Shown here: positions 1 to 64,000 of the stretch, piece after piece
How positions within the stretch are numbered: the first letter of the stretch is position 1
How the letters are laid out: each line of letters opens with the position of its first letter
From: a virus
Taxonomy: Duplodnaviria > Heunggongvirae > Uroviricota > Caudoviricetes
DNA: 64,000 nucleotides
Direction: 5' to 3' (one strand)
IMG/VR virus record: IMGVR_UViG_2778261540_000003
Program-made: the position numbers and the translations under genes
The notes under the pieces: model-generated
What the model was told of the DNA's origin: nothing
Databases searched by the model: none
What the model saw: the letters and a program-made list of their open reading frames with translations, nothing else

Positions 1-12502: not shown

Positions 12503-13176
12503 TGGCACCCACAATTTATCACCGTATCGACGGTACCAAATACAGGAATGTCTGGGTTGTTGGTGATCTGCATGGTTGCTACACCAGACTGATGTCCGAA
12601 CTCCATCGTGTGGATTTTGACCCGGCGCAGGATTTACTGATATCGGTCGGCGACCTTATCGATCGCGGTACTGAAAATGTCGAATGTCTGGAACTATTGC
12701 AGATGCCCTGGTTCAGGGCAGTGATGGGGAACCATGAGCGGCTGATGATTGATGCGTTAAGTCCAGATGGCAACGTGAATAACTGGCTAATGAATGGCGG
12801 ACAATGGTTCTTCATGCTGGACACTGATCAGGAAATATTAGCCTGGGCGCTGGTGGAGCTGGTAAAGCGTCTGCCCTATATCATTGAGTTGAACACGGGG
12901 CAAGAAACTATCGTTATAGCCCATGCCGACTATCCGGATAATGAATACCAATTCGGTAAGGAGGTGCCGCTTTTCAACGTTGTCTGGGCGCGCGAGCGTA
13001 TCAGTGATTCGATGGATGATATTGGTGGCGAAATTTCGGGCGCAGATCGTTTTATCTTTGGTCACACTCCGGTGAAAAGCCCGAAGACATTCTGGAATCA
13101 GCAGTATATCGACACTGGTGCCGTATTTTGCGGAAACCTGACATTGATGAAAGTGAAAGGTGATGGTGCAGCATGA
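12484..13176 (+). CDS. ppp: Ser/Thr protein phosphatase, lambda PPase family
   Basis: High similarity to lambda phosphatase (GDLHGCY, GDLIDRG, GNHE motifs). Confidence 0.85.
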
Positions 13177-13874
13177 AGATTGCTTTAGTTTTTCGCTCTG
13201 GTGGTGACTATAACGCTTCCGATGTGCAGTGGCTGGTTAATCAACTGCCAAAAGGCTATGAAATTATTTGCCTGACAGACCTGAAGCGTTTACATGTACC
13301 TGGCGTCAAAGTTGTCCCATTGATCAACCAGTGGCAAAAGTGCCGTGGCTGGTGGGCGAAAATCGAGTTGTTCCGACCGGATATAACCGATGATCTGTTC
13401 TATCTGGATTTGGACACGGTTATTGCCGGTGATATACGCCCAATCCTAGAGCATCCACCAACCAGCTTCACCATGCTTAGGGATTTTTACCATCCACAAT
13501 ATCGTGGCAGCGGTGCCCTGTGGATACCAAATAGTGTTAAAGCGCATATCTGGAGTTCATTCTGGCAAGATCCGGAAGGTTGGATTTCTCGTTGTGTCAC
13601 TACTGAGTGCTGGGGTGACCAGGGGTTCTTACGAAAGGTTATGGGCGATGATACACCAGCATTTCAGGATCTGTATCCAGGATGGTTTGTAAGTTACAAG
13701 GCCGATGTTGTGGAACCTGGTTCAAAATATGCGAGCGCGCGTTACTCCAGGGGGAATGGGGCATTACCAAAAGACTGCCGAATAATCTTTTTCCACGGCA
13801 AACCGCGACCTCGCGAAGTGTCAGAGGATTGGCTTCCCCTTATCAGCTCATTTTTTGAGCGAGAATCAGAATAA
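13173..13874 (+). CDS. Putative glycosyltransferase (DxD motif)
   Basis: 233 aa with YLDLDTVI DxD-type motif; start overlaps the ppp stop. Confidence 0.45.
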
Positions 13875-13875
13875 T

Positions 13876-13892
13876 ATTGCTCTAATAATTCC
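13876..13892 (+). promoter_or_regulatory. C1 operator-like site
   Basis: attgctctaataattcc matches the operator consensus. Confidence 0.55.
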
Positions 13893-13900
13893 ATATTTTT

Positions 13901-13930
13901 AAAACGTGATGTACACTCATCACGTTTTTT
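13901..13930 (+). terminator. Palindromic hairpin terminator (aaaacgtgatg / catcacgtttt)
   Basis: Perfect 11-bp inverted repeat with 6-nt loop ending in a T-run, directly after the 13173-13874 gene. Confidence 0.55.
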
Positions 13931-13941
13931 ATTAGAGCAAT
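13925..13941 (-). promoter_or_regulatory. C1 operator-like site (inverse orientation)
   Basis: ttttttattagagcaat is the reverse complement of the operator consensus. Confidence 0.5.
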
Positions 13942-14175
13942 CTACAAGGTGCACTATGTGGCCATTCCGACGGAAATATCACTACTGGCTGATCGCCTTT
14001 GTTACGCCGACCGGCGGTATCAGGCATGTCATCACCAGGTATCGCAACAAGAGACTCACCTTAGCCAGAATTTTACAGGCTGCCATAGGTGAGGGACTGG
14101 ATACAAATTGCGTAGTCCTTCCTCCTTCATACTTAGGAAAAATGACCGAAGCACAAGCTAATACGGAACTTTGAA

Positions 14176-15438
14176 ATGAGCACTTCAGCACAAAACCAAT
14201 CAATCGAAAATGTATCTATCCCTGATGTCCTGAATGCCGGTATCCCGGCCATTATCCAGAACATCCGGGCCGCGCAACGCCGCGTTAGTTGTGATGACCT
14301 CACAGCACGTTTTTTTGATAATGCGGTTCAGTCAGCGGAGATGCTTCACGCACAGCTTATTGATGTTTATAACGCAGAAGCTGATAGCCATAACTCCCTG
14401 GTAGATGCAGCTGAAAATATGCAGTTGGATCTCGGTCTGAAGGGTAAAGAAATTGAAGAGCTTCAGCTGCAAATTGAACATTTGAAACGCCAGCAACAGG
14501 ACGCGATCGACGATGCGACGCATGACGCCAACCAGCGTGCTGATAATGCCGAACGTATAAGCATTGAGCTGGAAACAAAACTCAATGAAATGACCGCGAT
14601 GGTTGAACTGCGGAACTCACAGATTTCAACGCTAAAATCTCAATATAAAGAGATCATGAAACTTGATCCTTTTAACCTTGAGAAACGCTATAACAAAGCT
14701 AAAAGCGAGCGACAGGAACTGCGTAAGCAGGTCGCCGACCTTAACCAACAGCTCAAAAAAACTATTAAAGATGCAAGCGAAGCGCGCGTGGCATTTGCTA
14801 ATAAAAAAGCAGAGGTTACCGCGCTGGTTAATGAGAATGCCAAATTTGCGACGCTCAAGAAGGAAATGTATGGCATTACTGAGCGCCGTTTCCCTGCAAG
14901 CAAACTTCATCCGACGTTAGGGCAAATCTCCTTCTTCCCGCGCCTCCTGGCTTATGGGATCTCATCGCCTAAAGAGTTCAATAACGAGCGTCCTTATATC
15001 GTTTCTAAGCTGGACTTTGCTTATCAGTTCTGCTGCGACATGGGCTATGCCATTGATATCCGAATCAACGAATGGTTGATGCCAAACTTCCAGCCGCTGG
15101 CCATTTTCCGCGAGTTCCAGCCGGAAGGTTGGGTAGAGTTCTTCCATGAATTGATCTGTAAAGAGATGGAAAGCCGCCGCCCGGAACTGGTCCGCCGTGT
15201 CGAGTGGGCGCAAGAGGTTATGTTGGCAGATGCAGAGCTGCCGTTCGAACCGGAATTTATTGATGATCTGGCAACTAAAGGGCTGCATACCCTGTTTGAT
15301 GTGGTTACCCGCCGTCATGAGCAGTTGGTTGTCGAATTGGGTTTAGAGGAAACAGCGGCAAGAAGACTTCTCGATGTTTGCTATGCACGTAGCGATGCAT
15401 GGGAAAAAGAGAACGGCGGCACTATTTACGTTCGCTGA
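14176..15438 (+). CDS. Coiled-coil protein with globular C-terminal domain, unknown function
   Basis: 420 aa; residues ~90-230 heptad-rich (EELQLQIEHLKRQQQ...); operator-like sites on both sides of the two-gene unit. Confidence 0.5.
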   Translation: MSTSAQNQSIENVSIPDVLNAGIPAIIQNIRAAQRRVSCDDLTARFFDNAVQSAEMLHAQLIDVYNAEADSHNSLVDAAENMQLDLGLKGKEIEELQLQIEHLKRQQQDAIDDATHDANQRADNAERISIELETKLNEMTAMVELRNSQISTLKSQYKEIMKLDPFNLEKRYNKAKSERQELRKQVADLNQQLKKTIKDASEARVAFANKKAEVTALVNENAKFATLKKEMYGITERRFPASKLHPTLGQISFFPRLLAYGISSPKEFNNERPYIVSKLDFAYQFCCDMGYAIDIRINEWLMPNFQPLAIFREFQPEGWVEFFHELICKEMESRRPELVRRVEWAQEVMLADAELPFEPEFIDDLATKGLHTLFDVVTRRHEQLVVELGLEETAARRLLDVCYARSDAWEKENGGTIYVR

Positions 15439-15510
15439 CAGTTACAGTGTCACTTTTAATGCTGGTGGAGTGCGCCCACCAGCATTTTTTTCGTCCAATG
15501 AGGAGGGCAT

Positions 15511-16017
15511 TTGAGTATTTTCAATAAACACGCACACCAGGAACGTCCGTATATCGTCATAGTTGATATTGATGGAACAATATCAGAGGCAACTGAAGAC
15601 AGACTGCATTTGCTTCCGCCACCAGGTAAAGGTGCATTAACAAAGGACTGGAACGAGTTTAATCTCGCCTGTGACACCGATACTCCCATCACTCCAGTTA
15701 TTGATATGGTGCGCCAGTTATTTAACGTTTACACGGTCTGGTTTGTAACCGGGCGCTGTGAGATCGCAAGGGATAAAACACTAGCCTGGCTGCGGAAGTA
15801 CGTAACAAACGGGGCTGAGCCTTTGCTATCTATGCGTCCTGCCACCGATGACAGAAATGACGGCCCAGCAAAGATTGATCTCCTTAAGAAAATTGGTCTA
15901 AGTAAAATCGCGTTCGCGCTGGAAGATAAGATTGAAGTGGCGCGTGTTTTCAGGAGGCACGGCGTGCTTACGTTAATGGTCAGGGAGTATGAAAACGCGC
16001 TTCTCCATCAACAATGA
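15511..16017 (+). CDS. HAD-superfamily phosphatase-like protein
   Basis: IVIVDIDGTI HAD motif I near the N-terminus; 168 aa. Confidence 0.5.
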   Translation: MSIFNKHAHQERPYIVIVDIDGTISEATEDRLHLLPPPGKGALTKDWNEFNLACDTDTPITPVIDMVRQLFNVYTVWFVTGRCEIARDKTLAWLRKYVTNGAEPLLSMRPATDDRNDGPAKIDLLKKIGLSKIAFALEDKIEVARVFRRHGVLTLMVREYENALLHQQ

Positions 16018-16033
16018 TTGCTCTAATAAATAT
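16017..16033 (+). promoter_or_regulatory. C1 operator-like site
   Basis: attgctctaataaatat. Confidence 0.55.
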
Positions 16034-16115
16034 TGATTTTTAAAACAGAGAAAGTGAAAATAAAAACATGCCGCAAGGCGCGGCATGTATCCAATCAATC
16101 ACAGGAGCTGAAAAT

Positions 16116-16202
16116 ATGAACACGGCATTCAAAATCATTATGGCCGCGATCTATTTCTGGCTGTTCTCTATCACTTTTGGCGGCATCGTCGCACATGGGT
16201 AA
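16116..16202 (+). CDS. Small hydrophobic peptide (28 aa, one TM helix)
   Basis: ATG preceded by AGGAGC Shine-Dalgarno; MNTAFKIIMAAIYFWLFSITFGGIVAHG; below the 60-aa ORF-track threshold. Confidence 0.4.
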   Translation: MNTAFKIIMAAIYFWLFSITFGGIVAHG

Positions 16203-16211
16203 GGGGGATGC

Positions 16212-16793
16212 ATGAAAGGCGAAGTGAAAGAGCGCGGCATGATTTTTAACGATGAGATGGTCCGGGCAATTCTTGGCGGGAATAAAACACAGACTCGCAG
16301 GATTGTTGAAGAAAAATTCTATGGACGGGCAGTGGCCGCAGAGTTGCTTGCCAAGCATTGTCCATATGGTCAACCGGGCGATCGTATTTGGGTTCGCGAA
16401 ACCTACCGGGTACATGGCAAAGCGACGGACGTCGCAACGCTGGTTTATCGCGCAAGCGTGCGTAACTCCTGGACAGAACAAACGCACCGGGTTCCGGTCG
16501 AGGTTTGTAATAAACCAGTATCAGAAAAGTGGACGCCATCAATTCACATGCCGCGCTGGGCATCGCGCATTCTTCTGGAAATTACCAACGTGCGCGTTGA
16601 GCGGTTGAACGATATCAGCGAATGCGATGCAAGGGCTGAGGGCGCACCAACAGAATCGACCCTCATTGGCGATAAGCATTACCCAGGTTTCCGTAGCCTA
16701 TGGAAATCAATTTATGGCGAAGATAGTTGGAACGCTAATCCTTGGGTGTGGGTAATAGAGTTTGAGCGTATTCAGGGGGCAACCAGTGAGTGA
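16212..16793 (+). CDS. Phage accessory protein with MVRAILGGNKTQTRR motif (ASCH/PUA-like family)
   Basis: N-terminal motif recurrent in enterobacterial prophage proteins; RBS AAGGGGGA upstream. Confidence 0.5.
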   Translation: MKGEVKERGMIFNDEMVRAILGGNKTQTRRIVEEKFYGRAVAAELLAKHCPYGQPGDRIWVRETYRVHGKATDVATLVYRASVRNSWTEQTHRVPVEVCNKPVSEKWTPSIHMPRWASRILLEITNVRVERLNDISECDARAEGAPTESTLIGDKHYPGFRSLWKSIYGEDSWNANPWVWVIEFERIQGATSE

Positions 16794-17046
16794 GTCAAAA
16801 TGCCAAATTAATGGCAACAAGATAGAACCGTGCGCGGCGTTGGCACAATCCCTGGAGCATGACGCTGAATACACGACGCGAAAAGGTCTGCTGAAATACA
16901 AAATCTATAACCATGAATTAATTCATTCACAAGACCTGATCATGCTGCGGTCTGGTGAATTTTCTAAATCGCCTATTCGAGTTTCATTTTGCCCGTTCTG
17001 TGGTGAAAGTCTGAAAACGTGGGAAGCGGAGGCAACCAGTGAATAA
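16762..17046 (+). CDS. Small protein with C-terminal CPFCGE zinc-ribbon motif
   Basis: 94-aa ORF overlapping both neighbours. Confidence 0.4.
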   Translation: MSVFRGQPVSESKCQINGNKIEPCAALAQSLEHDAEYTTRKGLLKYKIYNHELIHSQDLIMLRSGEFSKSPIRVSFCPFCGESLKTWEAEATSE

Positions 17047-17683
17047 CCGCTTTTACATGATGTGCTTGCGTGAAACTGTGGGTAATAACGCCTCATTCCA
17101 TTGCCATAACGGCAATGGTTACAGTTCTGATATCGATCGCGCTCATGTTTACACGCTGGAAGAAGCCCAAAAAGCCTGGAATTGTGGACGAGATATCGAT
17201 CAGCCTGTTTGCGCTGATAGCGTGGATGCAATGGCTGTGTGGCACGTTGATTGCCAGTACATCCCCACAGAAAGCCTGATTGAGTCAGATTGCACTGCGT
17301 ATGTGGCCTACAAAAAAGGTAGCTGGAACGGCAACGATGTTTACTGGCTTCAACACGGTGGATTGCCAACAGATGACTTCAGTAAAGCGACCATCTTTAG
17401 CGTCGCCAACAAAAACGAACCAGGAATAGTTTGGTTGCCATTTTCCATTGCTGATGCAGCAAAGCGTCGGACGTTCAATATCAATAACTTTAACCGCAGA
17501 ACAATGGTTCAGGGCGCAGGTTTGGTCATGCCTGACTGGTTGAAAGAGCAGAACAGAAGAAAGAAGTCGCGAAGCGGGAAGGTGCGTTGGAATTGTCCGC
17601 ATTGCGGAAAAATAACCTGGCAGTACAGCCCATATGATTTTGAAGGCTGTAGTGATTACAACTGTGAAGGATGGCGAGAATGA
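17039..17683 (+). CDS. Hypothetical protein with C-terminal CxxC...C cluster
   Basis: 214-aa ORF; NCPHCGK...CSDYNCEGW motif. Confidence 0.45.
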   Translation: MNNRFYMMCLRETVGNNASFHCHNGNGYSSDIDRAHVYTLEEAQKAWNCGRDIDQPVCADSVDAMAVWHVDCQYIPTESLIESDCTAYVAYKKGSWNGNDVYWLQHGGLPTDDFSKATIFSVANKNEPGIVWLPFSIADAAKRRTFNINNFNRRTMVQGAGLVMPDWLKEQNRRKKSRSGKVRWNCPHCGKITWQYSPYDFEGCSDYNCEGWRE

Positions 17684-18429
17684 CAATTGACTATCAGGCA
17701 CTGCGTGAGGCGGCAGAGCGTGCAATTCCGGCAATGGAACACCTGTTAATGTTGCCAGTTGATGATGATTTGTTAACTGAACAGGAACTTAAGGATTACG
17801 GTGTGGATATTGATGCGCTCAACGCCTTCAAATTTCTGACCGGACCAGAAACCGTGCTGGCACTACTGGATGAACGGGAAAGAAACCAGCAATACATAAA
17901 ATGCCGCGACCAGGAGAACGAGGATATTGCGCTAACGGTAGGGAAGCTGAGAGTTGAGCTTGAGGAAGTAAAACAACACGCTGAAGAATTATCCGAAACC
18001 AAGGCTGTTCGTAACCAATGGCGGCCAGATATTTGCCCAATAACCGGACGTGCATTTTTCATGTGGATTGAGCATCCAACATTGGGAAATGTGCCGACAT
18101 ATGGTGGCCCATTAGATAGTTACACCATTCCAACAAAGGACGGTGACGGTGAGTTTTCATGTGAGCGTTACGATCATGATTTTGGCGGTTGGGTAGAAAG
18201 CGAATGTCTTGGGTTATATCTGATTGATGATAGAGAACAATGCAGGGTCTACGAACTGGAGGAACGCGTTAAGGAACTGGATGCTCGGGAAATATCGCTC
18301 CCGGAACGTAGCAGCATGCTTCATCGAACAGATTTTCACGATGATTACCAAACGGTAATGGCATACAAAGTTTCTGAAGTCATCGATGCAATCCGCGCCG
18401 CAGGCATTCGCATCAAAGGAGGTGAGTAA
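17671..18429 (+). CDS. Ead/Ea22-like protein
   Basis: 252-aa acidic protein resembling the lambdoid Ead/Ea22 family (remembered similarity). Confidence 0.5.
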   Translation: MARMTIDYQALREAAERAIPAMEHLLMLPVDDDLLTEQELKDYGVDIDALNAFKFLTGPETVLALLDERERNQQYIKCRDQENEDIALTVGKLRVELEEVKQHAEELSETKAVRNQWRPDICPITGRAFFMWIEHPTLGNVPTYGGPLDSYTIPTKDGDGEFSCERYDHDFGGWVESECLGLYLIDDREQCRVYELEERVKELDAREISLPERSSMLHRTDFHDDYQTVMAYKVSEVIDAIRAAGIRIKGGE

Positions 18430-18601
18430 TGCGTGTGGCATGTATCGGCTTGTTACCGTACCCGACTCGTTTTTGGGCTTCTGCGCTAATTGCAAAGCCG
18501 TATGTCCTGATGGCTGACAACATCATCCCGGCACCAAAGCGCCGCCATACCGGTATTGCAGCGGCACGACGAGCAGCAAAGAGACGCAGGAGAGCAAAGC
18601 G

Positions 18602-18778
18602 ATGAAAAACCGTAAGGCAAAACGACTTTTTTTACAGCGACCTGTGCGTGTGGTGGAGCTGGTTATTAGCAACCATAAGATAGCGGTACTCCATCCATTT
18701 GGTCAGGTGGCTTTTGCCGCAAAGCGTAAGCCTACTGCGTCACAGAACAGGCGGAAGAAAGGGTACGCTGTAAGATGA
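18602..18778 (+). CDS. Small basic protein, MKNRKAK paralog 1
   Basis: 58-aa ORF beginning MKNRKAKRLFLQ; its stop overlaps the start of a second MKNRKAK ORF (ATGA). Confidence 0.35.
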   Translation: MKNRKAKRLFLQRPVRVVELVISNHKIAVLHPFGQVAFAAKRKPTASQNRRKKGYAVR

Positions 18779-18963
18779 AAAACCGTAAAGCAAAGATTCT
18801 GTTAGTTCGTAGAAACGCTCCTGGCGTCTGGCAGTGGGTGAGACTCAGCAACCGACGGATGGGGTTGATGAAATATTACGGGATGATGGATTGTGGTTTT
18901 TGCAAAAAGCCCAGCGCGGCGCAAAACCGCTGGAAAAACCACTTGCGCACTAAAGGAGAGTGA
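18775..18963 (+). CDS. Small basic protein, MKNRKAK paralog 2 (CxxC)
   Basis: 62 aa, same first 7 residues as the upstream ORF. Confidence 0.4.
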   Translation: MKNRKAKILLVRRNAPGVWQWVRLSNRRMGLMKYYGMMDCGFCKKPSAAQNRWKNHLRTKGE

Positions 18964-18964
18964 T

Positions 18965-19174
18965 ATGGCTATCGCTGCAAGTTACACCATGCATCTCTAT
19001 TGTGATTGCCTCCAGTGTACAGATGGCAAATATAAGTCGCCAGACTTCGGTGAGTATATAGGTACGTCATGGGCTGGCTGTGCAAAAGAGGCGCGCAAGG
19101 ATGGCTGGCGAATAAGCAAAGACAAAACGCGTGCTTTTGCGCCCGGGCATAAAGTTTTGAGGATTAACAAATGA
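18965..19174 (+). CDS. Small cysteine-rich protein
   Basis: ATG after AAGGAGAG RBS; MAIAASYTMHLYCDCLQCTDGKYKSPDFGEY. Confidence 0.4.
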   Translation: MAIAASYTMHLYCDCLQCTDGKYKSPDFGEYIGTSWAGCAKEARKDGWRISKDKTRAFAPGHKVLRINK

Positions 19175-20367
19175 CCACTATAACCAAAGAGCGACTGCTG
19201 ACAATCAAGCAGTGGCGCGAAACATACGGACCGGGTAGCAACGTTGTACTGCCAGCAGAAGAAGCGGAAGAACTGGCACGGATTGCTCTGGCATCGCTGG
19301 AAGCAAAACCAATAGGTGCATTCCACATTGCAGAACAGCAAGTTGACGGCACAAGTGACTACCTCAAGGATGGAGAATGGCCTATTGATAATGGAATTAT
19401 TGAGGTCTACGCCGCTCCCCCCGTTCCAGTAGTACCGGAAGAAAAACCAATGCCTAATCCTCTTAGCATGTACGCGGTTGATGCTGTTGCCGCTATTGCA
19501 GAGGTGAGAGGCTGGAACGCCTGCCGCGCCGCCATGCTTCAGTCCGGAAACTTTCGGGAAAATAAGAATTCGTCAACCAATAATTTTCGGGAAATCGCGG
19601 AAACGTCAACCAACTATCCGGTAATTCCTAGTGAAGTGTTGTCCGCAATCCTGAAGGTTGCCAAGATTCGTGCCGATTTCGATGATTTTGACGGTGACAG
19701 GCGAGGTATCGGTGATTGTCTGGATGAGGCTGAGCAAGAGCTTATCGTTACCATTAACAAATATGCCAGTCAGTTGGCAGCAGAACCGATAGCGACTAAT
19801 GACGTTCGAGAGCAAACAGCCGTTCCGCCAGTTCCTGTAATACAGGCTGATGTCGCGCAGGCAATTGAAAAACTCAAACGGAAATTAGTGGAATGCAATC
19901 GCTATAACTACTGCGCAGATGCAGTTAAGGGCGTTGAGTATGCCTGCCACGCTGCCATGCTTCAGGGTAGCCAACCTGTAAGCCAAACTTACAAGTTTCC
20001 AGTTAATACACCTTGCCAGGATGCGCCAGCCCATATCTGGCTGCAAACAGCTGGAGTATGGCCAGAAGATGGCGAGTTAAGCGAATTAACGTGGTGCAGC
20101 CACAATCAGCACCATGATGACACGCTATATGTTCGAGCTGACTTGGTAAATGGCAATTCTCAGGTAACTCCGGATGGTTGGATAAGCTGTAGTGAGCGAA
20201 TGCCCGCTCAAGATGATTGGATTTTAATTTATTCAAAGCACGGTGAGTATATGGCAGGACAGGTGCAAGGGGAATACGTGGAGTTGAGCGACGGCACTTT
20301 ATCCTGGTTAGGGAACGCCTTGTTCTGGATGCTGCTACCAGAACCTCCCCAGGAGGCAGGTCAATGA
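19171..20367 (+). CDS. DUF551-like C-terminal domain protein
   Basis: 398 aa; C-terminal WISCSERMPAQDDWILIY motif typical of the DUF551 prophage family (remembered). Confidence 0.5.
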   Translation: MTTITKERLLTIKQWRETYGPGSNVVLPAEEAEELARIALASLEAKPIGAFHIAEQQVDGTSDYLKDGEWPIDNGIIEVYAAPPVPVVPEEKPMPNPLSMYAVDAVAAIAEVRGWNACRAAMLQSGNFRENKNSSTNNFREIAETSTNYPVIPSEVLSAILKVAKIRADFDDFDGDRRGIGDCLDEAEQELIVTINKYASQLAAEPIATNDVREQTAVPPVPVIQADVAQAIEKLKRKLVECNRYNYCADAVKGVEYACHAAMLQGSQPVSQTYKFPVNTPCQDAPAHIWLQTAGVWPEDGELSELTWCSHNQHHDDTLYVRADLVNGNSQVTPDGWISCSERMPAQDDWILIYSKHGEYMAGQVQGEYVELSDGTLSWLGNALFWMLLPEPPQEAGQ

Positions 20368-20431
20368 GCTGGCCTGAAGCATTCGCAACGGTAGGAATTG
20401 TGATGGCGGCAGCACTGGGTTTGTATTCAAT

Positions 20432-20683
20432 TTGTCGCTGGTGGTAACGATGGGGAAATTAACTTTTGTAGTCGAATTTGAGGATGGTAAAGAGCCACCT
20501 GTTAGCGCCAATCTTGATGTTGCTGGTGGAAGGATTGTTTCGGTTCTATTTGGTGACTACCGAGATGACTTCTTCCAACCAGAAGAAGTTGATGTGGTGC
20601 GAGAGGCATTAAACGAGTTAAGTGTTGACAACGATGATGCTCATGCGGAAATCATCCAAAAAATGGAACTGCTAACTCACTAA
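20432..20683 (+). CDS. Small acidic protein
   Basis: 83-aa ORF. Confidence 0.4.
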   Translation: MSLVVTMGKLTFVVEFEDGKEPPVSANLDVAGGRIVSVLFGDYRDDFFQPEEVDVVREALNELSVDNDDAHAEIIQKMELLTH

Positions 20684-20861
20684 ATTATCAATTATGGTGC
20701 TATAACCTACGACACCGAGAGAAAATTTATAATGTCAAAAGTAAATGTTTTGATTTTTTCAGCAATTGTTGGCTTTGGTTTTACTGCCGGAGTGCAGATT
20801 TATATTACGTGGGAAAAAATCATCAACTACGCATGGAGTTGTTTTATTAAGTGAGGTAAGT

Positions 20862-21155
20862 ATGTGGAGAGGTAATAATCATGGCAAAAGCCAGATGATA
20901 CTTACCGAATATAAGCTAGACCACAAAACCAATAAATCACGCTCAGTATATTTGCTCCGGCACAATAGTCGCGTAAGAAATACCGTGCTGGAACAAAATC
21001 TGACAGTTGAAATGGATAATTACGGGGGATTCAAGCCAACAATTTCACTTGATGATTTTCCTCGTGGTTTAAGCGAAAGAGAAGCAATGCTGAAATTAGC
21101 AGAATGGCTACAAAGATTAAGCATTGCTATTGAAGATAACTGGTCTGAACCTTAA
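20862..21155 (+). CDS. Hypothetical protein encoded in AT-rich islet
   Basis: About 97 aa from ATG 20862 (RBS GTGAGGTAAG); local GC clearly below the backbone. Confidence 0.4.
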   Translation: MWRGNNHGKSQMILTEYKLDHKTNKSRSVYLLRHNSRVRNTVLEQNLTVEMDNYGGFKPTISLDDFPRGLSEREAMLKLAEWLQRLSIAIEDNWSEP

Positions 21156-21161
21156 ATTTAT

Positions 21162-21536
21162 ATGATGACACTAAAACATTTTCTTGACCGCCCATTATGG
21201 GCGGCAGCCGCAGGCTATGACTTTAATTATATGGATTGCATGTCTTATACTGCCAATGCATACGACCATTCGTTCAGCCTGCTGTTTAATTCTTTAAGAA
21301 TATTGCCGGAAACAGAAGTTGGAGAGCTTCATTTATGGCTATTGGGCTTTATCGCGGCTGTCGTTGGTATTGCTGTATGGCCTTTTATTTTCTGGCTGGT
21401 GGCTGTTGTAGTGTGGTTTAAGTGCAAGGCATACCGGAAAAAGTATTTCTTAGGTGATGGAATGACTGATATTGCCAAAATGAACATTGAAAAATGGACT
21501 AAGGAATGTGAAAAGAAATGGCGCAAAAAGAAATGA
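21162..21536 (+). CDS. Small membrane protein (two TM helices, Lys-rich tail) in AT-rich islet
   Basis: 124 aa; hydrophobic core LWLLGFIAAVVGIAVWPFIFWLVAVVVWF; KKWRKKK terminus. Confidence 0.45.
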   Translation: MMTLKHFLDRPLWAAAAGYDFNYMDCMSYTANAYDHSFSLLFNSLRILPETEVGELHLWLLGFIAAVVGIAVWPFIFWLVAVVVWFKCKAYRKKYFLGDGMTDIAKMNIEKWTKECEKKWRKKK

Positions 21537-22291
21537 CAAGAATCACTAAAGAACGCATATCAGAGATTATCGCCCGTATCGAAATGTATGGTCACGGTGC
21601 TGGATATACGGCAGATGAAGTATTGGCACTTGCCCAAATGGCTTTGGCGGCTTGCAAAGATGATAAAAAAATGAAGCTTATCGACTTGTTAGTGAAGGAG
21701 CTGCCCAAGTGCGGCGGGTGGCCTGATGGTATGATCGATTGTCGCCTGCTCAGTGCCAATTTAATGGCGCCATGCGCGACTTTTGCTTTTGGCTCGGACC
21801 ACAAAAAAGACACTTTCTTTGGGCGCAATTTTTGTTGTGAGATTGAGCTTCCAATCGGTGACCTTGATAGCGATGAATACCAGTCAGTTGTCACTCGCGA
21901 ACAATACGAAGCTGCTCTCATAGCGTCGCAGAAAGTCGAGTTCAATGGTGATGAACCTGAAAGTAAGGCTTACAAGTTAGATTTTGAGCAATGGCTGGAA
22001 CAGCAACGCGGGAAAATCGATGTGGACTGCGGTTGTGTGTCTGCGGAAACATTCATGCACTGGTTGCGGGTAGCTTATGTGGCTGGCAACCATCCGGATT
22101 TTCCGGATAGTTCCCAACAATCGCCCAAGAAAAGCGTAAAAACCACTCTGGAAAGAGGCTATCTTGAGGCCGCATTAAAGATTAAGCCGGGCCATACGCT
22201 AGGCGTCATTGATGCCATGTTGGTTCATGAAATGGCGAAGGCTTTATTGCCGCTGGTGGCTGATAAAATTCCGAATAAGGCCGATATCTGA
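21518..22291 (+). CDS. Hypothetical cysteine-containing protein
   Basis: 257-aa ORF with overlapping start. Confidence 0.45.
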   Translation: MAQKEMTRITKERISEIIARIEMYGHGAGYTADEVLALAQMALAACKDDKKMKLIDLLVKELPKCGGWPDGMIDCRLLSANLMAPCATFAFGSDHKKDTFFGRNFCCEIELPIGDLDSDEYQSVVTREQYEAALIASQKVEFNGDEPESKAYKLDFEQWLEQQRGKIDVDCGCVSAETFMHWLRVAYVAGNHPDFPDSSQQSPKKSVKTTLERGYLEAALKIKPGHTLGVIDAMLVHEMAKALLPLVADKIPNKADI

Positions 22292-22330
22292 TCACCATGC
22301 TAAAATCCCCTCAATTCACAGAGGGGATTT

Positions 22331-22603
22331 TTGTATATGTTGCATAGAGTTTTATGGAAAAGCGTTATTGTCGGCGCGATACTGGCTATATCTGGGTGTG
22401 CAATGGTGCAATACAACGACGGTGAAAAGGTAAGCATACAGTCAGATGGTTGGTATGGCCTGGATAGCCTGCAAAAAACCGCAGATAAAGCCTGTCAGCA
22501 ATATGGGAAGTCTAAAGCAGTATATCAGCATAGCGCGAACGCTAACCCTAATCTTGCGCCCGGTTCGGGTGTTCAGAATACCATCTGGAAATGTGAGCCT
22601 TAA
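22331..22603 (+). CDS. upl: Small lipoprotein (lipobox ISGC)
   Basis: Signal peptide plus lipobox; sits immediately upstream of the theta homolog, as P1 upl does. Confidence 0.5.
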
Positions 22604-22605
22604 AT

Positions 22606-22845
22606 ATGAGCGACTGGAATATTGCAGCTAAAAGTCAGGAAGAACGGGATAAGGTTAACGTTGATCTGGCTGCCAGCGGTGTGGCGTACAAAGAGCGATT
22701 GAACATACCTGTCATAGCTGAACAGGTAGCCCGCGAGCAACCAGAGAATCTGCGCACCTATTTCATGGAACGGTTACGGCACTATCGGCAGTTAAGCCTC
22801 CAGTTGCCAAAAGGGAACGATCCGGCATATCAGAAAACAGAATAG
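22606..22845 (+). CDS. hot: Homolog of DNA polymerase III theta subunit (HolE-like)
   Basis: [36 protein letters not shown] closely matches E. coli HolE. Confidence 0.8.
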
Positions 22846-22856
22846 TTGTTAGGCTA

Positions 22857-23219
22857 TTACGCAATGCCCGCGCCATTCTTAGCGGGTTTTAAGCCATATT
22901 CACCGTTGTAGAAATTACTCATGTTCCATTCATTGGGAAGCTCTTTTCTGTCCAATGTATAGTGGCGCACGATATAACGATCTTCATCTTCTTCGATGGA
23001 CAGGCGGACATAGCCAATGTGAATTACCGATACGGGCGGTGTTCGTATTGCATAGATGTCGCGAAGATATACCGGTAGCTCGACAAATGCATCAGGTGCA
23101 TCTGTGATGCTCGTTTTTTCACAGTATTCATATAACGCATCGTTGATATCGTTAAGAGATTCATGATCGTATATTTCCAGGTAATTACCGCGATCGCGAT
23201 GGTACTCGATTTTAGCCAT
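22857..23219 (-). CDS. Hypothetical protein
   Basis: 120-aa ORF downstream of the LexA-box-associated gene. Confidence 0.4.
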   Translation of the reverse strand: MAKIEYHRDRGNYLEIYDHESLNDINDALYEYCEKTSITDAPDAFVELPVYLRDIYAIRTPPVSVIHIGYVRLSIEEDEDRYIVRHYTLDRKELPNEWNMSNFYNGEYGLKPAKNGAGIA

Positions 23220-23804
23220 TCAAAATCCCCTGTTATCGTTTTGCATTTCTCTAATCCGGTTCAGAACTACTTCATGCTGGACTTGGATAGCGGCTTTTTC
23301 GTTTTCAAGCCGGGCAATAGACATCTCTAATTCTTTGCTGTACCAGGCGAGCTGGGCCAGGTTCATCCGGTTGTGGTCGAGAGTTGGAGACACTTCGACG
23401 CGATCCCTTTCTTCCTGCTTTAATGAGAAGAGATTTATCTCATCCCTTGAGGAAAATTCAGCAACAATTTCTTGTTGATGATCCGGTCGCTGCGGCATCC
23501 TCGCCAGTATAAATGGCGGTTCTTTTGAAAACATGAATGTCGGTTCAGACCGTGTTTTTACCCAGCTTGCCTGCTGTCTTTCGGCAAGTTCACAGGCTTC
23601 ATCATAGTTATCTGCCAAACAAAGCACGGATGGACGGTCCCACGCCCCACCATTCAGACAATAAACTACAATTTTCCCGTCAGGTTGTGTAACCCCATAT
23701 GGATGGTCCCACCAGGCGTCCAGCTGAGCTTTAGAGCGTTTCTCGTTAGGAGTGCAGTCAAAATTTTTGGGCAATACAGGATCGAGAGGAATGCGGGCAG
23801 GCAT
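23220..23804 (-). CDS. LexA-box-associated protein of unknown function
   Basis: 194-aa ORF transcribed divergently from humD, sharing the LexA box region. Confidence 0.45.
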   Translation of the reverse strand: MPARIPLDPVLPKNFDCTPNEKRSKAQLDAWWDHPYGVTQPDGKIVVYCLNGGAWDRPSVLCLADNYDEACELAERQQASWVKTRSEPTFMFSKEPPFILARMPQRPDHQQEIVAEFSSRDEINLFSLKQEERDRVEVSPTLDHNRMNLAQLAWYSKELEMSIARLENEKAAIQVQHEVVLNRIREMQNDNRGF

Positions 23805-23939
23805 AGCTAATTCCTTATTAACTGATTGGCAACGAGGTTACGCTGATCCGTTGGTGATGAATAGTAGCAAAGAGCACAAAATCATCAGCGGTGGTTGATG
23901 TACGTAACGCGTTTGCACCAAAGGTGTCTCTTTAATGTA

Positions 23940-23959
23940 TACTGTATAAATGAACAGTA
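23940..23959. promoter_or_regulatory. LexA (SOS) box TACTGTATAAATGAACAGTA
   Basis: Perfect CTGT-N8-ACAG palindrome 20 bp upstream of the humD start. Confidence 0.8.
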
Positions 23960-23978
23960 TTATTGAGGTGAAAACGCT

Positions 23979-24368
23979 ATGGGCTTCCCTTCTCCTGCGG
24001 CGGATTATGTTGAAAGCCGAATTTCTCTTGATCAGCAACTAATCAGGCATCCATCAGCAACCTACTTCATGCGGGCAGCTGATAGCCATCACCGTGAGGG
24101 AATATTGCAGGGTGCTTTGCTGGTGGTTGATTCCTCGCTTACTCCGGTTGATGGTTCTCTGCTTGTGTGCGCTATGGAGGGTGAATATCGCATAAAGAGA
24201 TACAGGAAGTATCCGCGCCAGCACCTGGAGGATTTAAGCACCGGGAAGAAAGAGGCGTTACCAGTAGATGACGATGGATACACGGGCAGTAATGCTGTTT
24301 TTGGTGTGATCACTCATGTCATCAATGATGCCAGAAGTGGGGAGTTTGATGATTGTCCGGTTATTTAA
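23979..24368 (+). CDS. humD: UmuD-like protein (translesion synthesis accessory)
   Basis: 129 aa with the LexA/UmuD C-terminal peptidase fold; LexA box upstream. Confidence 0.8.
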   Translation: MGFPSPAADYVESRISLDQQLIRHPSATYFMRAADSHHREGILQGALLVVDSSLTPVDGSLLVCAMEGEYRIKRYRKYPRQHLEDLSTGKKEALPVDDDGYTGSNAVFGVITHVINDARSGEFDDCPVI

Positions 24369-24440
24369 GCTGCAAAGGGCTGGTGCTTTATGCCTGTGAA
24401 GTTTATAATTGTGTACACATAACGAGTACACGAGGTGTTT

Positions 24441-24662
24441 ATGCAATCCATTAACTTCCGTACCGCGCGTGGCAACCTTTCTGAAGTGCTCAACAATGTT
24501 GAAGCCGGGGAAGAGGTTGAAATCACCCGCAGAGGCCGTGAGCCAGCAGTAATTGTCAGCAAGGCTACTTTCGAAGCCTACAAAAAAGCGGCGCTGGATG
24601 CTGAATTTGCATCCCTGTTTGACACCCTGGACTCCACCAACAAGGAACTGGTTAACCGATAA
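24441..24662 (+). CDS. phd: Phd antitoxin
   Basis: [41 protein letters not shown] matches P1 Phd as remembered. Confidence 0.9.
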
Positions 24663-25042
24663 TGAGGCATATATCACCGGAAGAACTTATTGCGCTTCAT
24701 GATGCGAATATAAGCCGCTACGGCGGCCTGCCGGGAATGTCTGATCCGGGTAGGGCAGAGGCCATTATCGGGAGAGTTCAGGCCAGAGTTGCCTACGAAG
24801 AGATCACCGACCTTTTCGAAGTCTCTGCCACCTACCTGGTGGCTACAGCGAGAGGGCATATATTCAATGATGCCAATAAGCGTACCGCGCTAAACAGTGC
24901 GCTGCTATTTCTACGCCGTAACGGGGTGCAGGTATTTGATTCACCTGAACTGGCAGACCTTACCGTAGGCGCTGCGACTGGCGAGATATCTGTATCTTCT
25001 GTCGCCGACACGTTACGTAGATTGTATGGTTCTGCGGAGTAG
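24662..25042 (+). CDS. doc: Doc toxin (Fic-fold kinase)
   Basis: 126 aa; overlaps the phd stop; matches P1 Doc as remembered. Confidence 0.9.
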
Positions 25043-25046
25043 ATTA

Positions 25047-25226
25047 ATGGCACGCAAATACAACAAGTTGTCCCGTGAAGCGTTAAAGATGCTTCTTGAT
25101 GGCGTGAGTCGCCGCAAGGTAAAGCAATACCTGGTTGGTAAGCAAATTGGTGCCAGGACAGCTATTGCTGTGTTATGCCGTCAGGAAATGGTTGTGCTTA
25201 AACAGAGAATGCCGGGCAGCAGATAA
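25047..25226 (+). CDS. Small basic protein downstream of doc
   Basis: ATG after GGAG; MARKYNKLSREALKMLLDG; position as P1 pdcA. Confidence 0.4.
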   Translation: MARKYNKLSREALKMLLDGVSRRKVKQYLVGKQIGARTAIAVLCRQEMVVLKQRMPGSR

Positions 25227-25253
25227 AGCCCAATCAGTGATTAAAGGTGTGAT

Positions 25254-26297
25254 GTGAAAGCCGTAATTACTCCATTTGTACAGAAAGAGCTTGGCCTCGC
25301 CACGTTCAAAGTGGATCAGGAGGTCAGAAAGCTGGTGGAGGCTGGCCGTAAATTTATTATGGAGCCGGTGCCGCGTGAGTTAATCGAGCACATGGAAGAC
25401 GGCCTCGTTGTTACCGAGCAAACCATGGCAACAAATGAGGCGTTGCAGCCGTTTTTTAACAGCGATGAACTGTTTCGCCGTATTGGTGGAATTGACGCGC
25501 TGGTGGCGTGGTTGCGTAGGAAAGAGGGTCAATGCCAGGCCGCAGATCGTAGTTGGTGTGACAACCATATTGTCCACGCTGAACGAGACAATAGCGCGGT
25601 GTTGTTGTGCTGGCATCACGATAACCATTACCGGATGCGTGGTTTTAATGAGCTGAAAGAAACGCTGCACAATAATCGCGTTAACTGGATACTGGATGTC
25701 GCCCGTCAGGAAATGGGCCTTTCAAATAGCCATGATTTAAGTATTCAGGAGCTGTGCTGGTGGGCTTTCATGCGCAACATGATGCACCTGATGCCGGAAG
25801 AAGTCTGCCGCATATCAATAAATAAGATGAAGGCTACTCCGCAGGATAGCGGACCTCTGAAAGAGGCGGATATTCGCCCGTATGACGATCGCGCTACAGC
25901 ATATGTTCAGATGATGGAAGAACGCGCCGCGCCGATGCGTGCAAAAGTATGCCCTGTGGATGTTGACTCCGACCCTGGCATGGCGCATTTCAAAATACCA
26001 AAACTGCAATCGCTAAAATTACCTGAGTACATGGACTTTGTTGCTTCCCGTCCATGCTGTGGGTGTGGAGCTGCGGGAGCTGGCGCTCACATTACGCCTT
26101 ATATCGTTCGTCATAGTCGATTATGCGCGCATGACATTTACGCAATTCCTCTGTGCCAGTCATGCCAGCGTGATATTGAGCGTGACCGCGATAATTGGGA
26201 GAAGACGCACGGTAGGTTGGCGATGCATCAACGATTGTTCTTTGATTACGCGCTTGGAGTGGGCGTTATCACAAGTCATTCGTCGAGTGTTAGATAA
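25254..26297 (+). CDS. Post-doc protein with C-terminal cysteine cluster
   Basis: 347 aa; [12 protein letters not shown]...CQSCQRD; position as P1 pdcB. Confidence 0.5.
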
Positions 26298-26298
26298 A

Positions 26299-26315
26299 AT
26301 TGCTCTAATGTATTG
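26299..26315 (+). promoter_or_regulatory. C1 operator-like site
   Basis: attgctctaatgtattg. Confidence 0.5.
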
Positions 26316-26385
26316 CTATTTCTTTAATCGAGGGTATTATATTCCACGTTGATTAGTTGACATGGGCTAATCAGTAGGTGACAGG

Positions 26386-26838
26386 ATGTTACTTAACTGG
26401 CAGGGACGCCACTTCATGGAAATAAATCACTCACGAATAACATCGTACGAGATTGCGGATTACATGATCCGCACTAAATCTCTTCTATCAGCGAAAGAAC
26501 TCGCAGCAATTCTTGAAAAGGAATACCCGCATCTGGATGTCGATAAGCGCGATGTTTATCTGCGCTTAAAGGCTATCGCTGTGTCTAAGTATTCGTCTGT
26601 TTTGATAGATGACAGTACACGCCCACGTAGATTTCAGATCCACTCTCTGAATCCTGAATTCTTTCGCCGTAGCCGCGCTCCGCGCCGGTTTGATGAAAAA
26701 CTCCAGAACGAACTCTATATGACGCAGGACGAAAAGGAACGCCGGGAGCACCAGCCTTGGGTAATGGCGCGTCAACTTTTCAATAAGGTGGCCCGTCAGC
26801 ACCGTCATTACGGTAATGCCACATCCGCACGTATCTGA
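26386..26838 (+). CDS. lpa: Late promoter activator-like protein
   Basis: Position immediately upstream of pacA with an operator upstream, as P1 lpa; true start may be the MEINHS ATG at 26416. Confidence 0.5.
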   Translation: MLLNWQGRHFMEINHSRITSYEIADYMIRTKSLLSAKELAAILEKEYPHLDVDKRDVYLRLKAIAVSKYSSVLIDDSTRPRRFQIHSLNPEFFRRSRAPRRFDEKLQNELYMTQDEKERREHQPWVMARQLFNKVARQHRHYGNATSARI

Positions 26839-26923
26839 TTGATTGCTTGCCCGTTCCGGGCCTTTTGACATGTGACTTTCGTTACCCTCGCGTCAAAAAG
26901 AGTTTTTACGAAAGGAAGCATAA

Positions 26924-28117
26924 GTGACCTGGGACGATCACAAGAAGAATTTTGCTCGCCTGGCGCGAGATGGTGGTTACACCATCGCACAGTATGCCGC
27001 CGAGTTTAATCTTAACCCTAATACCGCACGTCGTTATCTCCGTGCCTTCAAAGAAGACACCAGGACTACGGACAGCCGCAAGCCAAATAAGCCAGTCAGG
27101 AAGCCACTAAAAAGCATGATCATTGATCACTCTAATGATCAACATGCAGGTGATCACATTTCGGCTGAAATAGCGGAAAAACAAAGAGTTAATGCCGTTG
27201 TCAGTGCCGCAGTCGAGAATGCGAAGCGCCAAAATAAGCGCATAAATGATCGTTCAGATGATCATGACGTGATCACCCGCGCCCACCGGACCTTACGTGA
27301 TCGCCTGGAACGCGACACCCTGGATGATGATGGTGAACGCTTTGAATTCGAAGCTGGCGATTACCTGATAGATAACGTTGAAGCGCGGAAGGCCGCGCGC
27401 GCTATGTTGCGTCGGTCCGGGGCCGATGTTCTGGAAACCACTCTTCTGGAAAAGTCTCTTTCTCATCTCCTTATGCTGGAGAACGCCAGGGATACGTGTA
27501 TTCGCCTAGTGCAGGAAATGCGCGATCAGCAAAAAGACGATGATGAAGGTACTCCGCCTGAATACCGTATCGCGAGCATGCTAAACAGCTGTTCCGCGCA
27601 GATAAGCAGCCTGATCAACACCATTTACAGCATCCGGAATAACTATCGAAAAGAAAGCCGGGAGGCGGAAAAGCACGCTTTATCTATGGGGCAAGCTGGC
27701 ATTGTTAAGCTGGCATACGAACGAAAGCGTGAAAATAACTGGTCAGTGCTGGAAGCGGCTGAATTCATCGAGGCGCATGGAGGAAAAGTGCCTCCCCTGA
27801 TGCTGGAGCAAATCAAAGCCGATCTGCGTGCTCCTAAGACCAATACCGATGATGAGGAAAACCAAACAGCATCTGGCGCTCCATCACTTGAAGATCTGGA
27901 TAAAATCGCGCGAGAACGGGCCGCCAGCCGCCGCGCTGATGCCGCATTGTGGATTGAGCATCGTAGAGAAGAAATTGCCGATATCGTCGATACAGGTGGT
28001 TATGGTGATGTCGATGCGGAAGGCATATCAAACGAAGCATGGCTTGAACAGGATCTGGACGAAGACGAGGAGGAAGACGAAGAAGTTACCCGCAAACTGT
28101 ACGGGGATGATGATTAA
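26924..28117 (+). CDS. pacA: Pacase (terminase) small subunit PacA
   Basis: 397 aa, GTG start after AAAGGAAG; contains the pac hexamer cluster. Confidence 0.8.
27117..27276. promoter_or_regulatory. pac packaging site (clustered TGATCA/G hexamers with Dam GATC sites)
   Basis: Four hexamers at 27117-27160 and three at 27245-27276 flanking a central spacer, as described for P1 pac. Confidence 0.8.
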
Positions 28118-29601
28118 TGGCCAGAAGTTGCGTAACGGACCCACGTTGGCGCGAGCTTGTGGCGCTATATCGTTATGACTGGATTGCGGCCGCTGATGTG
28201 TTGTTTGGGAAGACACCAACCTGGCAGCAGGATGAGATCATTGAGTCCACGCAGCAGGACGGCAGTTGGACAAGTGTGACCTCCGGCCATGGTACTGGTA
28301 AATCGGATATGACGAGTATCATTGCAATACTCTTCATCATGTTTTTCCCCGGCGCTCGCGTCATTCTGGTCGCTAACAAAAGACAGCAAGTCCTTGATGG
28401 TATTTTCAAATACATAAAGAGCAATTGGGCTACTGCTGTTAGCAGATTCCCGTGGTTGTCAAAGTATTTCATTCTTACAGAAACGTCTTTTTTTGAGGTG
28501 ACTGGCAAGGGTGTTTGGACAATATTGATAAAGTCCTGTCGCCCCGGGAATGAGGAGGCGTTGGCTGGTGAACACGCCGATCATCTCTTGTATATCATCG
28601 ACGAAGCGTCGGGTGTGAGTGATAAAGCATTCAGTGTGATAACAGGTGCGCTGACCGGTAAGGATAACCGTATTCTGCTTCTTTCCCAGCCTACGCGACC
28701 TTCAGGCTATTTCTACGATTCACACCACAGACTAGCTATTCGCCCGGGAAATCCTGATGGATTGTTTACTGCGATAATACTGAATAGTGAAGAATCTCCG
28801 CTTGTAGATGCAAAATTTATACGAGCAAAACTTGCGGAGTATGGCGGTCGTGATAACCCCATGTACATGATCAAAGTACGTGGTGAATTTCCCAAATCTC
28901 AAGATGGCTTTCTTCTTGGTCGTGATGAGGTTGAGCGGGCGACGCGGCGAAAGGTCAAGATTGCCAAAGGATGGGGCTGGGTTGCATGTGTTGACGTTGC
29001 TGGTGGCACAGGACGAGATAAGTCCGTTATTAATATCATGATGGTGTCCGGCCAGCGAAATAAACGCCGTGTAATCAACTATCGTATGCTGGAATACACA
29101 GACGTTACAGAAACGCAGTTAGCCGCCAAGATTTTCGCAGAATGTAACCCAGAACGGTTCCCGAACATAACCATAGCTATTGATGGCGATGGCTTGGGGA
29201 AATCGACGGCTGATCTAATGTACGAACGCTATGGCATTACCGTCCAGCGTATCCGCTGGGGTAAAAAGATGCACAGCCGTGAAGATAAAAGCCTTTATTT
29301 CGATATGCGCGCTTTCGCGAATATTCAGGCGGCAGAAGCTGTAAAATCAGGGCGTATGAGGCTTGATAAGGGGGCTGCGACTATAGAGGAAGCATCAAAG
29401 ATACCGGTAGGGATAAATTCCGCAGGTCAATGGAAGGTGATGTCAAAGGAAGATATGAAGAAAAAACTCAACCTGCACTCACCGGACCATTGGGATACAT
29501 ATTGTTTCGCTATGTTGGCGAACTATGTTCCCCAGGATGAAGTGCTTAGCGTCGAAGACGAAGCGCAGGTTGATGAAGCTCTGGCATGGCTTAATGAATA
29601 A
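28117..29601 (+). CDS. pacB: Pacase (terminase) large subunit PacB
   Basis: 494 aa; Walker A GHGTGKS and Walker B IIDEAS. Confidence 0.8.
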
Positions 29602-29625
29602 CTCATTAACCATGCCGGATAGAAA

Positions 29626-30477
29626 CTATTGCGCGCTTTCGGGGTTGTCGTTTACTGGCTGCCCCTTCTTAGTTTTACGGCTGCGCGTAACTGATGCGGC
29701 TGATTTGACCTTTTTCTCTTCGCGAGTGATGGCAATTTGTTTTTTTACATTTTCAATATCTGCCAGGCGATATATTTTTGCCTGCGGCCAGCGGTCGCAG
29801 ATGATCGGTTCTATAGAGTCATAAAGGCTAAATTTTGCTTTCTCGAATTCACCGTTGATGATGATTCCATCACGGAGAGTTTCATCGCAGATAAACACAC
29901 CACACAGCGGCACATGGTAACTAACTGATTTACCATCATTGTAGTTAGGGCTACTGGAAATGTAATGGACGCGCAGCATTGTTTCGCTAAAGCCGTGTAC
30001 ACGCATACGGAATTTTTCATCCTCCGGGTACTGCTTCATTAGCTCTTTTGTTGCTTCCAGGTTCTCTATGTATTTCGCACTGTGCTCATTGATCCCCGCG
30101 CTTTTCTGGATGCGAATGTCCTTATCAATCAGATGAATAATGCGGCCAGCGGTCATGTTGACGCTGTTCACAGCTTCTGTCTGATAAGTTGTAACCTTAC
30201 GCACACCGCGAAGGATGTTAGGCACTGGATATAAAATAGTCTTTGGGATATTGAGGTCTGGGTACTGTTCCAGTTCTCGCGCCATTAAAGTCCATTTATC
30301 AATTTCAGCCTGAATGCTGTCCGTTTCTTTGAACGGCAGAACGACAACCGGGCGTACAGGACGACCGTCGCTGGCGGCATCAACGTGTTGGGCGCGTGCA
30401 ACAGCTTTTTTTAGAAAGAGATCCCTGAAGCTGACGAACTCCTGGTACAGTTGTTCGCCGTAGACATAATTTATCAT
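29626..30477 (-). CDS. c1: C1 repressor of lytic functions
   Basis: 283 aa; position next to coi and operator cluster; matches the remembered size of P1 C1. Confidence 0.8.
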   Translation of the reverse strand: MINYVYGEQLYQEFVSFRDLFLKKAVARAQHVDAASDGRPVRPVVVLPFKETDSIQAEIDKWTLMARELEQYPDLNIPKTILYPVPNILRGVRKVTTYQTEAVNSVNMTAGRIIHLIDKDIRIQKSAGINEHSAKYIENLEATKELMKQYPEDEKFRMRVHGFSETMLRVHYISSSPNYNDGKSVSYHVPLCGVFICDETLRDGIIINGEFEKAKFSLYDSIEPIICDRWPQAKIYRLADIENVKKQIAITREEKKVKSAASVTRSRKTKKGQPVNDNPESAQ

Positions 30478-30570
30478 TGATCCTCCTCCAGAATTGACAT
30501 GGCCAACAACTCACAGCGGATTACACTGGGAGTTGTTGGCCACCATTATAGAAGGATCCAACGAAAATAA

Positions 30571-30590
30571 TAGATTTATTAGTGCATTTA
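30571..30590. promoter_or_regulatory. Operator-like / late-promoter-like motif between coi and c1
   Basis: atttattagtgcatttattg; related to the operator consensus but with the AGTGCA variant. Confidence 0.35.
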
Positions 30591-30797
30591 TTGTGAGTCT
30601 GGCTGGTTAGTGGCCATGAGATATTCGATTGTGTCAGTGAGATCATCCAGGTCGTCTTGGGTGATGCGGTACTCCTGATTGGATATCTTTGAGTAGTGTT
30701 CAGCAATGGCGCGGGCAGCGTCGGTTTCGGCAGGGTCTACAGATAAAGCGTTAGAGCAATGTCTAACGTCGTCGATGGTTGGTGGAATGAAAGCCAT
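30588..30797 (-). CDS. coi: C1 inactivator Coi
   Basis: 69 aa immediately upstream of c1 on the same strand. Confidence 0.7.
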   Translation of the reverse strand: MAFIPPTIDDVRHCSNALSVDPAETDAARAIAEHYSKISNQEYRITQDDLDDLTDTIEYLMATNQPDSQ

Positions 30798-31037
30798 AAT
30801 TATGCCTCACTGTATTGACAACACAGAGCCTGAAGCTCTGACCTACTGTTTCACCCATGATCCATGCTGGGGTAATCTAACAACATTGCGCTGTGTGTAA
30901 GATGAGCAATGCATAGCTGTAATGCCGTTGTATAAGGTTTCCCTGTTTGCTCATTTCCTTCTGAGCCGCTCTACAACGCTGAAGACACATTAAATAGTGA
31001 ATCCAAAGTCGTATTACGAAACGGCGGCAAAACTATA

Positions 31038-31054
31038 ATTTATTAGAGCAATTG
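31038..31054 (-). promoter_or_regulatory. C1 operator-like site (inverse orientation)
   Basis: aatttattagagcaatt. Confidence 0.5.
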
Positions 31055-31128
31055 TCAAACAACAATGAAAAACAATCCAGTTTTTGGCTGGTGGAGTGGG
31101 ATTTTTCTCTCAAAATTTATTGCTCTAA

Positions 31129-31145
31129 TAATTCTTGATTTTTAT
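31129..31145 (+). promoter_or_regulatory. C1 operator-like site
   Basis: attgctctaataattct. Confidence 0.5.
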
Positions 31146-31178
31146 GCGCAGCTGGACGTAAACTCCTCTTCGGACCTA

Positions 31179-31212
31179 ATAACTTCGTATAGCATACATT
31201 ATACGAAGTTAT
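31179..31212. other. loxP: loxP site (Cre recombination target)
   Basis: Exact 34-bp ATAACTTCGTATAGCATACATTATACGAAGTTAT. Confidence 0.98.
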
Positions 31213-31401
31213 CTTAAGGGTTATTGAACATGATCAATTTACCTGTAAATCCATACAGTTCAATACCTTATCAGGTTAAATAGTGATCACTTGATCATTT
31301 GATCAAGGTTGCGCTACGTAAAATCTGCGAAATGTTGGCAGTGTTAGTGCTCCAGATTTCGCGTAGCGCACTTAGCACCACCAATCAATCAGAGGTGAAA
31401 A

Positions 31402-31623
31402 ATGGGATATTCAGCTGCTAAAGTGTCCACTCATCTTGAGCTTGAGAAAAACCGTGGTTACTGGCGGGCAAAAGGGTTTGATCGTGATAGTTGCCAACTG
31501 TCATTATCGCGCGGTGAAGAGAAAATAGAACGCACGCGCGGTCGCTGGCGTTTCTATGACGAGAACCATAAACAGGTAAAGGCAGAGCCAATCCTGTACA
31601 CTTTACTTAAAACTATTATCTGA
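31402..31623 (+). CDS. Small basic ORF between loxP and cre
   Basis: 73 aa, ATG preceded by GAGGTG RBS; not a gene I recall in P1, so possibly regulatory-region overlap. Confidence 0.3.
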   Translation: MGYSAAKVSTHLELEKNRGYWRAKGFDRDSCQLSLSRGEEKIERTRGRWRFYDENHKQVKAEPILYTLLKTII

Positions 31624-31630
31624 GTGTTAA

Positions 31631-32662
31631 ATGTCCAATTTACTGACCGTACACCAAAATTTGCCTGCATTACCGGTCGATGCAACGAGTGATGAGGTTC
31701 GCAAGAACCTGATGGACATGTTCAGGGATCGCCAGGCGTTTTCTGAGCATACCTGGAAAATGCTTCTGTCCGTTTGCCGGTCGTGGGCGGCATGGTGCAA
31801 GTTGAATAACCGGAAATGGTTTCCCGCAGAACCTGAAGATGTTCGCGATTATCTTCTATATCTTCAGGCGCGCGGTCTGGCAGTAAAAACTATCCAGCAA
31901 CATTTGGGCCAGCTAAACATGCTTCATCGTCGGTCCGGGCTGCCACGACCAAGTGACAGCAATGCTGTTTCACTGGTTATGCGGCGGATCCGAAAAGAAA
32001 ACGTTGATGCCGGTGAACGTGCAAAACAGGCTCTAGCGTTCGAACGCACTGATTTCGACCAGGTTCGTTCACTCATGGAAAATAGCGATCGCTGCCAGGA
32101 TATACGTAATCTGGCATTTCTGGGGATTGCTTATAACACCCTGTTACGTATAGCCGAAATTGCCAGGATCAGGGTTAAAGATATCTCACGTACTGACGGT
32201 GGGAGAATGTTAATCCATATTGGCAGAACGAAAACGCTGGTTAGTACCGCAGGTGTAGAGAAGGCACTTAGCCTGGGGGTAACTAAACTGGTCGAGCGAT
32301 GGATTTCCGTCTCTGGTGTAGCTGATGATCCGAATAACTACCTGTTTTGCCGGGTCAGAAAAAATGGTGTTGCCGCGCCATCATCCACCAGCCAGCTATC
32401 AACTCGCGCCTTGGAAGGGATTTTTGAAGCAACTCACCGATTGATTTACGGGGCAAAAGATGACTCTGGTCAGCGATACCTGGCCTGGTCTGGACATAGT
32501 GCCCGTGTCGGTGCCGCGCGAGATATGGCCCGCGCCGGAGTTTCAATACCGGAGATCATGCAAGCTGGTGGCTGGACCAACGTAAATATTGTCATGAACT
32601 ACATTCGTAACCTGGATAGTGAAACGGGGGCAATGGTGCGTCTGCTGGAAGATGGCGACTAG
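31631..32662 (+). CDS. cre: Cre tyrosine recombinase
   Basis: 343 aa matching remembered Cre (MSNLLTVHQNLPALPVDATSDEVRKNLMDMFRDRQAFSEHTWK...). Confidence 0.97.
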   Translation: MSNLLTVHQNLPALPVDATSDEVRKNLMDMFRDRQAFSEHTWKMLLSVCRSWAAWCKLNNRKWFPAEPEDVRDYLLYLQARGLAVKTIQQHLGQLNMLHRRSGLPRPSDSNAVSLVMRRIRKENVDAGERAKQALAFERTDFDQVRSLMENSDRCQDIRNLAFLGIAYNTLLRIAEIARIRVKDISRTDGGRMLIHIGRTKTLVSTAGVEKALSLGVTKLVERWISVSGVADDPNNYLFCRVRKNGVAAPSSTSQLSTRALEGIFEATHRLIYGAKDDSGQRYLAWSGHSARVGAARDMARAGVSIPEIMQAGGWTNVNIVMNYIRNLDSETGAMVRLLEDGD

Positions 32663-32679
32663 CCGTTTATTTACGCTTG

Positions 32680-32696
32680 ATTGCTCTAATTATTTG
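32680..32696 (+). promoter_or_regulatory. C1 operator-like site
   Basis: attgctctaattatttg. Confidence 0.5.
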
Positions 32697-32712
32697 ATAT
32701 TTATGGTGACAC

Positions 32713-33024
32713 ATGCGGAAGGATTTCAAAATAGACGGAAAATATGTGGTGCTGTCTGTAAGCTCTCAAATTCAGTCACCATCTGTCATTGTCACCGTAA
32801 AGTTGAGCGATAGGATGCCTGATATCGACTCGATATCTGTTGCGTTCCCCGTTAAAAGCATGCGGAGTGCTGAACATTTTGTGATGAATGCAACGGAGGA
32901 GGAAGCGCGGCGCGGGCTTACTAGAGTGATGGCGGAATTTGGCGAACTCCTGGGTAAGGTAAACAATGCCCTTTCAATCAGTTCAGCAAGATCCAAAGCG
33001 TTAACAGCTTCCATGATGAAATAA
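32713..33024 (+). CDS. Small protein downstream of cre (cra-like position)
   Basis: 103-aa ORF; positional analogy only. Confidence 0.4.
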   Translation: MRKDFKIDGKYVVLSVSSQIQSPSVIVTVKLSDRMPDIDSISVAFPVKSMRSAEHFVMNATEEEARRGLTRVMAEFGELLGKVNNALSISSARSKALTASMMK

Positions 33025-33154
33025 AAAAGCCTGGCAAGGAGCCAGGCTGCACAAAAGAGCGGGTTTGTATTCCGCATCCAATCAATCAAGAAGGAGTATA
33101 GCACACAGGTACTGAAGTGAAAAAATGTGATTCGCGATAAATAAAATATCTACC

Positions 33155-33184
33155 ATTGCTCTAATTGATTGCTATAATTGAGCC
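33155..33184 (+). promoter_or_regulatory. Tandem C1 operator-like sites upstream of ref
   Basis: attgctctaattgattgctataattg: two overlapping operator-like copies. Confidence 0.55.
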
Positions 33185-33238
33185 GCAGTTTTTGTCAACT
33201 ACGAAGACGTTGCCATTACTTCACTCCTTGACATCATT

Positions 33239-33264
33239 GGCGGCCATTAGGCCGCCTTTTTTTT
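33239..33264 (+). terminator. Hairpin with T8 run in the ref leader
   Basis: ggcggcc atta ggccgcc followed by tttttttt, ending 6 nt before the ref ATG. Confidence 0.45.
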
Positions 33265-33269
33265 GCCAT

Positions 33270-33830
33270 ATGAAAACAATCGAACAAAAACTTGAACAGC
33301 GCCGCGAGTGGCAGAAGGCAGCCAGAGAACGAGCGATCGCTCGGCAACGGGAAAAGTTGGCTGACCCCGCCTGGCGAGAATCGCAATATCAGAAAATGCG
33401 GGATTCTATCGACCGCCGTATCGCTAAACAGAAAGAGCGCCCACCAGCCAGCAAAACGCGGAAAAGTGCGGTAAAAATAAAATCTCGTGGCTTGAAGGGA
33501 CGAACACCGACGGCGGAGGAACGGCGTATAGCCAATGCTCTTGGCGCTCTCCCCTGCATTGCCTGCTATATGCATGGAGTAATATCTGAAGAGGTGTCTC
33601 TGCACCATATCTCCGGTCGTACCGCGCCGGGTTGTCACAAAAAGCAGTTGCCACTTTGTAGATGGCACCACCAGCATGCAGCACCGGCTGAAGTAAGAGA
33701 AAAATACCCCTGGCTGGTCCCTGTTCATGCCGATGGTGTGGTTGGAGGCAAGAAAGAATTCACCTTGCTGAACAAGTCAGAGATGGAGTTACTGGCTGAC
33801 GCCTATGAGATGGCAAACATCATGCACTAA
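33270..33830 (+). CDS. ref: Recombination enhancement function Ref (HNH endonuclease)
   Basis: 186 aa from MKTIEQKLEQ; HNH-type cysteine/histidine motifs (CIACYMHG...HH...CRWHH). Confidence 0.75.
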   Translation: MKTIEQKLEQRREWQKAARERAIARQREKLADPAWRESQYQKMRDSIDRRIAKQKERPPASKTRKSAVKIKSRGLKGRTPTAEERRIANALGALPCIACYMHGVISEEVSLHHISGRTAPGCHKKQLPLCRWHHQHAAPAEVREKYPWLVPVHADGVVGGKKEFTLLNKSEMELLADAYEMANIMH

Positions 33831-33872
33831 TAAATATATTATTTTTAATGATAAATGATTGACAACTGACAA

Positions 33873-34186
33873 GTGACTTCAGTCAGAATCATCACACGCC
33901 CGGTACGGATGGATCCCTTTTCAAATATTCCATGGACGGCACAGTCTGAGTACCGGGCGCTACCTTCAGTTGTATTGCTAAGCCGCCGCTGGTGGCTTTT
34001 CTTTTTTGTAGGGGGCGCTATGGATAAGAAAATATGCGTTGTTTCGATGAGCGTCGGCAAACCGGCGTCAATGACTGCTGCATGGATCAATAACGAGCTG
34101 ATAATGGCTGAGCGGACCAGCTACCCTGAACGCCGCCGCGATATGGAACTCCAGCTGCTGCGCGAATTGCGAGAAAAAGAGGAAAA
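33873..34186 (+). pseudogene. 5' fragment of mat-like gene interrupted by Tn3-family insertion
   Basis: Reading frame continues in-frame across the transposon when one TSD copy and the element are removed. Confidence 0.6.
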
Positions 34187-34224
34187 GGGGTCTGACGCTC
34201 AGTGGAACGAAAACTCACGTTAAG
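34187..34224. repeat. Tn3 terminal inverted repeat (tnpA end)
   Basis: Exact 38-bp IR. Confidence 0.95.
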
Positions 34225-37200
34225 CAACGTTTTCTGCCTCTGACGCCTCTTTTAATGGTCTCAGATGTCCTTTGGTCACCAGTTCTGCCAGCGTGAAGGA
34301 ATAATGGCCGAGCATATTGATATGTCCGTGGCAAAGCGGGGAGAGGCGTGCGATATCTTCATCATTCAGTGTTTCACCCTGCGCCCGGAGATGATCCAGG
34401 GCTGCCTGCATATAAATAGTGTTCCATAACACGACGGCGTTAGTGACCAGCCCCAGTGTGCCCAGTTGATCTTCCTGACCGTCGGTATATCGTTTTCTTA
34501 TCTCACCTTTTTGACCGTGACAGATGGCTCTGGCAACGGCATGGCGACTTTCTCCCCGATTAAGCTGGGTCAGAATGCGCCGGCGGTAATCTTCATCATC
34601 AATATAATTAAGCAGATACAGCGTTTTGTTGATGCGCCCCACTTCAATGATTGCCTGAGTCAGTCCGGAAGGACGTTCACTTTTCAGCAATGAACGGACC
34701 AGCACTGAAACCTGTACTTTGCCCAGCTTCAGGGAGCCAGCGGTCCGGATCATTTCGTCCCACTGAAGGACTATTTTTCGGGGATCTGATTGCCCTCTGG
34801 CAATATCATTCAGCACGCCATAGTCGGCATCATGGTCCATTCGCCAGAAAACCGAAGCACCGGCATCAGCCAGGCGTGGAGAAAACTGGTATCCCAGCAG
34901 CCAGAAAAGGCCAAAGACAAGTTCGCTGGCACCTGCTGTATCGGTCATAATTTCGGTTGGATTCAGCCCGGTCTCCTGTTCCAGAAGACCTTCCAGCACA
35001 AAGATAGAGTCCCTCAGCGTCCCCGGTATAACGATGCCATGAAAGCCGGAATACTGATCGGACACAAAGTTGTACCAGGTGATCCCTCTGTTATTACCAA
35101 AGTATTTGCGGTTCGGTCCGGCATTGATTGTTCTGACTGGCGTAACAAAGCGCATTCCATCTGCAGATGCCACTTCTCCTCCACCCCATATCTGTGCCAG
35201 TGGCAGCGTTGCCTGAAAATCAACCAGTCTGGCATTAGCGCTGGTGATAGTTTCAGCCCGCAGATAGTTCGCTTTTGTCCAGTTCAGCCGGTGTCGGGTC
35301 AGTGCAGGAACATTTGATCTGATCAGTGGTTCCAGACCGATATTGCAGGCTTCAGCCATCAGCACGGCGCTGATGCTGACGGGCAGATCATCAACTCTGG
35401 CACTGGCTTCACTAGCATGGAAAAACTCATCAGCAAATCCGGTATGGGCGTTAATTTCGAGCAGCAACTCCGTTAAATCCACCGGAGGGAGTAGATCACT
35501 GATCATTTTGCTCAGTCGTTTCAGACTGTCCGGCTCATCAAGACTGGCGAGGGGAGAAATTGTCAACCGGGGCTTCGGGCCAGAAACATCGAGTTCGACA
35601 GCCTCATTTTCGCAAAGACGTGCAGCAACCTGTCTGTAACGACTATCAAGCTGATGACCCAGAGATTTTATTGCTTCCTGCGGGTCTGTCGGGTGCCCCA
35701 AAGAACGATAAACCTTAATCCGGTTTGCCTGCCAGTCAGCACCCTGTAGTAATCTTGCACGAGGATCTCCCCACCGGTTACTGCCGGTAACGTAGACATC
35801 CCTCCGCCTCAGACTATCCTGCAGTTTACTGAGAAAGCAGAGCGTGTATCCCCTGCGGGTGATATGTTTTTCCTTGTTAATCACCAGCCGTTTCCATGAC
35901 CGACTGATAATTTCCGTTGGTGCGTCGTCAAAAAACTGCCGCCGTGAGCTGAACTCCCGGCTGAGGTAGTCACAGGCATTCAGAGTGGTAACCCCGGCAG
36001 GTGCGGATGAAAATTTAACGGTATTCAGCAGATGGGGCAGGAAACGACGAACGCGCCCGTACTGCTCCACCATTTCTTCATGAAAATTATCGTCTGAGGG
36101 CCGGGCAATTTCACGGACAAGCGTGATGATTTCAGCCAGCTTTTGCCTTGGGATGTAGCTGAACACCTCAGCACGAATCGATTCGTCCGGTGTTTCTTCT
36201 TTCAGCAGGTACGAACATGCGCTGGCGAGCGCCAATGCAGATTTATCCAGATCCTTCAGCGAGCGGAGCCGTTTTTTCTGCCCAATCTTTCTGGCGTCAC
36301 GGATGATAACGGCCAGCATGGCGTCCAGAACGTCCAATGCATCATCCAGCGCCAGCGTTTCCCATGCAAGGACAAAGGCAACCAGAACCGCCATCCTTTT
36401 CTGCGGTGACATCCTGGCAATATTGAACACCGAAGTCATACCAGCATAACGTGCGAGATTTTTCAGGCGCACAGCCGGGAGTGTACTCAGGTTTTCAGCA
36501 TGCAGGCCAAAATCGTTCAGAGTTTTCCAGCGTTCAATTGCTTCATTAAACGCCGGACCACTGATGGTCACAGGGCCCTTTTTCAGTGATTCCAGTAAAG
36601 ACAGGCGGCTGCAATCAGTTGGCCCCAGCAGCATCTCCAGCTGTGAACGCTGTTCGGCTGACGGTATCAGTGCCAGTTTGTTCCACAGGCGCAACGTCGC
36701 CTTTTCCCTTACCTCTGAAATCAACCGGGTCAGCGTAGTGGCTCCGGGGAGAATAATACGATGTTGCATAAGCCACCCTGTCGCCAGATCGAAAAGCAGG
36801 CCAGGACGTTCGTTGCTTATCCAGCTCCGGGTATATAAAAGACGGGTAAGGCGAAATGTCCAGGGCCAGGCAAATTCACGATACTGATAGTGCTGACGTA
36901 TCAGCGCTGCATGCTCACGGCGGGTATTTTCCCTCTGACCGTATTCTGCAAGAACGGTGATATCACGAATCCCGAGCTGTCTGGCGGTAAAATGCCGGAC
37001 GCCGGAAGGAATATGATTCATATCGGTGAGGAAGGTGCCCAGAAAACGGACACATCCAATTTGCAGGGCAATGCCCAGACGGTTGTGATCACCTCTGCTT
37101 TTTCCGATAAATTCCTTGTCTGCTTCATCAAGGTGAAAATATCGTGCCAGCTGAAGCTCATCCGGTTCACCGGTGAATCTGCCATAGCTTTCAGTCTGCT

Positions 37201-37225
37201 CAGTGGTCAGAAAGTCAACGGGCAT
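34220..37225 (-). CDS. tnpA: Tn3-family transposase TnpA
   Basis: 1001 aa from MPVDFLTTEQ; matches remembered Tn3 TnpA. Confidence 0.95.
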   Translation of the reverse strand: MPVDFLTTEQTESYGRFTGEPDELQLARYFHLDEADKEFIGKSRGDHNRLGIALQIGCVRFLGTFLTDMNHIPSGVRHFTARQLGIRDITVLAEYGQRENTRREHAALIRQHYQYREFAWPWTFRLTRLLYTRSWISNERPGLLFDLATGWLMQHRIILPGATTLTRLISEVREKATLRLWNKLALIPSAEQRSQLEMLLGPTDCSRLSLLESLKKGPVTISGPAFNEAIERWKTLNDFGLHAENLSTLPAVRLKNLARYAGMTSVFNIARMSPQKRMAVLVAFVLAWETLALDDALDVLDAMLAVIIRDARKIGQKKRLRSLKDLDKSALALASACSYLLKEETPDESIRAEVFSYIPRQKLAEIITLVREIARPSDDNFHEEMVEQYGRVRRFLPHLLNTVKFSSAPAGVTTLNACDYLSREFSSRRQFFDDAPTEIISRSWKRLVINKEKHITRRGYTLCFLSKLQDSLRRRDVYVTGSNRWGDPRARLLQGADWQANRIKVYRSLGHPTDPQEAIKSLGHQLDSRYRQVAARLCENEAVELDVSGPKPRLTISPLASLDEPDSLKRLSKMISDLLPPVDLTELLLEINAHTGFADEFFHASEASARVDDLPVSISAVLMAEACNIGLEPLIRSNVPALTRHRLNWTKANYLRAETITSANARLVDFQATLPLAQIWGGGEVASADGMRFVTPVRTINAGPNRKYFGNNRGITWYNFVSDQYSGFHGIVIPGTLRDSIFVLEGLLEQETGLNPTEIMTDTAGASELVFGLFWLLGYQFSPRLADAGASVFWRMDHDADYGVLNDIARGQSDPRKIVLQWDEMIRTAGSLKLGKVQVSVLVRSLLKSERPSGLTQAIIEVGRINKTLYLLNYIDDEDYRRRILTQLNRGESRHAVARAICHGQKGEIRKRYTDGQEDQLGTLGLVTNAVVLWNTIYMQAALDHLRAQGETLNDEDIARLSPLCHGHINMLGHYSFTLAELVTKGHLRPLKEASEAENVA

Positions 37226-37946
<721 letters not shown>

Positions 37947-38116
37947 TACGCCTATTTTTATAGGTTAATGTCATGATAATAATGGTTTCTTAGACGTCAG
38001 GTGGCACTTTTCGGGGAAATGTGCGCGGAACCCCTATTTGTTTATTTTTCTAAATACATTCAAATATGTATCCGCTCATGAGACAATAACCCTGGTAAAT
38101 GCTTCAATAATATTGA

Positions 38117-38989
<873 letters not shown>

Positions 38990-39098
38990 CTGTCAGACCA
39001 AGTTTACTCATATATACTTTAGATTGATTTAAAACTTCATTTTTAATTTAAAAGGATCTAGGTGAAGATCCTTTTTGATAATCTCATGACCAAAATCC

Positions 39099-39136
39099 CT
39101 TAACGTGAGTTTTCGTTCCACTGAGCGTCAGACCCC
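39099..39136. repeat. Tn3 terminal inverted repeat (bla end)
   Basis: Exact reverse complement of the 38-bp IR. Confidence 0.95.
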
Positions 39137-39141
39137 GAAAA

Positions 39142-39616
39142 GGGTTTTATCGTGCTGGTGGAAGAGGAAAACAGCTTTATTACTGGTCGAGTTGGCCAGC
39201 GTGTAAGGTTGCGCGATCCCTTCATGAACGGCAGGCCGGTACTGATTGAAGCAATGCAGATTTACAAGGAGCTGGAACGCCAGAAAGCGATCAAGTTACC
39301 GCGCAAGGAATCCGGCAAATACATCCTCCACCAAAGCATCTTCGATTCCGAACACGATAAAAAAGGCGATGAATTTTTCAACATCAACTGGAGCGAAATA
39401 ACGACAGAGCATGTTCTGACGTTACTATGTTGCTTTGCGACGGAATACAACAACGTTGCCAGCGCCGAGTACATCAGGGCAATGGCTTCTGAAGTGGATA
39501 GTCGTGATGACTCATCGCTGATAGCGTCATATATAAACATCATCAAGAAAACTCAAATTATGGGATGCGCTAGAGTTCCTCAAGGAATACTCACCGGAAA
39601 GAATAATATTCTATAA
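39142..39616 (+). pseudogene. 3' fragment of mat-like gene interrupted by Tn3-family insertion
   Basis: In frame with 33873-34186 after excising the transposon and one TSD copy. Confidence 0.6.
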
Positions 39617-39713
39617 CCTACGAAGGTTATTTGTTACTTTCTGCGTAAACCCACAACTAACCTTCCTAAGTTAAGGAAGGTATTTATCATGAAGTGTAGA
39701 CATAAGCGTATTA

Positions 39714-40754
39714 TTACATGGGCTTAACCACAACCTTTCCGTATATATCAAGTTTTGATTGTAATACGTTGACGTGAGACAATTCTTTATTCGAACTAAC
39801 TTTATCTAAAATTATATTTTTATCTTTTTCAGTCATGTTATACCCTAAGGTAATTTGCTTGAATGCAGAAAAAGGAATTTTCTTTAAGTTAATTTCATGA
39901 TAGTCATGAAAAACATCAGGATACTCATTCAATAGGCAATCATCAATCGATGGAGAGACAATGCTTCCTATTTTTCTCTCGCAATCAGCCAATGGAAAAA
40001 TAATTCTACTTTCATTTTCAGGAAGCCACTCTTCACCTTTTGTATAAAGAAGCCTATTAATAAAAAGCTCGCGAACTGGATCTCGATTTAAGATCCCATG
40101 CAATGTATTATCTTTATTCTTTATATCTATATTCCTCGATGGCGCAGGATAGCCATTAAATCGCACAGCGCCTTTATAATAGGTTACAGATGCTCTATCT
40201 TCTGGATTATAACTAACATCACACGGCCGATATATTTTAAAAAAATCGTGTGTTTCATCGAAAACTACAGCAAACCCCTTTCCTATCGATGCATAATGAG
40301 TCCACATGTGTAGATTGCAATCACTTTTTGATAGAGAGAATACACCAAGATGACAGCTTACGGCTTCTACTAAATAATCGTTAAGGTACGTTACTATTTC
40401 TTGGAGTTTAGATTCATCATATGAATCCATTGAGGTAAAACCTTCATTGATTAACAAGTGTGGAAAATCCTCTCCGTATCGTTTCCCGCAAGGTTTTAAA
40501 TAATACTCTAACTCTTGTATAGATGGGACATAAGATGGATCTCGTTGCATTTTCTTAAATTCATTTCTAGCCCATGCGTAATCGGCTGGTGAAAATTTAT
40601 TAAAAAATGGAAGAAGTCGCGACTCACTCGACGGATCATTAAGATACTTTGGTTGCGTTGCTCTAAAGAAACCATCCTCCAGACAAGATGTTCTAATGTG
40701 CATGCCCGGCCAAGGTTTTTCCATATAACTCTCGCCTATATATTTAACTAACAC
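39714..40754 (-). CDS. AT-rich gene encoding a DUF2971-like protein, candidate defence/accessory gene
   Basis: 346 aa; low GC relative to flanks; motifs YLNDPSSE and HMWTHYASIGKGFAVVFD resemble the DUF2971 signature as remembered; GTG (or ATG 40724) start. Confidence 0.55.
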   Translation of the reverse strand: MLVKYIGESYMEKPWPGMHIRTSCLEDGFFRATQPKYLNDPSSESRLLPFFNKFSPADYAWARNEFKKMQRDPSYVPSIQELEYYLKPCGKRYGEDFPHLLINEGFTSMDSYDESKLQEIVTYLNDYLVEAVSCHLGVFSLSKSDCNLHMWTHYASIGKGFAVVFDETHDFFKIYRPCDVSYNPEDRASVTYYKGAVRFNGYPAPSRNIDIKNKDNTLHGILNRDPVRELFINRLLYTKGEEWLPENESRIIFPLADCERKIGSIVSPSIDDCLLNEYPDVFHDYHEINLKKIPFSAFKQITLGYNMTEKDKNIILDKVSSNKELSHVNVLQSKLDIYGKVVVKPM

Positions 40755-40806
40755 TGTATATCGATCCTGTTGTTTAAGCCCATATCATATGGGCTTTAAA
40801 TGATTA

Positions 40807-41055
40807 TTAATCAGCGTTCAGAAGCAATGCGTTATCTATGATGATCTGCTCCCATTCTTCGAATGCCCGGTCGCGGACGCCCTGGGGAACACTGTTAGTT
40901 TTGAAATCGACGACCGTCCGCCATTTTCCGTCAGGACGGTACATGCGCAGAGCTTTACTTCCCCCTTCCCTGCGCACCTCAACGTTATGCTTATCAGCAA
41001 ACTCTTGCAATGCTCGTAGCGTCCCATGCTTTACTGTGTAGTATCGCTTCTTCAA
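40807..41055 (-). CDS. Small protein downstream of darB (lxc-like position)
   Basis: 82-aa ORF overlapping the stop of the upstream gene; positional analogy to P1 lxc. Confidence 0.4.
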   Translation of the reverse strand: MKKRYYTVKHGTLRALQEFADKHNVEVRREGGSKALRMYRPDGKWRTVVDFKTNSVPQGVRDRAFEEWEQIIIDNALLLNAD

Positions 41056-41492
41056 GTTTTCTCTCCAGCCTGTGCCAAGGCTTCAACTTCCAAATCGTAA
41101 GACTCAAACTCATAGTCCTGGTCGTCAACCTCTTCAGGCACTGGCAGTAAATGCCAGGCTGAGTATATCTGACCATTATCAAAACGCTCCTGGCTGTAGA
41201 GCGTCGCAGCTATGAGCGTCAGCGCCGGGCGGTCATAACGGTAAATTTTGCGAACGTCACGGTCAACGAGACGACCGAAATTACCATAACCGCGCTCCAG
41301 TAATAATTTTTTAATTTCCGGCCAGTATGGGCCATAGCTGCGGTACAGGCGGGGATTTTTCAGTAATCGCCCGCGTAGCCCTGACAGGAAGAAATCAACG
41401 TATTCGTCTTCTGTCTTTCCTAACAACGCTGTACGGAGTACCGCCTCAAGATATGTTTTATTCGGTTTTATTGTATCAGATAGTGTGGCCAT
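41052..41492 (-). CDS. Protein between darB and lxc-like gene (ulx-like position)
   Basis: 146-aa ORF; positional analogy to P1 ulx. Confidence 0.4.
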   Translation of the reverse strand: MATLSDTIKPNKTYLEAVLRTALLGKTEDEYVDFFLSGLRGRLLKNPRLYRSYGPYWPEIKKLLLERGYGNFGRLVDRDVRKIYRYDRPALTLIAATLYSQERFDNGQIYSAWHLLPVPEEVDDQDYEFESYDLEVEALAQAGEKT

Positions 41493-41525
41493 ATTATGCG
41501 ACGCCCGGCGAACCGGGCGCTCCTG

Positions 41526-44500
41526 TTATGCGTATTGTTGGATGACGGCCAGAACGTCCGCCACGTTGTGTTTTGTCTCGATAATCCACCAGTTACCCGG
41601 GAAATCGCTGTTCTTCGCCTTCGCTGGCAGCCAGCGAGCGCCGAATTTCGCCTTGATTGCGTCTTTCGCACGGAAAAGAACGCCTTTCATGCCTGAGGCT
41701 TCCTGAAGCCCAAATACCTCGCCAGCGGCGAATTTTGGTGCGTACATCATCTTCAGGTCGGCGGTGGATACGCGATAATTCAGACCAAGAGACTGAGCTA
41801 TGCTGGTGGCATCACCCTGTATTGATGATAACTCTTCTTGTTTCTCGTTTCTGGCGGCAATCTCTTCCTCCGTGATGTTGCCAAGGGCCAGGTTTATCCG
41901 ATCAGCGTCGGCCTGTTTCTCTTCATCGGTGCGCCCGGCAAGAACCGTGTTAATTCTCTGCAATATCTCCACATGATTCTTGCGCATGCTGAGCAATTCC
42001 GGCGTAACCTCGTTAAGATCCACCAGCCCAAGGATGGCAAGGTCGGAAAACATTGATACCAGGTTGTAGGTCATGCGATAGCTGAGTTGACCATAGGCTG
42101 ATGGCAACTGCACCGCATCCATTTTATAGGCATCCATAAATTTAGAGCCGTCGTTTACGACATCCGCAATTGCCGGTGTGATTTTTCCTGTGGTGGCGGC
42201 CTCCCTGATTGCTGTTACCCACGATTGAGTCAGCGCGGAAACTGCATGATTCAGATTGGCTTTGCGTTCTGCTGCAATGCGCGCGCTTGCAGCGTCCATT
42301 GACTGTTTGATCTCGTCTTTATTGCTGTAAATGCCAATGGTGCCAAACTGTGCTGTGGTGATCTCATAATCTGACGCCCGGAACTCATTGGTACCGAAAA
42401 TGGCATTGGTGACTTCAAGTTCAGAATCCCCGTTACGAGTAGCCCCCTGGCTTGTTTTTTCCGGCATTCTGGCGATCGCATCCGCTATTTTCTCCTGAAT
42501 TGCTTCAGGGGATAGCGTATCTCCGTATGACGCGATTACATCGCCATAATTGGAGCCAAACAGTTCAACCAGGAATGTTTCTGCCGAACGGATCTGGCGG
42601 TTATTCCCTTCCGACATCATACCAAGCACCCATTTTGCAATTGACGACTTCAGCGCGCCGTCACGGCGATCCGGGTAAACCGCATGCTTCAGTGGGTCCG
42701 AATAGGTACCAACAAAATCGATGCTATAGCCTGACTCTGTAGTCTGAACGCCGTATGAGTCAGTGATTTTGATCATGCCGCGCTGCTGGAAACGGTAGAA
42801 ATCGTCACAGGAAATGATGTCGTTAATCCCGGCGATGGAGACGCCACCACTGATTTTCTGCATAACAGCATCTTCATCGGGAGTTACATCAACCTGTTTA
42901 TCCAGCGTCTTCACATCCCAGTTACCCGATTTGGTACCTTTGAAGGTAAAGATAATCTCCACGTCTGCGCGCTGGCTGTCGAAGTCCAGCGACTTAATGC
43001 GAACGATATCACCGGCACAATCGTAGTATTGGCCTACACGCCATGAGCGATCGCCGATAACAAGGAACTCACTCGCATGGTTAACCAGGTCAGGATCAAC
43101 ATCCAGAATGCCTTTATTTATTGCATCCTCCACCAGCGGGCGCAGGCGTTTGATATCCGTCGCGGCCTTCTGAGTACGGTTCAATAATTTCTCATAGCGG
43201 GAGATGGCTTGAGAGATATTAGCCTTGCGCTGAATGGCGCTTTTCAACGACGCGCGATACTGTGCTAACAACGTACGGTCTGTGTGATGGACGCTACCCC
43301 AGCGGGCTTTCCAGTCTGCGTTATCAGCTGCTTTGGCCATTACCGCCTGTTTGAATTTAGCTACCTCGGCGGTGGTCTTTTCAAGTTCCGCTTTGCTTCG
43401 CTCTAATTCAGCGGTAAGTACCTCCACATCCTCGCCAGCTGCGTGCTGCGCCTTGATGTAGTTCTGAAGGTCGATAGTAGCCTGTTCTTTCTGGCGAGCG
43501 CGTTGCGCGGCTTTCGCCTTATCCATTTGAACCTGCATCATTGCCAGACGTTCGCCATCATCCTTAGCGGTATACATCTGCATTTCGATCATATCGTTGG
43601 CGTCGGCGTTCTCCATTTCTGACTTATCTGAACGGAGGATATCGGAGATCCAGCCTGCTTTACGCTTCAGCGTCTTCAGTCGGTATTCATCGAAAGAACC
43701 CTTGCCGCAGTAGTAGTGAACGCGAACGCTTGCACGGTTGGAGCCAACTCGGGCACCGCGACCGTTACGCTGTGCGATACTGGCTGGTGTCCATGGCAAC
43801 GTCAGATGATGGATGTCAGTCGTTCCTCGATGCAGGTTGATACCCACCTCTGCCTTTTTGTTGCAGATGATGATCGGAGTCCGGCCCTCCTGGAAGTCGG
43901 CTGCAATCTTTTCCAGACCGCCCAACGACATTTCATTCTGCTGCGCGATATAGGCGTCATACAGAGCCATTTGCTCGTTGTATTTCGCTATCTGTGCATC
44001 TGTTGGTTCATCCGGTAACTCTTTCGGCGGTTTAACCGCTTTCAGTTTCTTACCGGTTTTACCTGCCTCGGCAACCGTCTGAGCATTCAGGATCCCCACC
44101 TTTGAAGGTTCAAGGTTAAGAGCATTGCAGATAATGCGCTTGAGCTTCTGGTGCTGCGTTTTTTCGTCCGTGAAGATGATTTGCTTACCTTCCGGGAAAA
44201 ACTCCTTCAGCGTGGCGATCAGCTTCACGTATTTGGGCGTAACGGGGTGAGTTACGGTCTGTTCGTCAATGCCAAACTTGGCCAGGCGCTTATTCACTTC
44301 CTGCTCGAACGCTTCCGGAACCTGCAACTGAATAAACTCGCCCTTATCTATCAGGGAGTATTGCGATTGCTGCGTGATTGAATCATCACTGTCGTCGTCT
44401 TCGCTGGTGGCTTGTTTAGGCAAACTGTCCGCCAGCTGCTGCACCGCATCGGCGTACTCCGGCAGGAAACGATAGGTGATCCGGCGATAGTACAGGTCCA

Positions 44501-47500
44501 TGTCAGTACATACGCGGTCCATATCCCTGATTATTGAGAAGATCGGACGGGCTTTCTCGTGCTCAATCACGCCGTCTTCATTAACCGAGGTCGTTACGCC
44601 ATTGTTGGCTTTTGCTGCCGCTTCCGCCTGTTGACGCAATTCTTCATACGCCGCCAGTTGTTCTTCAGTAAGTGGTGCATCCTGCTGGTGTTCGTCCAGT
44701 TCCGGGATCTCCACGGTATCCTTAACGTCTTCCGCCGTTTTAAGCGTTGTCCAGCGATGGAATATGCCGCGCAGCGCATCAAGGTTTTCAAAGCCCACCA
44801 GCGCCATTTTTTCTTCAACTTCACCGCTGATTTTCTGTACCGTTTCCAGCCTGGTCTTGCCGAAGAATTTAACGAAGTCATCAGGACCGTAGATCCCCAT
44901 CTTCTGCCAGTATTCCTTCGGCAGAACATGAGAAAGCATGTTGTATGCATCGATCGGGGTGTTAACGACTGGCGTTGCAGTCAGGAGAACCGGTCCACGC
45001 CCACCATTCTTTTTCATCAGGTACGCGTTTTTGATTGCCATATCTCGCGCCGATTGCGCCACCGCGCTGGTGGGCAGATAGGCCAGCTGTGACGCTTCGC
45101 GACCATTTTTATAGCTATTGCGGTAGTTGTGGCCTTCGTCAGCAATCACGCTGTCGAAGCCCATATCCTCAAAGTACGGATACTTCTCTGCTTTTTCGGT
45201 ACCGGTATCTGAATACTCCGACAATACCCGGCGACGCGCCGCCTCTTTGCGATGGGAATCGGAGTCCATTGCGCTGGCCACACGCCCGGCAGCAACGAAG
45301 TCATAAAGCATGTCTTGTGCATGCTCATCTACGGTGTCATCACGTAGCGGAATGCGGGCGTATTGTTCTTTGGTAAACACGACTGCACGGTAGTTTGAGT
45401 GCGGGATCGCGTTCATCCGCGCCGTGATAGTGGCTTCATCTGCCAGCTTAAGGGCATCGCGCATAACGGGAGTGCCATCTGCACCAACGACAGGTTTACC
45501 GTTCTCATCGAGCACCGGCACCTGGCGAATCTGATCGCCATCCATCAGCACATCAAGACCGACGAACAGGTAGTTACTGAATGCCTCTTCACTCAGAAAC
45601 TCTTTTGCTTCGTAATACCAGTTTTCCAGCACTGATTTAGGCACTACATACGCAGTACGGGTGGAACGACCGTTCTCATAGTTGAACGCCTCAAGCGCCA
45701 GCGCGGTCGTGGTTTTACCCAGCCCGGTACCGAAGCCCAGGATGCCGCGCCCATCTTCGGACAGTCGGCGCACCTCGCTATTCTGGTAATCAAATGGCTG
45801 TCGCTTACCGCTTAATCCCTTCAACCCAAGCGGATCGCCAGAGTGTTCATACGGGATATTGCTATTGAAAACATCGTTGTATTTGGCAACCAGCTCATCG
45901 TAGCGATCGTGCGTCTTGATCCACTTATTGAACTGGTCCTCAAGCAGTGCCATCTGCTCGCGGTAGCCGTTCGCCGTCGCGCTATCTTTGCCACCGATAC
46001 GCGCACCATTGAGATACTTTTCCAGCTGTGCCGGGAACCCGGTCGCGTTTTCACCTGATTTACGGTCCCACTCGTAGCGGATCTCGCCTGTTTCTTTATC
46101 CTTGCGCTGGACGACACCGTATCGGTGCCCGACGAACAGACCATCACCACCGTGATAGGTGTCAGAAACCATTTCGTCGCCTTCAAGCTGCACTGACTGC
46201 ACATAGCGCAGATCCGGATAGCCGTTTTCCTGCAAAAATTCCAGAATGACGGAACGGTCGAACCAACGGCTATTGAGCTTAAACCGGATATTCTCTGCTG
46301 GCGTCTTGATGCGCTTCTCTTCGATCGCTGCCAGCTGATTAAGGACGTTGTTCTTTACTGGACCGTCGGGGAGCGTGGCGAGGAATTCCTGTTTTGGAGC
46401 CACTATCTCGTTAATGTCGCCGCTGGTGGCGCGGGCGAACGGAACAATCCCGCCATACGGTGAAACCGCAATACCAGGGGTGCTGGCCAATAAATTAAGC
46501 AACTCTTCATCACTGGCTGGCAGTTCGCCGGTAAACGCAAGGCGGAAATCATCGAGCTGGATTGGATCGCGAGTGAGATCACTGTAGAGATAACGCAGGG
46601 TGTCCTGATAGCTGGTGGAGTCATAACTTGCGCTGGAATCATGCGTAACCAGCTTTCCTGTCAGCTCGTCAGAAATAGTGCCATCCAGCTTAATTGCACC
46701 ACGGAAAGCAAACCAGGCGCGCGCACCGCTCCCCGATAATTTCGCTATCGGACCGCGACCGGGGTTACCAAAACGGTCAATCTCTGCCTGCAAACGGGAT
46801 ACCAGAGAAAGGCGCTGCTGTTCGATTTGTTCAGCACTATGCCCGGCGGCCTTCATGTCCTGATATTCAATTAACATCCGGCCAATCATCGCCCCGCGAT
46901 ACAAGCGTTCACGGTATTTTTCAGGCTGGCTGTTAATCCAGTCCACCAGCTGCACCATATCGTCGCTGATTGATGTGGTGTACTTATCGCGGACATTTGC
47001 CATCTGGGTAAATGTCATGCCGAGACGGCCTTCTGTTGTAGTCAGGTTACGCTGAAGAGCCTCCCAGCTATCCGCGCCATAACTGGCAGCATCGATCTTA
47101 AGTTCCTTCCCGGCATCAGCTTCAATCCAGCGACCACCAGCATATTTTTGCCATACGCCATTAATCAGGCGCATTTCCCCTTCACCAACAACGTCTGCGG
47201 TCGGTGACGGTTCAGCCATATCGAGCAAAGACCAGTCGATACGGCTTTCGAAACGATGAATCAGCTTCGCTTTAAGAGCCTGGTTATCAATCTGACCGTC
47301 GGCACGAACCTCAATACGCCCCTGGAAGCCCTTTTCCTGGGTGCCATGAACAAACCGGCGGCCATCCTTTTCAAACCACTTGCCAGAAATAAACGTTGGC
47401 CAAAGCACATTTGCCGATTCAAGAGTGCTTTCATCCACCAGGGGGATTTTCTCAGCCATCTCTGCCGGATGTTTGCGCATCAGCACCACATCTACGACCG

Positions 47501-48293
47501 TACTGGTCCCGTTTGCGTCAAAAGTACCGGTAGGCAGGCGGTGGGCACCAAGAAATTCAGCTTTCCGTGATAGGCGCAGGCGTAACCGCTTCATGTTTGA
47601 ACCTGAAACAATGGACGGCGGCACAATCACGCACATGAATCCGCCTGGCTTTATTTTGTCCAGCATGCGGAGCATGAAGTAAGAACCCATGTCCGTTTCT
47701 TCTGCGTAAGGCTTATCGATGTTGCGTGTGTTATCACGACCGCCGAACGGAACGTTACCCACAACATGGTCGAATGAATCGTTAGGCGTGCTTACAGCCA
47801 GCTGTTCGAACGGGGAAATCTGTACGCTGTCTTCCGGGTGTAACAACTGGTTTATACGACCGGAAACACTGCTGATCTCAGTCGCGGTCATCACCGTACC
47901 AACCGGTTTTGTCTCATTAAAAACGCCGGTTCCCGCCGATGGTTCCAGAGTGTTACCTACGTCCGCGCCGTAGAGCTTCATGATCTCCCAGACACCTTCA
48001 GCGATCGGCTTTGGTGTGTAATATTCGGAGACGGACCCGCCAATGCCGCCTTCACCGGTGTACCCAGCCAGGATCTGGCGCTGTTCATCTGTCAGTGTCG
48101 CGCCGTCCACCAGCGAATTAAGCAAATCTATCGCCTTCTGATTCGCCTCCCGGCGCAGTCGGTCATAGCTTTTGCCTTCCACCTTTTCCACGCCATATTT
48201 AATCGGCGCTCGGTGAGATGTTATTGCCCTAATGTATTTCAATATTTCGCTGACACTTGAACAGCGAAACACCCCAATAGATAGCTTGTTCAT
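41526..48293 (-). CDS. darB: DarB antirestriction protein (N-terminal methyltransferase, C-terminal helicase)
   Basis: 2255 aa, the size I recall for P1 DarB; DEAH-type helicase motifs in the middle region and an N-terminal methyltransferase-like region. Confidence 0.85.
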   Translation of the reverse strand: MNKLSIGVFRCSSVSEILKYIRAITSHRAPIKYGVEKVEGKSYDRLRREANQKAIDLLNSLVDGATLTDEQRQILAGYTGEGGIGGSVSEYYTPKPIAEGVWEIMKLYGADVGNTLEPSAGTGVFNETKPVGTVMTATEISSVSGRINQLLHPEDSVQISPFEQLAVSTPNDSFDHVVGNVPFGGRDNTRNIDKPYAEETDMGSYFMLRMLDKIKPGGFMCVIVPPSIVSGSNMKRLRLRLSRKAEFLGAHRLPTGTFDANGTSTVVDVVLMRKHPAEMAEKIPLVDESTLESANVLWPTFISGKWFEKDGRRFVHGTQEKGFQGRIEVRADGQIDNQALKAKLIHRFESRIDWSLLDMAEPSPTADVVGEGEMRLINGVWQKYAGGRWIEADAGKELKIDAASYGADSWEALQRNLTTTEGRLGMTFTQMANVRDKYTTSISDDMVQLVDWINSQPEKYRERLYRGAMIGRMLIEYQDMKAAGHSAEQIEQQRLSLVSRLQAEIDRFGNPGRGPIAKLSGSGARAWFAFRGAIKLDGTISDELTGKLVTHDSSASYDSTSYQDTLRYLYSDLTRDPIQLDDFRLAFTGELPASDEELLNLLASTPGIAVSPYGGIVPFARATSGDINEIVAPKQEFLATLPDGPVKNNVLNQLAAIEEKRIKTPAENIRFKLNSRWFDRSVILEFLQENGYPDLRYVQSVQLEGDEMVSDTYHGGDGLFVGHRYGVVQRKDKETGEIRYEWDRKSGENATGFPAQLEKYLNGARIGGKDSATANGYREQMALLEDQFNKWIKTHDRYDELVAKYNDVFNSNIPYEHSGDPLGLKGLSGKRQPFDYQNSEVRRLSEDGRGILGFGTGLGKTTTALALEAFNYENGRSTRTAYVVPKSVLENWYYEAKEFLSEEAFSNYLFVGLDVLMDGDQIRQVPVLDENGKPVVGADGTPVMRDALKLADEATITARMNAIPHSNYRAVVFTKEQYARIPLRDDTVDEHAQDMLYDFVAAGRVASAMDSDSHRKEAARRRVLSEYSDTGTEKAEKYPYFEDMGFDSVIADEGHNYRNSYKNGREASQLAYLPTSAVAQSARDMAIKNAYLMKKNGGRGPVLLTATPVVNTPIDAYNMLSHVLPKEYWQKMGIYGPDDFVKFFGKTRLETVQKISGEVEEKMALVGFENLDALRGIFHRWTTLKTAEDVKDTVEIPELDEHQQDAPLTEEQLAAYEELRQQAEAAAKANNGVTTSVNEDGVIEHEKARPIFSIIRDMDRVCTDMDLYYRRITYRFLPEYADAVQQLADSLPKQATSEDDDSDDSITQQSQYSLIDKGEFIQLQVPEAFEQEVNKRLAKFGIDEQTVTHPVTPKYVKLIATLKEFFPEGKQIIFTDEKTQHQKLKRIICNALNLEPSKVGILNAQTVAEAGKTGKKLKAVKPPKELPDEPTDAQIAKYNEQMALYDAYIAQQNEMSLGGLEKIAADFQEGRTPIIICNKKAEVGINLHRGTTDIHHLTLPWTPASIAQRNGRGARVGSNRASVRVHYYCGKGSFDEYRLKTLKRKAGWISDILRSDKSEMENADANDMIEMQMYTAKDDGERLAMMQVQMDKAKAAQRARQKEQATIDLQNYIKAQHAAGEDVEVLTAELERSKAELEKTTAEVAKFKQAVMAKAADNADWKARWGSVHHTDRTLLAQYRASLKSAIQRKANISQAISRYEKLLNRTQKAATDIKRLRPLVEDAINKGILDVDPDLVNHASEFLVIGDRSWRVGQYYDCAGDIVRIKSLDFDSQRADVEIIFTFKGTKSGNWDVKTLDKQVDVTPDEDAVMQKISGGVSIAGINDIISCDDFYRFQQRGMIKITDSYGVQTTESGYSIDFVGTYSDPLKHAVYPDRRDGALKSSIAKWVLGMMSEGNNRQIRSAETFLVELFGSNYGDVIASYGDTLSPEAIQEKIADAIARMPEKTSQGATRNGDSELEVTNAIFGTNEFRASDYEITTAQFGTIGIYSNKDEIKQSMDAASARIAAERKANLNHAVSALTQSWVTAIREAATTGKITPAIADVVNDGSKFMDAYKMDAVQLPSAYGQLSYRMTYNLVSMFSDLAILGLVDLNEVTPELLSMRKNHVEILQRINTVLAGRTDEEKQADADRINLALGNITEEEIAARNEKQEELSSIQGDATSIAQSLGLNYRVSTADLKMMYAPKFAAGEVFGLQEASGMKGVLFRAKDAIKAKFGARWLPAKAKNSDFPGNWWIIETKHNVADVLAVIQQYA

Positions 48294-48359
48294 TGGTAAT
48301 CCTTAACAAGTGACTAGTGTTAAATTCCGTTCAAACACGATGTGAATTATTCTAATTAA

Positions 48360-51090
<2,731 letters not shown>

Positions 51091-51103
51091 CCACCAAAAA
51101 TAA

Positions 51104-51129
51104 CCCCGGCGGATGCCGGGGTTCTCGTT
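51104..51129. terminator. Hairpin terminator (ccccggc / gccgggg) between convergent genes
   Basis: GC-rich inverted repeat followed by a T-rich tract. Confidence 0.55.
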
Positions 51130-51134
51130 AACTA

Positions 51135-51389
51135 TTATCGCCTTCGCCTGCGTGCCATATATTTGCGCACCGCGCGGCGTGGACAATCTGAAGCGGTTTC
51201 TTTCTGCTGCATCAATCTTGCAGCCATGCTCAAAAATGTCAGGCACAGCCGAAGCCCAGCATACAATAGCGGTTCCAGTGGCCACGTCTCATTGAGCACA
51301 TATACCGCCATGAAAATCGAGTCGAAAACTATCGCCGCCAGCGATAACTTCATTGTCGAAAGTCGGCGGAGCTGCCGGAGTTTATTCAT
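51135..51389 (-). CDS. Small membrane protein downstream of the endolysin gene
   Basis: 84 aa with one hydrophobic helix and an Arg-rich C-terminus. Confidence 0.4.
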   Translation of the reverse strand: MNKLRQLRRLSTMKLSLAAIVFDSIFMAVYVLNETWPLEPLLYAGLRLCLTFLSMAARLMQQKETASDCPRRAVRKYMARRRRR

Positions 51390-51939
51390 TGACCAGCCCC
51401 GTCAGGCAAAGCTGGCGTTCTTTTTCACGGCGAATCTTTAAACCTCGCAGGGGCACGCCGTTACTGTTCACGAAATCAGGGAGATGGTTACACATATTCA
51501 CCCACTCCCCTTTCTGCGCCCACTTGTGGATGGACGTTTCTACTCGCATGCCTCGCGCTTTGCTGTAGTAGGTCCGTAAGCTATTGCATCCCATATTGAA
51601 TGCCGCGCTTGTCATTGCACTGAAGGCATTATCGGGCATGTCTTTGCCCCGGAAGTGCTGATTAATACAGCGTTCAGCGATCAGGATATTCTTTTCCCAA
51701 TCAGCGGCGATTTGCTGGTCGGTTTTTCGCACACCCGGCGTTACCCCGTGTGTATTACCAATCCCGTCAGTCCATACCCCCGCCGGGCACATGTATGGAT
51801 CACGTCGGCAACCTTCAGCGTTACCAATCAGCTCAAGCCCCGCCTGGTTGGTTCGCACATTGCCATTACCCATCACGATGGTAATCATCACCGCGATAGC
51901 GCAAATTGCACCGCCTCCTGCGGCTGTTTTTCCCTTCAT
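51382..51939 (-). CDS. lyz: SAR endolysin (lysozyme)
   Basis: 185 aa from MKGKTAAGGGAICAIAVMITIVMG (signal-anchor-release helix) followed by a T4-lysozyme-like catalytic region. Confidence 0.8.
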   Translation of the reverse strand: MKGKTAAGGGAICAIAVMITIVMGNGNVRTNQAGLELIGNAEGCRRDPYMCPAGVWTDGIGNTHGVTPGVRKTDQQIAADWEKNILIAERCINQHFRGKDMPDNAFSAMTSAAFNMGCNSLRTYYSKARGMRVETSIHKWAQKGEWVNMCNHLPDFVNSNGVPLRGLKIRREKERQLCLTGLVNE

Positions 51940-52073
51940 AAAGACCTCATAAGCGAATTTTTTACGCTCCAGGACAAACACTCATTCACAGCCAATACCG
52001 ACTGACTCGATCCCTTTAGAAGGCACAGGATAATGCAAATCACTTGTTAGCCACGTTTCAAAGATATACATTA

Positions 52074-52090
52074 TTGCTCTAATTAATTTA
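52074..52090 (+). promoter_or_regulatory. C1 operator-like site upstream of ssb
   Basis: attgctctaattaattt. Confidence 0.55.
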
Positions 52091-52108
52091 TTTTATTAGG
52101 TAAGAAAA

Positions 52109-52597
52109 GTGGCACAACGCGGTGTAAACAAAGTCATCCTGATTGGTACCCTGGGGCAAGACCCGGAGATCAGGTATATACCAAATGGCGGAGCGGTCGG
52201 AAGACTCAGCATCGCAACGAATGAATCATGGCGCGACAAGCAAACGGGCCAACAGAAAGAGCAAACAGAATGGCATAAAGTAGTTTTGTTCGGAAAACTT
52301 GCTGAAATTGCGAGTGAATATTTACGAAAAGGTTCTCAGGTCTACATCGAAGGGAAACTTAAAACCCGTAAGTGGACAGATGACGCCGGTGTAGAACGTT
52401 ACACGACGGAAATTATCGTCAGCCAGGGCGGCACCATGCAAATGATCGGCGCTCGCCGTGACGATTCACAGTCCTCAAATGGCTGGGGGCAATCAAACCA
52501 ACCTCAAAACCACCAGCAATACAGTGGTGGCGGTAAACCTCAGAGCAACGCCAATAACGAACCTCCAATGGACTTTGACGACGATATTCCGTTTTGA
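52109..52597 (+). CDS. ssb: Single-stranded DNA-binding protein
   Basis: 162 aa, OB-fold region highly similar to E. coli SSB, acidic C-terminal DDDIPF tail; GTG start. Confidence 0.9.
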
Positions 52598-52794
52598 ATG
52601 TGTAAAAAACGACTGAAAGAAAAGCGGTGGTCCAGACGCCGACAAAAGCACGAACTCGCTCAAAAACGCCAAAGTTGGCAATGGCACGCGCTTTTAACGA
52701 ATAGAACACCCCGAGATATTGCTTTCGCTGGTGGGAAAACATTCCTAACCAACCTGAAGGCGCAATACATCAGTTTTTAAGCAGAGAAAAGACT

Positions 52795-53589
52795 ATGACA
52801 GCACAAAATACTAAAACCATTCAATACCGCCTACGTAATGGCCAGAGTGTCGAAGTGACCATCAATAACGATGGAGTGCCAGGCGAAAAGGTTTCTATCT
52901 CTGATCTGGCTATCGAAAAAACCATCATGTGCCACCTTGGCTTTACTGAAGAAGTGAGCAAAAAGCATGGTGTAGCTATCTGGCGCACAATGGATACTGG
53001 AATGCGCAGATTCATTACTGCTCGTACCCCTGGTATGACCATGATGGACCTCATGCAGATTGCGCCGCTGTTTGAGTGTGAACCTCTGGATGTATTCAGT
53101 AATCCAGTTATCTGCCAGCAGTTATATGGTGAGATGAAACTCGCGGTTACCCCCATCGTGCTGCATGAAGGATCGCTTGCTGGCGTATGGAAAGTAGAGC
53201 GAATTTCAAGCTACATGCCCTTCCACGTCCATGTCAACGGCGTAATCACAGGTGAAAATCAACCTGTTTCAGTTACAAAGTCAGACCTCAAGCGTGCAAT
53301 TCTTGAAGCAAGTTGTCGAGTTATCGGCCTGGGCAAACAGTCTTATGTTTGCTTCCCCGCAGGCCCAGAAGGCCAGGCTGAAATACTGGCGATGGATGCC
53401 GATCTGCTCTGGCAAATAGAGTTTATGATAGGGAAAAGCATCATCCGAGCTGAAGAACTCGATCAGTACATTACCTGCACAATGACGGATGAGGTAAAAA
53501 GTGTGGCTATAGCCAAAGCCCGGAACCTGTGTCGTGCTGCATTAACAGAACTGCGAGAAAACACCACGGAAGAGGTGGAAAGTGATTAA
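52795..53589 (+). CDS. Hypothetical protein upstream of the PacB paralog
   Basis: 264-aa ORF; stop overlaps the start of the next gene. Confidence 0.45.
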   Translation: MTAQNTKTIQYRLRNGQSVEVTINNDGVPGEKVSISDLAIEKTIMCHLGFTEEVSKKHGVAIWRTMDTGMRRFITARTPGMTMMDLMQIAPLFECEPLDVFSNPVICQQLYGEMKLAVTPIVLHEGSLAGVWKVERISSYMPFHVHVNGVITGENQPVSVTKSDLKRAILEASCRVIGLGKQSYVCFPAGPEGQAEILAMDADLLWQIEFMIGKSIIRAEELDQYITCTMTDEVKSVAIAKARNLCRAALTELRENTTEEVESD

Positions 53590-54676
53590 TCGTATACAGA
53601 ATGAATCTGCCTGGTTAGCACTGATAGAACAGTATAAAGACAATTGGGAACTGGCAGCGAAAGAGTTGCTTGATATTGAGTTAACACCTCATCAAGCAAA
53701 AATTATTAACGCGATAAAGAACACCGGAGCCAAAGTCACTGCCACCACACCACATGGTATTGGGGAAACCTCTATTGTGGCAGTGATTAGCATCCTGCAA
53801 ACAATACTGTATTCGTGTTCCCGTACAGTGGTTGTTTCTCCTGCTATTAACGATAGTCGAAAAACAATAATTGACTATATGTTCCGTTATTGGGAGCGAG
53901 TTACCCAAAAACACCCTTTTCTTGGCAATCATTTCAGAATGCACCCTGACAAAGGGTTGGTGCATATCAGTGAAACATGGGGATGCGTCTATATAACCTA
54001 TTGTCTGAATAACGAAGTGTCTCTGGCTGGTTTTACTGGACCGCACGATCTTTTCATCGTTATTAACTCGGCGGAAATCAGCGATCGCGCTCATGCAGTG
54101 ATAACTGGCAATTTAACCAATTATGACTCGCGCCTGCTGTTGCTGTCGAAACCATCGGAACGCGAGAAAGGGTACTTTTATGATTCGCATCACCGGTTGG
54201 CCCATAGTAAAAACAATCCTGCTGGTTTTTTCACGGCGATAACTCTAAACACAGAGGATTCGCCTCTCGTTTCTGAAGCATATCTTGAATTCAAAGCCAA
54301 AGAGTTTGGTGGGCGCAATAGCGATGAATATCGCCGATTGATCTTGGGGAAATTTCCCGGGATTCGGGAGTTGATGGAAAAGTCATCTGTTCCCCGTAAT
54401 ATGCACTTCACAATGACTGACGGTAGTAAATGGGTAGTGCCTACGATCGTGATCGCCAAACACCATGCGAAACATCACGCTCAAAAACACAACTCCAGCA
54501 CATTAGACTGGCTGAAGGCCTATACAATACCGTTATTCTCGGCAAACCATAACGCTATAGCTGAATGGGCTAAACAAATCCCCTGGCAGGATGTGGCTGA
54601 AGAGGCATTTGTCGAAAAACCTCCGAGAGATTTGCACGAGCACTGTTGGCTGACATCAGAAAAGAGCTTCTCGTGA
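53582..54676 (+). CDS. PacB-like terminase ATPase paralog with degenerate Walker motifs
   Basis: Aligns to PacB residues ~50-290 (shared [17 protein letters not shown]); Walker A GHGTGKS is replaced by PHGIGET and Walker B IIDEAS by IVINSAE; no nuclease domain. Confidence 0.55.
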   Translation: MINRIQNESAWLALIEQYKDNWELAAKELLDIELTPHQAKIINAIKNTGAKVTATTPHGIGETSIVAVISILQTILYSCSRTVVVSPAINDSRKTIIDYMFRYWERVTQKHPFLGNHFRMHPDKGLVHISETWGCVYITYCLNNEVSLAGFTGPHDLFIVINSAEISDRAHAVITGNLTNYDSRLLLLSKPSEREKGYFYDSHHRLAHSKNNPAGFFTAITLNTEDSPLVSEAYLEFKAKEFGGRNSDEYRRLILGKFPGIRELMEKSSVPRNMHFTMTDGSKWVVPTIVIAKHHAKHHAQKHNSSTLDWLKAYTIPLFSANHNAIAEWAKQIPWQDVAEEAFVEKPPRDLHEHCWLTSEKSFS

Positions 54677-54707
54677 GGTAAAAATCCCGCCGATTGGCGG
54701 GATTTCT

Positions 54708-55016
54708 TTAATATATGATCTGGTCTATATGATCACCAAAATCATCGTCGTCGTCCTCATCGCCACCATCTACTGCTGGCCAATCAACAAACCAGCCAGC
54801 GTAAAGATACAGCGTTCGGAGAACATCACTTGCGGGAGCATCAAGGGTGTTAACGAATCCCATATAGCTATTGGGATTTGCTCCAGCTATGGCTTCAGCG
54901 ATCATGTCCTCGGTAATGTCACCGGAGATAATGCTTAAACGCCCGGAAACTTCTTCATTATCATCAAATTCGATAATGGCATCTCCGCCTAATGGCGCTG
55001 CGATTTTAATCTGCAT
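54708..55016 (-). CDS. Small acidic protein at the end of the darA operon
   Basis: 102 aa, very acidic C-terminal region (DGGDEDDDDDFGD). Confidence 0.4.
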   Translation of the reverse strand: MQIKIAAPLGGDAIIEFDDNEEVSGRLSIISGDITEDMIAEAIAGANPNSYMGFVNTLDAPASDVLRTLYLYAGWFVDWPAVDGGDEDDDDDFGDHIDQIIY

Positions 55017-57993
55017 TATTTAGCTCCTTTGCCACACCTAATAACAGTTCCAGCAATCCGTCACCATTCATCAGTGATGCGGCAGCGGCCTCTTTGTCAT
55101 GATACAACTGAAGAGCCATAGAGAATACTTCCGTTGCTGACGTTTTGGAAATGGTCGGTGATTTCTGCCGAATTTTCCCGGAGTTACTCACTGAGACTGG
55201 CGGGTATACCTTCGCCATATAAATATTACTCAATCGAGATCTGAAGCACCATTCAGGCTTGCCACGCCCACCGATATTAACGAAAGATGGCTTATCCCCT
55301 TCAACATTGGCCTTCAGGAATGACCGGGCTTTCTCTAACAAACCAGGGTTACTGTACTCAAGATGATGACCCAGCTCGTGCCACAGTGCACTTGCATTTT
55401 CATCGTTCAAATTGACAGCAACAACACCATTAAGATTTGCATATGCCCTTCCCTTGTGGTGAACCACCTTTGATAAGGTCGAAATTTTACCGCCGGTCAG
55501 GCGATAAATATCAGCAAGTTCCTTGCGCAGGTCTATCCCACCATTCTGTCCAGCGCGGGCTTCTTCCACTTCTTCCGTGATAAAAGAGTCGGCCCACTCA
55601 AGAGCTTTTTCTTCAGATACGGATGAGTTTGCGATCGCACTGTTCATGGCAGATAACACTTTCTCGTGGACCGAACCCATACTTCGCTGATTCATTTGCC
55701 AGCGTGTCTGCGGGTTGTATGAGAATCGCTTAAGTAGTTGGTCAAGCTGCTCAAGTTCTTCTTCACTGACATACTTTTTAGCCTCACCAATAATGCCAGG
55801 GAGAATATTGCCGTTAGGATTAAACGCTCGCGAAAGGAAGAGTTTCAGCGCCCCCATGCCCTCCGATGCTTCAATATCACCAATAACCCGGTTAACAATG
55901 GCCGCACTCTTCGGATTAGCATCCGCCAACGCCCTGGCTACAATTTGCAGGGACGATACGACCTCACGCTGCATATCAGTCCTGATCTCATCAATAAACT
56001 CTGGCGTTATGCCGTGCTCTTTAAGGATATCCCTGCCTTCCGCCGTTACCCCATCGATATCACCGACATGTTTATTAACCTGACTTTGCAATGCCTTAAA
56101 TGCCTTCAGAATTCCACGGGCATCATCAGCTTTACTAACGGCCTTCCTGAATGCTGGCAAGAAGTCTGAGTTAACCTCATTTTGTTGATCGGCCCACTGA
56201 ATGGAGGCTTCTTTCATCTCGTCCAGAGTCAGATCACCCAACGCGGTATGGTCTGTGAATATGAGCGACAACCTCTGAACCATTTCTGCCAATGGTGATG
56301 CCGAATGCGCCGCGCTAAGGAATGCTTTCACCCTGGTTGGGCGAATGGAAAACCAGTCAATAGCTGGTGGCATATCTCCGTTTTTTATCGCCTGCGCTAT
56401 CTCGTCAAAGCCATCGCGCCCAAGGGAGGATGCGTGATTTAACAATCCGCGAAGTAACGAATTGCTGATACCGAATAATCGGCACCATTTTTTCACGTCG
56501 GCAACAGGCATTCGAACAAAATGCGCAAGCACTTGTACAAGCTGTTCATCCTGGGGATCTGTGCGGGAAAGCAGCCTGATCAGATGAATAATGTCTTTGA
56601 TGCCGGATGCCCGATGTAATAGCAAACTGGTATACGGAGCAACACCGTTGTAACTACCGCCGGAAACGGACTCGAAAAGACCGCCGGATATCCCTTGCAT
56701 GCCTTCGTATTCCAGTTCCTGAGACACCTGGCGAAGGATATCCTGTAACGACACATCGCCGCCGCCAAACATATCCCCGAGCGCCTGGCCCTGGTGCTGT
56801 AACTCATCATTGATACGTTGCGCCATCAACTTAAAGGCGGTGGCCATACGCTTCGCGCTACGGTTATTCGCGACGATGAACAACGCGAGTGCTTTCACTT
56901 CCGGGGCCGTTTCGCTGAACATATCCCCCTGAGCAATAACATCGGTAATATGCTGGCCTGACTCCTTCGATTGCCTTACCAGGTCTACCGCATCTTTCAA
57001 TGCCGCCAGCGCCTTTTTATCGAGGCTATCCGCTGTCTCAATGCCATCAACAATAGTTGTCACAGCCTGCTTGTGCGCTTCTCCTGATAAAGCCTGCATC
57101 TGGACAAAATCATTGGCTGCCGCATTAAGCGCCGTCAGAACATTACGCATATCCGGATCAGGTTCTTCTGCAACCATCCTTACCAGGCGCGCATCCTTAT
57201 ATGCCTTGGCAAAGATCGCGTTTTGTATACGGTCAACAAGTTGCCGTGTTGGTCGCCCATCTTCAGTTACAAGGCCAGCCGCCTGTGTGGCACCAACTTG
57301 CGTCATGAATCCGCGAATAAACGCGTCATTACTGCGGCTAAGCAGATCTCCGCTTTCTGACGGGTTAAACAACGCCATCATCGCCGGTGTTATGCTGTCG
57401 GCATCAACAAAAGCCTTTTCACTGGCTGCCATTTCCTGGAGATCAGAAATATTTGAGTCCTTGGCAAACTGAACACGGTCAACCTTCGTTAACCGGCGGC
57501 GCACCAGTACCGGAGCCGTCATTGATTCAACCTTTTCAGGCCGTATGCCGAATTCGGTCGCATGTTCAATCAGGTACTCCCGATACCGATCCGCATTACC
57601 GTCCTGATAGGCTTTGATGATCCCCATGGTCCGTCCATTACCTGACTCAACGGCATTGTCCTCACCAATTATCGGCGCGCCATGGCTGGATAAACCGGAA
57701 TCAGTAAGCTGAGCAGGCCGCAAATCTTTGGATATCTGGTTAACCTGAAGAAGGCTGGATGCGCGGGTCCGGTCGCGCGGCTGAAGTTCCTGGGGATAGT
57801 CAGGATTAATTTTCCCATCCAGAGTATTGGATACCAAAAGAGCTGAGGCATCGACGATATCAAACGCTGTTTTTACCTCGTCTCCCTTCGCTGTCACCAC
57901 ATACGAAACCCGCCCATAATCGGGCAGGTTCTTTAGCAGCTCGATCAGCGTTTCTATGCTGGTGGCCATTACCACCTGATCGCTTAAGCTCAT
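55006..57993 (-). CDS. ddrB: DdrB-like large internal head protein (Dar system)
   Basis: 995 aa; size and operon position consistent with P1 ddrB (about 108 kDa) from memory. Confidence 0.55.
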   Translation of the reverse strand: MSLSDQVVMATSIETLIELLKNLPDYGRVSYVVTAKGDEVKTAFDIVDASALLVSNTLDGKINPDYPQELQPRDRTRASSLLQVNQISKDLRPAQLTDSGLSSHGAPIIGEDNAVESGNGRTMGIIKAYQDGNADRYREYLIEHATEFGIRPEKVESMTAPVLVRRRLTKVDRVQFAKDSNISDLQEMAASEKAFVDADSITPAMMALFNPSESGDLLSRSNDAFIRGFMTQVGATQAAGLVTEDGRPTRQLVDRIQNAIFAKAYKDARLVRMVAEEPDPDMRNVLTALNAAANDFVQMQALSGEAHKQAVTTIVDGIETADSLDKKALAALKDAVDLVRQSKESGQHITDVIAQGDMFSETAPEVKALALFIVANNRSAKRMATAFKLMAQRINDELQHQGQALGDMFGGGDVSLQDILRQVSQELEYEGMQGISGGLFESVSGGSYNGVAPYTSLLLHRASGIKDIIHLIRLLSRTDPQDEQLVQVLAHFVRMPVADVKKWCRLFGISNSLLRGLLNHASSLGRDGFDEIAQAIKNGDMPPAIDWFSIRPTRVKAFLSAAHSASPLAEMVQRLSLIFTDHTALGDLTLDEMKEASIQWADQQNEVNSDFLPAFRKAVSKADDARGILKAFKALQSQVNKHVGDIDGVTAEGRDILKEHGITPEFIDEIRTDMQREVVSSLQIVARALADANPKSAAIVNRVIGDIEASEGMGALKLFLSRAFNPNGNILPGIIGEAKKYVSEEELEQLDQLLKRFSYNPQTRWQMNQRSMGSVHEKVLSAMNSAIANSSVSEEKALEWADSFITEEVEEARAGQNGGIDLRKELADIYRLTGGKISTLSKVVHHKGRAYANLNGVVAVNLNDENASALWHELGHHLEYSNPGLLEKARSFLKANVEGDKPSFVNIGGRGKPEWCFRSRLSNIYMAKVYPPVSVSNSGKIRQKSPTISKTSATEVFSMALQLYHDKEAAAASLMNGDGLLELLLGVAKELNNAD

Positions 57994-58005
57994 CCCTGTT
58001 ACGCC

Positions 58006-58371
58006 TTATGCTGCCTCTTTAATGTTGGCGGCTATCCATGCCGCCGTGTGCTGTTTAACCTGGTCCAGGTCGATGTATGTGCCAACATATTGACTCAAGT
58101 CCTGCAAGGTACCGATAAATGCATCTGTGCTCTGATCGACGAATTTATCAGCCAGGAAATCAGCAACCAGTTTTGGCACACCATCATGTTCCGAAGGTTG
58201 TTTTTCATCGCCACTACCACCGCCGGACGCGCCGTACCCCATCTGTTGCATGATCTGGTCAATTTCATCGCTGATATCCAGCAACTCCATGCCACTCGCG
58301 GTGGCCGCTTTGGACATCAGAGCATCCAACTTATCGCTGAGATCCATTAACTCAATAGCTGATAGTGTCAT
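58006..58371 (-). CDS. ddrA: DdrA-like small acidic protein (Dar system)
   Basis: 121 aa; position between the darA and ddrB candidates. Confidence 0.5.
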   Translation of the reverse strand: MTLSAIELMDLSDKLDALMSKAATASGMELLDISDEIDQIMQQMGYGASGGGSGDEKQPSEHDGVPKLVADFLADKFVDQSTDAFIGTLQDLSQYVGTYIDLDQVKQHTAAWIAANIKEAA

Positions 58372-60287
58372 GCCGCTACCCCCGCTTTCTGGATTGCTAC
58401 CAACAGATCAGCCAGGTGGCGAGCTGCGCCGTTAACCAGCTCTTCGTTTTCCTCAAAACGTCCGGCAGCCTGAAGGGCTGCAATCGCTTCCCGGATATTG
58501 CCCCGGGCGTTACGGATCTCCGCCATGTCAGTGCTTTGCATATCCATTACGTTATTGAGATATTCAATGGCTTTATTAGCCTCTGCATCTGCTTCGCTAA
58601 CCGTTTCATCAGGCTGTGCCGGGGCCGGTTCTGGCTGAGTAATCTCACCGACTTCGGCCTGCAATGCATTGATCATGCTCTGCACCATTTTCTCGGTGCC
58701 AGCGCCCCCAGGAAACGCAATATTGGGGAAAGTTTTTTGAAACTGAGTTTTCAGCATTACGCGGAACTCGTCTGGTGAGCTGGTGGCCAGCTCCAGAGCT
58801 TTTTGTGCATATTTGCCAAACGGACCATTAGTAAGTGTCTTCGCCAGGAAGTCGAAAGAATCCTCGCGAGGCAATAACTTCAGGTCGTACTCACTCATTT
58901 GCTGATCAGAAAGCGGGGTATCGTAAGTAGCAATGCCGTAGCGTGCATATTCATAATACGGGTCACCTTCATCAGGGCGCGGCAGAATCGCTTTGTTACC
59001 TTCAGGTATTGCGCCAGGGGCCGCCGGACGCATTTGCAGGGCATATCGATATGCACCTACAGAGACTTCTGGTTCAGGCGAAGAGCTACCGGTATCCTCC
59101 GCTGGTTCAGGTTCGACGTTTTCCGGTTTATGTTCTTCTGGTTGGACCAGATATTCCGATACATTACCCGCTTTATAGGCTTTAAACAGCTTGCCGATCG
59201 CATCTGCCATGTCCACACCCTGTATGGATTTAGCCTTGATCATGTATACGCTGCCATCCGGATCGGTTAACTGGATATACCCTTCACCATCCCCAATGAA
59301 TTGCTTCATTGATGCACCATTACTGAGCGTCGCTTCCCCGTCCATATGCATACGATTTTTGATACTGGCAAGGCGATCCGTCAGCGCGCGAGAGTGCCCA
59401 CCAGTCATCCCCGCTGGAGCAATGGTATCGCGCCCACCAGTGCGATTGAGCTGATCAATCTCCGTCTGCAAACGCTCATTCTCTTCATAAAGAGAATCCG
59501 CTTCCGATGCAACAGCGTTAATTTTCTGCTCCAGATCTGCCTTCTGCCCTTCTACCGCTGCCACCTGATCCGCGAGGTCGCTCATGGCATCCTCTTTCTG
59601 GTCACTGTCAGCCTGTAGTTGGGTTATTTCATCAACAAGGGCTTTTTTCTTCTTCTGCGCACGCTGGAATTTTGCCGAGTTTTTCTCTGCAAGGTTGGCA
59701 AGTTTCATGGTGACCTGCGCCAGCGTCATATCACGTCCACTCATCGGAGCAACGGTGTGAGTAACGTCTTTTTTATTCAGTAAGAACTGGAAAGCAACCA
59801 GCGTATCGCTATTGGTGATCCGGTTTTCCGCTGTCGGGCTATGAAACAGAATGCTGATAGTCTGACCATCACTGAGCGGAATAATGGCTGGCAAGACCGG
59901 CAGCCCGTTAACGTTACGTGCCCGGCCAATTTCAGCGCCGCCGATCGCGCGCGCGCCGCTCTGGGCCACATCCCCCGTTTTATCACTCCCCGCAGAGATT
60001 CCGGTACCATTCAGCTTCTGGTTCAATGCCCGGACAAATGCCTGCATGGTCCGGTGTAACTGCAAACGAGTAGAACTAATCGCCTCCAGTAAATCCGTAG
60101 CACACCAGTGGATCGGCGTGTCATAGAAGAACGTAGCCTCGATTTCCTCCAGGGTGTTGGATTCCGTCATCAGATAGCGGTCCTCACCGGCCATTAATGC
60201 GCGATATTCATCATCAGTCACTGGCGGGGGAAGCACGTCAAGCCCAGGCTTGAGCGTCACCCCTTTATTGATATTGAACTGTTCCAT
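58368..60287 (-). CDS. darA: DarA-like antirestriction/head protein
   Basis: 639 aa; operon order lydA-lydB-hdf-darA-ddrA-ddrB as recalled for P1. Confidence 0.55.
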   Translation of the reverse strand: MEQFNINKGVTLKPGLDVLPPPVTDDEYRALMAGEDRYLMTESNTLEEIEATFFYDTPIHWCATDLLEAISSTRLQLHRTMQAFVRALNQKLNGTGISAGSDKTGDVAQSGARAIGGAEIGRARNVNGLPVLPAIIPLSDGQTISILFHSPTAENRITNSDTLVAFQFLLNKKDVTHTVAPMSGRDMTLAQVTMKLANLAEKNSAKFQRAQKKKKALVDEITQLQADSDQKEDAMSDLADQVAAVEGQKADLEQKINAVASEADSLYEENERLQTEIDQLNRTGGRDTIAPAGMTGGHSRALTDRLASIKNRMHMDGEATLSNGASMKQFIGDGEGYIQLTDPDGSVYMIKAKSIQGVDMADAIGKLFKAYKAGNVSEYLVQPEEHKPENVEPEPAEDTGSSSPEPEVSVGAYRYALQMRPAAPGAIPEGNKAILPRPDEGDPYYEYARYGIATYDTPLSDQQMSEYDLKLLPREDSFDFLAKTLTNGPFGKYAQKALELATSSPDEFRVMLKTQFQKTFPNIAFPGGAGTEKMVQSMINALQAEVGEITQPEPAPAQPDETVSEADAEANKAIEYLNNVMDMQSTDMAEIRNARGNIREAIAALQAAGRFEENEELVNGAARHLADLLVAIQKAGVAA

Positions 60288-60288
60288 G

Positions 60289-60900
60289 TTAATTTCCTGC
60301 TTTCAGTTGCTTAAGACGGCGTTTGAGTTCGCCATTTCGGGCCTTTTCGTTATTGAGTCGGCCTGTCTCCTTATCCAGCTTCGCCCGCAAATCAGTGATC
60401 TGCTGTTGATTGAAAGACACCGAGTTCTGAGCTGATTTATAAGCGGCAACCACCTGAGCATTCCGCTGTTTTGCTTCTTGCAGGCGCTGAAAGTTGGATT
60501 TAACTGCCGGTTTCTTGTCTACCGGATTGGCAACACGCTTCGCTTTGGCGATCAGTGATTTCTGGAATTTTGCGGAGTTTTTGCGAGCCGCCTGTCCCAT
60601 GACGGTACCAAGCGTCTTGATATCCGGCGACTGAGCGTTAGGAATAGCTTTTCCATTCAGTTTCACAGACGATATATCGCCAGTATCGTTTACCTGTATG
60701 GCAAGAATTTGTCCGTCGTTAAGAACCAGCTTTGCGGTTTTAACTTTAACGCCATCTTTCGTTGTTGCGCGGTTGCTGGAGTCAACCTCAATTACCGTAA
60801 CCCCGGTTTTATTGATCGCCGCGATAAGGGATTTCAGCCCCTTTTCATTAACCTGGTCAAAATCGACCGTTGCATACTTATTTTTCGTCATCTGACACAT
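60289..60900 (-). CDS. hdf: Hdf-like protein
   Basis: 203-aa basic protein upstream of the darA candidate. Confidence 0.45.
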   Translation of the reverse strand: MCQMTKNKYATVDFDQVNEKGLKSLIAAINKTGVTVIEVDSSNRATTKDGVKVKTAKLVLNDGQILAIQVNDTGDISSVKLNGKAIPNAQSPDIKTLGTVMGQAARKNSAKFQKSLIAKAKRVANPVDKKPAVKSNFQRLQEAKQRNAQVVAAYKSAQNSVSFNQQQITDLRAKLDKETGRLNNEKARNGELKRRLKQLKAGN

Positions 60901-61321
60901 CCTGTGCGAGATTTATTACGTAACTTCTGCGGATTTGCTGAGTAACAGGGAAAATCCGATACAACGGGTTAATGAACGAGTCGCCATGCGTAACCATGAC
61001 GTTGAAATGCCACAGTCGCTCTCCTTTACCCATATATTCAGTGGGTATGTACAACCATTCACTGTTTTCGCCCTGTTCAGCCGACGTCAGACAACGTTGT
61101 TCGCCTTCAATCACTGTCGTCGGCTTCTGAACATCGCGGATCCAATATCTGACCGTTGCGCCGCGCAAAAACGGGAATTTAGACCGGTATTTGAACGGCA
61201 CCCGGATGAAACCCGGTTTAATTTCCACATCACCAAGTTCTAAATGCGTGATGTCCTTGCGTTTTAGCAAATAGCGATCGGCTAAGGCTAACGCAAGAAC
61301 GCATACACCCCAGCCAATCAT
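60878..61321 (-). CDS. lydB: LydB-like antiholin
   Basis: 147 aa with an N-terminal hydrophobic segment, immediately downstream of the holin candidate. Confidence 0.45.
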   Translation of the reverse strand: MIGWGVCVLALALADRYLLKRKDITHLELGDVEIKPGFIRVPFKYRSKFPFLRGATVRYWIRDVQKPTTVIEGEQRCLTSAEQGENSEWLYIPTEYMGKGERLWHFNVMVTHGDSFINPLYRIFPVTQQIRRSYVINLAQDVSDDEK

Positions 61322-61647
61322 TTCCCGCCTCCCTTTTTCACCAAACTTGTAAGAACATTCAGAATGCTATCGATATTCACTCGTTTCATCCCTGAAATCA
61401 CCTCATGACCGTTATTGCTGGCTATCGTTACCATTAAGTACGTAATTGATAACTCCCAGCCCTCGTGTTGCCCCAATAGGTACGCCACCGCGCCAGCTGT
61501 CACTGCAACAAAGATCTCCGTAACCAATCCCAACAAATTGCCAGACTGGCGACCGTCTCGGACATCCATCAGGAACGTGCCTATCCCACCAATTACTGAA
61601 AGCAGGAGCGCAATAGCAACTGGAGCTAATTCCTGTGTGTCAAGCAC
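61318..61647 (-). CDS. lydA: LydA-like holin (three TM helices)
   Basis: 109 aa with three hydrophobic helices and a charged C-terminus. Confidence 0.55.
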   Translation of the reverse strand: MLDTQELAPVAIALLLSVIGGIGTFLMDVRDGRQSGNLLGLVTEIFVAVTAGAVAYLLGQHEGWELSITYLMVTIASNNGHEVISGMKRVNIDSILNVLTSLVKKGGGK

Positions 61648-61714
61648 AAGTTCCCTCCTACGTTGTCAGGAGGTAATGGTATGCAAAGTAACTTCTCAAC
61701 CGGTCATTTGTTGC

Positions 61715-61996
61715 TTAAGAGGCATTTCTATTGAGGTGCGAATCGATAATCCTTTGTAACTTTTCAAGAATGAGCCTGTTATTGATGCTGCAAATAATAG
61801 TCACGCAATTCTGAAGACTTTCATCCATACCCTTATATTCCGCGAAATACATGCCTATAAAGCCTGCAAGTACGGCAGCAATACACTCGGCCATCAATTG
61901 CCTGCATGACGCTTCGTAACGTTTTTCACGAACCCCATTCAGAAACGAATGCACCCCGCCAAGGATGGAGAGGAGCATTATTGTGAAATCACACAT
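61715..61996 (-). CDS. Holin-like small membrane protein
   Basis: 93 aa with two hydrophobic helices, upstream of lydA on the same strand. Confidence 0.4.
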   Translation of the reverse strand: MCDFTIMLLSILGGVHSFLNGVREKRYEASCRQLMAECIAAVLAGFIGMYFAEYKGMDESLQNCVTIICSINNRLILEKLQRIIDSHLNRNAS

Positions 61997-62123
61997 AACT
62001 ATTTCCTTAATAGTGAATTAAATATCATTGGGAAACGGTATGTACTTTGTGATTTCCACACATACTGGTTTTTGTTAATTAAAATCCGCAGCTTGCTATA
62101 AATAACGATAGTGAGCAGAAAAT

Positions 62124-62684
62124 ATGCTAATAGGCTATGTACGCGTATCAACAAATGAACAAAACACTGCTTTACAACGAAACGCTCTTGAAAGCGCAGG
62201 ATGTGAGCTAATTTTTGAGGACAAGGCGAGCGGCAAAAAGGCTGAACGCCCTGGGTTAAAAAAGGTTCTCCGTATGCTTTCCAGAGGTGACACCCTAGTC
62301 GTATGGAAGTTAGATCGTCTTGGGCGCAGCATGCGTCACTTAGTTGTGCTGGTGGAAGAGCTGCGTGACAGAGGCATTAACTTCCGGAGTCTCACTGACT
62401 CCATCGACACCAGTACACCAATGGGGCGCTTTTTCTTTCACGTAATGGGGGCGCTGGCAGAAATGGAACGTGAGCTTATCGTTGAACGTACACGCGCTGG
62501 ACTTGATGCAGCTCGCGCAGAAGGTCGTATAGGTGGACGTCGGCCTAAATACCAAGAAGAAACATGGCAGCAAATGCGGCGATTGCTCGAGAAGGGCATC
62601 CCCCGTAAGCAGGTTGCAATCATCTATGATGTGGCTGTTTCCACGCTTTATAAGAAGTTTCCGGCGTCATCATTTCAATCCTAA
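62124..62684 (+). CDS. cin: Cin serine invertase
   Basis: 186 aa Hin/Gin/Cin-family recombinase (MLIGYVRVSTNEQ catalytic Ser, C-terminal HTH). Confidence 0.9.
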   Translation: MLIGYVRVSTNEQNTALQRNALESAGCELIFEDKASGKKAERPGLKKVLRMLSRGDTLVVWKLDRLGRSMRHLVVLVEELRDRGINFRSLTDSIDTSTPMGRFFFHVMGALAEMERELIVERTRAGLDAARAEGRIGGRRPKYQEETWQQMRRLLEKGIPRKQVAIIYDVAVSTLYKKFPASSFQS

Positions 62685-64000
62685 ACCTTGGTTTAAGAGA
62701 ACTCGGTACCAGCGGTGAAAAGATCCCCCTGTTGAGCACGGCTAACACATGGAGTTCACGCCAGACTTTCAACGGCGGGATCACCGGGGCGCTGGCAGGG
62801 AATGCCGATACTGCAACGAAATTGAAAACAGCACGCTCGATTGGCGGTGTGGCATTTGATGGCTCGGCCAATATCAATCTTCCAGGTGTAAATACAACAG
62901 GTAACCAGAACACCACGGGGAATGCTGCTACCGCGACGAAACTTGCGACGGCAAGAAACATCAACGGTGTTAAATTTGATGGTTCTGTGGACATTTCGAT
63001 ACCAACAATTACGTCCAGAGGGCGTGTTACTGCGCTCACCGGTACAACACAAGGTGCTGCTACTGGATTGCAAATGTATGAGGCGTACAACAACGGCTAT
63101 CCTTCTGCTTACGGGAATGTGCTTCATCTTAAGGGCGCAACGGCAGTTGGTGAAGGTGAGTTGTTCATAGGTTGGAGCGGTACAAGTGGCGCTCATGCAC
63201 CTGTACATGTACGTTCGCGACGAGATACTGATACAGCCAGTTGGTCAGAGTGGGCGCAGGTCTACACATCGAAGGATTCCATCCCTGGTGTAAATACCAC
63301 GGGCAACCAGAACACAACCGGAAACGCGGCGTCTGCAACGAAATTACAAACGGCAAGAACTATTGGTGGTGTTTCATTTAATGGCACCGCAAACATCGAC
63401 CTGCCGGGCGTGAATAAAACAGGCAATCAGAGCACTACCGGCAATGCAGCTACAGCCACAAAACTGCAAACAGCACGCACCATTAATGGGGTTTCATTTG
63501 ACGGAACGGCTAATATTTCTCTGTCACCGGCAAATATTGGTTGCCCGGCATCTCCTACTGGTTGGCTTGAAACAGGTGATAATGGAGCATCAATAACAAC
63601 AGAGCAATTAGTGACTCTGCTACGAGATAATGGTGCTTTTAATGCAAAGGTATGGATAGCGCGTTGTGCCTGGGCGTATGCAATTAGTGCATCCATACCA
63701 GACAGCGAAACAGGATGCGGCATTATTCCACTGGCTGGCGCAGTTATAGAGGTATTTAATAATAGCAGTAGCACGAGTTATTTTACCATTCGTATAACAA
63801 CGGCAACGACGACAAGTGTATCTGGCGCACTCACTAATGCTGAATTTATCTATGTGTCTAATGGCACAAGTTATTCACCAGGATGGCGCAGAGCGTATAA
63901 CACTAAAAACAAACCTACTGCGGCTGATGTCGGAGCTTTACCACTATCTGGAGGAGCGTTAACTGGCGGATTAACTGCTGCTGGCGAGATTATTTCCAAA
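62654..64000 (+). CDS. Tail-fibre variable C-terminal segment (Sv-type), promoterless, partial
   Basis: Stop-free frame from the cix site to the window end with repeated GNQNTTGNAATATKLQTARTINGVSFDG motifs typical of Mu/P1 tail fibres; no start codon; not in the ORF track. Confidence 0.6.
62669..62696. other. cix crossover site (C-segment boundary)
   Basis: caatcctaaaccttggtttaagagaa with dyad aaacc..ggttt overlapping the cin stop codon. Confidence 0.6.

Follow-up and report, generated by a model that had tools for sequence, protein, structure and literature searches.

Predicted transcription start, termination and read-through in the C1-controlled pmgR-pmgS-(pap) segment of a P1/P7-type phage-plasmid

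In the stretch of DNA analyzed here (64,000 nt, called the window below), which belongs to a P1/P7-type phage-plasmid, the segment Op86-pmgR-pmgS-(pap)-Op88 is likely to be silenced by the prophage repressor C1; a start, termination points and read-through are predicted for its transcription. The segment would be one of three consecutive left-to-right units under C1. A 66-bp module behind the pmgQ stop codon would comprise the operator Op86a, a hairpin with T-run, and the inverted operator Op86b. Hairpin and T-run would stop the pmgN-pmgQ transcripts, and the promoter of pmgR-pmgS would be nested in the same module, with the TAnnnT hexamer of the loop as its most likely -10 and a start at about 13924 in the 3' arm/T-run; transcripts begun there would be without the 5' arm and so escape termination. 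By binding to Op86a, C1 would occupy about -48 to -32, and by binding to Op86b about +1 to +17. Once C1 is inactivated, the host sigma-70 RNA polymerase would transcribe the coupled pmgR and pmgS; most transcripts would end at the second hairpin, behind pmgS, and pap would be reached by read-through only, before Op88 and its promoter begin the next unit, which differs in gene content from phage to phage. The coordinates of all features are summarized in Table 1.

Table 1. Features of the segment and its surroundings; positions are those of the window.
Feature	Positions	Strand	Description and basis
Oppp/Op83	10252-10268		operator of the upstream operon
pmgQ / hdmD	13173-13874	+	233 aa; ORF list, P1/P7 annotation, PHROG 1962 'glycosyltransferase' (E = 2.5e-128)
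Op86a = OpmgRa = Op(sht[a])	13876-13892	+	ATTGCTCTAATAATTCC; consensus search, annotated protein_bind 'phage repressor C1' in P1/P7
PpmgR as placed in the P1 record	13877-13905	+	-35 TTGCTC 13877-13882, 17-nt spacer, -10 TAAAAC 13900-13905; AF234172
Alternative pmgR promoter (candidate)	13888-13917	+	-35 ATTCCA 13888-13893, 18-nt spacer, -10 TACACT 13912-13917
Perfect 11-bp inverted repeat with T-run	13901-13930	+	arms 13901-13911 AAAACGTGATG and 13918-13928 CATCACGTTTT; 6-nt loop 13912-13917
Op86b = OpmgRb = Op(sht[b])	13925-13941	-	ATTGCTCTAATAAAAAA; inverted relative to Op86a; consensus search, P1/P7 annotation
pmgR / shtA	13956-14174	+	72 aa; ORF, P1/P7 annotation, PHROG 3177 (E = 4e-47)
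pmgS / shtB	14176-15438	+	420 aa; coiled coil ~41-232, beta-rich ~240-305, C-terminal helical part ending (HhH)2-like
13-bp palindromic motif	15441-15453	.	GTTACAGTGTCAC, pattern GTNACANTGTNAC; 2 nt 3' of the stop codon of pmgS
Terminator-like hairpin pmgS/pap	15458-15493	+	stem-loop 15458-15486, 11-bp stem, 6 G-C pairs, 7-nt loop, T7 run
pap	15511-16017	+	168 aa, TTG start, RBS GAGGAGGG; Pfam PF25109, PHROG 415, Pnkp1 alignment
Op88 = OpmgT = Op(hea)	16017-16033	+	ATTGCTCTAATAAATAT; consensus search, P1/P7 annotation
P1pmgT-type promoter	16033-16061	+	TTGATT-17-GAAAAT; P1 annotation, relaxed scan 8/12, position conserved in relatives
Stem-loop where the mRNA of the next unit is predicted to begin	16066-16088	+	also called as minus-strand terminator by scan
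c1	29626-30477	-	283-aa ORF

Judged by its identity to known phages (Salmonella phage SJ46, 99.8%; P7, 99.4%; P1, 98.6%), the window is a P1/P7-type phage-plasmid. The unit is already contained, under C1 control, in the annotation of P1 and P7, which makes it a genuine but ordinary finding; what is new is confined to the detailed nesting of promoter, terminator and operators. The corresponding region of P1 (AF234172, 82152-84309; OpmgRa/OpmgRb-pmgR-pmgS-pap-OpmgT) has an identical gene set and gene order, with the operators at homologous positions, and the sht operon of P7 (AF503408; shtA, shtB and pap, with Op(sht[a]), Op(sht[b]) and Op(hea)) is the unit of the window. Window, P1 and P7 agree at every base of the 121-bp control region (100% identity), and over the whole segment the window and P1 are 98.6% identical. 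Op88 of P1 differs from Op88 of the window by one base (...AAATCT in P1, ...AAATAT in the window), and similarity to P1 stops at about position 16267, beyond which the window has P7/SJ46-type genes; the likeness to P7 and SJ46 extends to the downstream genes, with no difference of substance. In the P1 record, terminators are unannotated in the pmgR-pap region, and the -10 hexamer of pmgR is placed at TAAAAC.

The 66-bp operator-hairpin-operator module was found in 686 plasmid records. Diverged relatives were gathered by tblastn against phages and plasmids and by exact-protein look-ups, and the comparison set comprised seven diverged lineages with PmgS identities down to 53%. A PmgS scan of species-representative genomes returned only two near-identical Escherichia coli loci, and an Rfam search of positions 13000-17000 gave only two matches, both at chance level.

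The three sites match the consensus and correspond to those annotated as C1-controlled operators in the P1 and P7 GenBank records, from which C1 binding at them is taken; the sequence-only reading had placed its operator copies exactly on the annotated Op86a, Op86b and Op88. The C1 operator consensus of P1-type phages is a 17-bp asymmetric site (ATTGCTCTAATAAATTT), for which 15 matches were observed in the window versus 0.27 expected, a number reached in none of 100 shuffles. Op86a and Op86b each have three mismatches to the consensus and Op88 has one, all outside the core ATTGCTCTAAT; in the Op86 pair they all fall in the AT-rich 3' part and leave the core ATTGCTCTAATAA untouched. The window also carries the cognate c1 gene, whose product is 99.6% identical to annotated C1, and the P1 record notes for the operators 'controls expression of pmgR and pmgS'. 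Throughout the seven lineages the Op86a core is conserved, the Op86b core TTGCTCTAAT is invariant, and the span from Op86a to Op86b is 66 nt, while the spacers between the cores diverge. This conservation, together with the C1 operators annotated in P1 and P7, makes it highly improbable that the sites near pmgR are relics in a unit that is constitutive or, as the name 'morphogenetic' might imply, late (Lpa-dependent). The three mismatches in each site would suit such relics, as would the service of pmgR in virion assembly, which is a late function; however, there is no late-promoter-like site within 3.5 kb upstream, and a pattern built from four annotated P1 late promoters had no match on the plus strand from 10.3 to 19.3 kb. 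A leftward promoter starting from Op86b was also considered and rejected on reading the sequence, which has no -10 hexamer at proper spacing and no gene to serve.

The perfect 11-bp palindrome that had been noted between the first two operators is real, and its two arms are separated by a 6-nt loop. The hairpin has a folding energy of -13.4 kcal/mol (z = -6.6), with a G-C-containing core of 7 bp within the stem, and the T6 run that follows it coincides with the A-rich end of Op86b. The T6 run lies 27 nt 3' of the stop codon of pmgQ, the final gene in the C1-controlled operon upstream, and this stop codon lies 2 nt before Op86a. A stable hairpin was found in all seven lineages (-13.4 to -19.1 kcal/mol; z from -5 to -6.7), though in L018 the stem is shifted in register and still 11 bp long. 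Across the lineages 92-98% of the hairpin cells are paired and three of the 11 pairs have a compensatory change, which is above shuffled and slid controls, but the covariation statistics are weak because only seven lineages were compared. The canonical terminator form of A-tract, stem and T6 run is seen in five of the seven; L009 and L016 read CTTGATT in place of the T6 run and have lost it, and since they keep the hairpin, termination cannot be its only conserved role. A simple terminator scan made no call at 13901-13928, probably because the maximal stem consumes part of the T-run. From its position and form, the hairpin probably serves the pmgN-pmgQ operon upstream as intrinsic terminator. 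The description of the unit as 'preceded by a terminator' has thus to be amended: the hairpin is a part of the promoter-operator module, and it is most likely the pmgN-pmgQ operon that it terminates.

The same hairpin might be read as a leader or attenuator, or as a processing or stability element, of a pmgR-pmgS RNA that is transcribed from upstream or by read-through from pmgQ. In L009 and L016, with the T-run lost, the hairpin is longer (-16 to -19 kcal/mol), and in RNA made by read-through the copies of the two operators would pair into a 24-bp composite stem (-26.9 kcal/mol), a possible RNase III or stability element. We regard this reading as improbable, for scans found no promoter-like site with acceptable hexamers upstream of the hairpin, two copies of one protein-binding site account for the complementarity between the operators, and the terminator form described above prevails among the lineages. 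We know of no antiterminator for the pmgQ-pmgR region.

Two placements of the pmgR promoter were compared. In the one given in the P1 record, the -35 hexamer would lie inside Op86a, the -10 hexamer would overlap the 5' arm, the loop would hold the transcription start, at about 13912, and a downstream roadblock at about +13 to +29 would be formed by Op86b. Its spacer has the canonical length, the same TTGCTC-17-TAAAAC geometry is found after Op88, where it is annotated as P2pmgT, and its score in the window (7/12) equals that of the alternative; its transcripts would also escape the hairpin. The placement in AF234172 is, however, a prediction and not a mapped promoter, and its -10 hexamer is without the near-invariant final T in all seven lineages. 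In the six other lineages the score is 4-7/12, and in relatives the hexamer decays to TGAAGC, TGCGGC or TTAAGG (4-6/12) while the module stays conserved. We therefore consider the annotated placement rather unlikely.

In the alternative placement, the -10 hexamer TACACT is the loop of the hairpin, and the implied start is at about 13924. A TAnnnT hexamer (TACACT, TATCAT or TATTAT) occurs at the equal position in all seven lineages, with A2 and T6 kept, and is found in the hairpin loop except for one lineage, in which it lies beside the loop. The corresponding promoter scores 8-9/12 in six relatives (e.g. TTGATT-16-TATTAT and TTTACT-16-TATCAT); in the window, P1 and P7 it scores 7/12 (TACACT with ATTCCA or TCCATA), which is no better than TTGCTC-17-TAAAAC. 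The geometry of the Op86 promoter also fits the cassette at Op88, i.e. operator-TTGATT-17-GAAAAT, and in L009 and L016 Op86a precedes TTGATT-16-TATTAT at an offset matching that of the TTGATT of Op88, so that Op86a looks like a copy of the Op88 cassette. The two differ in that Op86 has a palindrome around the -10 hexamer followed by a second, inverted operator, whereas Op88 has one operator and a hairpin 3' of the predicted start. A consensus promoter scan made no call at the Op86 module, and the P1vir RNA-seq literature gives gene-level values only, without start sites. The conserved position of TAnnnT in or beside the loop suggests that it is a better -10 candidate than the P1-annotated hexamer, and that the promoter is nested in the terminator of the upstream operon.

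The first gene behind the module, pmgR, had been missed when the segment was described as a two-gene unit; the segment holds three genes, the third of which, pap, lies behind a conserved predicted terminator. One base separates the pmgR stop codon from the pmgS ATG, and the two genes form a conserved, translationally coupled core. Knockout and complementation have demonstrated that pmgR is essential and that its deletion leads to unjoined heads and tails (PMC9024508); gene essentiality in the region is also available from a further study (PMC10695390). PmgR is needed for head completion, and its gene is the only essential one of the three. In P7 the labels read 'sheath structure' and 'sheath contraction', which clashes with this P1 knockout phenotype. 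No match for PmgR was found among PDB sequences.

The products of pmgS and pap had been described as a coiled-coil protein and a HAD-like protein, respectively, and both descriptions were borne out. The gene pmgS is non-essential. In a structure model of moderate confidence (pLDDT 70), the C-terminus of PmgS has the two hairpins and five helices of an (HhH)2 fold. The profile search that had been proposed for the 420-aa protein was run and gave no significant Pfam match, HhH included, for PmgS of the window, and no HhH match for its close relatives; one homologue, 27% identical, matched HHH_5 at 1.7e-7. Searches against PDB sequences returned coiled-coil noise only, and those against NCBIfam returned SMC/Rad50 coiled-coil matches only, all sub-threshold. 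Compared with the (HhH)2 domains of the RAD51/RadA N-terminus, NusA AR and the RNA polymerase alpha C-terminus, that of PmgS would share its chain with an unassigned middle region and a coiled coil some 190 residues long. PmgS is a dispensable coiled-coil protein that probably binds either nucleic acid or another protein and probably does not belong to the virion; its database names 'head morphogenesis' and 'sheath contraction' lack support from its sequence.

Two elements lie between pmgS and pap. The 13-bp palindromic motif is recognizable at this place in every lineage compared, with the copies in JK004 and L009 off the exact pattern; its interpretation as a repeated operator was rejected, since the window contains a single exact copy. 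The terminator-like hairpin behind it, which is absent from the sequence-only reading, was found by the terminator scan (stem-loop, -18.1 kcal/mol; z = -3.9), and JK004 has a hairpin of different sequence with a T8 run at the same position. By these predictions it would be the second and stronger of the two terminators, and conserved.

The protein encoded by pap matched Pfam PF25109 (HAD_PNKP) with 45.9 bits (cut-off 27.6; E = 8e-12) and PHROG 415 with E = 2e-56. Its HAD motif I (DxDxT) reads D19-I-D21-G-T23; in the alignment to residues 207-302 of Capnocytophaga Pnkp1 (PDB 4xrp), T80 and K121 align with motifs II and III, and motif IV is E138-D139, where Pnkp1 has D-D. No kinase domain was found, and a Walker A motif (GxxxxGK[ST]) is absent from the 168 residues. 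Since the phosphatase domain fills the whole protein and there is no P-loop kinase, Pap is not a PNKP, but is only related to the phosphatase domain of one; with T4 Pnkp and Capnocytophaga Pnkp1 it shares this domain without the kinase domain. No RNA ligase partner was seen in the pap region. Pap is dispensable, and these motifs and matches point to a HAD phosphatase of the PNKP 3'-phosphatase type; database names of Pap such as '3'-phosphatase, 5'-polynucleotide kinase' overstate what its sequence supports. The products of the segment, which had been thought to have no assigned function, are therefore partly assigned (PmgR, head completion; Pap, PNKP-type HAD phosphatase). The pap gene is absent in L004, L007, L008 and L018, and relatives have its slot either vacant or occupied by other content; no sigma-70 promoter of its own (site of at least 8/12) was found in 15200-15520. 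Its distribution marks it as an optional cargo gene in a variable slot, outside the pmgR-pmgS core.

At the distal end, Op88 is conserved in all lineages, with the -35 hexamer TTGATT directly 3' of it. The segment had been described as 'bracketed' by operators; the third operator instead heads the next, variable operon. As Op88 overlaps the conserved promoter of that unit, it neither delimits nor co-regulates the pmgR-pmgS-pap unit. For the stem-loop behind this promoter, the reading as a minus-strand terminator is unlikely, because the relatives have hairpins of different sequence at its position without a minus-strand T-run.

That the three operators bracket a self-contained two-gene operon, repressed as one block, is consequently a reading of low probability. 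Operators and palindrome are real, pmgS and pap are adjacent and co-oriented between Op86 and Op88, and an hfq-mutant RNA-seq preprint has pmgS and pap responding alike, and pmgR and pmgQ differently. Against it stand pmgR, which comes after the Op86 operators and before pmgS, to which it is coupled, the strong, conserved predicted terminator between pmgS and pap, the four relatives that are without pap and keep everything else, the overlap of Op88 with the promoter of the next unit, and the partly known functions.

A joint reading, to which we give somewhat less than an even chance, would place the pmgR -10 hexamer in or beside the terminator loop, flanked by convergent operators at about -40 and about +9; the P1 promoter would have been misplaced since 2004, and the slot behind pmgS would be a cargo site for enzymes acting on nucleic-acid ends (pap, or a DEDD exonuclease plus pap).

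As a discovery these observations carry little weight, since the operators, the genes and the C1 control are already in the P1/P7 reference annotation. Their value is mostly corrective: the comparison suggests that the pmgR promoter of the reference record sits on the wrong hexamer, the annotation lacks two conserved predicted terminators, and pap is optional cargo. Because P1 is a mainstay of E. coli genetics and resistance genes are spread by phage-plasmids like it, both engineering and annotation gain from accurate transcription-unit maps of such elements.

The interval 13400-16400 is matched over nearly its full length by 19 phage records, among which Salmonella phage SJ46 shows 99.8% identity, P7 99.4% and P1 98.6%; these near-full-length matches identify the window as a P1/P7-type phage-plasmid (Punavirus). 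The window also carries c1, the cognate repressor gene, which encodes a 283-aa protein with 99.6% identity to annotated C1 proteins. At the homologous position, the P1 record AF234172 annotates a 'monovalent C1-controlled operator OpmgRa' (formerly Op86a) that 'controls expression of pmgR and pmgS', followed by OpmgRb (formerly Op86b) and OpmgT (formerly Op88), with the gene order pmgQ, pmgR, pmgS, pap, pmgT; the P7 names for these features are Op(sht[a]), Op(sht[b]), shtA, shtB, pap and Op(hea). The 121-bp control region shows no differences between the window, P1 and P7, and the control module (Op86a, palindromic hairpin and inverted Op86b, between pmgQ and pmgR) is present in 686 plasmid records. 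Among 77 P1-like phage-plasmids, pmgR and pmgS belong to the 21 most conserved genes (PMC9603915). The coordinates are collected in the table.

Features of the pmgR-pmgS-pap region and related sites (positions of the window)
Feature	Position	Strand	Details
Bivalent operator	16-43	both	two overlapping matches, ATTGCTCTAATAAATTT and ATTACACTAATAAATTT
pmgQ	13173-13874		
Op86a (OpmgRa)	13876-13892	+	3 mismatches to ATTGCTCTAATAAATTT
Control-module hairpin	13901-13911 and 13918-13928 (arms)		11 bp, 6-nt loop, then TTTTTT; -13.4 kcal/mol, z = -6.6
Op86b (OpmgRb)	13925-13941	-	3 mismatches to ATTGCTCTAATAAATTT
pmgR	13956-14174		72 aa; a single base separates its stop codon from the pmgS ATG (420-aa ORF)
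Promoter-like scan match	14288-14322		ATGACC-17-GATAAT, 9/12; 5' part of pmgS
13-bp palindromic motif	15441-15453		GTTACAGTGTCAC (pattern GTNACANTGTNAC); 2 nt past the pmgS stop codon
Terminator-like hairpin before pap	15458-15486		11 pairs (6 G-C), T7 run; -18.1 kcal/mol
Op88 (OpmgT)	16017-16033	+	1 mismatch to ATTGCTCTAATAAATTT
Feature series 3' of Op88	16033-16202		
Stem-loop at predicted mRNA 5' end	16066-16088		
Small hydrophobic ORF	16117-16202		28 aa, MNTAFKIIMAAIYFWLFSITFGGIVAHG
c1	29626-30477	-	283 aa

The positions of the three operator-like sites proposed in the sequence-only reading were confirmed. The C1 operator core is GCTCTAAT, and the mismatches of all three sites fall outside the core ATTGCTCTAAT; the window contains 15 matches to the operator consensus where 0.27 are expected, and no shuffled sequence reached 15. 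Control by C1, a guess in that reading, agrees with the operator annotation of the P1 and P7 records. Op88 had been taken to close the unit, but this third operator is part of the next operon. At the window start, two operator matches overlap on opposite strands as a bivalent operator.

The palindrome between the first two operators is perfect, as had been described. The module was compared between the window and six diverged lineages: Cronobacter phage JK004 (L003; PmgS identity about 70%), Salmonella plasmids with two distinct control-region sequences (L004, and L007 with L008; 69-74%), and the metagenomic contigs L018 (63%), L009 and L016 (both 53%). Operator a, hairpin and inverted operator b are kept within an identical 66-nt span in all six diverged lineages. 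The operator cores are invariant and the stems vary (CGTGATG/CATCACG, CATGGTG/CACCATG, GTGTGGTG/CGCCACAT); in the hairpin alignment, 92% of cells are paired and three of the 11 pairs are changed on both sides, values above those of shuffled and slid controls. The stem of L018 is moved in register by 3 nt with its length still 11 bp. The intrinsic-terminator form (A-tract, stem and T6) is found in five lineages; the T-run is lost in L009 and L016. One plasmid of the P1 group (L014, E. fergusonii) carries a T-to-C change at the homologue of position 13920 in the 3' arm (CATCACG to CACCACG), which leaves one A-C mismatch in the stem and no compensating change. A more distant locus (L011; PmgS 27% identical) keeps the order pmgQ-like, pmgR-like, pmgS-like downstream of a DarB-like methylase-helicase; it lacks C1 operators, and a different 15-bp inverted repeat (AAGATACTAATTTAT...ATAAATTAGTATCTT, L011 5700-5760) upstream of the pmgR-like gene may be the operator pair of another repressor.

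For pmgR, the P1 record predicts a promoter TTGCTC-17-TAAAAC, whose -35 sits inside Op86a. This promoter scores 7/12 in the window and falls to 4-6/12 in the relatives, and its -10 misses the T at the last position in every lineage. A TAnnnT hexamer (TACACT, TATCAT or TATTAT) is found at a constant position in seven of seven lineages, as the hairpin loop in six and partly within the stem in L018; together with its -35 it scores 7/12 in the window and 8-9/12 in six relatives (e.g. TTGATT-16-TATTAT, TTTACT-16-TATCAT). The same geometry as that of Op86a and the loop -10 is seen in the Op88 cassette, where the operator directly precedes TTGATT-17-GAAAAT in all lineages. The conserved hexamer, the higher scores in relatives and the Op88-like geometry favour a pmgR transcription start at about 13924, and the reference promoter in the P1 record is probably misplaced. 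With a start at about 13924, Op86a would span roughly -48 to -32, and Op86b roughly +1 to +17. With either promoter, transcription would begin within the hairpin, so that the RNA would be missing the 5' arm and escape termination; transcripts coming from pmgQ would meet the complete hairpin. No start-site or 3'-end data for the control module were found in the P1vir RNA-seq papers. The region's only promoter-like scan match, within pmgS, coincides in part with a weak hairpin that has a TTTTTTT run behind it; this match is probably due to chance, because the scan gave fewer promoter-like sites than shuffled sequences.

The unit had been described as two genes whose products have no assigned function. 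The pmgR ORF was overlooked in that description, and functions are partly assigned. Five P1 genes were newly identified as essential, pmgR among them, and its knockout in P1 has a head-completion phenotype (PMC9024508); P7, in contrast, names pmgR and pmgS 'sheath' genes. Both pmgS and pap are non-essential, on which deletion and CRISPRi agree (PMC10695390). Neither the text nor the tables of the virion proteome paper (PMC9024508) mention PmgS, so that its labels 'morphogenetic', 'head' and 'sheath' look assigned by gene position and not by evidence. The naming of pmgQ is in conflict as well: P1 lists it as 'putative morphogenetic', P7 as 'head morphogenesis' (HdmD), and both PHROGs and RefSeq as 'glycosyltransferase'. 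The 13-bp motif behind pmgS has a single exact copy in the window, and a recognisable form of it occurs in all P1-like lineages compared, also where pap is missing; the copies of JK004 and L009 deviate from the exact pattern. A role of this motif as late promoter was ruled out.

Further, pmgS and pap had been read as a single block, which overlooked the second, stronger terminator-like hairpin between them; in JK004 its position is kept, its sequence is not. No sigma-70-like or late-promoter-like site was found upstream of pap. The slot from this terminator to Op88 is empty in the Salmonella lineages (L004 4663-4728) and L018, and contains pap in P1, P7, JK004 and the window, and a 101-aa ORF and pap in L009 (5360-6153). 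In L016 (2762-4116) an Rv2179c-like DEDD 3'-5' exonuclease (Pfam 1.7e-48) is present in addition to the 101-aa ORF and pap. The terminator, the lack of a detectable promoter and the variable slot mark pap as accessory cargo, the expression of which probably depends on read-through. Its neighbours in L016 hint at nucleic-acid-end processing. Pap matches Pfam HAD_PNKP with 45.9 bits (cut-off 27.6); motif I is D19-x-D21-x-T23, and in alignment with the Pnkp1 phosphatase domain (4xrp), T80, K121 and E138-D139 fall at motifs II to IV. Judged from its length of 168 residues and the absence of a P-loop, Pap is not a kinase-phosphatase, contrary to some record names.

Downstream of Op88, a series of features follows in constant order in every lineage: a promoter TTGATT-17-(G/A)AnAAT, a stem-loop whose sequence varies by lineage with pairing always kept, a CAATCAATCA motif, and the small hydrophobic ORF, for which no gene is annotated in the P1 record and which is termed 'membrane protein' in SJ46. 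Of the eight variable regions of P1-like phage-plasmids, one is the block 3' of Op88 (PMC9603915); the P1 match stops near position 16267, which fits this variable region.

The unit is thus the known pmgR-pmgS(-pap) unit and the finding itself is already known; the new points are modest, and comprise a probably misplaced reference promoter, two conserved, unannotated candidate terminators, the varying content of the pap slot, and the (HhH)2-like C-terminus of PmgS.

Follow-up and report, generated by a model that had tools for sequence, protein, structure and literature searches.

Does a short AT-rich patch carrying a small soluble protein and a small membrane protein represent a dedicated exclusion, abortive-infection or toxin-immunity module, or is it one more piece of temperate-phage mosaicism? 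The question is raised by a 64,000-nucleotide stretch of viral DNA (IMG/VR record IMGVR_UViG_2778261540_000003; this whole stretch is called the window below), for which an earlier, sequence-only reading had proposed a two-gene islet of the first kind. The window is a P1-like phage-plasmid of the SJ46/RCS47 type. Because P1-like phage-plasmids occur commonly in E. coli and Salmonella and disseminate resistance genes, it is of practical interest what their variable regions do.

An AT-Rich Patch with Three Small Genes

The composition does drop sharply, as the sequence-only reading had claimed. In a 300-bp sliding-window plot, the GC content falls from approximately 0.48-0.50 to 0.36-0.42 across roughly positions 20600-21700, which makes the dip approximately 1.1 kb wide rather than the approximately 850 bp first proposed. 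The segment 20690-21540 has a GC content of 0.383, compared with a mean of 0.486 (standard deviation 0.032) for segments of 851 bp taken along the window. Segments as low as this make up 1.5% of all, and the sole poorer stretch lies at approximately 39300-40800.

The two open reading frames described earlier, encoding 97 and 124 amino acids (the latter ending in KKWRKKK), are both present on the + strand; we call them p97 and p124 (Table 1). Both are real genes. Their dN/dS ratios are low (Table 1), every P1-like allele is intact, and third-position changes dominate among these alleles, which indicates purifying selection. The islet is not a two-gene unit, however. Upstream of p97 we find a third gene, p40, which encodes a membrane peptide of 40 amino acids (dN/dS of 0.50 among P1-like alleles). 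Since this open reading frame also matches a family, the true gene units of the islet are three, not two. The profile matches of p40, p97 and p124 to PHROGs families are full-length, and every family that they match carries the PHROGs label “unknown function.”

Table 1. Features of the islet and its surroundings, in window coordinates
Feature	Position	Strand	Details
C1 operator, equivalent of P1 OpmgT/Op88	16017..16033	+	consensus match, one mismatch
398-aa ea-type gene, C-terminal DUF551	19171..20367	+	Pfam DUF551 E 5e-9; left flank of mosaic segment
Direct repeat, left copy	19973..19997	+	25 nt, imperfect, 80% identity, spacing 1981; P7 junction
77-aa acidic protein, just upstream of islet	20450..20683	+	phrog_3876 (“unknown function”) E 2e-52
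p40, 40-aa single-TM peptide	20732..20854	+	phrog_5525 E 1e-24; annotated in vB_EcoM-813R1
p97+p124 mosaic module, 682 bp	20856..21537	+	blastn: 95% identity to RCS47
p97, 97-aa soluble protein	20862..21155	+	phrog_1258 E 8e-50; dN/dS 0.15
p124, 124-aa membrane protein	21162..21536	+	phrog_2638 E 5e-63; dN/dS 0.25
Downstream ea-type gene, right flank	21533..22291	+	252 aa from ATG 21533, or 257 aa from 21518
Direct repeat, right copy	21954..21978	+	25 nt, imperfect; P7 junction
Terminator-like hairpin, probable operon end	22302..22331	+	11-pair stem, just past last stop codon; also inverted repeat

The Patch Lies in a Variable Region of P1-Like Phage-Plasmids

The interval 20300-21900 is 100% identical to the E. 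coli plasmid pLH85-a-A and 95-96% identical to the phages SJ46 and vB_EcoM-813R1, while approximately half of it is matched in RCS47, at 95% identity. The genes around it follow the order pmgS, pap, a block of small + strand genes, hot, humD, phd-doc, pdcB, lpa, pacA, which is the order of P1-like phage-plasmids. The islet thus has the conserved pmgS/pap genes on one side and the conserved hot/humD/phd-doc genes on the other, at a position whose content differs among P1-like genomes. The section from pmgT to humD has been published as “variable region 8” of P1-like phage-plasmids (PMC9603915). In elements of the SJ46/RCS47 type, the islet region takes the place of the P1 genes pmgT-pmgU-pmgV-upfMNO.

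Comparison to P1 and P7, which the sequence-only reading had put forward as a check, finds the islet absent from both: searches with DNA and protein sequences alike give no homologue of p40, p97 or p124 in either genome. Of 5426 complete E. coli genomes, 674 carry the backbone marker pmgS, 307 carry p97 and 269 carry p124, nearly always on plasmids. The islet is therefore present in approximately 40-46% of E. coli P1-like elements (269-307 of the 674). Its absence from P1 and P7 and its presence in only part of the P1-like elements support a horizontally shuffled, variable islet.

The edges of the variable segment can be placed with some precision. Just upstream of the islet is a gene for an acidic protein of 77 amino acids, which is an annotated CDS in pLH85-a-A and has a dN/dS of 0.06. 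On either side lie two paralogous ea-type genes, the downstream one having an N-terminal MTRITKER module in common with the 398 amino acid gene. Compared with P7, the window has an extra 1.98 kb (19988-21959) inside a single P7 gene, upf89.5. The P7 product corresponds to the N-terminal part of the 398 amino acid protein, which it matches up to position 19987, followed by the C-terminal part of the protein encoded after p124. Homology to P7 breaks at 19987/21960, and both junctions coincide with copies of a 25-nt repeat inside the paralogous genes. This provides a concrete route of gain and loss, namely recombination at short repeats within paralogous ea-type genes. RCS47 gives a second set of edges: it shares only the 682-bp module of p97 and p124, and both flanks of the module differ.

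Are p97 and p124 Partners?

Within the P1-like lineage the two genes travel together. All 78 P1-like IMG/VR loci that contain a close p124 also have p97 upstream of it, in 76 of them directly, and P1-like elements with p124 but no p97 essentially do not occur. A profile search with a shallow p124 alignment matches almost solely P1-like copies.

Outside this lineage the pairing is lost. Nine loci, in Yersinia and Klebsiella phages, in N15-like elements and in further viral contigs, contain distant homologues of p124 (35-60% identity), and none of the nine has a p97 homologue within approximately 2.6-6 kb of flank on each side. The p124 relatives stand by themselves, surrounded by replication, recombination and methylase genes of the early type. 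Conversely, the p97 homologues in the early/nin regions of N15, mEp235 and SPN9CC have no p124 nearby, the one in SPN9CC being located in the nin region between ninF and an HNH gene. Proteus phages have both families, approximately 6 kb apart and on opposite strands. In these unrelated lineages, the p97 and p124 families do not occur as neighbours.

The pair can also be taken apart among P1-like elements. Approximately 38 E. coli P1-like elements have p97 without p124. Some P1-like plasmids carry alternative cassettes after p97, encoding a two-TM protein of 58 amino acids, a signal-peptide protein of 69 amino acids, or both. In the loci L086/L087, a 54 amino acid two-TM gene and a hairpin are inserted between p97 and p124. 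The loss of pairing outside the P1-like lineage, the inserts and the alternative cassettes all argue that adjacency reflects the recent shared descent of a module and not a conserved functional pairing. Since p124 is essentially never found without p97 in P1-like elements, where both belong to the common 682-bp module, there may nevertheless be some cooperation specific to this lineage.

Expression Context of the Islet

The C1 operator upstream of the gene block overlaps predicted sigma-70 promoters (P2/P1pmgT, approximately 16018-16061, by homology to the P1 annotation). The operator/promoter region is 99% identical to OpmgT and P1/P2pmgT of P1 and to Op(hea) of P7. From 16212 to 22291 every gene is on the + strand and abuts or overlaps its neighbour. 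In the islet itself, the genes are separated by 48, 7 and 6 nt, followed by an overlap. The Shine-Dalgarno sequence of p97 (GAGG, 5 nt upstream of the start) overlaps the stop codon of p40, while p124 has no Shine-Dalgarno sequence and starts 6 nt past the stop codon of p97. In RCS47, the module of p97 and p124 is 23 nt from the upstream gene.

A consensus scan finds no + strand sigma-70 promoter near the islet, with the reservation that AT-rich DNA can hide weak promoters. We considered TGcTATAAC (approximately 20699-20707) as a private extended -10 promoter and rejected it: it has a C at the conserved last position and is accompanied by no -35 hexamer. A TATAAT sequence overlaps the start of p40. 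There is no Lpa-dependent P1 late-promoter box near the islet, and an Rfam scan of 19000-23500 finds no RNA family. A terminator scan of the + strand finds no strong site before the end of the block. Apart from a weak site of six pairs (22202-22216), the hairpin after the last stop codon is the first + strand terminator-like hairpin downstream of the operator. A predicted lipoprotein gene (88 amino acids, 22337-22603) lies shortly 3' of the block.

Judging from this arrangement, the islet genes probably belong to the distal part of an early operon that C1 represses, and their translation would be chained. With no consensus promoter or terminator of their own in the scans, and located downstream of a pmgT-type promoter that C1 would repress, they are probably silent in the lysogen, in contrast to typical prophage defence morons. 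Weak promoters hidden in the AT-rich DNA may still give some expression in the lysogen.

Proteins Encoded by p40 and p97

Homologues of p40 with 50% identity adjoin ea22/eaa genes in lambdoid phages. The p97 family is widespread in Enterobacterales prophages (130 clusters), and the relatives of p97 include N15 gp44, phiKO2 gp43, mEp235 gp51 and SPN9CC_0035 (34-69% identity). The family alignment shows a strongly conserved C-terminal helix. In an AF2 model of p97 (pLDDT of 84), four antiparallel strands are packed on this helix. A Foldseek search of the model against the PDB gives nothing at E <= 1e-3, and a fold search of BFVD returns a single uncharacterised relative only.

The p124 Family of Membrane Proteins

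The family of p124 is small, with 16 clusters in a set of 5.8 billion proteins and 36 representatives among 1.84 billion proteins. Its members are mostly 105-131 amino acids long, with a few shorter fragments (down to 58 amino acids); two exceptions among the matches are weak, multi-stretch ones in large proteins. The architecture consists of a conserved N-terminal motif, a single hydrophobic segment (residues 56-86) and a basic, amphipathic C-terminal tail. The N-terminal motif, TxKHFxDxPxxAxAAGYDFNxxDC, is near-invariant, and the family alignment also shows a Cys-Lys/Arg juxtamembrane site and an amphipathic C-terminal helix. The KKWRKKK tail noted in the sequence-only reading is present here and is not conserved across the family; the coding sequence of this tail runs into the start of the next gene, with an ATGA overlap at 21533-21536.

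The sequence-only reading had described p124 as a hairpin with two transmembrane segments. We find a single stretch instead: an uncharged run of 31 residues, from L56 to F86, with a proline at its centre. Among 26 family members this run has a median length of 27 residues (range 20-34), which is too short for two membrane spans. The flank on its N-terminal side is acidic and the one on its C-terminal side basic, with K+R of 1.7 and 4.7, respectively. From these sequence features, p124 is probably a single-pass protein with a cytoplasmic C-terminal tail rather than a two-span hairpin. Its topology is nonetheless uncertain, as export of an N-tail of 55 residues without a signal peptide would be unusual. 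The AF2 model consists of one long helix (residues 55-95) of low confidence (pLDDT of 58) and is too poor for a fold search.

Family and Literature Searches

The family searches give no homologue of known function for the islet proteins. Pfam and NCBIfam give nothing above threshold for the islet proteins, sequence profile searches of the PDB with the p97 and p124 families give nothing, and none of p40, p97, p124 and the neighbouring proteins matches a PADLOC-DB 2.0 model at E <= 1. Searching the literature by protein accession, PHROG id and topic, we found nothing on the islet proteins. We also tried p124 as a member of Cpta_toxin (PF07254) and rejected it: the match scores 13.3 bits against a cut-off of 27.3 (E-value 0.093) and covers the hydrophobic segment only, and no member of the p124 family matches Cpta_toxin at E <= 0.01.

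Discussion

We consider it likely that p40, p97 and p124 are three small accessory genes that move independently and together form a mosaic patch in a known variable region. The best-supported account of its AT-rich composition is ordinary temperate-phage mosaicism, with no recognisable defence or toxin module. The genes would come from the ea/nin-type early-region gene pool of lambdoid and N15-like temperate phages, and recombination, both at gene boundaries and between modules repeated in the flanking ea-type genes, would bring them in and remove them. Part of this was already known: public records list the sequences as hypothetical proteins assigned to PHROG families, and a published account of the variable region exists (PMC9603915). 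The islet shows us no new kind of system.

As far as the sequence can tell, transcription would run through an operon of approximately 6 kb, from the C1-repressed PpmgT-type promoter at approximately 16.03 kb to the hairpin at 22.30 kb. If this operon model holds, the islet genes would be off in the lysogen and turned on early after derepression. Translation would then be chained, from p40 to p97 through the Shine-Dalgarno sequence that overlaps the p40 stop codon, to p124 6 nt further on, and to the next gene through the ATGA overlap. The p124 product would insert into the inner membrane and most likely cross it once, leaving the basic tail on the cytoplasmic side and the conserved acidic N-terminal domain on the outer side, and p97 would be a separate cytoplasmic alpha/beta protein.

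No homologue of these proteins has a tested function, and we therefore infer their roles from context alone. The most likely roles would be non-essential ones in lytic development. p124 would probably act at the envelope, e.g., in the exclusion of superinfecting phages or by interfering with the host membrane, and p97 probably acts alone. Action at the envelope is favoured for p124 because the slot repeatedly holds small envelope proteins and a lipoprotein gene follows downstream. Envelope-level exclusion may be the work of p124 by itself.

It is tempting to go further and to regard the p124 family as a new class of phage single-pass inner-membrane proteins, whose conserved, probably periplasmic N-terminal domain would bind a conserved envelope target and so prevent superinfection or take over a membrane process at an early stage of the lytic cycle, with the pmgT-hot slot as a dedicated hotspot for small envelope-acting proteins. 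We offer this as a conjecture only and think it rather unlikely. The p124 family is small, well-defined and uncharacterised, and it is the sole element of the islet that deserves a bench test.

A different role is conceivable in which at least one of the islet proteins is an early anti-defence or host-takeover factor and has no envelope or exclusion function. An early operon in an accessory hotspot would suit such a factor, the relatives of the islet genes are found in nin/early regions, where genes of this kind cluster, and the strongly conserved C-terminal helix of p97 suggests a binding surface. We judge this role unlikely.

The sequence-only reading had favoured a two-component exclusion, abortive-infection or toxin-immunity module, in which a membrane effector and a soluble partner protect the lysogen. 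What speaks for it is that p97 and p124 are adjacent, translationally coupled and carried among P1-like elements as one travelling unit of 682 bp; in addition, the DNA is of a foreign, AT-rich type, p124, a membrane protein, is small and ends in a basic tail, and there is the sub-threshold match to Cpta_toxin (E-value of 0.09). That match falls well short of the cut-off, however, and the proteins have no match to a defence or toxin family, PADLOC included. The pairing is not conserved outside one lineage, and even there p97 occurs without p124 and another gene can be inserted between them. Finally, the scans find no private consensus promoter, and the genes lie downstream of a promoter that C1 would repress. 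A dedicated toxin-immunity or abortive-infection pair is therefore not supported and not the reading we favour; such a module seems to us quite improbable. More improbable still is that p124 controls the timing of lysis as a holin- or antiholin-like protein that permeabilises or primes the inner membrane: the likeness (small size, an MM start, a hydrophobic segment and then a strongly basic C-terminus) is superficial, holin families in Pfam and PHROGs give no match, the conserved N-terminal domain of 55 residues is unlike holins, and in the eight non-P1 loci examined the neighbours of p124 are early replication, recombination and nin genes, never an endolysin or spanin.

Comparison with Known Systems

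The CptA/YgfX toxin and the soluble CptB/SdhE likewise place the gene for a small membrane protein beside that for a small soluble one. The resemblance ends there: the score of p124 is far under the cut-off, no SdhE-like match is seen for p97, and the two genes are not a conserved pair. Superinfection-exclusion proteins such as T4 Imm, P22 SieA and HK97 gp15 are small phage-encoded inner-membrane proteins. They are functional analogues of p124 at most; p124 matches no annotated PHROG or Pfam exclusion family and, judging by the operator upstream, is probably repressed in the lysogen.

Much closer is the pmgT-pmgU-pmgV operon of P1, or “hea” operon of P7. It occupies the same position between pap and hot/humD, behind the same C1 operator and promoter (99%), and like the block described here it consists of co-directional, tightly packed small genes without assigned function. 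The gene content has been replaced, however, as P1 and P7 have no homologues of p40, p97 and p124.

The genes themselves find their counterparts in the nin/ea regions of lambdoid phages and the early right operon of N15. Homologues of p97 occur in both (34-69% identity), relatives of p124 occupy comparable positions in N15-like and P22-like phages, and relatives of p40 adjoin ea22/eaa in lambdoid phages; all are small, mosaic, early genes. Whereas the lambdoid and N15 genes are under CI/Cro-N/Q control, the islet would be under C1 control in a genome of the P1 type, and it is only in the P1-like lineage that the families of p40, p97 and p124 are combined.

Possible Gain and Loss of Cassettes in the Slot

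A comparison with P7 points to how the islet (the AT-rich patch carrying p40, p97 and p124) might have come and gone. A 1.98-kb segment of the window is absent from P7, and its two junctions coincide exactly with the copies of a 25-nt imperfect direct repeat. P7 carries upf89.5 here, which looks like a fusion of the N-terminal part of the 398-aa DUF551 gene with the C-terminal part of the 252-aa ea-type gene, the genes that flank the segment on the left and right. Because upf89.5 is fusion-like and the repeat lies at the junctions, we suggest that the cassette may be gained or lost by recombination between paralogous ea-type genes. The lowest GC content of the window, about 0.34, lies elsewhere (approximately 39300-40800) and is below that of the islet.

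Other P1-like plasmids have alternative cassettes in the same slot (loci L086, L087, L095 and L096); in L086 and L087 the cassette is placed between p97 and p124. Small envelope proteins seem to accumulate in the slot.

Features of the slot and its surroundings (window coordinates unless a locus is named)
Feature	Position	Strand	Details
Leader hairpin	16066-16088		GC-rich; 5' of leader ORF
Leader ORF	16116-16202	+	28 aa, hydrophobic (MNTAFKIIMAAIYFWLFSITFGGIVAHG); between C1 operator and first annotated gene of the operon
398-aa DUF551 gene	19171-20367	+	intact
Direct repeat	19973-19997; 21954-21978		25 nt, imperfect
Predicted lipoprotein gene	22337-22603	+	88 aa; signal peptide with lipobox LAISG|C
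upf89.5 (P7)	L005 6372-7670
Alternative cassettes	L095 2800-3265; L096 2825-3034
Cassette product 1			54-58 aa; two-TM
Cassette product 2			69 aa; signal peptide, several cysteines; phrog_20764
Probably mis-named p124 homologue	L006 4001-4360		Yersinia phage vB_YenS-P840 ORF53
Probably mis-named p124 homologues			Proteus phages VB_PmiS-Isfahan, 2207-N35
PLSDB entry, identical plasmid	L001 4875-5901		only a 55-aa CDS, at the 3' end of the DUF551 gene

Annotation and Neighboring Genes

Public records name homologues of p124 “conotoxin” and “ribonucleotide reductase large subunit.” Neither name is backed by sequence, and both look like annotation errors. For the DUF551 gene, PLSDB's table for the identical plasmid has just a 55-aa CDS at the 3' end, which probably reflects a gap in the table and not a real pseudogene.

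When the window is aligned with both P1 and P7, the leader hairpin is invariant and the leader ORF differs by a single base; the P1 and P7 annotations have no CDS at either feature.

Directly upstream of hot is the predicted lipoprotein gene, whose product matches phrog_7757 (PHROG label “unknown function”). The protein could be a receptor-blocking candidate of the Cor/Llp-like kind, but no similarity turned up.

Follow-up and report, generated by a model that had tools for sequence, protein, structure and literature searches.

The window, by which we mean the whole 64,000-nucleotide stretch that was analysed, comes from a P1-like element in which a single gene of the DUF2971 family lies between mat and lxc. 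The features of this locus are as follows, with the evidence for each in brackets.

34020..34186, plus strand: mat 5' fragment, codons 1 to ~54 (MH422554 and RCS47 mapped onto the window).
34187..39136, no strand assigned: Tn3-family transposon (tnpA, tnpR, blaTEM) inserted in mat (ORFs, junctions, inverted repeats).
39137..39616, plus strand: mat 3' fragment, codons ~55-213, the left hotspot border (tblastn against Mat; blastn against intact relatives).
39488..40806, no strand assigned: variable cargo module, comprising a divergent mat 3' allele (last ~43 codons), the DUF2971 gene and both hairpins.
39660..39681, no strand assigned: hairpin in the gap where mat and the DUF2971 gene converge (plus-strand terminator scan and folding).
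39714..40754, minus strand: DUF2971-family gene, a single-gene defence candidate with a predicted ADP-ribosyltransferase fold.
40772..40793, minus strand: hairpin between the lxc stop and the DUF2971 start (folding; position relative to the P2mod-like promoter).
40803..40832, minus strand: candidate promoter with P1 P2mod geometry (P1 P2mod annotation and junction alignment).
40807..41055, minus strand: lxc (bof), modulator of C1 repressor and conserved right hotspot border (annotation in relatives; PHROG 2160).
41052..41492, minus strand: ulx, Ulx-like anti-restriction (PHROG 1629; annotation in relatives).
41526..48293, minus strand: darB, antirestriction methyltransferase/helicase (ORF; annotation in relatives).

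The mat gene is split at about codon 54 by the Tn3-family blaTEM transposon, which is 4950 bp long and flanked by a 5-bp target-site duplication (GAAAA). An earlier reading of this DNA made from the letters alone (the sequence-only reading) had placed a mat-like gene at 39152-39616. That ORF does derive from mat, but it is only the 3' fragment of the gene and owes its artefactual start at 39152 to the truncation; the blaTEM transposon had been missed. The presence of this transposon on the same element means that defence cargo and resistance travel together.

The gap between mat and lxc measures 1196 bp and holds one ORF, in agreement with the earlier observation that neither mod nor res is present; the gap is ~5090 bp where a type III restriction-modification (R-M) system occupies it and 45 bp in empty sites. 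We rejected the possibility that the gene is a remnant of a type III R-M system, as it has no homology to res or mod. Homology to RCS47 stops at 39487 and picks up again at 40807, on either side of a cargo module with a GC content of 0.355 whose right end falls exactly at the lxc stop codon. Linkage between mat 3' alleles and cargo class is almost one-to-one.

The two small hairpins reported to bracket the DUF2971 gene are both stabler than shuffled sequence. The hairpin at 39660-39681 (dG -14.7/-15.7 kcal/mol, z -2.6 to -2.8) is likely a bidirectional terminator, and that at 40772-40793 (dG -12.1/-14.7 kcal/mol, z -3.7 to -3.9) is either a terminator of lxc that lacks a U-tract or a stem-loop in the 5' UTR of the DUF2971 mRNA. 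A consensus promoter scan upstream of the DUF2971 gene found no sigma-70 site. We tentatively place a P2mod-like promoter at the lxc junction, with its -35 position within the lxc 3' end and its -10 (AATAAT, 40808-40803) overlapping the lxc stop codon, a geometry defined solely by comparison with P1's annotation.

The sole cargo of the module is, as first described, one AT-rich gene (a 346-aa ORF, GC 0.35). Its product has a predicted mass of 40.2 kDa and a pI of 6.0, and its GTG start codon is supported by the N-terminus MLVKY, which is kept in all homologs. GC and GC3 of the gene are 0.354 and 0.282, compared with a GC of 0.518 across lxc-ulx-darB (~0.50 for the flanks generally) and a GC3 of 0.577 in darB, and pN/pS among six alleles ranges from 0 to 0.38. 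The gene is intact, AT-rich, under purifying selection and horizontally acquired.

Membership in DUF2971, previously suggested from motifs, was established by a Pfam profile search: PF11185 matches aa 150-251 over profile positions 1-89 of 89 with 27.3 bits (E 9.3e-6), above the gathering cut-off of 22 bits on the whole-protein score. The same profile matches 43/43 members of a tight, gammaproteobacterial subfamily of ~350 aa to which the protein belongs, and which shares 23-33% identity with typical DUF2971 proteins of 260-320 aa. The family at large comprises 8,791 clusters at 50% identity (E up to 1e-3); an NCBIfam search with the protein matched no family. Of the two motifs that had been taken as the DUF2971 signature, MWTHYA falls inside the Pfam-matched stretch, whereas YLNDP lies outside the Pfam model and yet is conserved family-wide (N39, D40, E44).

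At least 11 alternative cargos were counted in the mat-lxc slot across 80 P1-like contigs. In P1 these are res and mod (type III R-M) and IS5, in SJ46 the validated defence gene CapRel-SJ46, and in further contigs SIR2/ThsA-like, PIN_12/PDC-S34 and JukA genes. The view that the locus is a defence hotspot is thus well supported by the type III R-M, CapRel-SJ46, SIR2, PIN and JukA cargos, and the DUF2971 gene is allelic with validated defence systems. Uncharacterised cargos include a YaaC gene with a deoxyribosyltransferase-like protein, PIN_12, a SIR2 single gene, GNAT and EAL/AraC. Because some cargos are not known as defence genes (GNAT, EAL plus AraC, a lipoprotein), the mat-lxc position alone is no proof of defence. 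Viable relatives, RCS47 among them, have nothing in the slot, for which reason we rejected a morphogenetic role. With its sharp conserved borders and at least 11 cargos, CapRel-SJ46 and EcoP1I included, the slot is a resource for discovery. A 2026 preprint on a nucleoid-associated-protein sensor is unrelated to the mat-lxc locus and was set aside.

The family has also been linked to defence by others. A PADLOC profile search, carried out at the HMM level, gave matches to four of the five HMMs for PDC-S31 (E 2.1e-16 to 7.2e-6, with partial model coverage), and all 32 diverse relatives tested (32/32) match PDC-S31. The protein is a peripheral member, with an E value of 2e-16 against 1e-45 for the best-matching relatives tested. 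The genes from which PDC candidates were drawn lie within BREX, DISARM and type I R-M loci. Together with the published system Aristaios and a published assignment to the ADP-ribosyltransferase (ART) superfamily, PDC-S31 overturns the statement that DUF2971 has no settled function. It also qualifies the description of the gene as the strongest candidate for an undescribed single-gene system: a DUF2971 gene that is the only hotspot cargo, has no partner and matches PDC-S31 fits the single-gene part, but "undescribed" fails at the family level. The gene represents a distinct ~350-aa subfamily within a family that others had already linked to defence; it is a useful E. coli example and no new kind of system.

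We surveyed the genomic contexts of homologs, as had been suggested, and found them in moron slots of P2-like prophages, an islet, a conjugative plasmid and a GMT island. In one P2-like prophage the homolog is flanked by tail genes V and S, and in another case it lies at the prophage end; one sits beside an AAA_15/AAA_21 ATPase gene in a chromosomal islet, and a PIN_12 gene is the neighbour of the homologs on the conjugative plasmid and within the GMT island. With regard to the last of these, the validated GAPS1, 2, 4 and 6 are described with other domains or none, unlike the DUF2971 and PIN pair. No conserved partner gene was found in any homolog context examined or at the locus itself. Taking hotspot, family and contexts together, we consider it somewhat more probable than not that the DUF2971 gene encodes a self-contained, single-protein antiphage effector of the abortive-infection type, carried as an exchangeable mat-lxc cargo. 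We found no test of the ~350-aa subfamily in the searchable literature.

The residues that may form an active site are encoded as follows.

40662..40664, minus strand: R31 codon, proposed ART motif I (end of predicted strand 29-31, within G-x-F-R-x-T-Q-P).
40329..40337, minus strand: S140-L-S142 codons, proposed ART motif II, [S/C]-x-[S/T] (predicted strand 136-142).
40293..40307, minus strand: M150-W151-T-H-Y154 codons, MWxxY helix after motif II (alignment and structure prediction).
40005..40019, minus strand: E246-N-E248-S-R250 codons, proposed ART motif III, E-x-E (start of predicted strand 248-254).

R31, S140, Y154, E246 and E248 are invariant within the subfamily, and the set persists at 23-33% identity: R31 is conserved in at least 90% of distant relatives, position 140 is S or C among them, Y154 is invariant across the whole DUF2971 family, and E248 and R250 remain invariant and E246 at least 90% conserved down to that level of identity. 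DUF2971 has been assigned to the ART superfamily in two independent papers (PMC12522546; PMC11381338), the former reporting profile and structure similarity to DarT, AbiGi and Tox-ART-HYD1, a conserved Tyr, and large inserts of helical structure that separate strand 1 from strand 2 and strand 4 from strand 5, and reading the active site as a "modified H-Y-E" instead of R-S-E (PMC12522546). Of the two structural checks proposed in the sequence-only reading, structure prediction gave a confident AF2 model (pLDDT 91.9, pTM 0.86), which carries inserts at strands 1-2 and 4-5 as published and has as its best structural matches the DarT structures 7yk3, 7omv, 7omu and 8baq; the fold search with Foldseek, on the other hand, found nothing significant against the PDB or against viral BFVD models. 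On this model the predicted structure appears most similar to ARTs that act on nucleic acid (DarT, Tpt1). Searches against PDB chains with the single protein and with a 43-sequence profile gave no match even at E 10, and a Pfam scan of the 43 subfamily members at E up to 10 matched DUF2971 only and no ART family.

We propose that the active site comprises R31, [S/C]140-x-[S/T]142, Y154 and E246-x-E248, as these motifs would lie on the strands that carry the catalytic motifs of ARTs. E246-x-E248 sits at the start of predicted strand 248-254, where the catalytic Glu of ARTs (motif III, often E/Q-x-E, on beta5) is expected. R31, matching motif I (R or H on beta1), and then [S/C]140-L-[S/T]142 and Y154, matching motif II (S-T-S or Y), precede it in ART order; these assignments draw solely on order and secondary structure. 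On the same grounds, R31, S140, Y154 and E248 may cluster around an NAD+ pocket. The lack of a Foldseek match and of any match to ART-family HMMs would suit a defence or exclusion protein that is not a working ART but has a remote or decayed fold, acting for example by binding and blocking a phage factor, by depleting NAD+ as an NADase or by other hydrolytic chemistry. We regard this as unlikely, since the invariant E-x-E at a strand start, the earlier strand ending with an invariant R and the [S/C]-x-[S/T] strand between them reproduce the canonical ART layout, and two independent published analyses arrived at the same fold.

Phage-encoded ARTs that modify host machinery are well established; Alt, ModA and ModB of T4 modify host proteins. 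With this precedent, an ART in the mat-lxc slot could serve the phage, in host takeover or counter-defence during P1's own infection. Such a role fits the place of the gene beside the darB-ulx anti-restriction block, its shared orientation with darB-ulx-lxc and the recurrence of the DUF2971 family in phages (PHROG 1762). We nevertheless think it decidedly unlikely: close homologs occur outside phages (the chromosomal islet, the conjugative plasmid and the GMT island), the family was picked up within BREX, DISARM and R-M loci, the slot is empty in the viable RCS47 while genuine defence systems take the place of the gene in other elements, and the homolog among the tail genes of a P2-like prophage is an opposite-strand moron.

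Of 64 copies of the gene in complete E. coli genomes, 63 are plasmid-borne, which could point to a selfish toxin directed not at lytic phages but at cells that lose the plasmid or at rival mobile elements, such as incoming plasmids and related P1-like elements. The hotspot also houses R-M systems, with their addiction properties, and Aristaios cuts transduction frequency by up to one log. This explanation is, in our view, less probable still, given that the 1.3-kb module neither contains an antitoxin or immunity gene nor leaves space for one, that chromosomal and prophage homologs are solitary, and that the validated family member targets phages. For some members of the family, in Legionella and other pathogens, a role as a secreted or injected effector toxin against other cells has been proposed, and about 18% of all DUF2971 proteins are predicted to be effectors (PMC12522546). 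Such a role is highly improbable here, as DUF2971 is the sole Pfam domain matched across the 43 members, neighbouring secretion or immunity genes were not found and the gene is on a phage-plasmid of a commensal E. coli.

Under the preferred reading of a single-protein antiphage effector, the gene would be expressed at a low level in the lysogen, from the P2mod-like promoter or by read-through from lxc. Because there is no antitoxin gene, the protein would have to be held inactive, possibly by its large helical inserts or by its C-terminal alpha/beta domain (aa ~270-346). When another phage infects, the ART activity would be freed by one of its components or by a state that it induces, and the enzyme would then ADP-ribosylate an essential target at the expense of NAD+. 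That target is somewhat more likely to be nucleic acid than protein in view of the DarT/Tpt1 resemblance and the block of phage transcription by Aristaios; the acidic to neutral character of the protein (pI 6.0) does not favour nucleic-acid binding. Phage gene expression would be halted, and probably host growth too, so that clonal hosts of the P1-like element would be protected. More specifically, the ~350-aa subfamily could be an antitoxin-free, stand-alone sensor-effector ART that senses a phage component and ADP-ribosylates phage or host DNA or RNA through the R/[S/C]x[S/T]/ExE site on a DarT/Tpt1-like scaffold, and each cargo module might be functionally coupled to P1 maturation control through the Mat C-terminal allele that goes with it; this extended proposal is conceivable but doubtful. 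If true, such a combination of chemistry and architecture would be undescribed for any characterised defence enzyme. A member that is native to E. coli and borne by a phage-plasmid offers a tractable route to the chemistry and activation of DUF2971 proteins.

Among known systems, Aristaios is the closest in kind, a 316-aa single-gene DUF2971 protein from the Lactococcus plasmid pUCCL641_199 that gives Abi-like protection (Grafakou et al., NAR 2024, PMC11381338). Its effect sets in once the phage DNA has been injected, and phage transcription is blocked; attempts to obtain escape mutants in Lactococcus were unsuccessful (PMC11381338). The two share a single-gene organisation, a DUF2971 protein and a predicted fold that appears ART-like, but the protein described here has 346 aa, and the measured Abi-like phenotype and transcription block belong to Aristaios only. 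In a plasmid tblastn search, Lactococcus was not among the ten commonest of 17 genera. PDC-S31 is likewise a single-gene candidate and is linked by HMM match, but that candidate set was defined by embedding in defence loci, and the protein described here is peripheral to it, with partial model coverage.

DarT, an ssDNA thymidine ADP-ribosyltransferase and the antiphage toxin of DarTG, provides the best structural matches and an ART fold that acts on nucleic acid. The protein in the window differs in having large helical inserts, an extra C-terminal domain and R/[SC]x[ST]/ExE residues unlike the set in DarT. Neither the DarT Pfam family (43 members, E up to 10) nor the PADLOC DarT models gave a match, and no DarG or other macrodomain neighbour occurs in the 1.3-kb module or in the homolog contexts examined; with no DarT family match and no DarG, membership in DarTG was rejected.

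The remaining comparisons are with occupants of the same slot. EcoP1I (P1 res/mod) lies in the same slot on the same strand, with promoters at the lxc junction driving its expression, but it is a two-gene, 5-kb DNA-cleaving system that relies on a methylation mark to tell self from non-self and has no homology to the DUF2971 gene. CapRel-SJ46 occupies the same mat-lxc slot as one polypeptide, with its sensor and toxin fused, and is a validated Abi-type defence. It is a tRNA-pyrophosphorylating toxSAS with a RelA/SpoT fold rather than an ART, so that the analogy is positional and functional only, and in that sense it serves as a model for a lone toxin that is silenced until a phage protein binds.

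With Lxc as bait we recovered 80 P1-like viral contigs, in which we measured the interval between mat and lxc, which in reference P1 is annotated as holding res, mod and IS5. This mat-lxc interval falls into discrete sizes, and we classified the main ORFs found at each size.

Cargo of the mat-lxc slot by gap size
35/45 bp, empty
587 bp, 135-aa lipoprotein
878-921 bp, GNAT acetyltransferase
1050/1060 bp, PIN_12 protein (PDC-S34)
1196 bp, DUF2971 gene of the window (11 of the 80 contigs)
1272/1277 bp, RelA/SpoT toxSAS (PDC-S33)
1408-1416 bp, SIR2_2 protein (PDC-S25 / ThsA-like)
1704 bp, YaaC-like protein and nucleoside-deoxyribosyltransferase-like protein
~1750 bp, EAL protein and AraC regulator
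~3570 bp, JukA, HTH protein and ANT/ORF6N protein
~5090 bp, type III R-M

At 1196 bp, the interval of the window is longer than the 45 bp of empty relatives and shorter than the roughly 5090 bp of those with type III R-M; it contains neither res nor mod, as the sequence-only reading had noted. Its view of the locus as a defence hotspot also holds, given the type III R-M, CapRel-SJ46, SIR2_2, PIN_12 and JukA cargos; in phage SJ46 the RelA/SpoT cargo encodes CapRel-SJ46, a system validated by experiment. Cargos are AT-rich throughout (GC 0.33-0.43). Junction alignment places the right border of the cargo module exactly at the lxc stop codon. On the left, divergence begins inside mat, ~130 nt before its stop (window 39488). 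Across the slot loci the last ~43 mat codons (39488-39616) form 15 alleles that correspond almost one-to-one with cargo class. The allele that accompanies DUF2971 diverges most, sharing 50-60% nucleotide identity with the others, while the rest of mat is about 99% identical. These alleles may mark a mere recombination boundary or a functional coupling of the Mat C-terminus with the cargo.

Several cargos (loci L026, L007/L066, L031 and L057) have no recognised defence assignment, namely the YaaC-like plus nucleoside-2-deoxyribosyltransferase-like pair, EAL plus AraC, GNAT and the 135-aa lipoprotein; these AT-rich genes could be defence or exclusion genes. Beside a JukA-like protein (E 1e-65), the ~3570-bp cargo (L008) encodes an HTH protein and a protein resembling ANT/ORF6N antirepressors; none of the scanned ORFs was recognised as JukB.

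Features of the window around the slot
34020-34186, 5' part of mat
34187-39136, Tn3-family transposon (tnpA, tnpR, blaTEM), 4950 bp, from ORFs and junctions
39152-39616, ORF, 3' part of mat
39660-39681, hairpin, dG -14.7/-15.7 kcal/mol, z about -2.7 against shuffled controls
39714..40754, minus strand, DUF2971 gene, ORF of 346 aa with GTG start
40772-40793, hairpin, dG -12.1/-14.7 kcal/mol, z about -3.8 against shuffled controls

The ORF previously called mat-like is mat, but only its 3' part, as the gene is split at about codon 54 by a Tn3-family transposon whose 38-bp inverted repeats are intact and whose insertion duplicated 5 bp of target, GAAAA (34182-34186 and 39137-39141). This insertion may have impaired the element's function as a phage, and it puts beta-lactam resistance beside the defence slot. 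The DUF2971 gene is, as had been described, a single AT-rich gene, with a GC content of 0.354 against 0.518 for lxc-ulx-darB and a GC3 of 0.282 against 0.577 for darB. Its GTG start is supported by the N-terminus MLVKY, which every homolog in the subfamily alignment keeps. Both hairpins reported to bracket it are stabler than shuffled sequence, and a terminator scan also flagged the one at 39660-39681 as terminator-like on the plus strand, the direction of mat. Within the gene lies a good antisense sigma-70-like site (40350-40378, plus strand; ATGACA-17-AATAAT, 10/12 matches), which could reflect mere chance, the DNA being AT-rich, or serve antisense regulation.

Family membership, proposed in the sequence-only reading from two motifs, was confirmed by a match to Pfam DUF2971 (PF11185) over aa 150-251 at 27.3 bits, above the curated cut-off of 22. 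Both motifs are real: MWxHYA lies within the Pfam model, and LNDPxxE (N39, D40 and E44) lies outside it yet is conserved across the family. The PADLOC search that had been proposed matched four models of the candidate defence family PDC-S31 (best E 2.1e-16); the protein also matched PHROG 1762, of unknown function (E 1e-71), and no family in NCBIfam. At 98-100% identity the gene is carried by at least 85 P1-like plasmids, annotated "DUF2971 domain-containing protein", and by two records filed as phage P1, in the examined one of which it is unannotated. It is present in 62 of 5,426 complete E. coli genomes, with 63 of 64 copies plasmid-borne. Six P1-borne alleles differ mostly synonymously (pN/pS 0-0.38), and the gene is therefore maintained. 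A coherent subfamily of ~350-aa proteins, 36-53% identical along their whole length, occurs beyond P1-like elements in Klebsiella, Serratia, Salmonella, Enterobacter, Citrobacter, Vibrio, Shewanella and others. An exhaustive profile search put the number of clusters at 39 for E up to 1e-30, at 1,456 for up to 1e-10 and at 8,791 for up to 1e-3. The ~350-aa subfamily is thus a minor branch within a very large family, in which 260-320 aa is the typical length.

Contexts of homologs outside P1-like elements
Salmonella (L092, 8001-9050), opposite strand, between tail genes V and S of a P2-like prophage
Serratia, end of a P2-like prophage, adjoining smpB
Klebsiella, chromosomal islet, adjoining an AAA_15/AAA_21 ATPase
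Vibrio (L094, 8001-10100), conjugative plasmid
Aeromonas (L097, 5001-7100), directly after the gmtY/Z/X trio of a GMT island

In these contexts, which lie beyond the P1-like elements of the suggested survey, the homologs are again mobile-element cargo and always stand alone. The Salmonella arrangement is common (121 collection blocks); V encodes the baseplate spike, S serves tail completion, and the position between them is a moron slot. In Vibrio and Aeromonas a 335-aa PIN_12 protein follows about 40 bp after the homolog, and PIN_12 and DUF2971 are alternative single cargos of the mat-lxc slot; where they occur together they may be independent neighbours, each a single-gene system, or they may cooperate. 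Separately, Klebsiella plasmid NZ_CP022128.1 encodes a different DUF2971 protein of 252 aa (L096, 5001-5759; about 26% identity), which recurs on about 189 similar ~110-kb non-mobilizable plasmids of Klebsiella, Enterobacter and E. coli. On these, tail-fibre genes flank it on one side and genes for replication (DnaB-like helicase, primase) on the other. These look like a second phage-plasmid lineage with the family.

The DUF2971 gene is a maintained, horizontally acquired single gene in a defence hotspot, without a partner gene. PDC candidates are defined by embedding in BREX, DISARM or type I R-M loci, and PDC-S31 models cover the DUF2971 family broadly, which provides independent evidence of its association with defence.

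An AlphaFold2 model built with a 43-sequence alignment (mean pLDDT 91.9, pTM 0.86; aa ~201-230 the sole weak region) points to an ADP-ribosyltransferase (ART)-like fold with conserved ART-type motifs. Structure comparison gave values of 7.4 for M. tuberculosis DarT, 7.2 for yeast Tpt1, 7.0 for Thermus DarT, 6.2 for Thermosipho DarTG, 5.9 for SopF, 5.6 for E. coli DarT1, and 5.2 for both CteC and TreX. The model has inserts at aa 56-135 and about 200-240, where the published analysis places the DUF2971 helical inserts (PMC12522546). R31 ends predicted strand 29-31, S140-L-S142 lies on strand 136-142 with Y154 on the next helix, and E246-N-E248 is at the start of strand 248-254. R31, S140, Y154, E246 and E248 are invariant within the ~350-aa subfamily; in relatives at 23-33% identity Y154, E248 and R250 are still invariant, R31 and E246 are conserved in at least 90%, and either S or C occupies position 140. 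These residues fit the expected ART motif positions and, with the inserts, strengthen the predicted ART-like fold; from motif order and strand positions, R31, S140, Y154 and E248 would cluster in space. Whereas PMC12522546 reads the active site as a "modified H-Y-E", we read R/[SC]x[ST]/ExE, which differs in motifs I and II.

We propose that the lysogen would contain little of the protein. The cargo gene mod of P1 is annotated as driven by the P2mod promoter, whose -35 sits inside the 3' end of lxc and whose -10 overlaps the lxc stop. Junction alignment revealed the same geometry in the window with a better -10 (AATAAT, 40808-40803), from which the DUF2971 gene may be transcribed; the hairpin at 40772-40793 is therefore possibly a 5'-UTR stem-loop and not a terminator. 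A consensus promoter scan upstream of the gene did not call this site, so we retain read-through from lxc as an alternative. Because no antitoxin exists, the enzyme would have to be auto-inhibited; on the CapRel-SJ46 model, a phage cue would release it to ADP-ribosylate an essential target. Resemblance to DarT and Tpt1, together with the transcription block by Aristaios, a lactococcal DUF2971 antiphage protein, tilts our guess towards nucleic acid, a view that the near-neutral pI does not help.

The protein might instead act in defence without being a working ART, a reading that the motif conservation argues against. Three further readings are an ART serving the phage in takeover or counter-defence, a selfish stabilisation or competition toxin, and a secreted effector. 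Against these speak its occurrence outside phages, the validated defence systems to which it is allelic, and the absence of genes for immunity or secretion.

The gene gives E. coli-native access to a family that is huge and mechanistically open, and the mat-lxc slot is a P1 hotspot with sharp borders, several of whose cargos are uncharacterised. We rejected DarTG membership, as there is no DarT family match and no DarG. On its own, Aristaios gives Lactococcus abortive-infection-like protection that sets in once DNA has been injected, and it blocks phage transcription (PMC11381338). The gene of the window resembles it in being a single gene, in its DUF2971 domain and in its putatively ART-like model, the features by which we compared them, and falls within both Pfam DUF2971 and PDC-S31. 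The proposal of an undescribed single-gene system was therefore not upheld; what is new here is a distinct ~350-aa gammaproteobacterial subfamily of the already known DUF2971 defence kind.

Follow-up and report, generated by a model that had tools for sequence, protein, structure and literature searches.

In tailed phages the large terminase subunit (TerL) is regarded as a hallmark enzyme that is present in a single copy. Among the ASCE/AAA+ ATPases the clamp-loader subunits delta and delta-prime are inactive paralogs, and satellites encode small non-enzymatic proteins, e.g. SaPI Ppi and PICI Rpp, that bind the small terminase. The terminase ATPase domain alone is a ligand of the immune proteins EcAvs2 and Upx, and the T4 protein vs.8, which resembles the TerL ATPase domain, stands alone and has intact Walker motifs, is toxic together with EcAvs2; Avs-type sensors are normally activated by binding, and EcAvs2 contacts ATP in the active site of the terminase (bioRxiv 10.64898/2026.04.30.721860). 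The isaA-IS1-isaB locus of P1 has been described as variable region 2, or RD-2, one of approximately eight variable regions, and in their passages on isaA, isaB, hxr, terminase and the variable regions these papers do not describe a PacB-like cargo gene (PMC9603915, PMC6906374).

Here we report on a gene for a PacB paralog, referred to as the pseudo-terminase, in a 64,000-nucleotide stretch of a Caudoviricetes genome (IMG/VR record IMGVR_UViG_2778261540_000003; the whole stretch is referred to as the window). Like P1 PacB, the protein has the whole ATPase domain, the N-terminal helices, the Q motif, the lid motifs and the predicted fold, and the two are encoded on the same replicon; unlike PacB, it lacks the Walker A Lys and Ser, the Walker B Asp-Glu, the nuclease domain and the C-terminal portal-binding region, its coupling motif is altered, and its gene has no adjoining pacA, is optional and lies in an operon that is predicted to be early. 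As in the pseudo-enzymes among the ASCE/AAA+ ATPases, the fold has outlasted the catalytic residues, selection is purifying and an active paralog is present, and by analogy this combination would predict a binding or regulatory role; unlike the clamp-loader type, the gene is accessory and not core. Ppi and Rpp offer a possible analogy, i.e. action on terminase components by binding, but they are satellite-encoded, are not terminase homologues and have no sequence relation to the pseudo-terminase. T4 vs.8, compared here by its description, is a homologue of the gp17 ATPase domain and likewise a second, nuclease-less TerL-ATPase-like protein beside a complete terminase, but its Walker motifs are conserved and those of the P1-type family are not (bioRxiv 10.64898/2026.04.30.721860). 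Finally, the locus is the same as the isaA-IS1-isaB variable region, where reference P1 (NC_005856) lacks the pseudo-terminase gene and instead holds IS1 and an unrelated isaB.

Gene location and operon structure

The features of the locus are listed in Table 1. The pseudo-terminase gene is located approximately 25 kb from pacA-pacB, and neither a small terminase nor a portal gene lies beside it. The first-pass annotation had placed it between ssb and the darA operon, translationally coupled to the upstream 264-aa gene. We agree on the position (between ssb and hxr/ddrB), and coupling is suggested by an 8-nt overlap between its GTG start and the isaA stop, GTGATTAA. The full-length protein is matched by PHROG 5902, of unknown function (residues 1-364 against profile positions 1-359, E 5e-184), and the whole protein has no Pfam or NCBIfam family. 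In some records (MH422554, a MAG protein) the gene is labelled "terminase large subunit".

Table 1. Features at the pseudo-terminase locus and the pac genes of the window
Feature	Position	Strand	Remarks
pacA, small terminase partner of PacB	26924..28117	+	Gene order as in P1
pacB, intact large terminase, active paralog on the same element	28117..29601	+	
C1 repressor operator (Ossb/Op21 equivalent), ATTGCTCTAATTAATTT	52073..52089	+	Some 20 bp 5' of ssb
ssb, first gene of the operon	52109..52597	+	ORF list; SSB in MH422554, NC_005856
isaA, 264 aa, conserved upstream partner of the pseudo-terminase gene	52795..53589	+	
Shine-Dalgarno-like GAGGTGG	53572..53578	+	Inside the isaA 3' end; GTG follows after 3 nt; read from sequence
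Pseudo-terminase (dead-TerL) gene, 364-aa PacB paralog	53582..54676	+	GTG start; ORF list
TerL-type ATPase-fold domain, aa 1-262, including PacB-like N-terminal helices	53582..54367	+	AF2 pLDDT about 97
Degenerate Walker A, TPHGIGETS (aa 56-64)	53747..53773	+	PacB: SGHGTGKSD (aa 56-64)
Degenerate Walker B, LFIVINSAE (aa 157-165)	54050..54076	+	PacB: LYIIDEASG
Additional domain at the C-terminus, aa 263-364 (core conserved at about 270-350), in place of the nuclease	54368..54673	+	
GC-rich hairpin, 10-bp stem	54682..54705		Between the convergent stops of the pseudo-terminase gene and hxr
hxr of the convergent dar operon, first conserved gene on the right side of the hotspot	54708..55016	-	

The operator upstream of ssb differs from the C1 consensus at one position, and at the same position NC_005856 is annotated with the C1-controlled operator Ossb. 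On the + strand no terminator was found in the ssb-isaA-pseudo-terminase stretch before the hairpin that follows it. Taken as read from the sequence, the pseudo-terminase gene is predicted to close a C1-operator-controlled ssb-isaA operon that would be expressed early.

In a second phage-plasmid lineage, at a different locus, an IsaA homologue with 47% identity lies directly upstream of an orthologue of the pseudo-terminase gene, with genes for dUTPase, Hot and HumD nearby. Upstream of isaA there is often a Tad2-like gene, as seen in two lineages, and the dar operon (Dar anti-restriction) adjoins the pseudo-terminase gene. Searching genome contigs with an IsaA profile gave two E. coli loci only. 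IsaA itself has no similarity to Pfam, PDB, PacA or PacB entries, matches in the PDB profile search being at chance level only, and its single-sequence structure model (pLDDT 35.5) gave no usable fold. IsaA was also considered as a paralog of PacA or as the nuclease half that the pseudo-terminase lacks, and both ideas were rejected: the E-value of the BLASTP comparison with PacA was 13, and the hhalign probability was ≤0.1% both against a PacB alignment and against PacA.

Similarity to PacB and loss of catalytic residues

The pseudo-terminase and the window's own PacB are 34% identical over residues 11-285 and 11-289, respectively (BLASTP, E 2e-50), and PacB of P1, P7 and D6 give the same result in tblastn. 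Identity is 33-36% to PacB-type proteins versus 19-27% to other TerLs. The homology to the ATPase half of PacB that the first-pass annotation had claimed is thus significant in a proper search, and the alignment agrees with it on the loss of the Walker A lysine (GHGTGKS to PHGIGET), of the Walker B acidic pair (IIDEAS to IVINSA) and of the nuclease half, in the place of which the C-terminus carries another domain. Specifically, relative to the Walker A pattern GxxxxGK[ST] the Lys is replaced by Glu and the Ser by Thr, and relative to the Walker B pattern hhhhDE the Asp is replaced by Ile or Asn and the Glu by Asn or Ser, depending on the register. An alignment of 40 sequences has GKS and DE in every PacB-type terminase and in none of three members of the pseudo-terminase family, and no residues of the pseudo-terminase align with the nuclease motifs of PacB. 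Both Walker motifs are present in 118 of the 154 sequences compared, which comprise four references and the best matches from exhaustively searching 1.84 billion representatives. Residues of the coupling motif are also altered or lost.

The PacB-specific N-terminal helices (DPRW..L...Y..W) and the motifs of the lid region (FYDSHH, SP.V and GGR.S.EY....G.FP) are kept in the dead as well as the live clades, and neither the glutamine of the Q motif (Q38) nor the two glycines of the P-loop (G59, G61) varies. With these three residues the protein may retain some contact with a nucleotide. Judged by sequence and selection, the pseudo-terminase is a PacB-type ATPase homologue without catalytic residues, i.e. 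a pseudo-enzyme.

A clade of nuclease-less PacB paralogs

A word-indexed protein search returned only three relatives, and eight with the family profile; the family became visible in the exhaustive search of representatives, in which nuclease-less PacB paralogs with degenerate P-loops form at least 11 diverged clusters when grouped at 50% identity. The dead clusters stop right after the G.FP motif, and 11 of the 12 dead sequences analysed group together in a neighbour-joining tree. Where the contigs are long enough, they are P1-like phage-plasmids with intact PacA/PacB, C1 and Cre-like genes. As far as alignments and tree go, the pseudo-terminase is not a one-off but one of an old clade of dead PacB paralogs without a nuclease, a membership that the first-pass annotation had missed. 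Among the plasmids in PLSDB, 725 have TerL-like places, 894 in total. In the searchable literature on dead, truncated or decoy terminases we came across no account of the pseudo-terminase family, nor of any conserved clade of TerL paralogs that lack nuclease and ATP site and stand beside the working enzyme.

The variation within the clade bears on whether "dead" is the right word. An NTPase that works through non-canonical residues would be in keeping with the invariant Gln38, G59 and G61, with a Lys shifted by one position in some members (GIGHKS, GIGCKH) and with an Asp or Asn at the position of the catalytic Glu in others. We nevertheless regard such activity as highly improbable: what stands at the Walker A Lys varies freely within the clade (E, R, H, T, M, I, C), no conservation is seen for the shifted Lys, Walker B has a hydrophobic residue or Pro in place of its Asp, and a joint loss has affected the Ser/Thr that follows the Lys, the residues of the coupling motif and the conserved A86, Q91 and K98.

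Predicted fold and domain structure

The best Foldseek matches of the predicted structure are the TerL ATPase domains of Sf6 (gp2, 6e-10), P74-26 (TMt 0.66), HK97 and T4 (gp17, also among the top matches); viral TerLs were matched as well. The C-terminal domain is predicted by AF2 as a beta-hairpin followed by three helices (pLDDT 70-80). It matches phrog_17928 (function unknown), the sole match, since Pfam and PDB profile searches with it gave none. Homologues of this domain stand alone, e.g. P0243 and gp35 of Cronobacter phage JK004, lie N-terminal to a dead ATPase in P0142 and are C-terminal in Xanthomonas CP2 ORF36. The last approximately 100 aa are a distinct conserved domain and not leftover sequence, which had escaped the first-pass annotation.

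The homologues of the C-terminal domain adjoin a DnaB-like helicase gene in Cronobacter phage JK004, Erf, exonuclease and SSB genes in Xanthomonas phage CP2, and genes for RecE and an SMC-like ATPase in Bordetella phage PHB04. Moreover, one family member is translationally coupled to an upstream, overlapping gene for a Ref-like RecA-dependent nuclease. These neighbours and the Ref-like coupling point towards DNA metabolism and not immunity. In this reading the dead ATPase domain and the extra domain would be a neo-functionalised factor that handles intermediates of replication or recombination together with SSB, IsaA or recombination proteins and takes no part in packaging or immunity. The operon shared with ssb fits such a role, as do the dUTPase, Hot and HumD genes of the second lineage. 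We consider it distinctly unlikely all the same: adjacency is weak evidence here because early regions of phages mix replication and anti-defence genes, the extra domain is absent from most family members, and no DNA-binding motif was identified.

Distribution among P1-group elements and selection

The interval between isaA and hxr is a cargo hotspot. In 60 IMG/VR loci it holds the pseudo-terminase gene in 21 and is empty in approximately 22, and the remaining loci carry IsaB, IS1, a 95-aa ORF or an HTH-HipA_C kinase. Of the 335 complete E. coli genomes in which isaA is found, 100 also carry the gene, and so do approximately 30% of the elements of the P1 group. One natural carrier is the 103-kb plasmid of E. 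coli UMNF18, whose copy is 100% identical. The insertion spans exactly the interval from the isaA stop codon to the hairpin, and the "empty" relatives have the same hairpin directly 3' of the isaA stop; from its sequence the hairpin is probably a bidirectional terminator that also forms the right edge of the cargo slot. The pseudo-terminase gene is optional cargo of this P1-group hotspot, a status missed by the first-pass annotation. A disruption of the gene by IS1 in P1 was considered and rejected: homology between the window and NC_005856 breaks off exactly at the stop of isaA and sets in again at that of hxr, the P1 sequence in between is unrelated, and loci with IsaB and without IS1 exist.

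All 21 IMG/VR copies are intact and have the GTG start, their dN/dS is 0.17-0.37, and both domains are retained in orthologues at 48-53% identity. With every copy intact, a low dN/dS and the same architecture in diverged orthologues, the gene is not decaying; it is selectively maintained and encodes a folded pseudo-enzyme. A relic of a pacB duplication, without function and drifting to loss, would be consistent with the absence of the gene from most P1-group genomes by a clean deletion from stop codon to terminator, and with isaA and isaB at the same locus being non-essential in P1 (PMC10695390). The selection data already largely refute it, and the length and the confidently predicted fold are kept at 48-53% identity and, clade-wide, down to approximately 30%, and a conserved domain has been gained, which leaves this explanation scarcely credible.

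A housekeeping role in packaging deserves more weight. Early in the lytic cycle the dead domain would bind PacA and/or PacB, in a hetero-oligomer or by titration of PacA, and pac cleavage and assembly of the motor would be held back or limited until heads have become available. Pseudo-enzymes commonly regulate their active paralogs, intact PacA/PacB are always alongside where the contig is long enough, the operon is predicted to be early, and the PacB-specific helices and lid motifs have been kept, although the latter may be needed just for folding. Against such a regulator, reference P1 and approximately 70% of the P1-group elements package without the pseudo-terminase, and its gene is distant from the pac operon and inside a cargo hotspot. 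Its presence is also not associated with the two PacB alleles: with loci paired by UViG id, the 100% type and the 89% type were found in 4 and 5 carriers and in 5 and 7 empty loci, respectively. On balance a packaging regulator appears somewhat unlikely to us.

Discussion

The reading that we prefer, tentatively, is that the pseudo-terminase is a non-catalytic mimic of the TerL ATPase domain, which binds a factor that recognises the ATPase domain of PacB and thereby protects the packaging or development of its own element; we hold this to be possible rather than probable. We infer action by binding, because ATP hydrolysis is hardly possible and DNA would not be cut. The protein would be made early after derepression and would mimic the structure of the terminase's ATPase domain, and its target would be a factor that normally recognises this domain in PacB. 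One candidate target is a host immune protein that senses terminases, of the Avs1-3 or Upx type, and another is the pacase of a rival element of the P1 type. Either of these would be bound by the dead protein without ATP-dependent contacts or activity, and packaging or development of its own element would be protected.

The pattern of presence and absence together with the neighbours (Tad2-like anti-Thoeris, Dar and the HipA-like kinase cargo) point to a function in conflict, between phage and host or between phages, and not in housekeeping. The first-pass annotation had named regulation of packaging, a virion component and interference with other phages; counter-defence is added as a fourth candidate function, because the gene neighbourhood suggests it. 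The neighbourhood evidence for a role in conflict is circumstantial, and PADLOC gave no match to a defence model at E ≤ 0.1 for the pseudo-terminase, IsaA or Hxr. For Avs-type targets the preferred reading has a further point against it: binding normally activates these sensors, and since EcAvs2 contacts bound ATP, a mimic without a P-loop may simply stay unbound and not inhibit. An early immune decoy, in which the dead ATPase copy would occupy or mis-assemble Avs1-3 or Upx before PacB is made and in which the loss of the ATP site would make it a non-activating ligand, is decidedly improbable in our view. If true, the decoy would represent counter-defence by a dead mimic of the sensed viral protein, of which we found no example in the searchable literature.

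Because some records label the gene "terminase large subunit", the pseudo-terminase can confound TerL-based phage typing, phylogeny and prediction of packaging mechanisms. If the binding mimic that we favour blunts terminase-sensing immunity, it would be a new kind of anti-defence. If members of the family regulate or poison pacases, they would add a new layer of control to headful packaging and transduction in P1-type phage-plasmids, elements that spread resistance genes in Enterobacteriaceae.

A terminase paralog without Walker motifs

With 100% identity, the region matches Punavirus P1 MH422554 as well as many plasmids of approximately 90-100 kb from E. coli and Salmonella, and the window hence represents a P1-type phage-plasmid. 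Locally the genes are arranged as prt, pro, lydE/D, lyz (minus strand), ssb, the 264-aa isaA, a 364-aa ORF (the dead-TerL gene), hxr (minus strand) and ddrB (minus strand). The 364-aa ORF has a GTG start preceded by a Shine-Dalgarno-like GAGGTGG and overlaps the isaA stop by 8 nt (GTGATTAA). The first-pass annotation had placed the pair between ssb and the darA operon. The same annotation described the product as a homolog of the ATPase half of PacB (large terminase) with both Walker motifs degenerate and the nuclease half missing, and this is confirmed. Using BLASTP, window PacB and the 364-aa product share 34% identity over residues 11-285 (E 2e-50); PacB SGHGTGKSD (Walker A) aligned with TPHGIGETS and LYIIDEASG (Walker B) with LFIVINSAE. 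In a 40-sequence alignment no part of the product corresponds to the PacB nuclease motifs, and GKS and DE, present in all PacB-type terminases, are absent from it and from its 98% and 53% relatives. Searches of Pfam, NCBIfam and PADLOC with the 364-aa protein gave no match; in PHROGs it has its own family (5902) without assigned function, a weak TerL match (phrog_2, 1e-7) and a separate match for its C-terminus (phrog_17928).

The AF2 model, based on a 72-sequence alignment (mean pLDDT 87.8, pTM 0.82), predicts a TerL-type ATPase fold with an additional small domain unrelated to it: pLDDT was ~97 for residues 1-262 and 70-80 for residues 263-350, which form a beta-hairpin followed by three helices. 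The first Foldseek matches in the PDB were terminase ATPase domains (Sf6 gp2, P74-26, HK97, D6E and T4 gp17), and those in BFVD viral large terminases.

Coordinates of features (window positions unless a locus of a relative, Lxxx, or an accession is given)
Feature	Position	Remark
pacA	26924-28117	
pacB	28117-29601	
C1 operator matches (examples)	16-32; 16017-16033; 31036-31052; 52073-52089	last one before ssb
Window counterpart of P1 isaA 5' extension	52627-52794	in-frame TGA at 52756-52758
isaA	52795-53589 (+)	264 aa
isaA as annotated in P1	NC_005856 21569-22531	321 aa
isaA 3' end with AGT penultimate codon	53581-53589	
Dead-TerL gene	53582-54676 (+)	364 aa
Cargo hotspot	53590-54707	isaA stop to hxr stop
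Extra C-terminal domain	54368-54673; L085:3995-4291; L086:1774-3309; L087:2992-3555	phrog_17928
Hairpin AAATCCCGCCGATTGGCGGGATTT	54682-54705	after dead-TerL stop
Dead-TerL orthologue, pF719-4	L075:4755-5849	same protein as P0002
Tad2-like gene just 5' of isaA	L027:3290-3991; L003:8515-9201; L005:8590-9234; L075:3551-3991	anti-Thoeris, DUF2829
Ref-like nuclease gene and dead-TerL start	L009:7336-8792	4-nt overlap; also L010, L011
454-aa alternative cargo	L038:4933-6297; L068:3216-4580	

Conservation and family of dead paralogs

The gene is maintained and not debris. All 21 IMG/VR copies have an intact 1095-nt ORF with a GTG start, dN/dS ranges between 0.17 and 0.37 for 15 distinct alleles compared with the window copy, and the degenerate motifs do not vary among the alleles checked, apart from three in which Ala replaces Ser in the Walker B remnant (IVINAAE). 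Orthologues are present in E. coli plasmid pF719-4 (53% identity, same 364-aa architecture) and as P0124 (366 aa, 48% identity). In P0002 (438 aa, named 'Terminase large subunit'), the MAG version of the pF719-4 protein, the start is mis-called, and the additional 74 aa at the N-terminus are an annotation artefact.

When 1.84 billion representatives were searched exhaustively with HMMER, 644 matched; the best of these, together with four references (154 sequences), were compared for motifs. Both Walker motifs are intact in 118 of these (median length 486 aa), while a separate set without either motif (P0124, P0126, P0127, P0128, P0129, P0132, P0133, P0159, P0161, P0176, P0002 and the query) ends a few residues past the conserved G.FP that closes the ATPase domain. 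In an NJ tree of this domain 11 of the 12 dead sequences group together, apart from every live PacB-type protein, a grouping to which long-branch attraction may contribute; the derived signature TTPxG[IV]G is common to several members. Column by column, exactly the catalytic set is lost: S56/G57/T60/K62/S63 of the P-loop, A86/Q91/K98, D162/E163/S165/G166 of Walker B and Q191/T193 of the coupling motif. Kept are the Q-motif Gln38, two P-loop glycines, LAG, FYDSHH, SP.V and GGR.S.EY....G.FP. Another terminase match, P0256 (675 aa), has a long insertion in the P-loop between SGTG and GKT, apparently an intein.

Four family-member contexts have a P1/P7-type C1 repressor and a Cre-like recombinase on the contig, three with an intact PacA/PacB pair (the fourth contig view begins at C1); three further contigs are short or without C1, Cre-like and PacA/PacB markers. 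PLSDB holds 894 TerL-like places in 725 plasmids, so up to ~170 plasmids (roughly a quarter at most) would have a second one. More than a single dead protein, the finding is a family of dead terminase ATPase-domain paralogs, not described before, in phage-plasmids of the P1-like type; the window's member fills the isaA-hxr hotspot.

Expression and the extra domain

A C1 operator with one mismatch, also annotated in P1, precedes ssb, and no plus-strand terminator was predicted before the hairpin downstream of the dead-TerL gene; we therefore infer that ssb, isaA and the dead-TerL gene form a single operon, which would be turned on upon C1 inactivation. The operator consensus (≤3 mismatches) matches the window 15 times (0.27 expected by chance), which fits the dispersed C1 regulon of P1.

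Residues ~270-350 constitute a conserved module (tMpDGSeW.vP..viA..HA..yA...T.PLF....I.dWA....W.dv) for which no known fold or function was found. It occurs alone (P0243; Cronobacter phage JK004 gp35, adjoining a DnaB-like helicase), N-terminal to a dead ATPase (P0142), C-terminally in Xanthomonas CP2 ORF36 beside Erf, exonuclease and SSB genes, and in Bordetella PHB04 gp107 beside RecE and an SMC-like ATPase. The N-terminus of ORF36 matches DUF1351 weakly, below Pfam's cut-off. This ~90-aa domain is a mobile module in the replication/recombination modules of unrelated phages (Cronobacter JK004, the Xanthomonas CP2 group and Bordetella PHB04). These contexts, together with the operon shared with ssb, are the basis of a less likely rival reading, in which the dead-TerL protein would function in DNA metabolism.

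Partnership with isaA

In a second lineage of phage-plasmids (L003, L005 and pF719-4) the gene immediately preceding the dead-TerL orthologue encodes an IsaA homologue (47% identity, E 8e-88), and the two genes overlap in two of the three elements; the order is cre, dut, Tad2-like, isaA-like, dead TerL and humD/hot (phd-doc in one of three). Because the same pair occupies a different genomic position there, the pairing predates its present location, and loss is the best reading of the empty P1-group loci. Some P1-group elements also have a Tad2-like gene between ssb and isaA, and the trio Tad2-like, IsaA and dead TerL recurs across both. Upstream genes of more distant family members encode a Ref-like RecA-dependent nuclease (overlapping), a radical-SAM protein or a 102-aa ORF; in the P1-like L009 lineage, where the nuclease gene overlaps, a distant IsaA homologue (25% identity) lies ~3 kb upstream. 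Sequence and profile searches detected no IsaA relatives with known function. The 264-aa isaA start agrees with the N-termini of distant homologues, and given also the in-frame TGA in the window the longer P1 annotation probably extends too far.

The isaA-hxr hotspot

Reference P1 (NC_005856) lacks the dead-TerL gene: homology to the window stops at the isaA stop (53590) and restarts at the hxr stop (54708), and between these points P1 has 94 bp, IS1 and the unrelated isaB. Among 60 IMG/VR loci anchored on IsaA (L015-L074), the interval carries the dead-TerL gene in 21, is empty in ~22, and has a 454-aa HTH and HipA_C kinase protein in six, a 0.8-kb segment in four (a 95-aa ORF in two of three examined), IsaB without IS1 in three and IS1 in two; the remaining two are cut by contig ends. 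At least five states are distinguished in this cargo hotspot: empty, dead-TerL gene, IsaB, IS1 (+isaB), the 0.8-kb segment with the 95-aa ORF, and a 1.6-kb segment. In empty loci the hairpin follows the isaA stop directly, indicating exact insertion or deletion of the gene from stop codon to terminator. The window, like sampled IsaB, 95-aa-ORF and HipA-like loci, has AGT as penultimate isaA codon, which provides the GTG start of the downstream gene; all four empty loci examined (L023, L026, L029 and L058) have the synonymous AGC, and the start codon is gone. In the 454-aa protein the HTH is N-terminal and of the winged-helix type; the protein would be a candidate single-chain HipA-like toxin or defence factor of P1-like phage-plasmids.

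Among 5,426 complete E. coli genomes, 100 have the dead-TerL gene and 335 isaA, i.e. ~30% of P1-group elements carry it (PLSDB: 120 vs 336 plasmids); among the matches listed, PGAP labels it 'hypothetical protein'. The isaA-IS1-isaB segment is known as variable region 2 or RD-2 (PMC9603915, PMC6906374), and the passages on variable regions in these papers do not mention the dead-TerL cargo. Both isaA and isaB are non-essential for P1 (PMC10695390).

Possible role

The dead-TerL protein is a folded, selected PacB paralog without P-loop and nuclease, and its gene is accessory, predicted early, located in a cargo hotspot and part of an old family co-resident with intact terminases. It would mimic the terminase ATPase domain and act through binding. 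Regulation of packaging of its own element is one such possibility, but most P1-group elements lack the gene, and whether an element carries it does not depend on its PacB allele (carriers 4 vs 5, empty loci 5 vs 7). The terminase ATPase domain alone activates EcAvs2 and Upx, and EcAvs2 contacts the ATP held in the terminase active site; T4 vs.8, a stand-alone paralog that is toxic with EcAvs2, differs in having intact Walker motifs (bioRxiv 10.64898/2026.04.30.721860). The dead-TerL protein might be a decoy for such host sensors; however, Avs is normally activated by binding, and a protein without ATP may not get bound at all. Hotspot behaviour and company (Tad2-like genes, the dar operon and the HipA-like kinase cargo) lead us to favour a role in conflict over a housekeeping role, with rival pacases or host proteins that sense the terminase ATPase domain as plausible targets.
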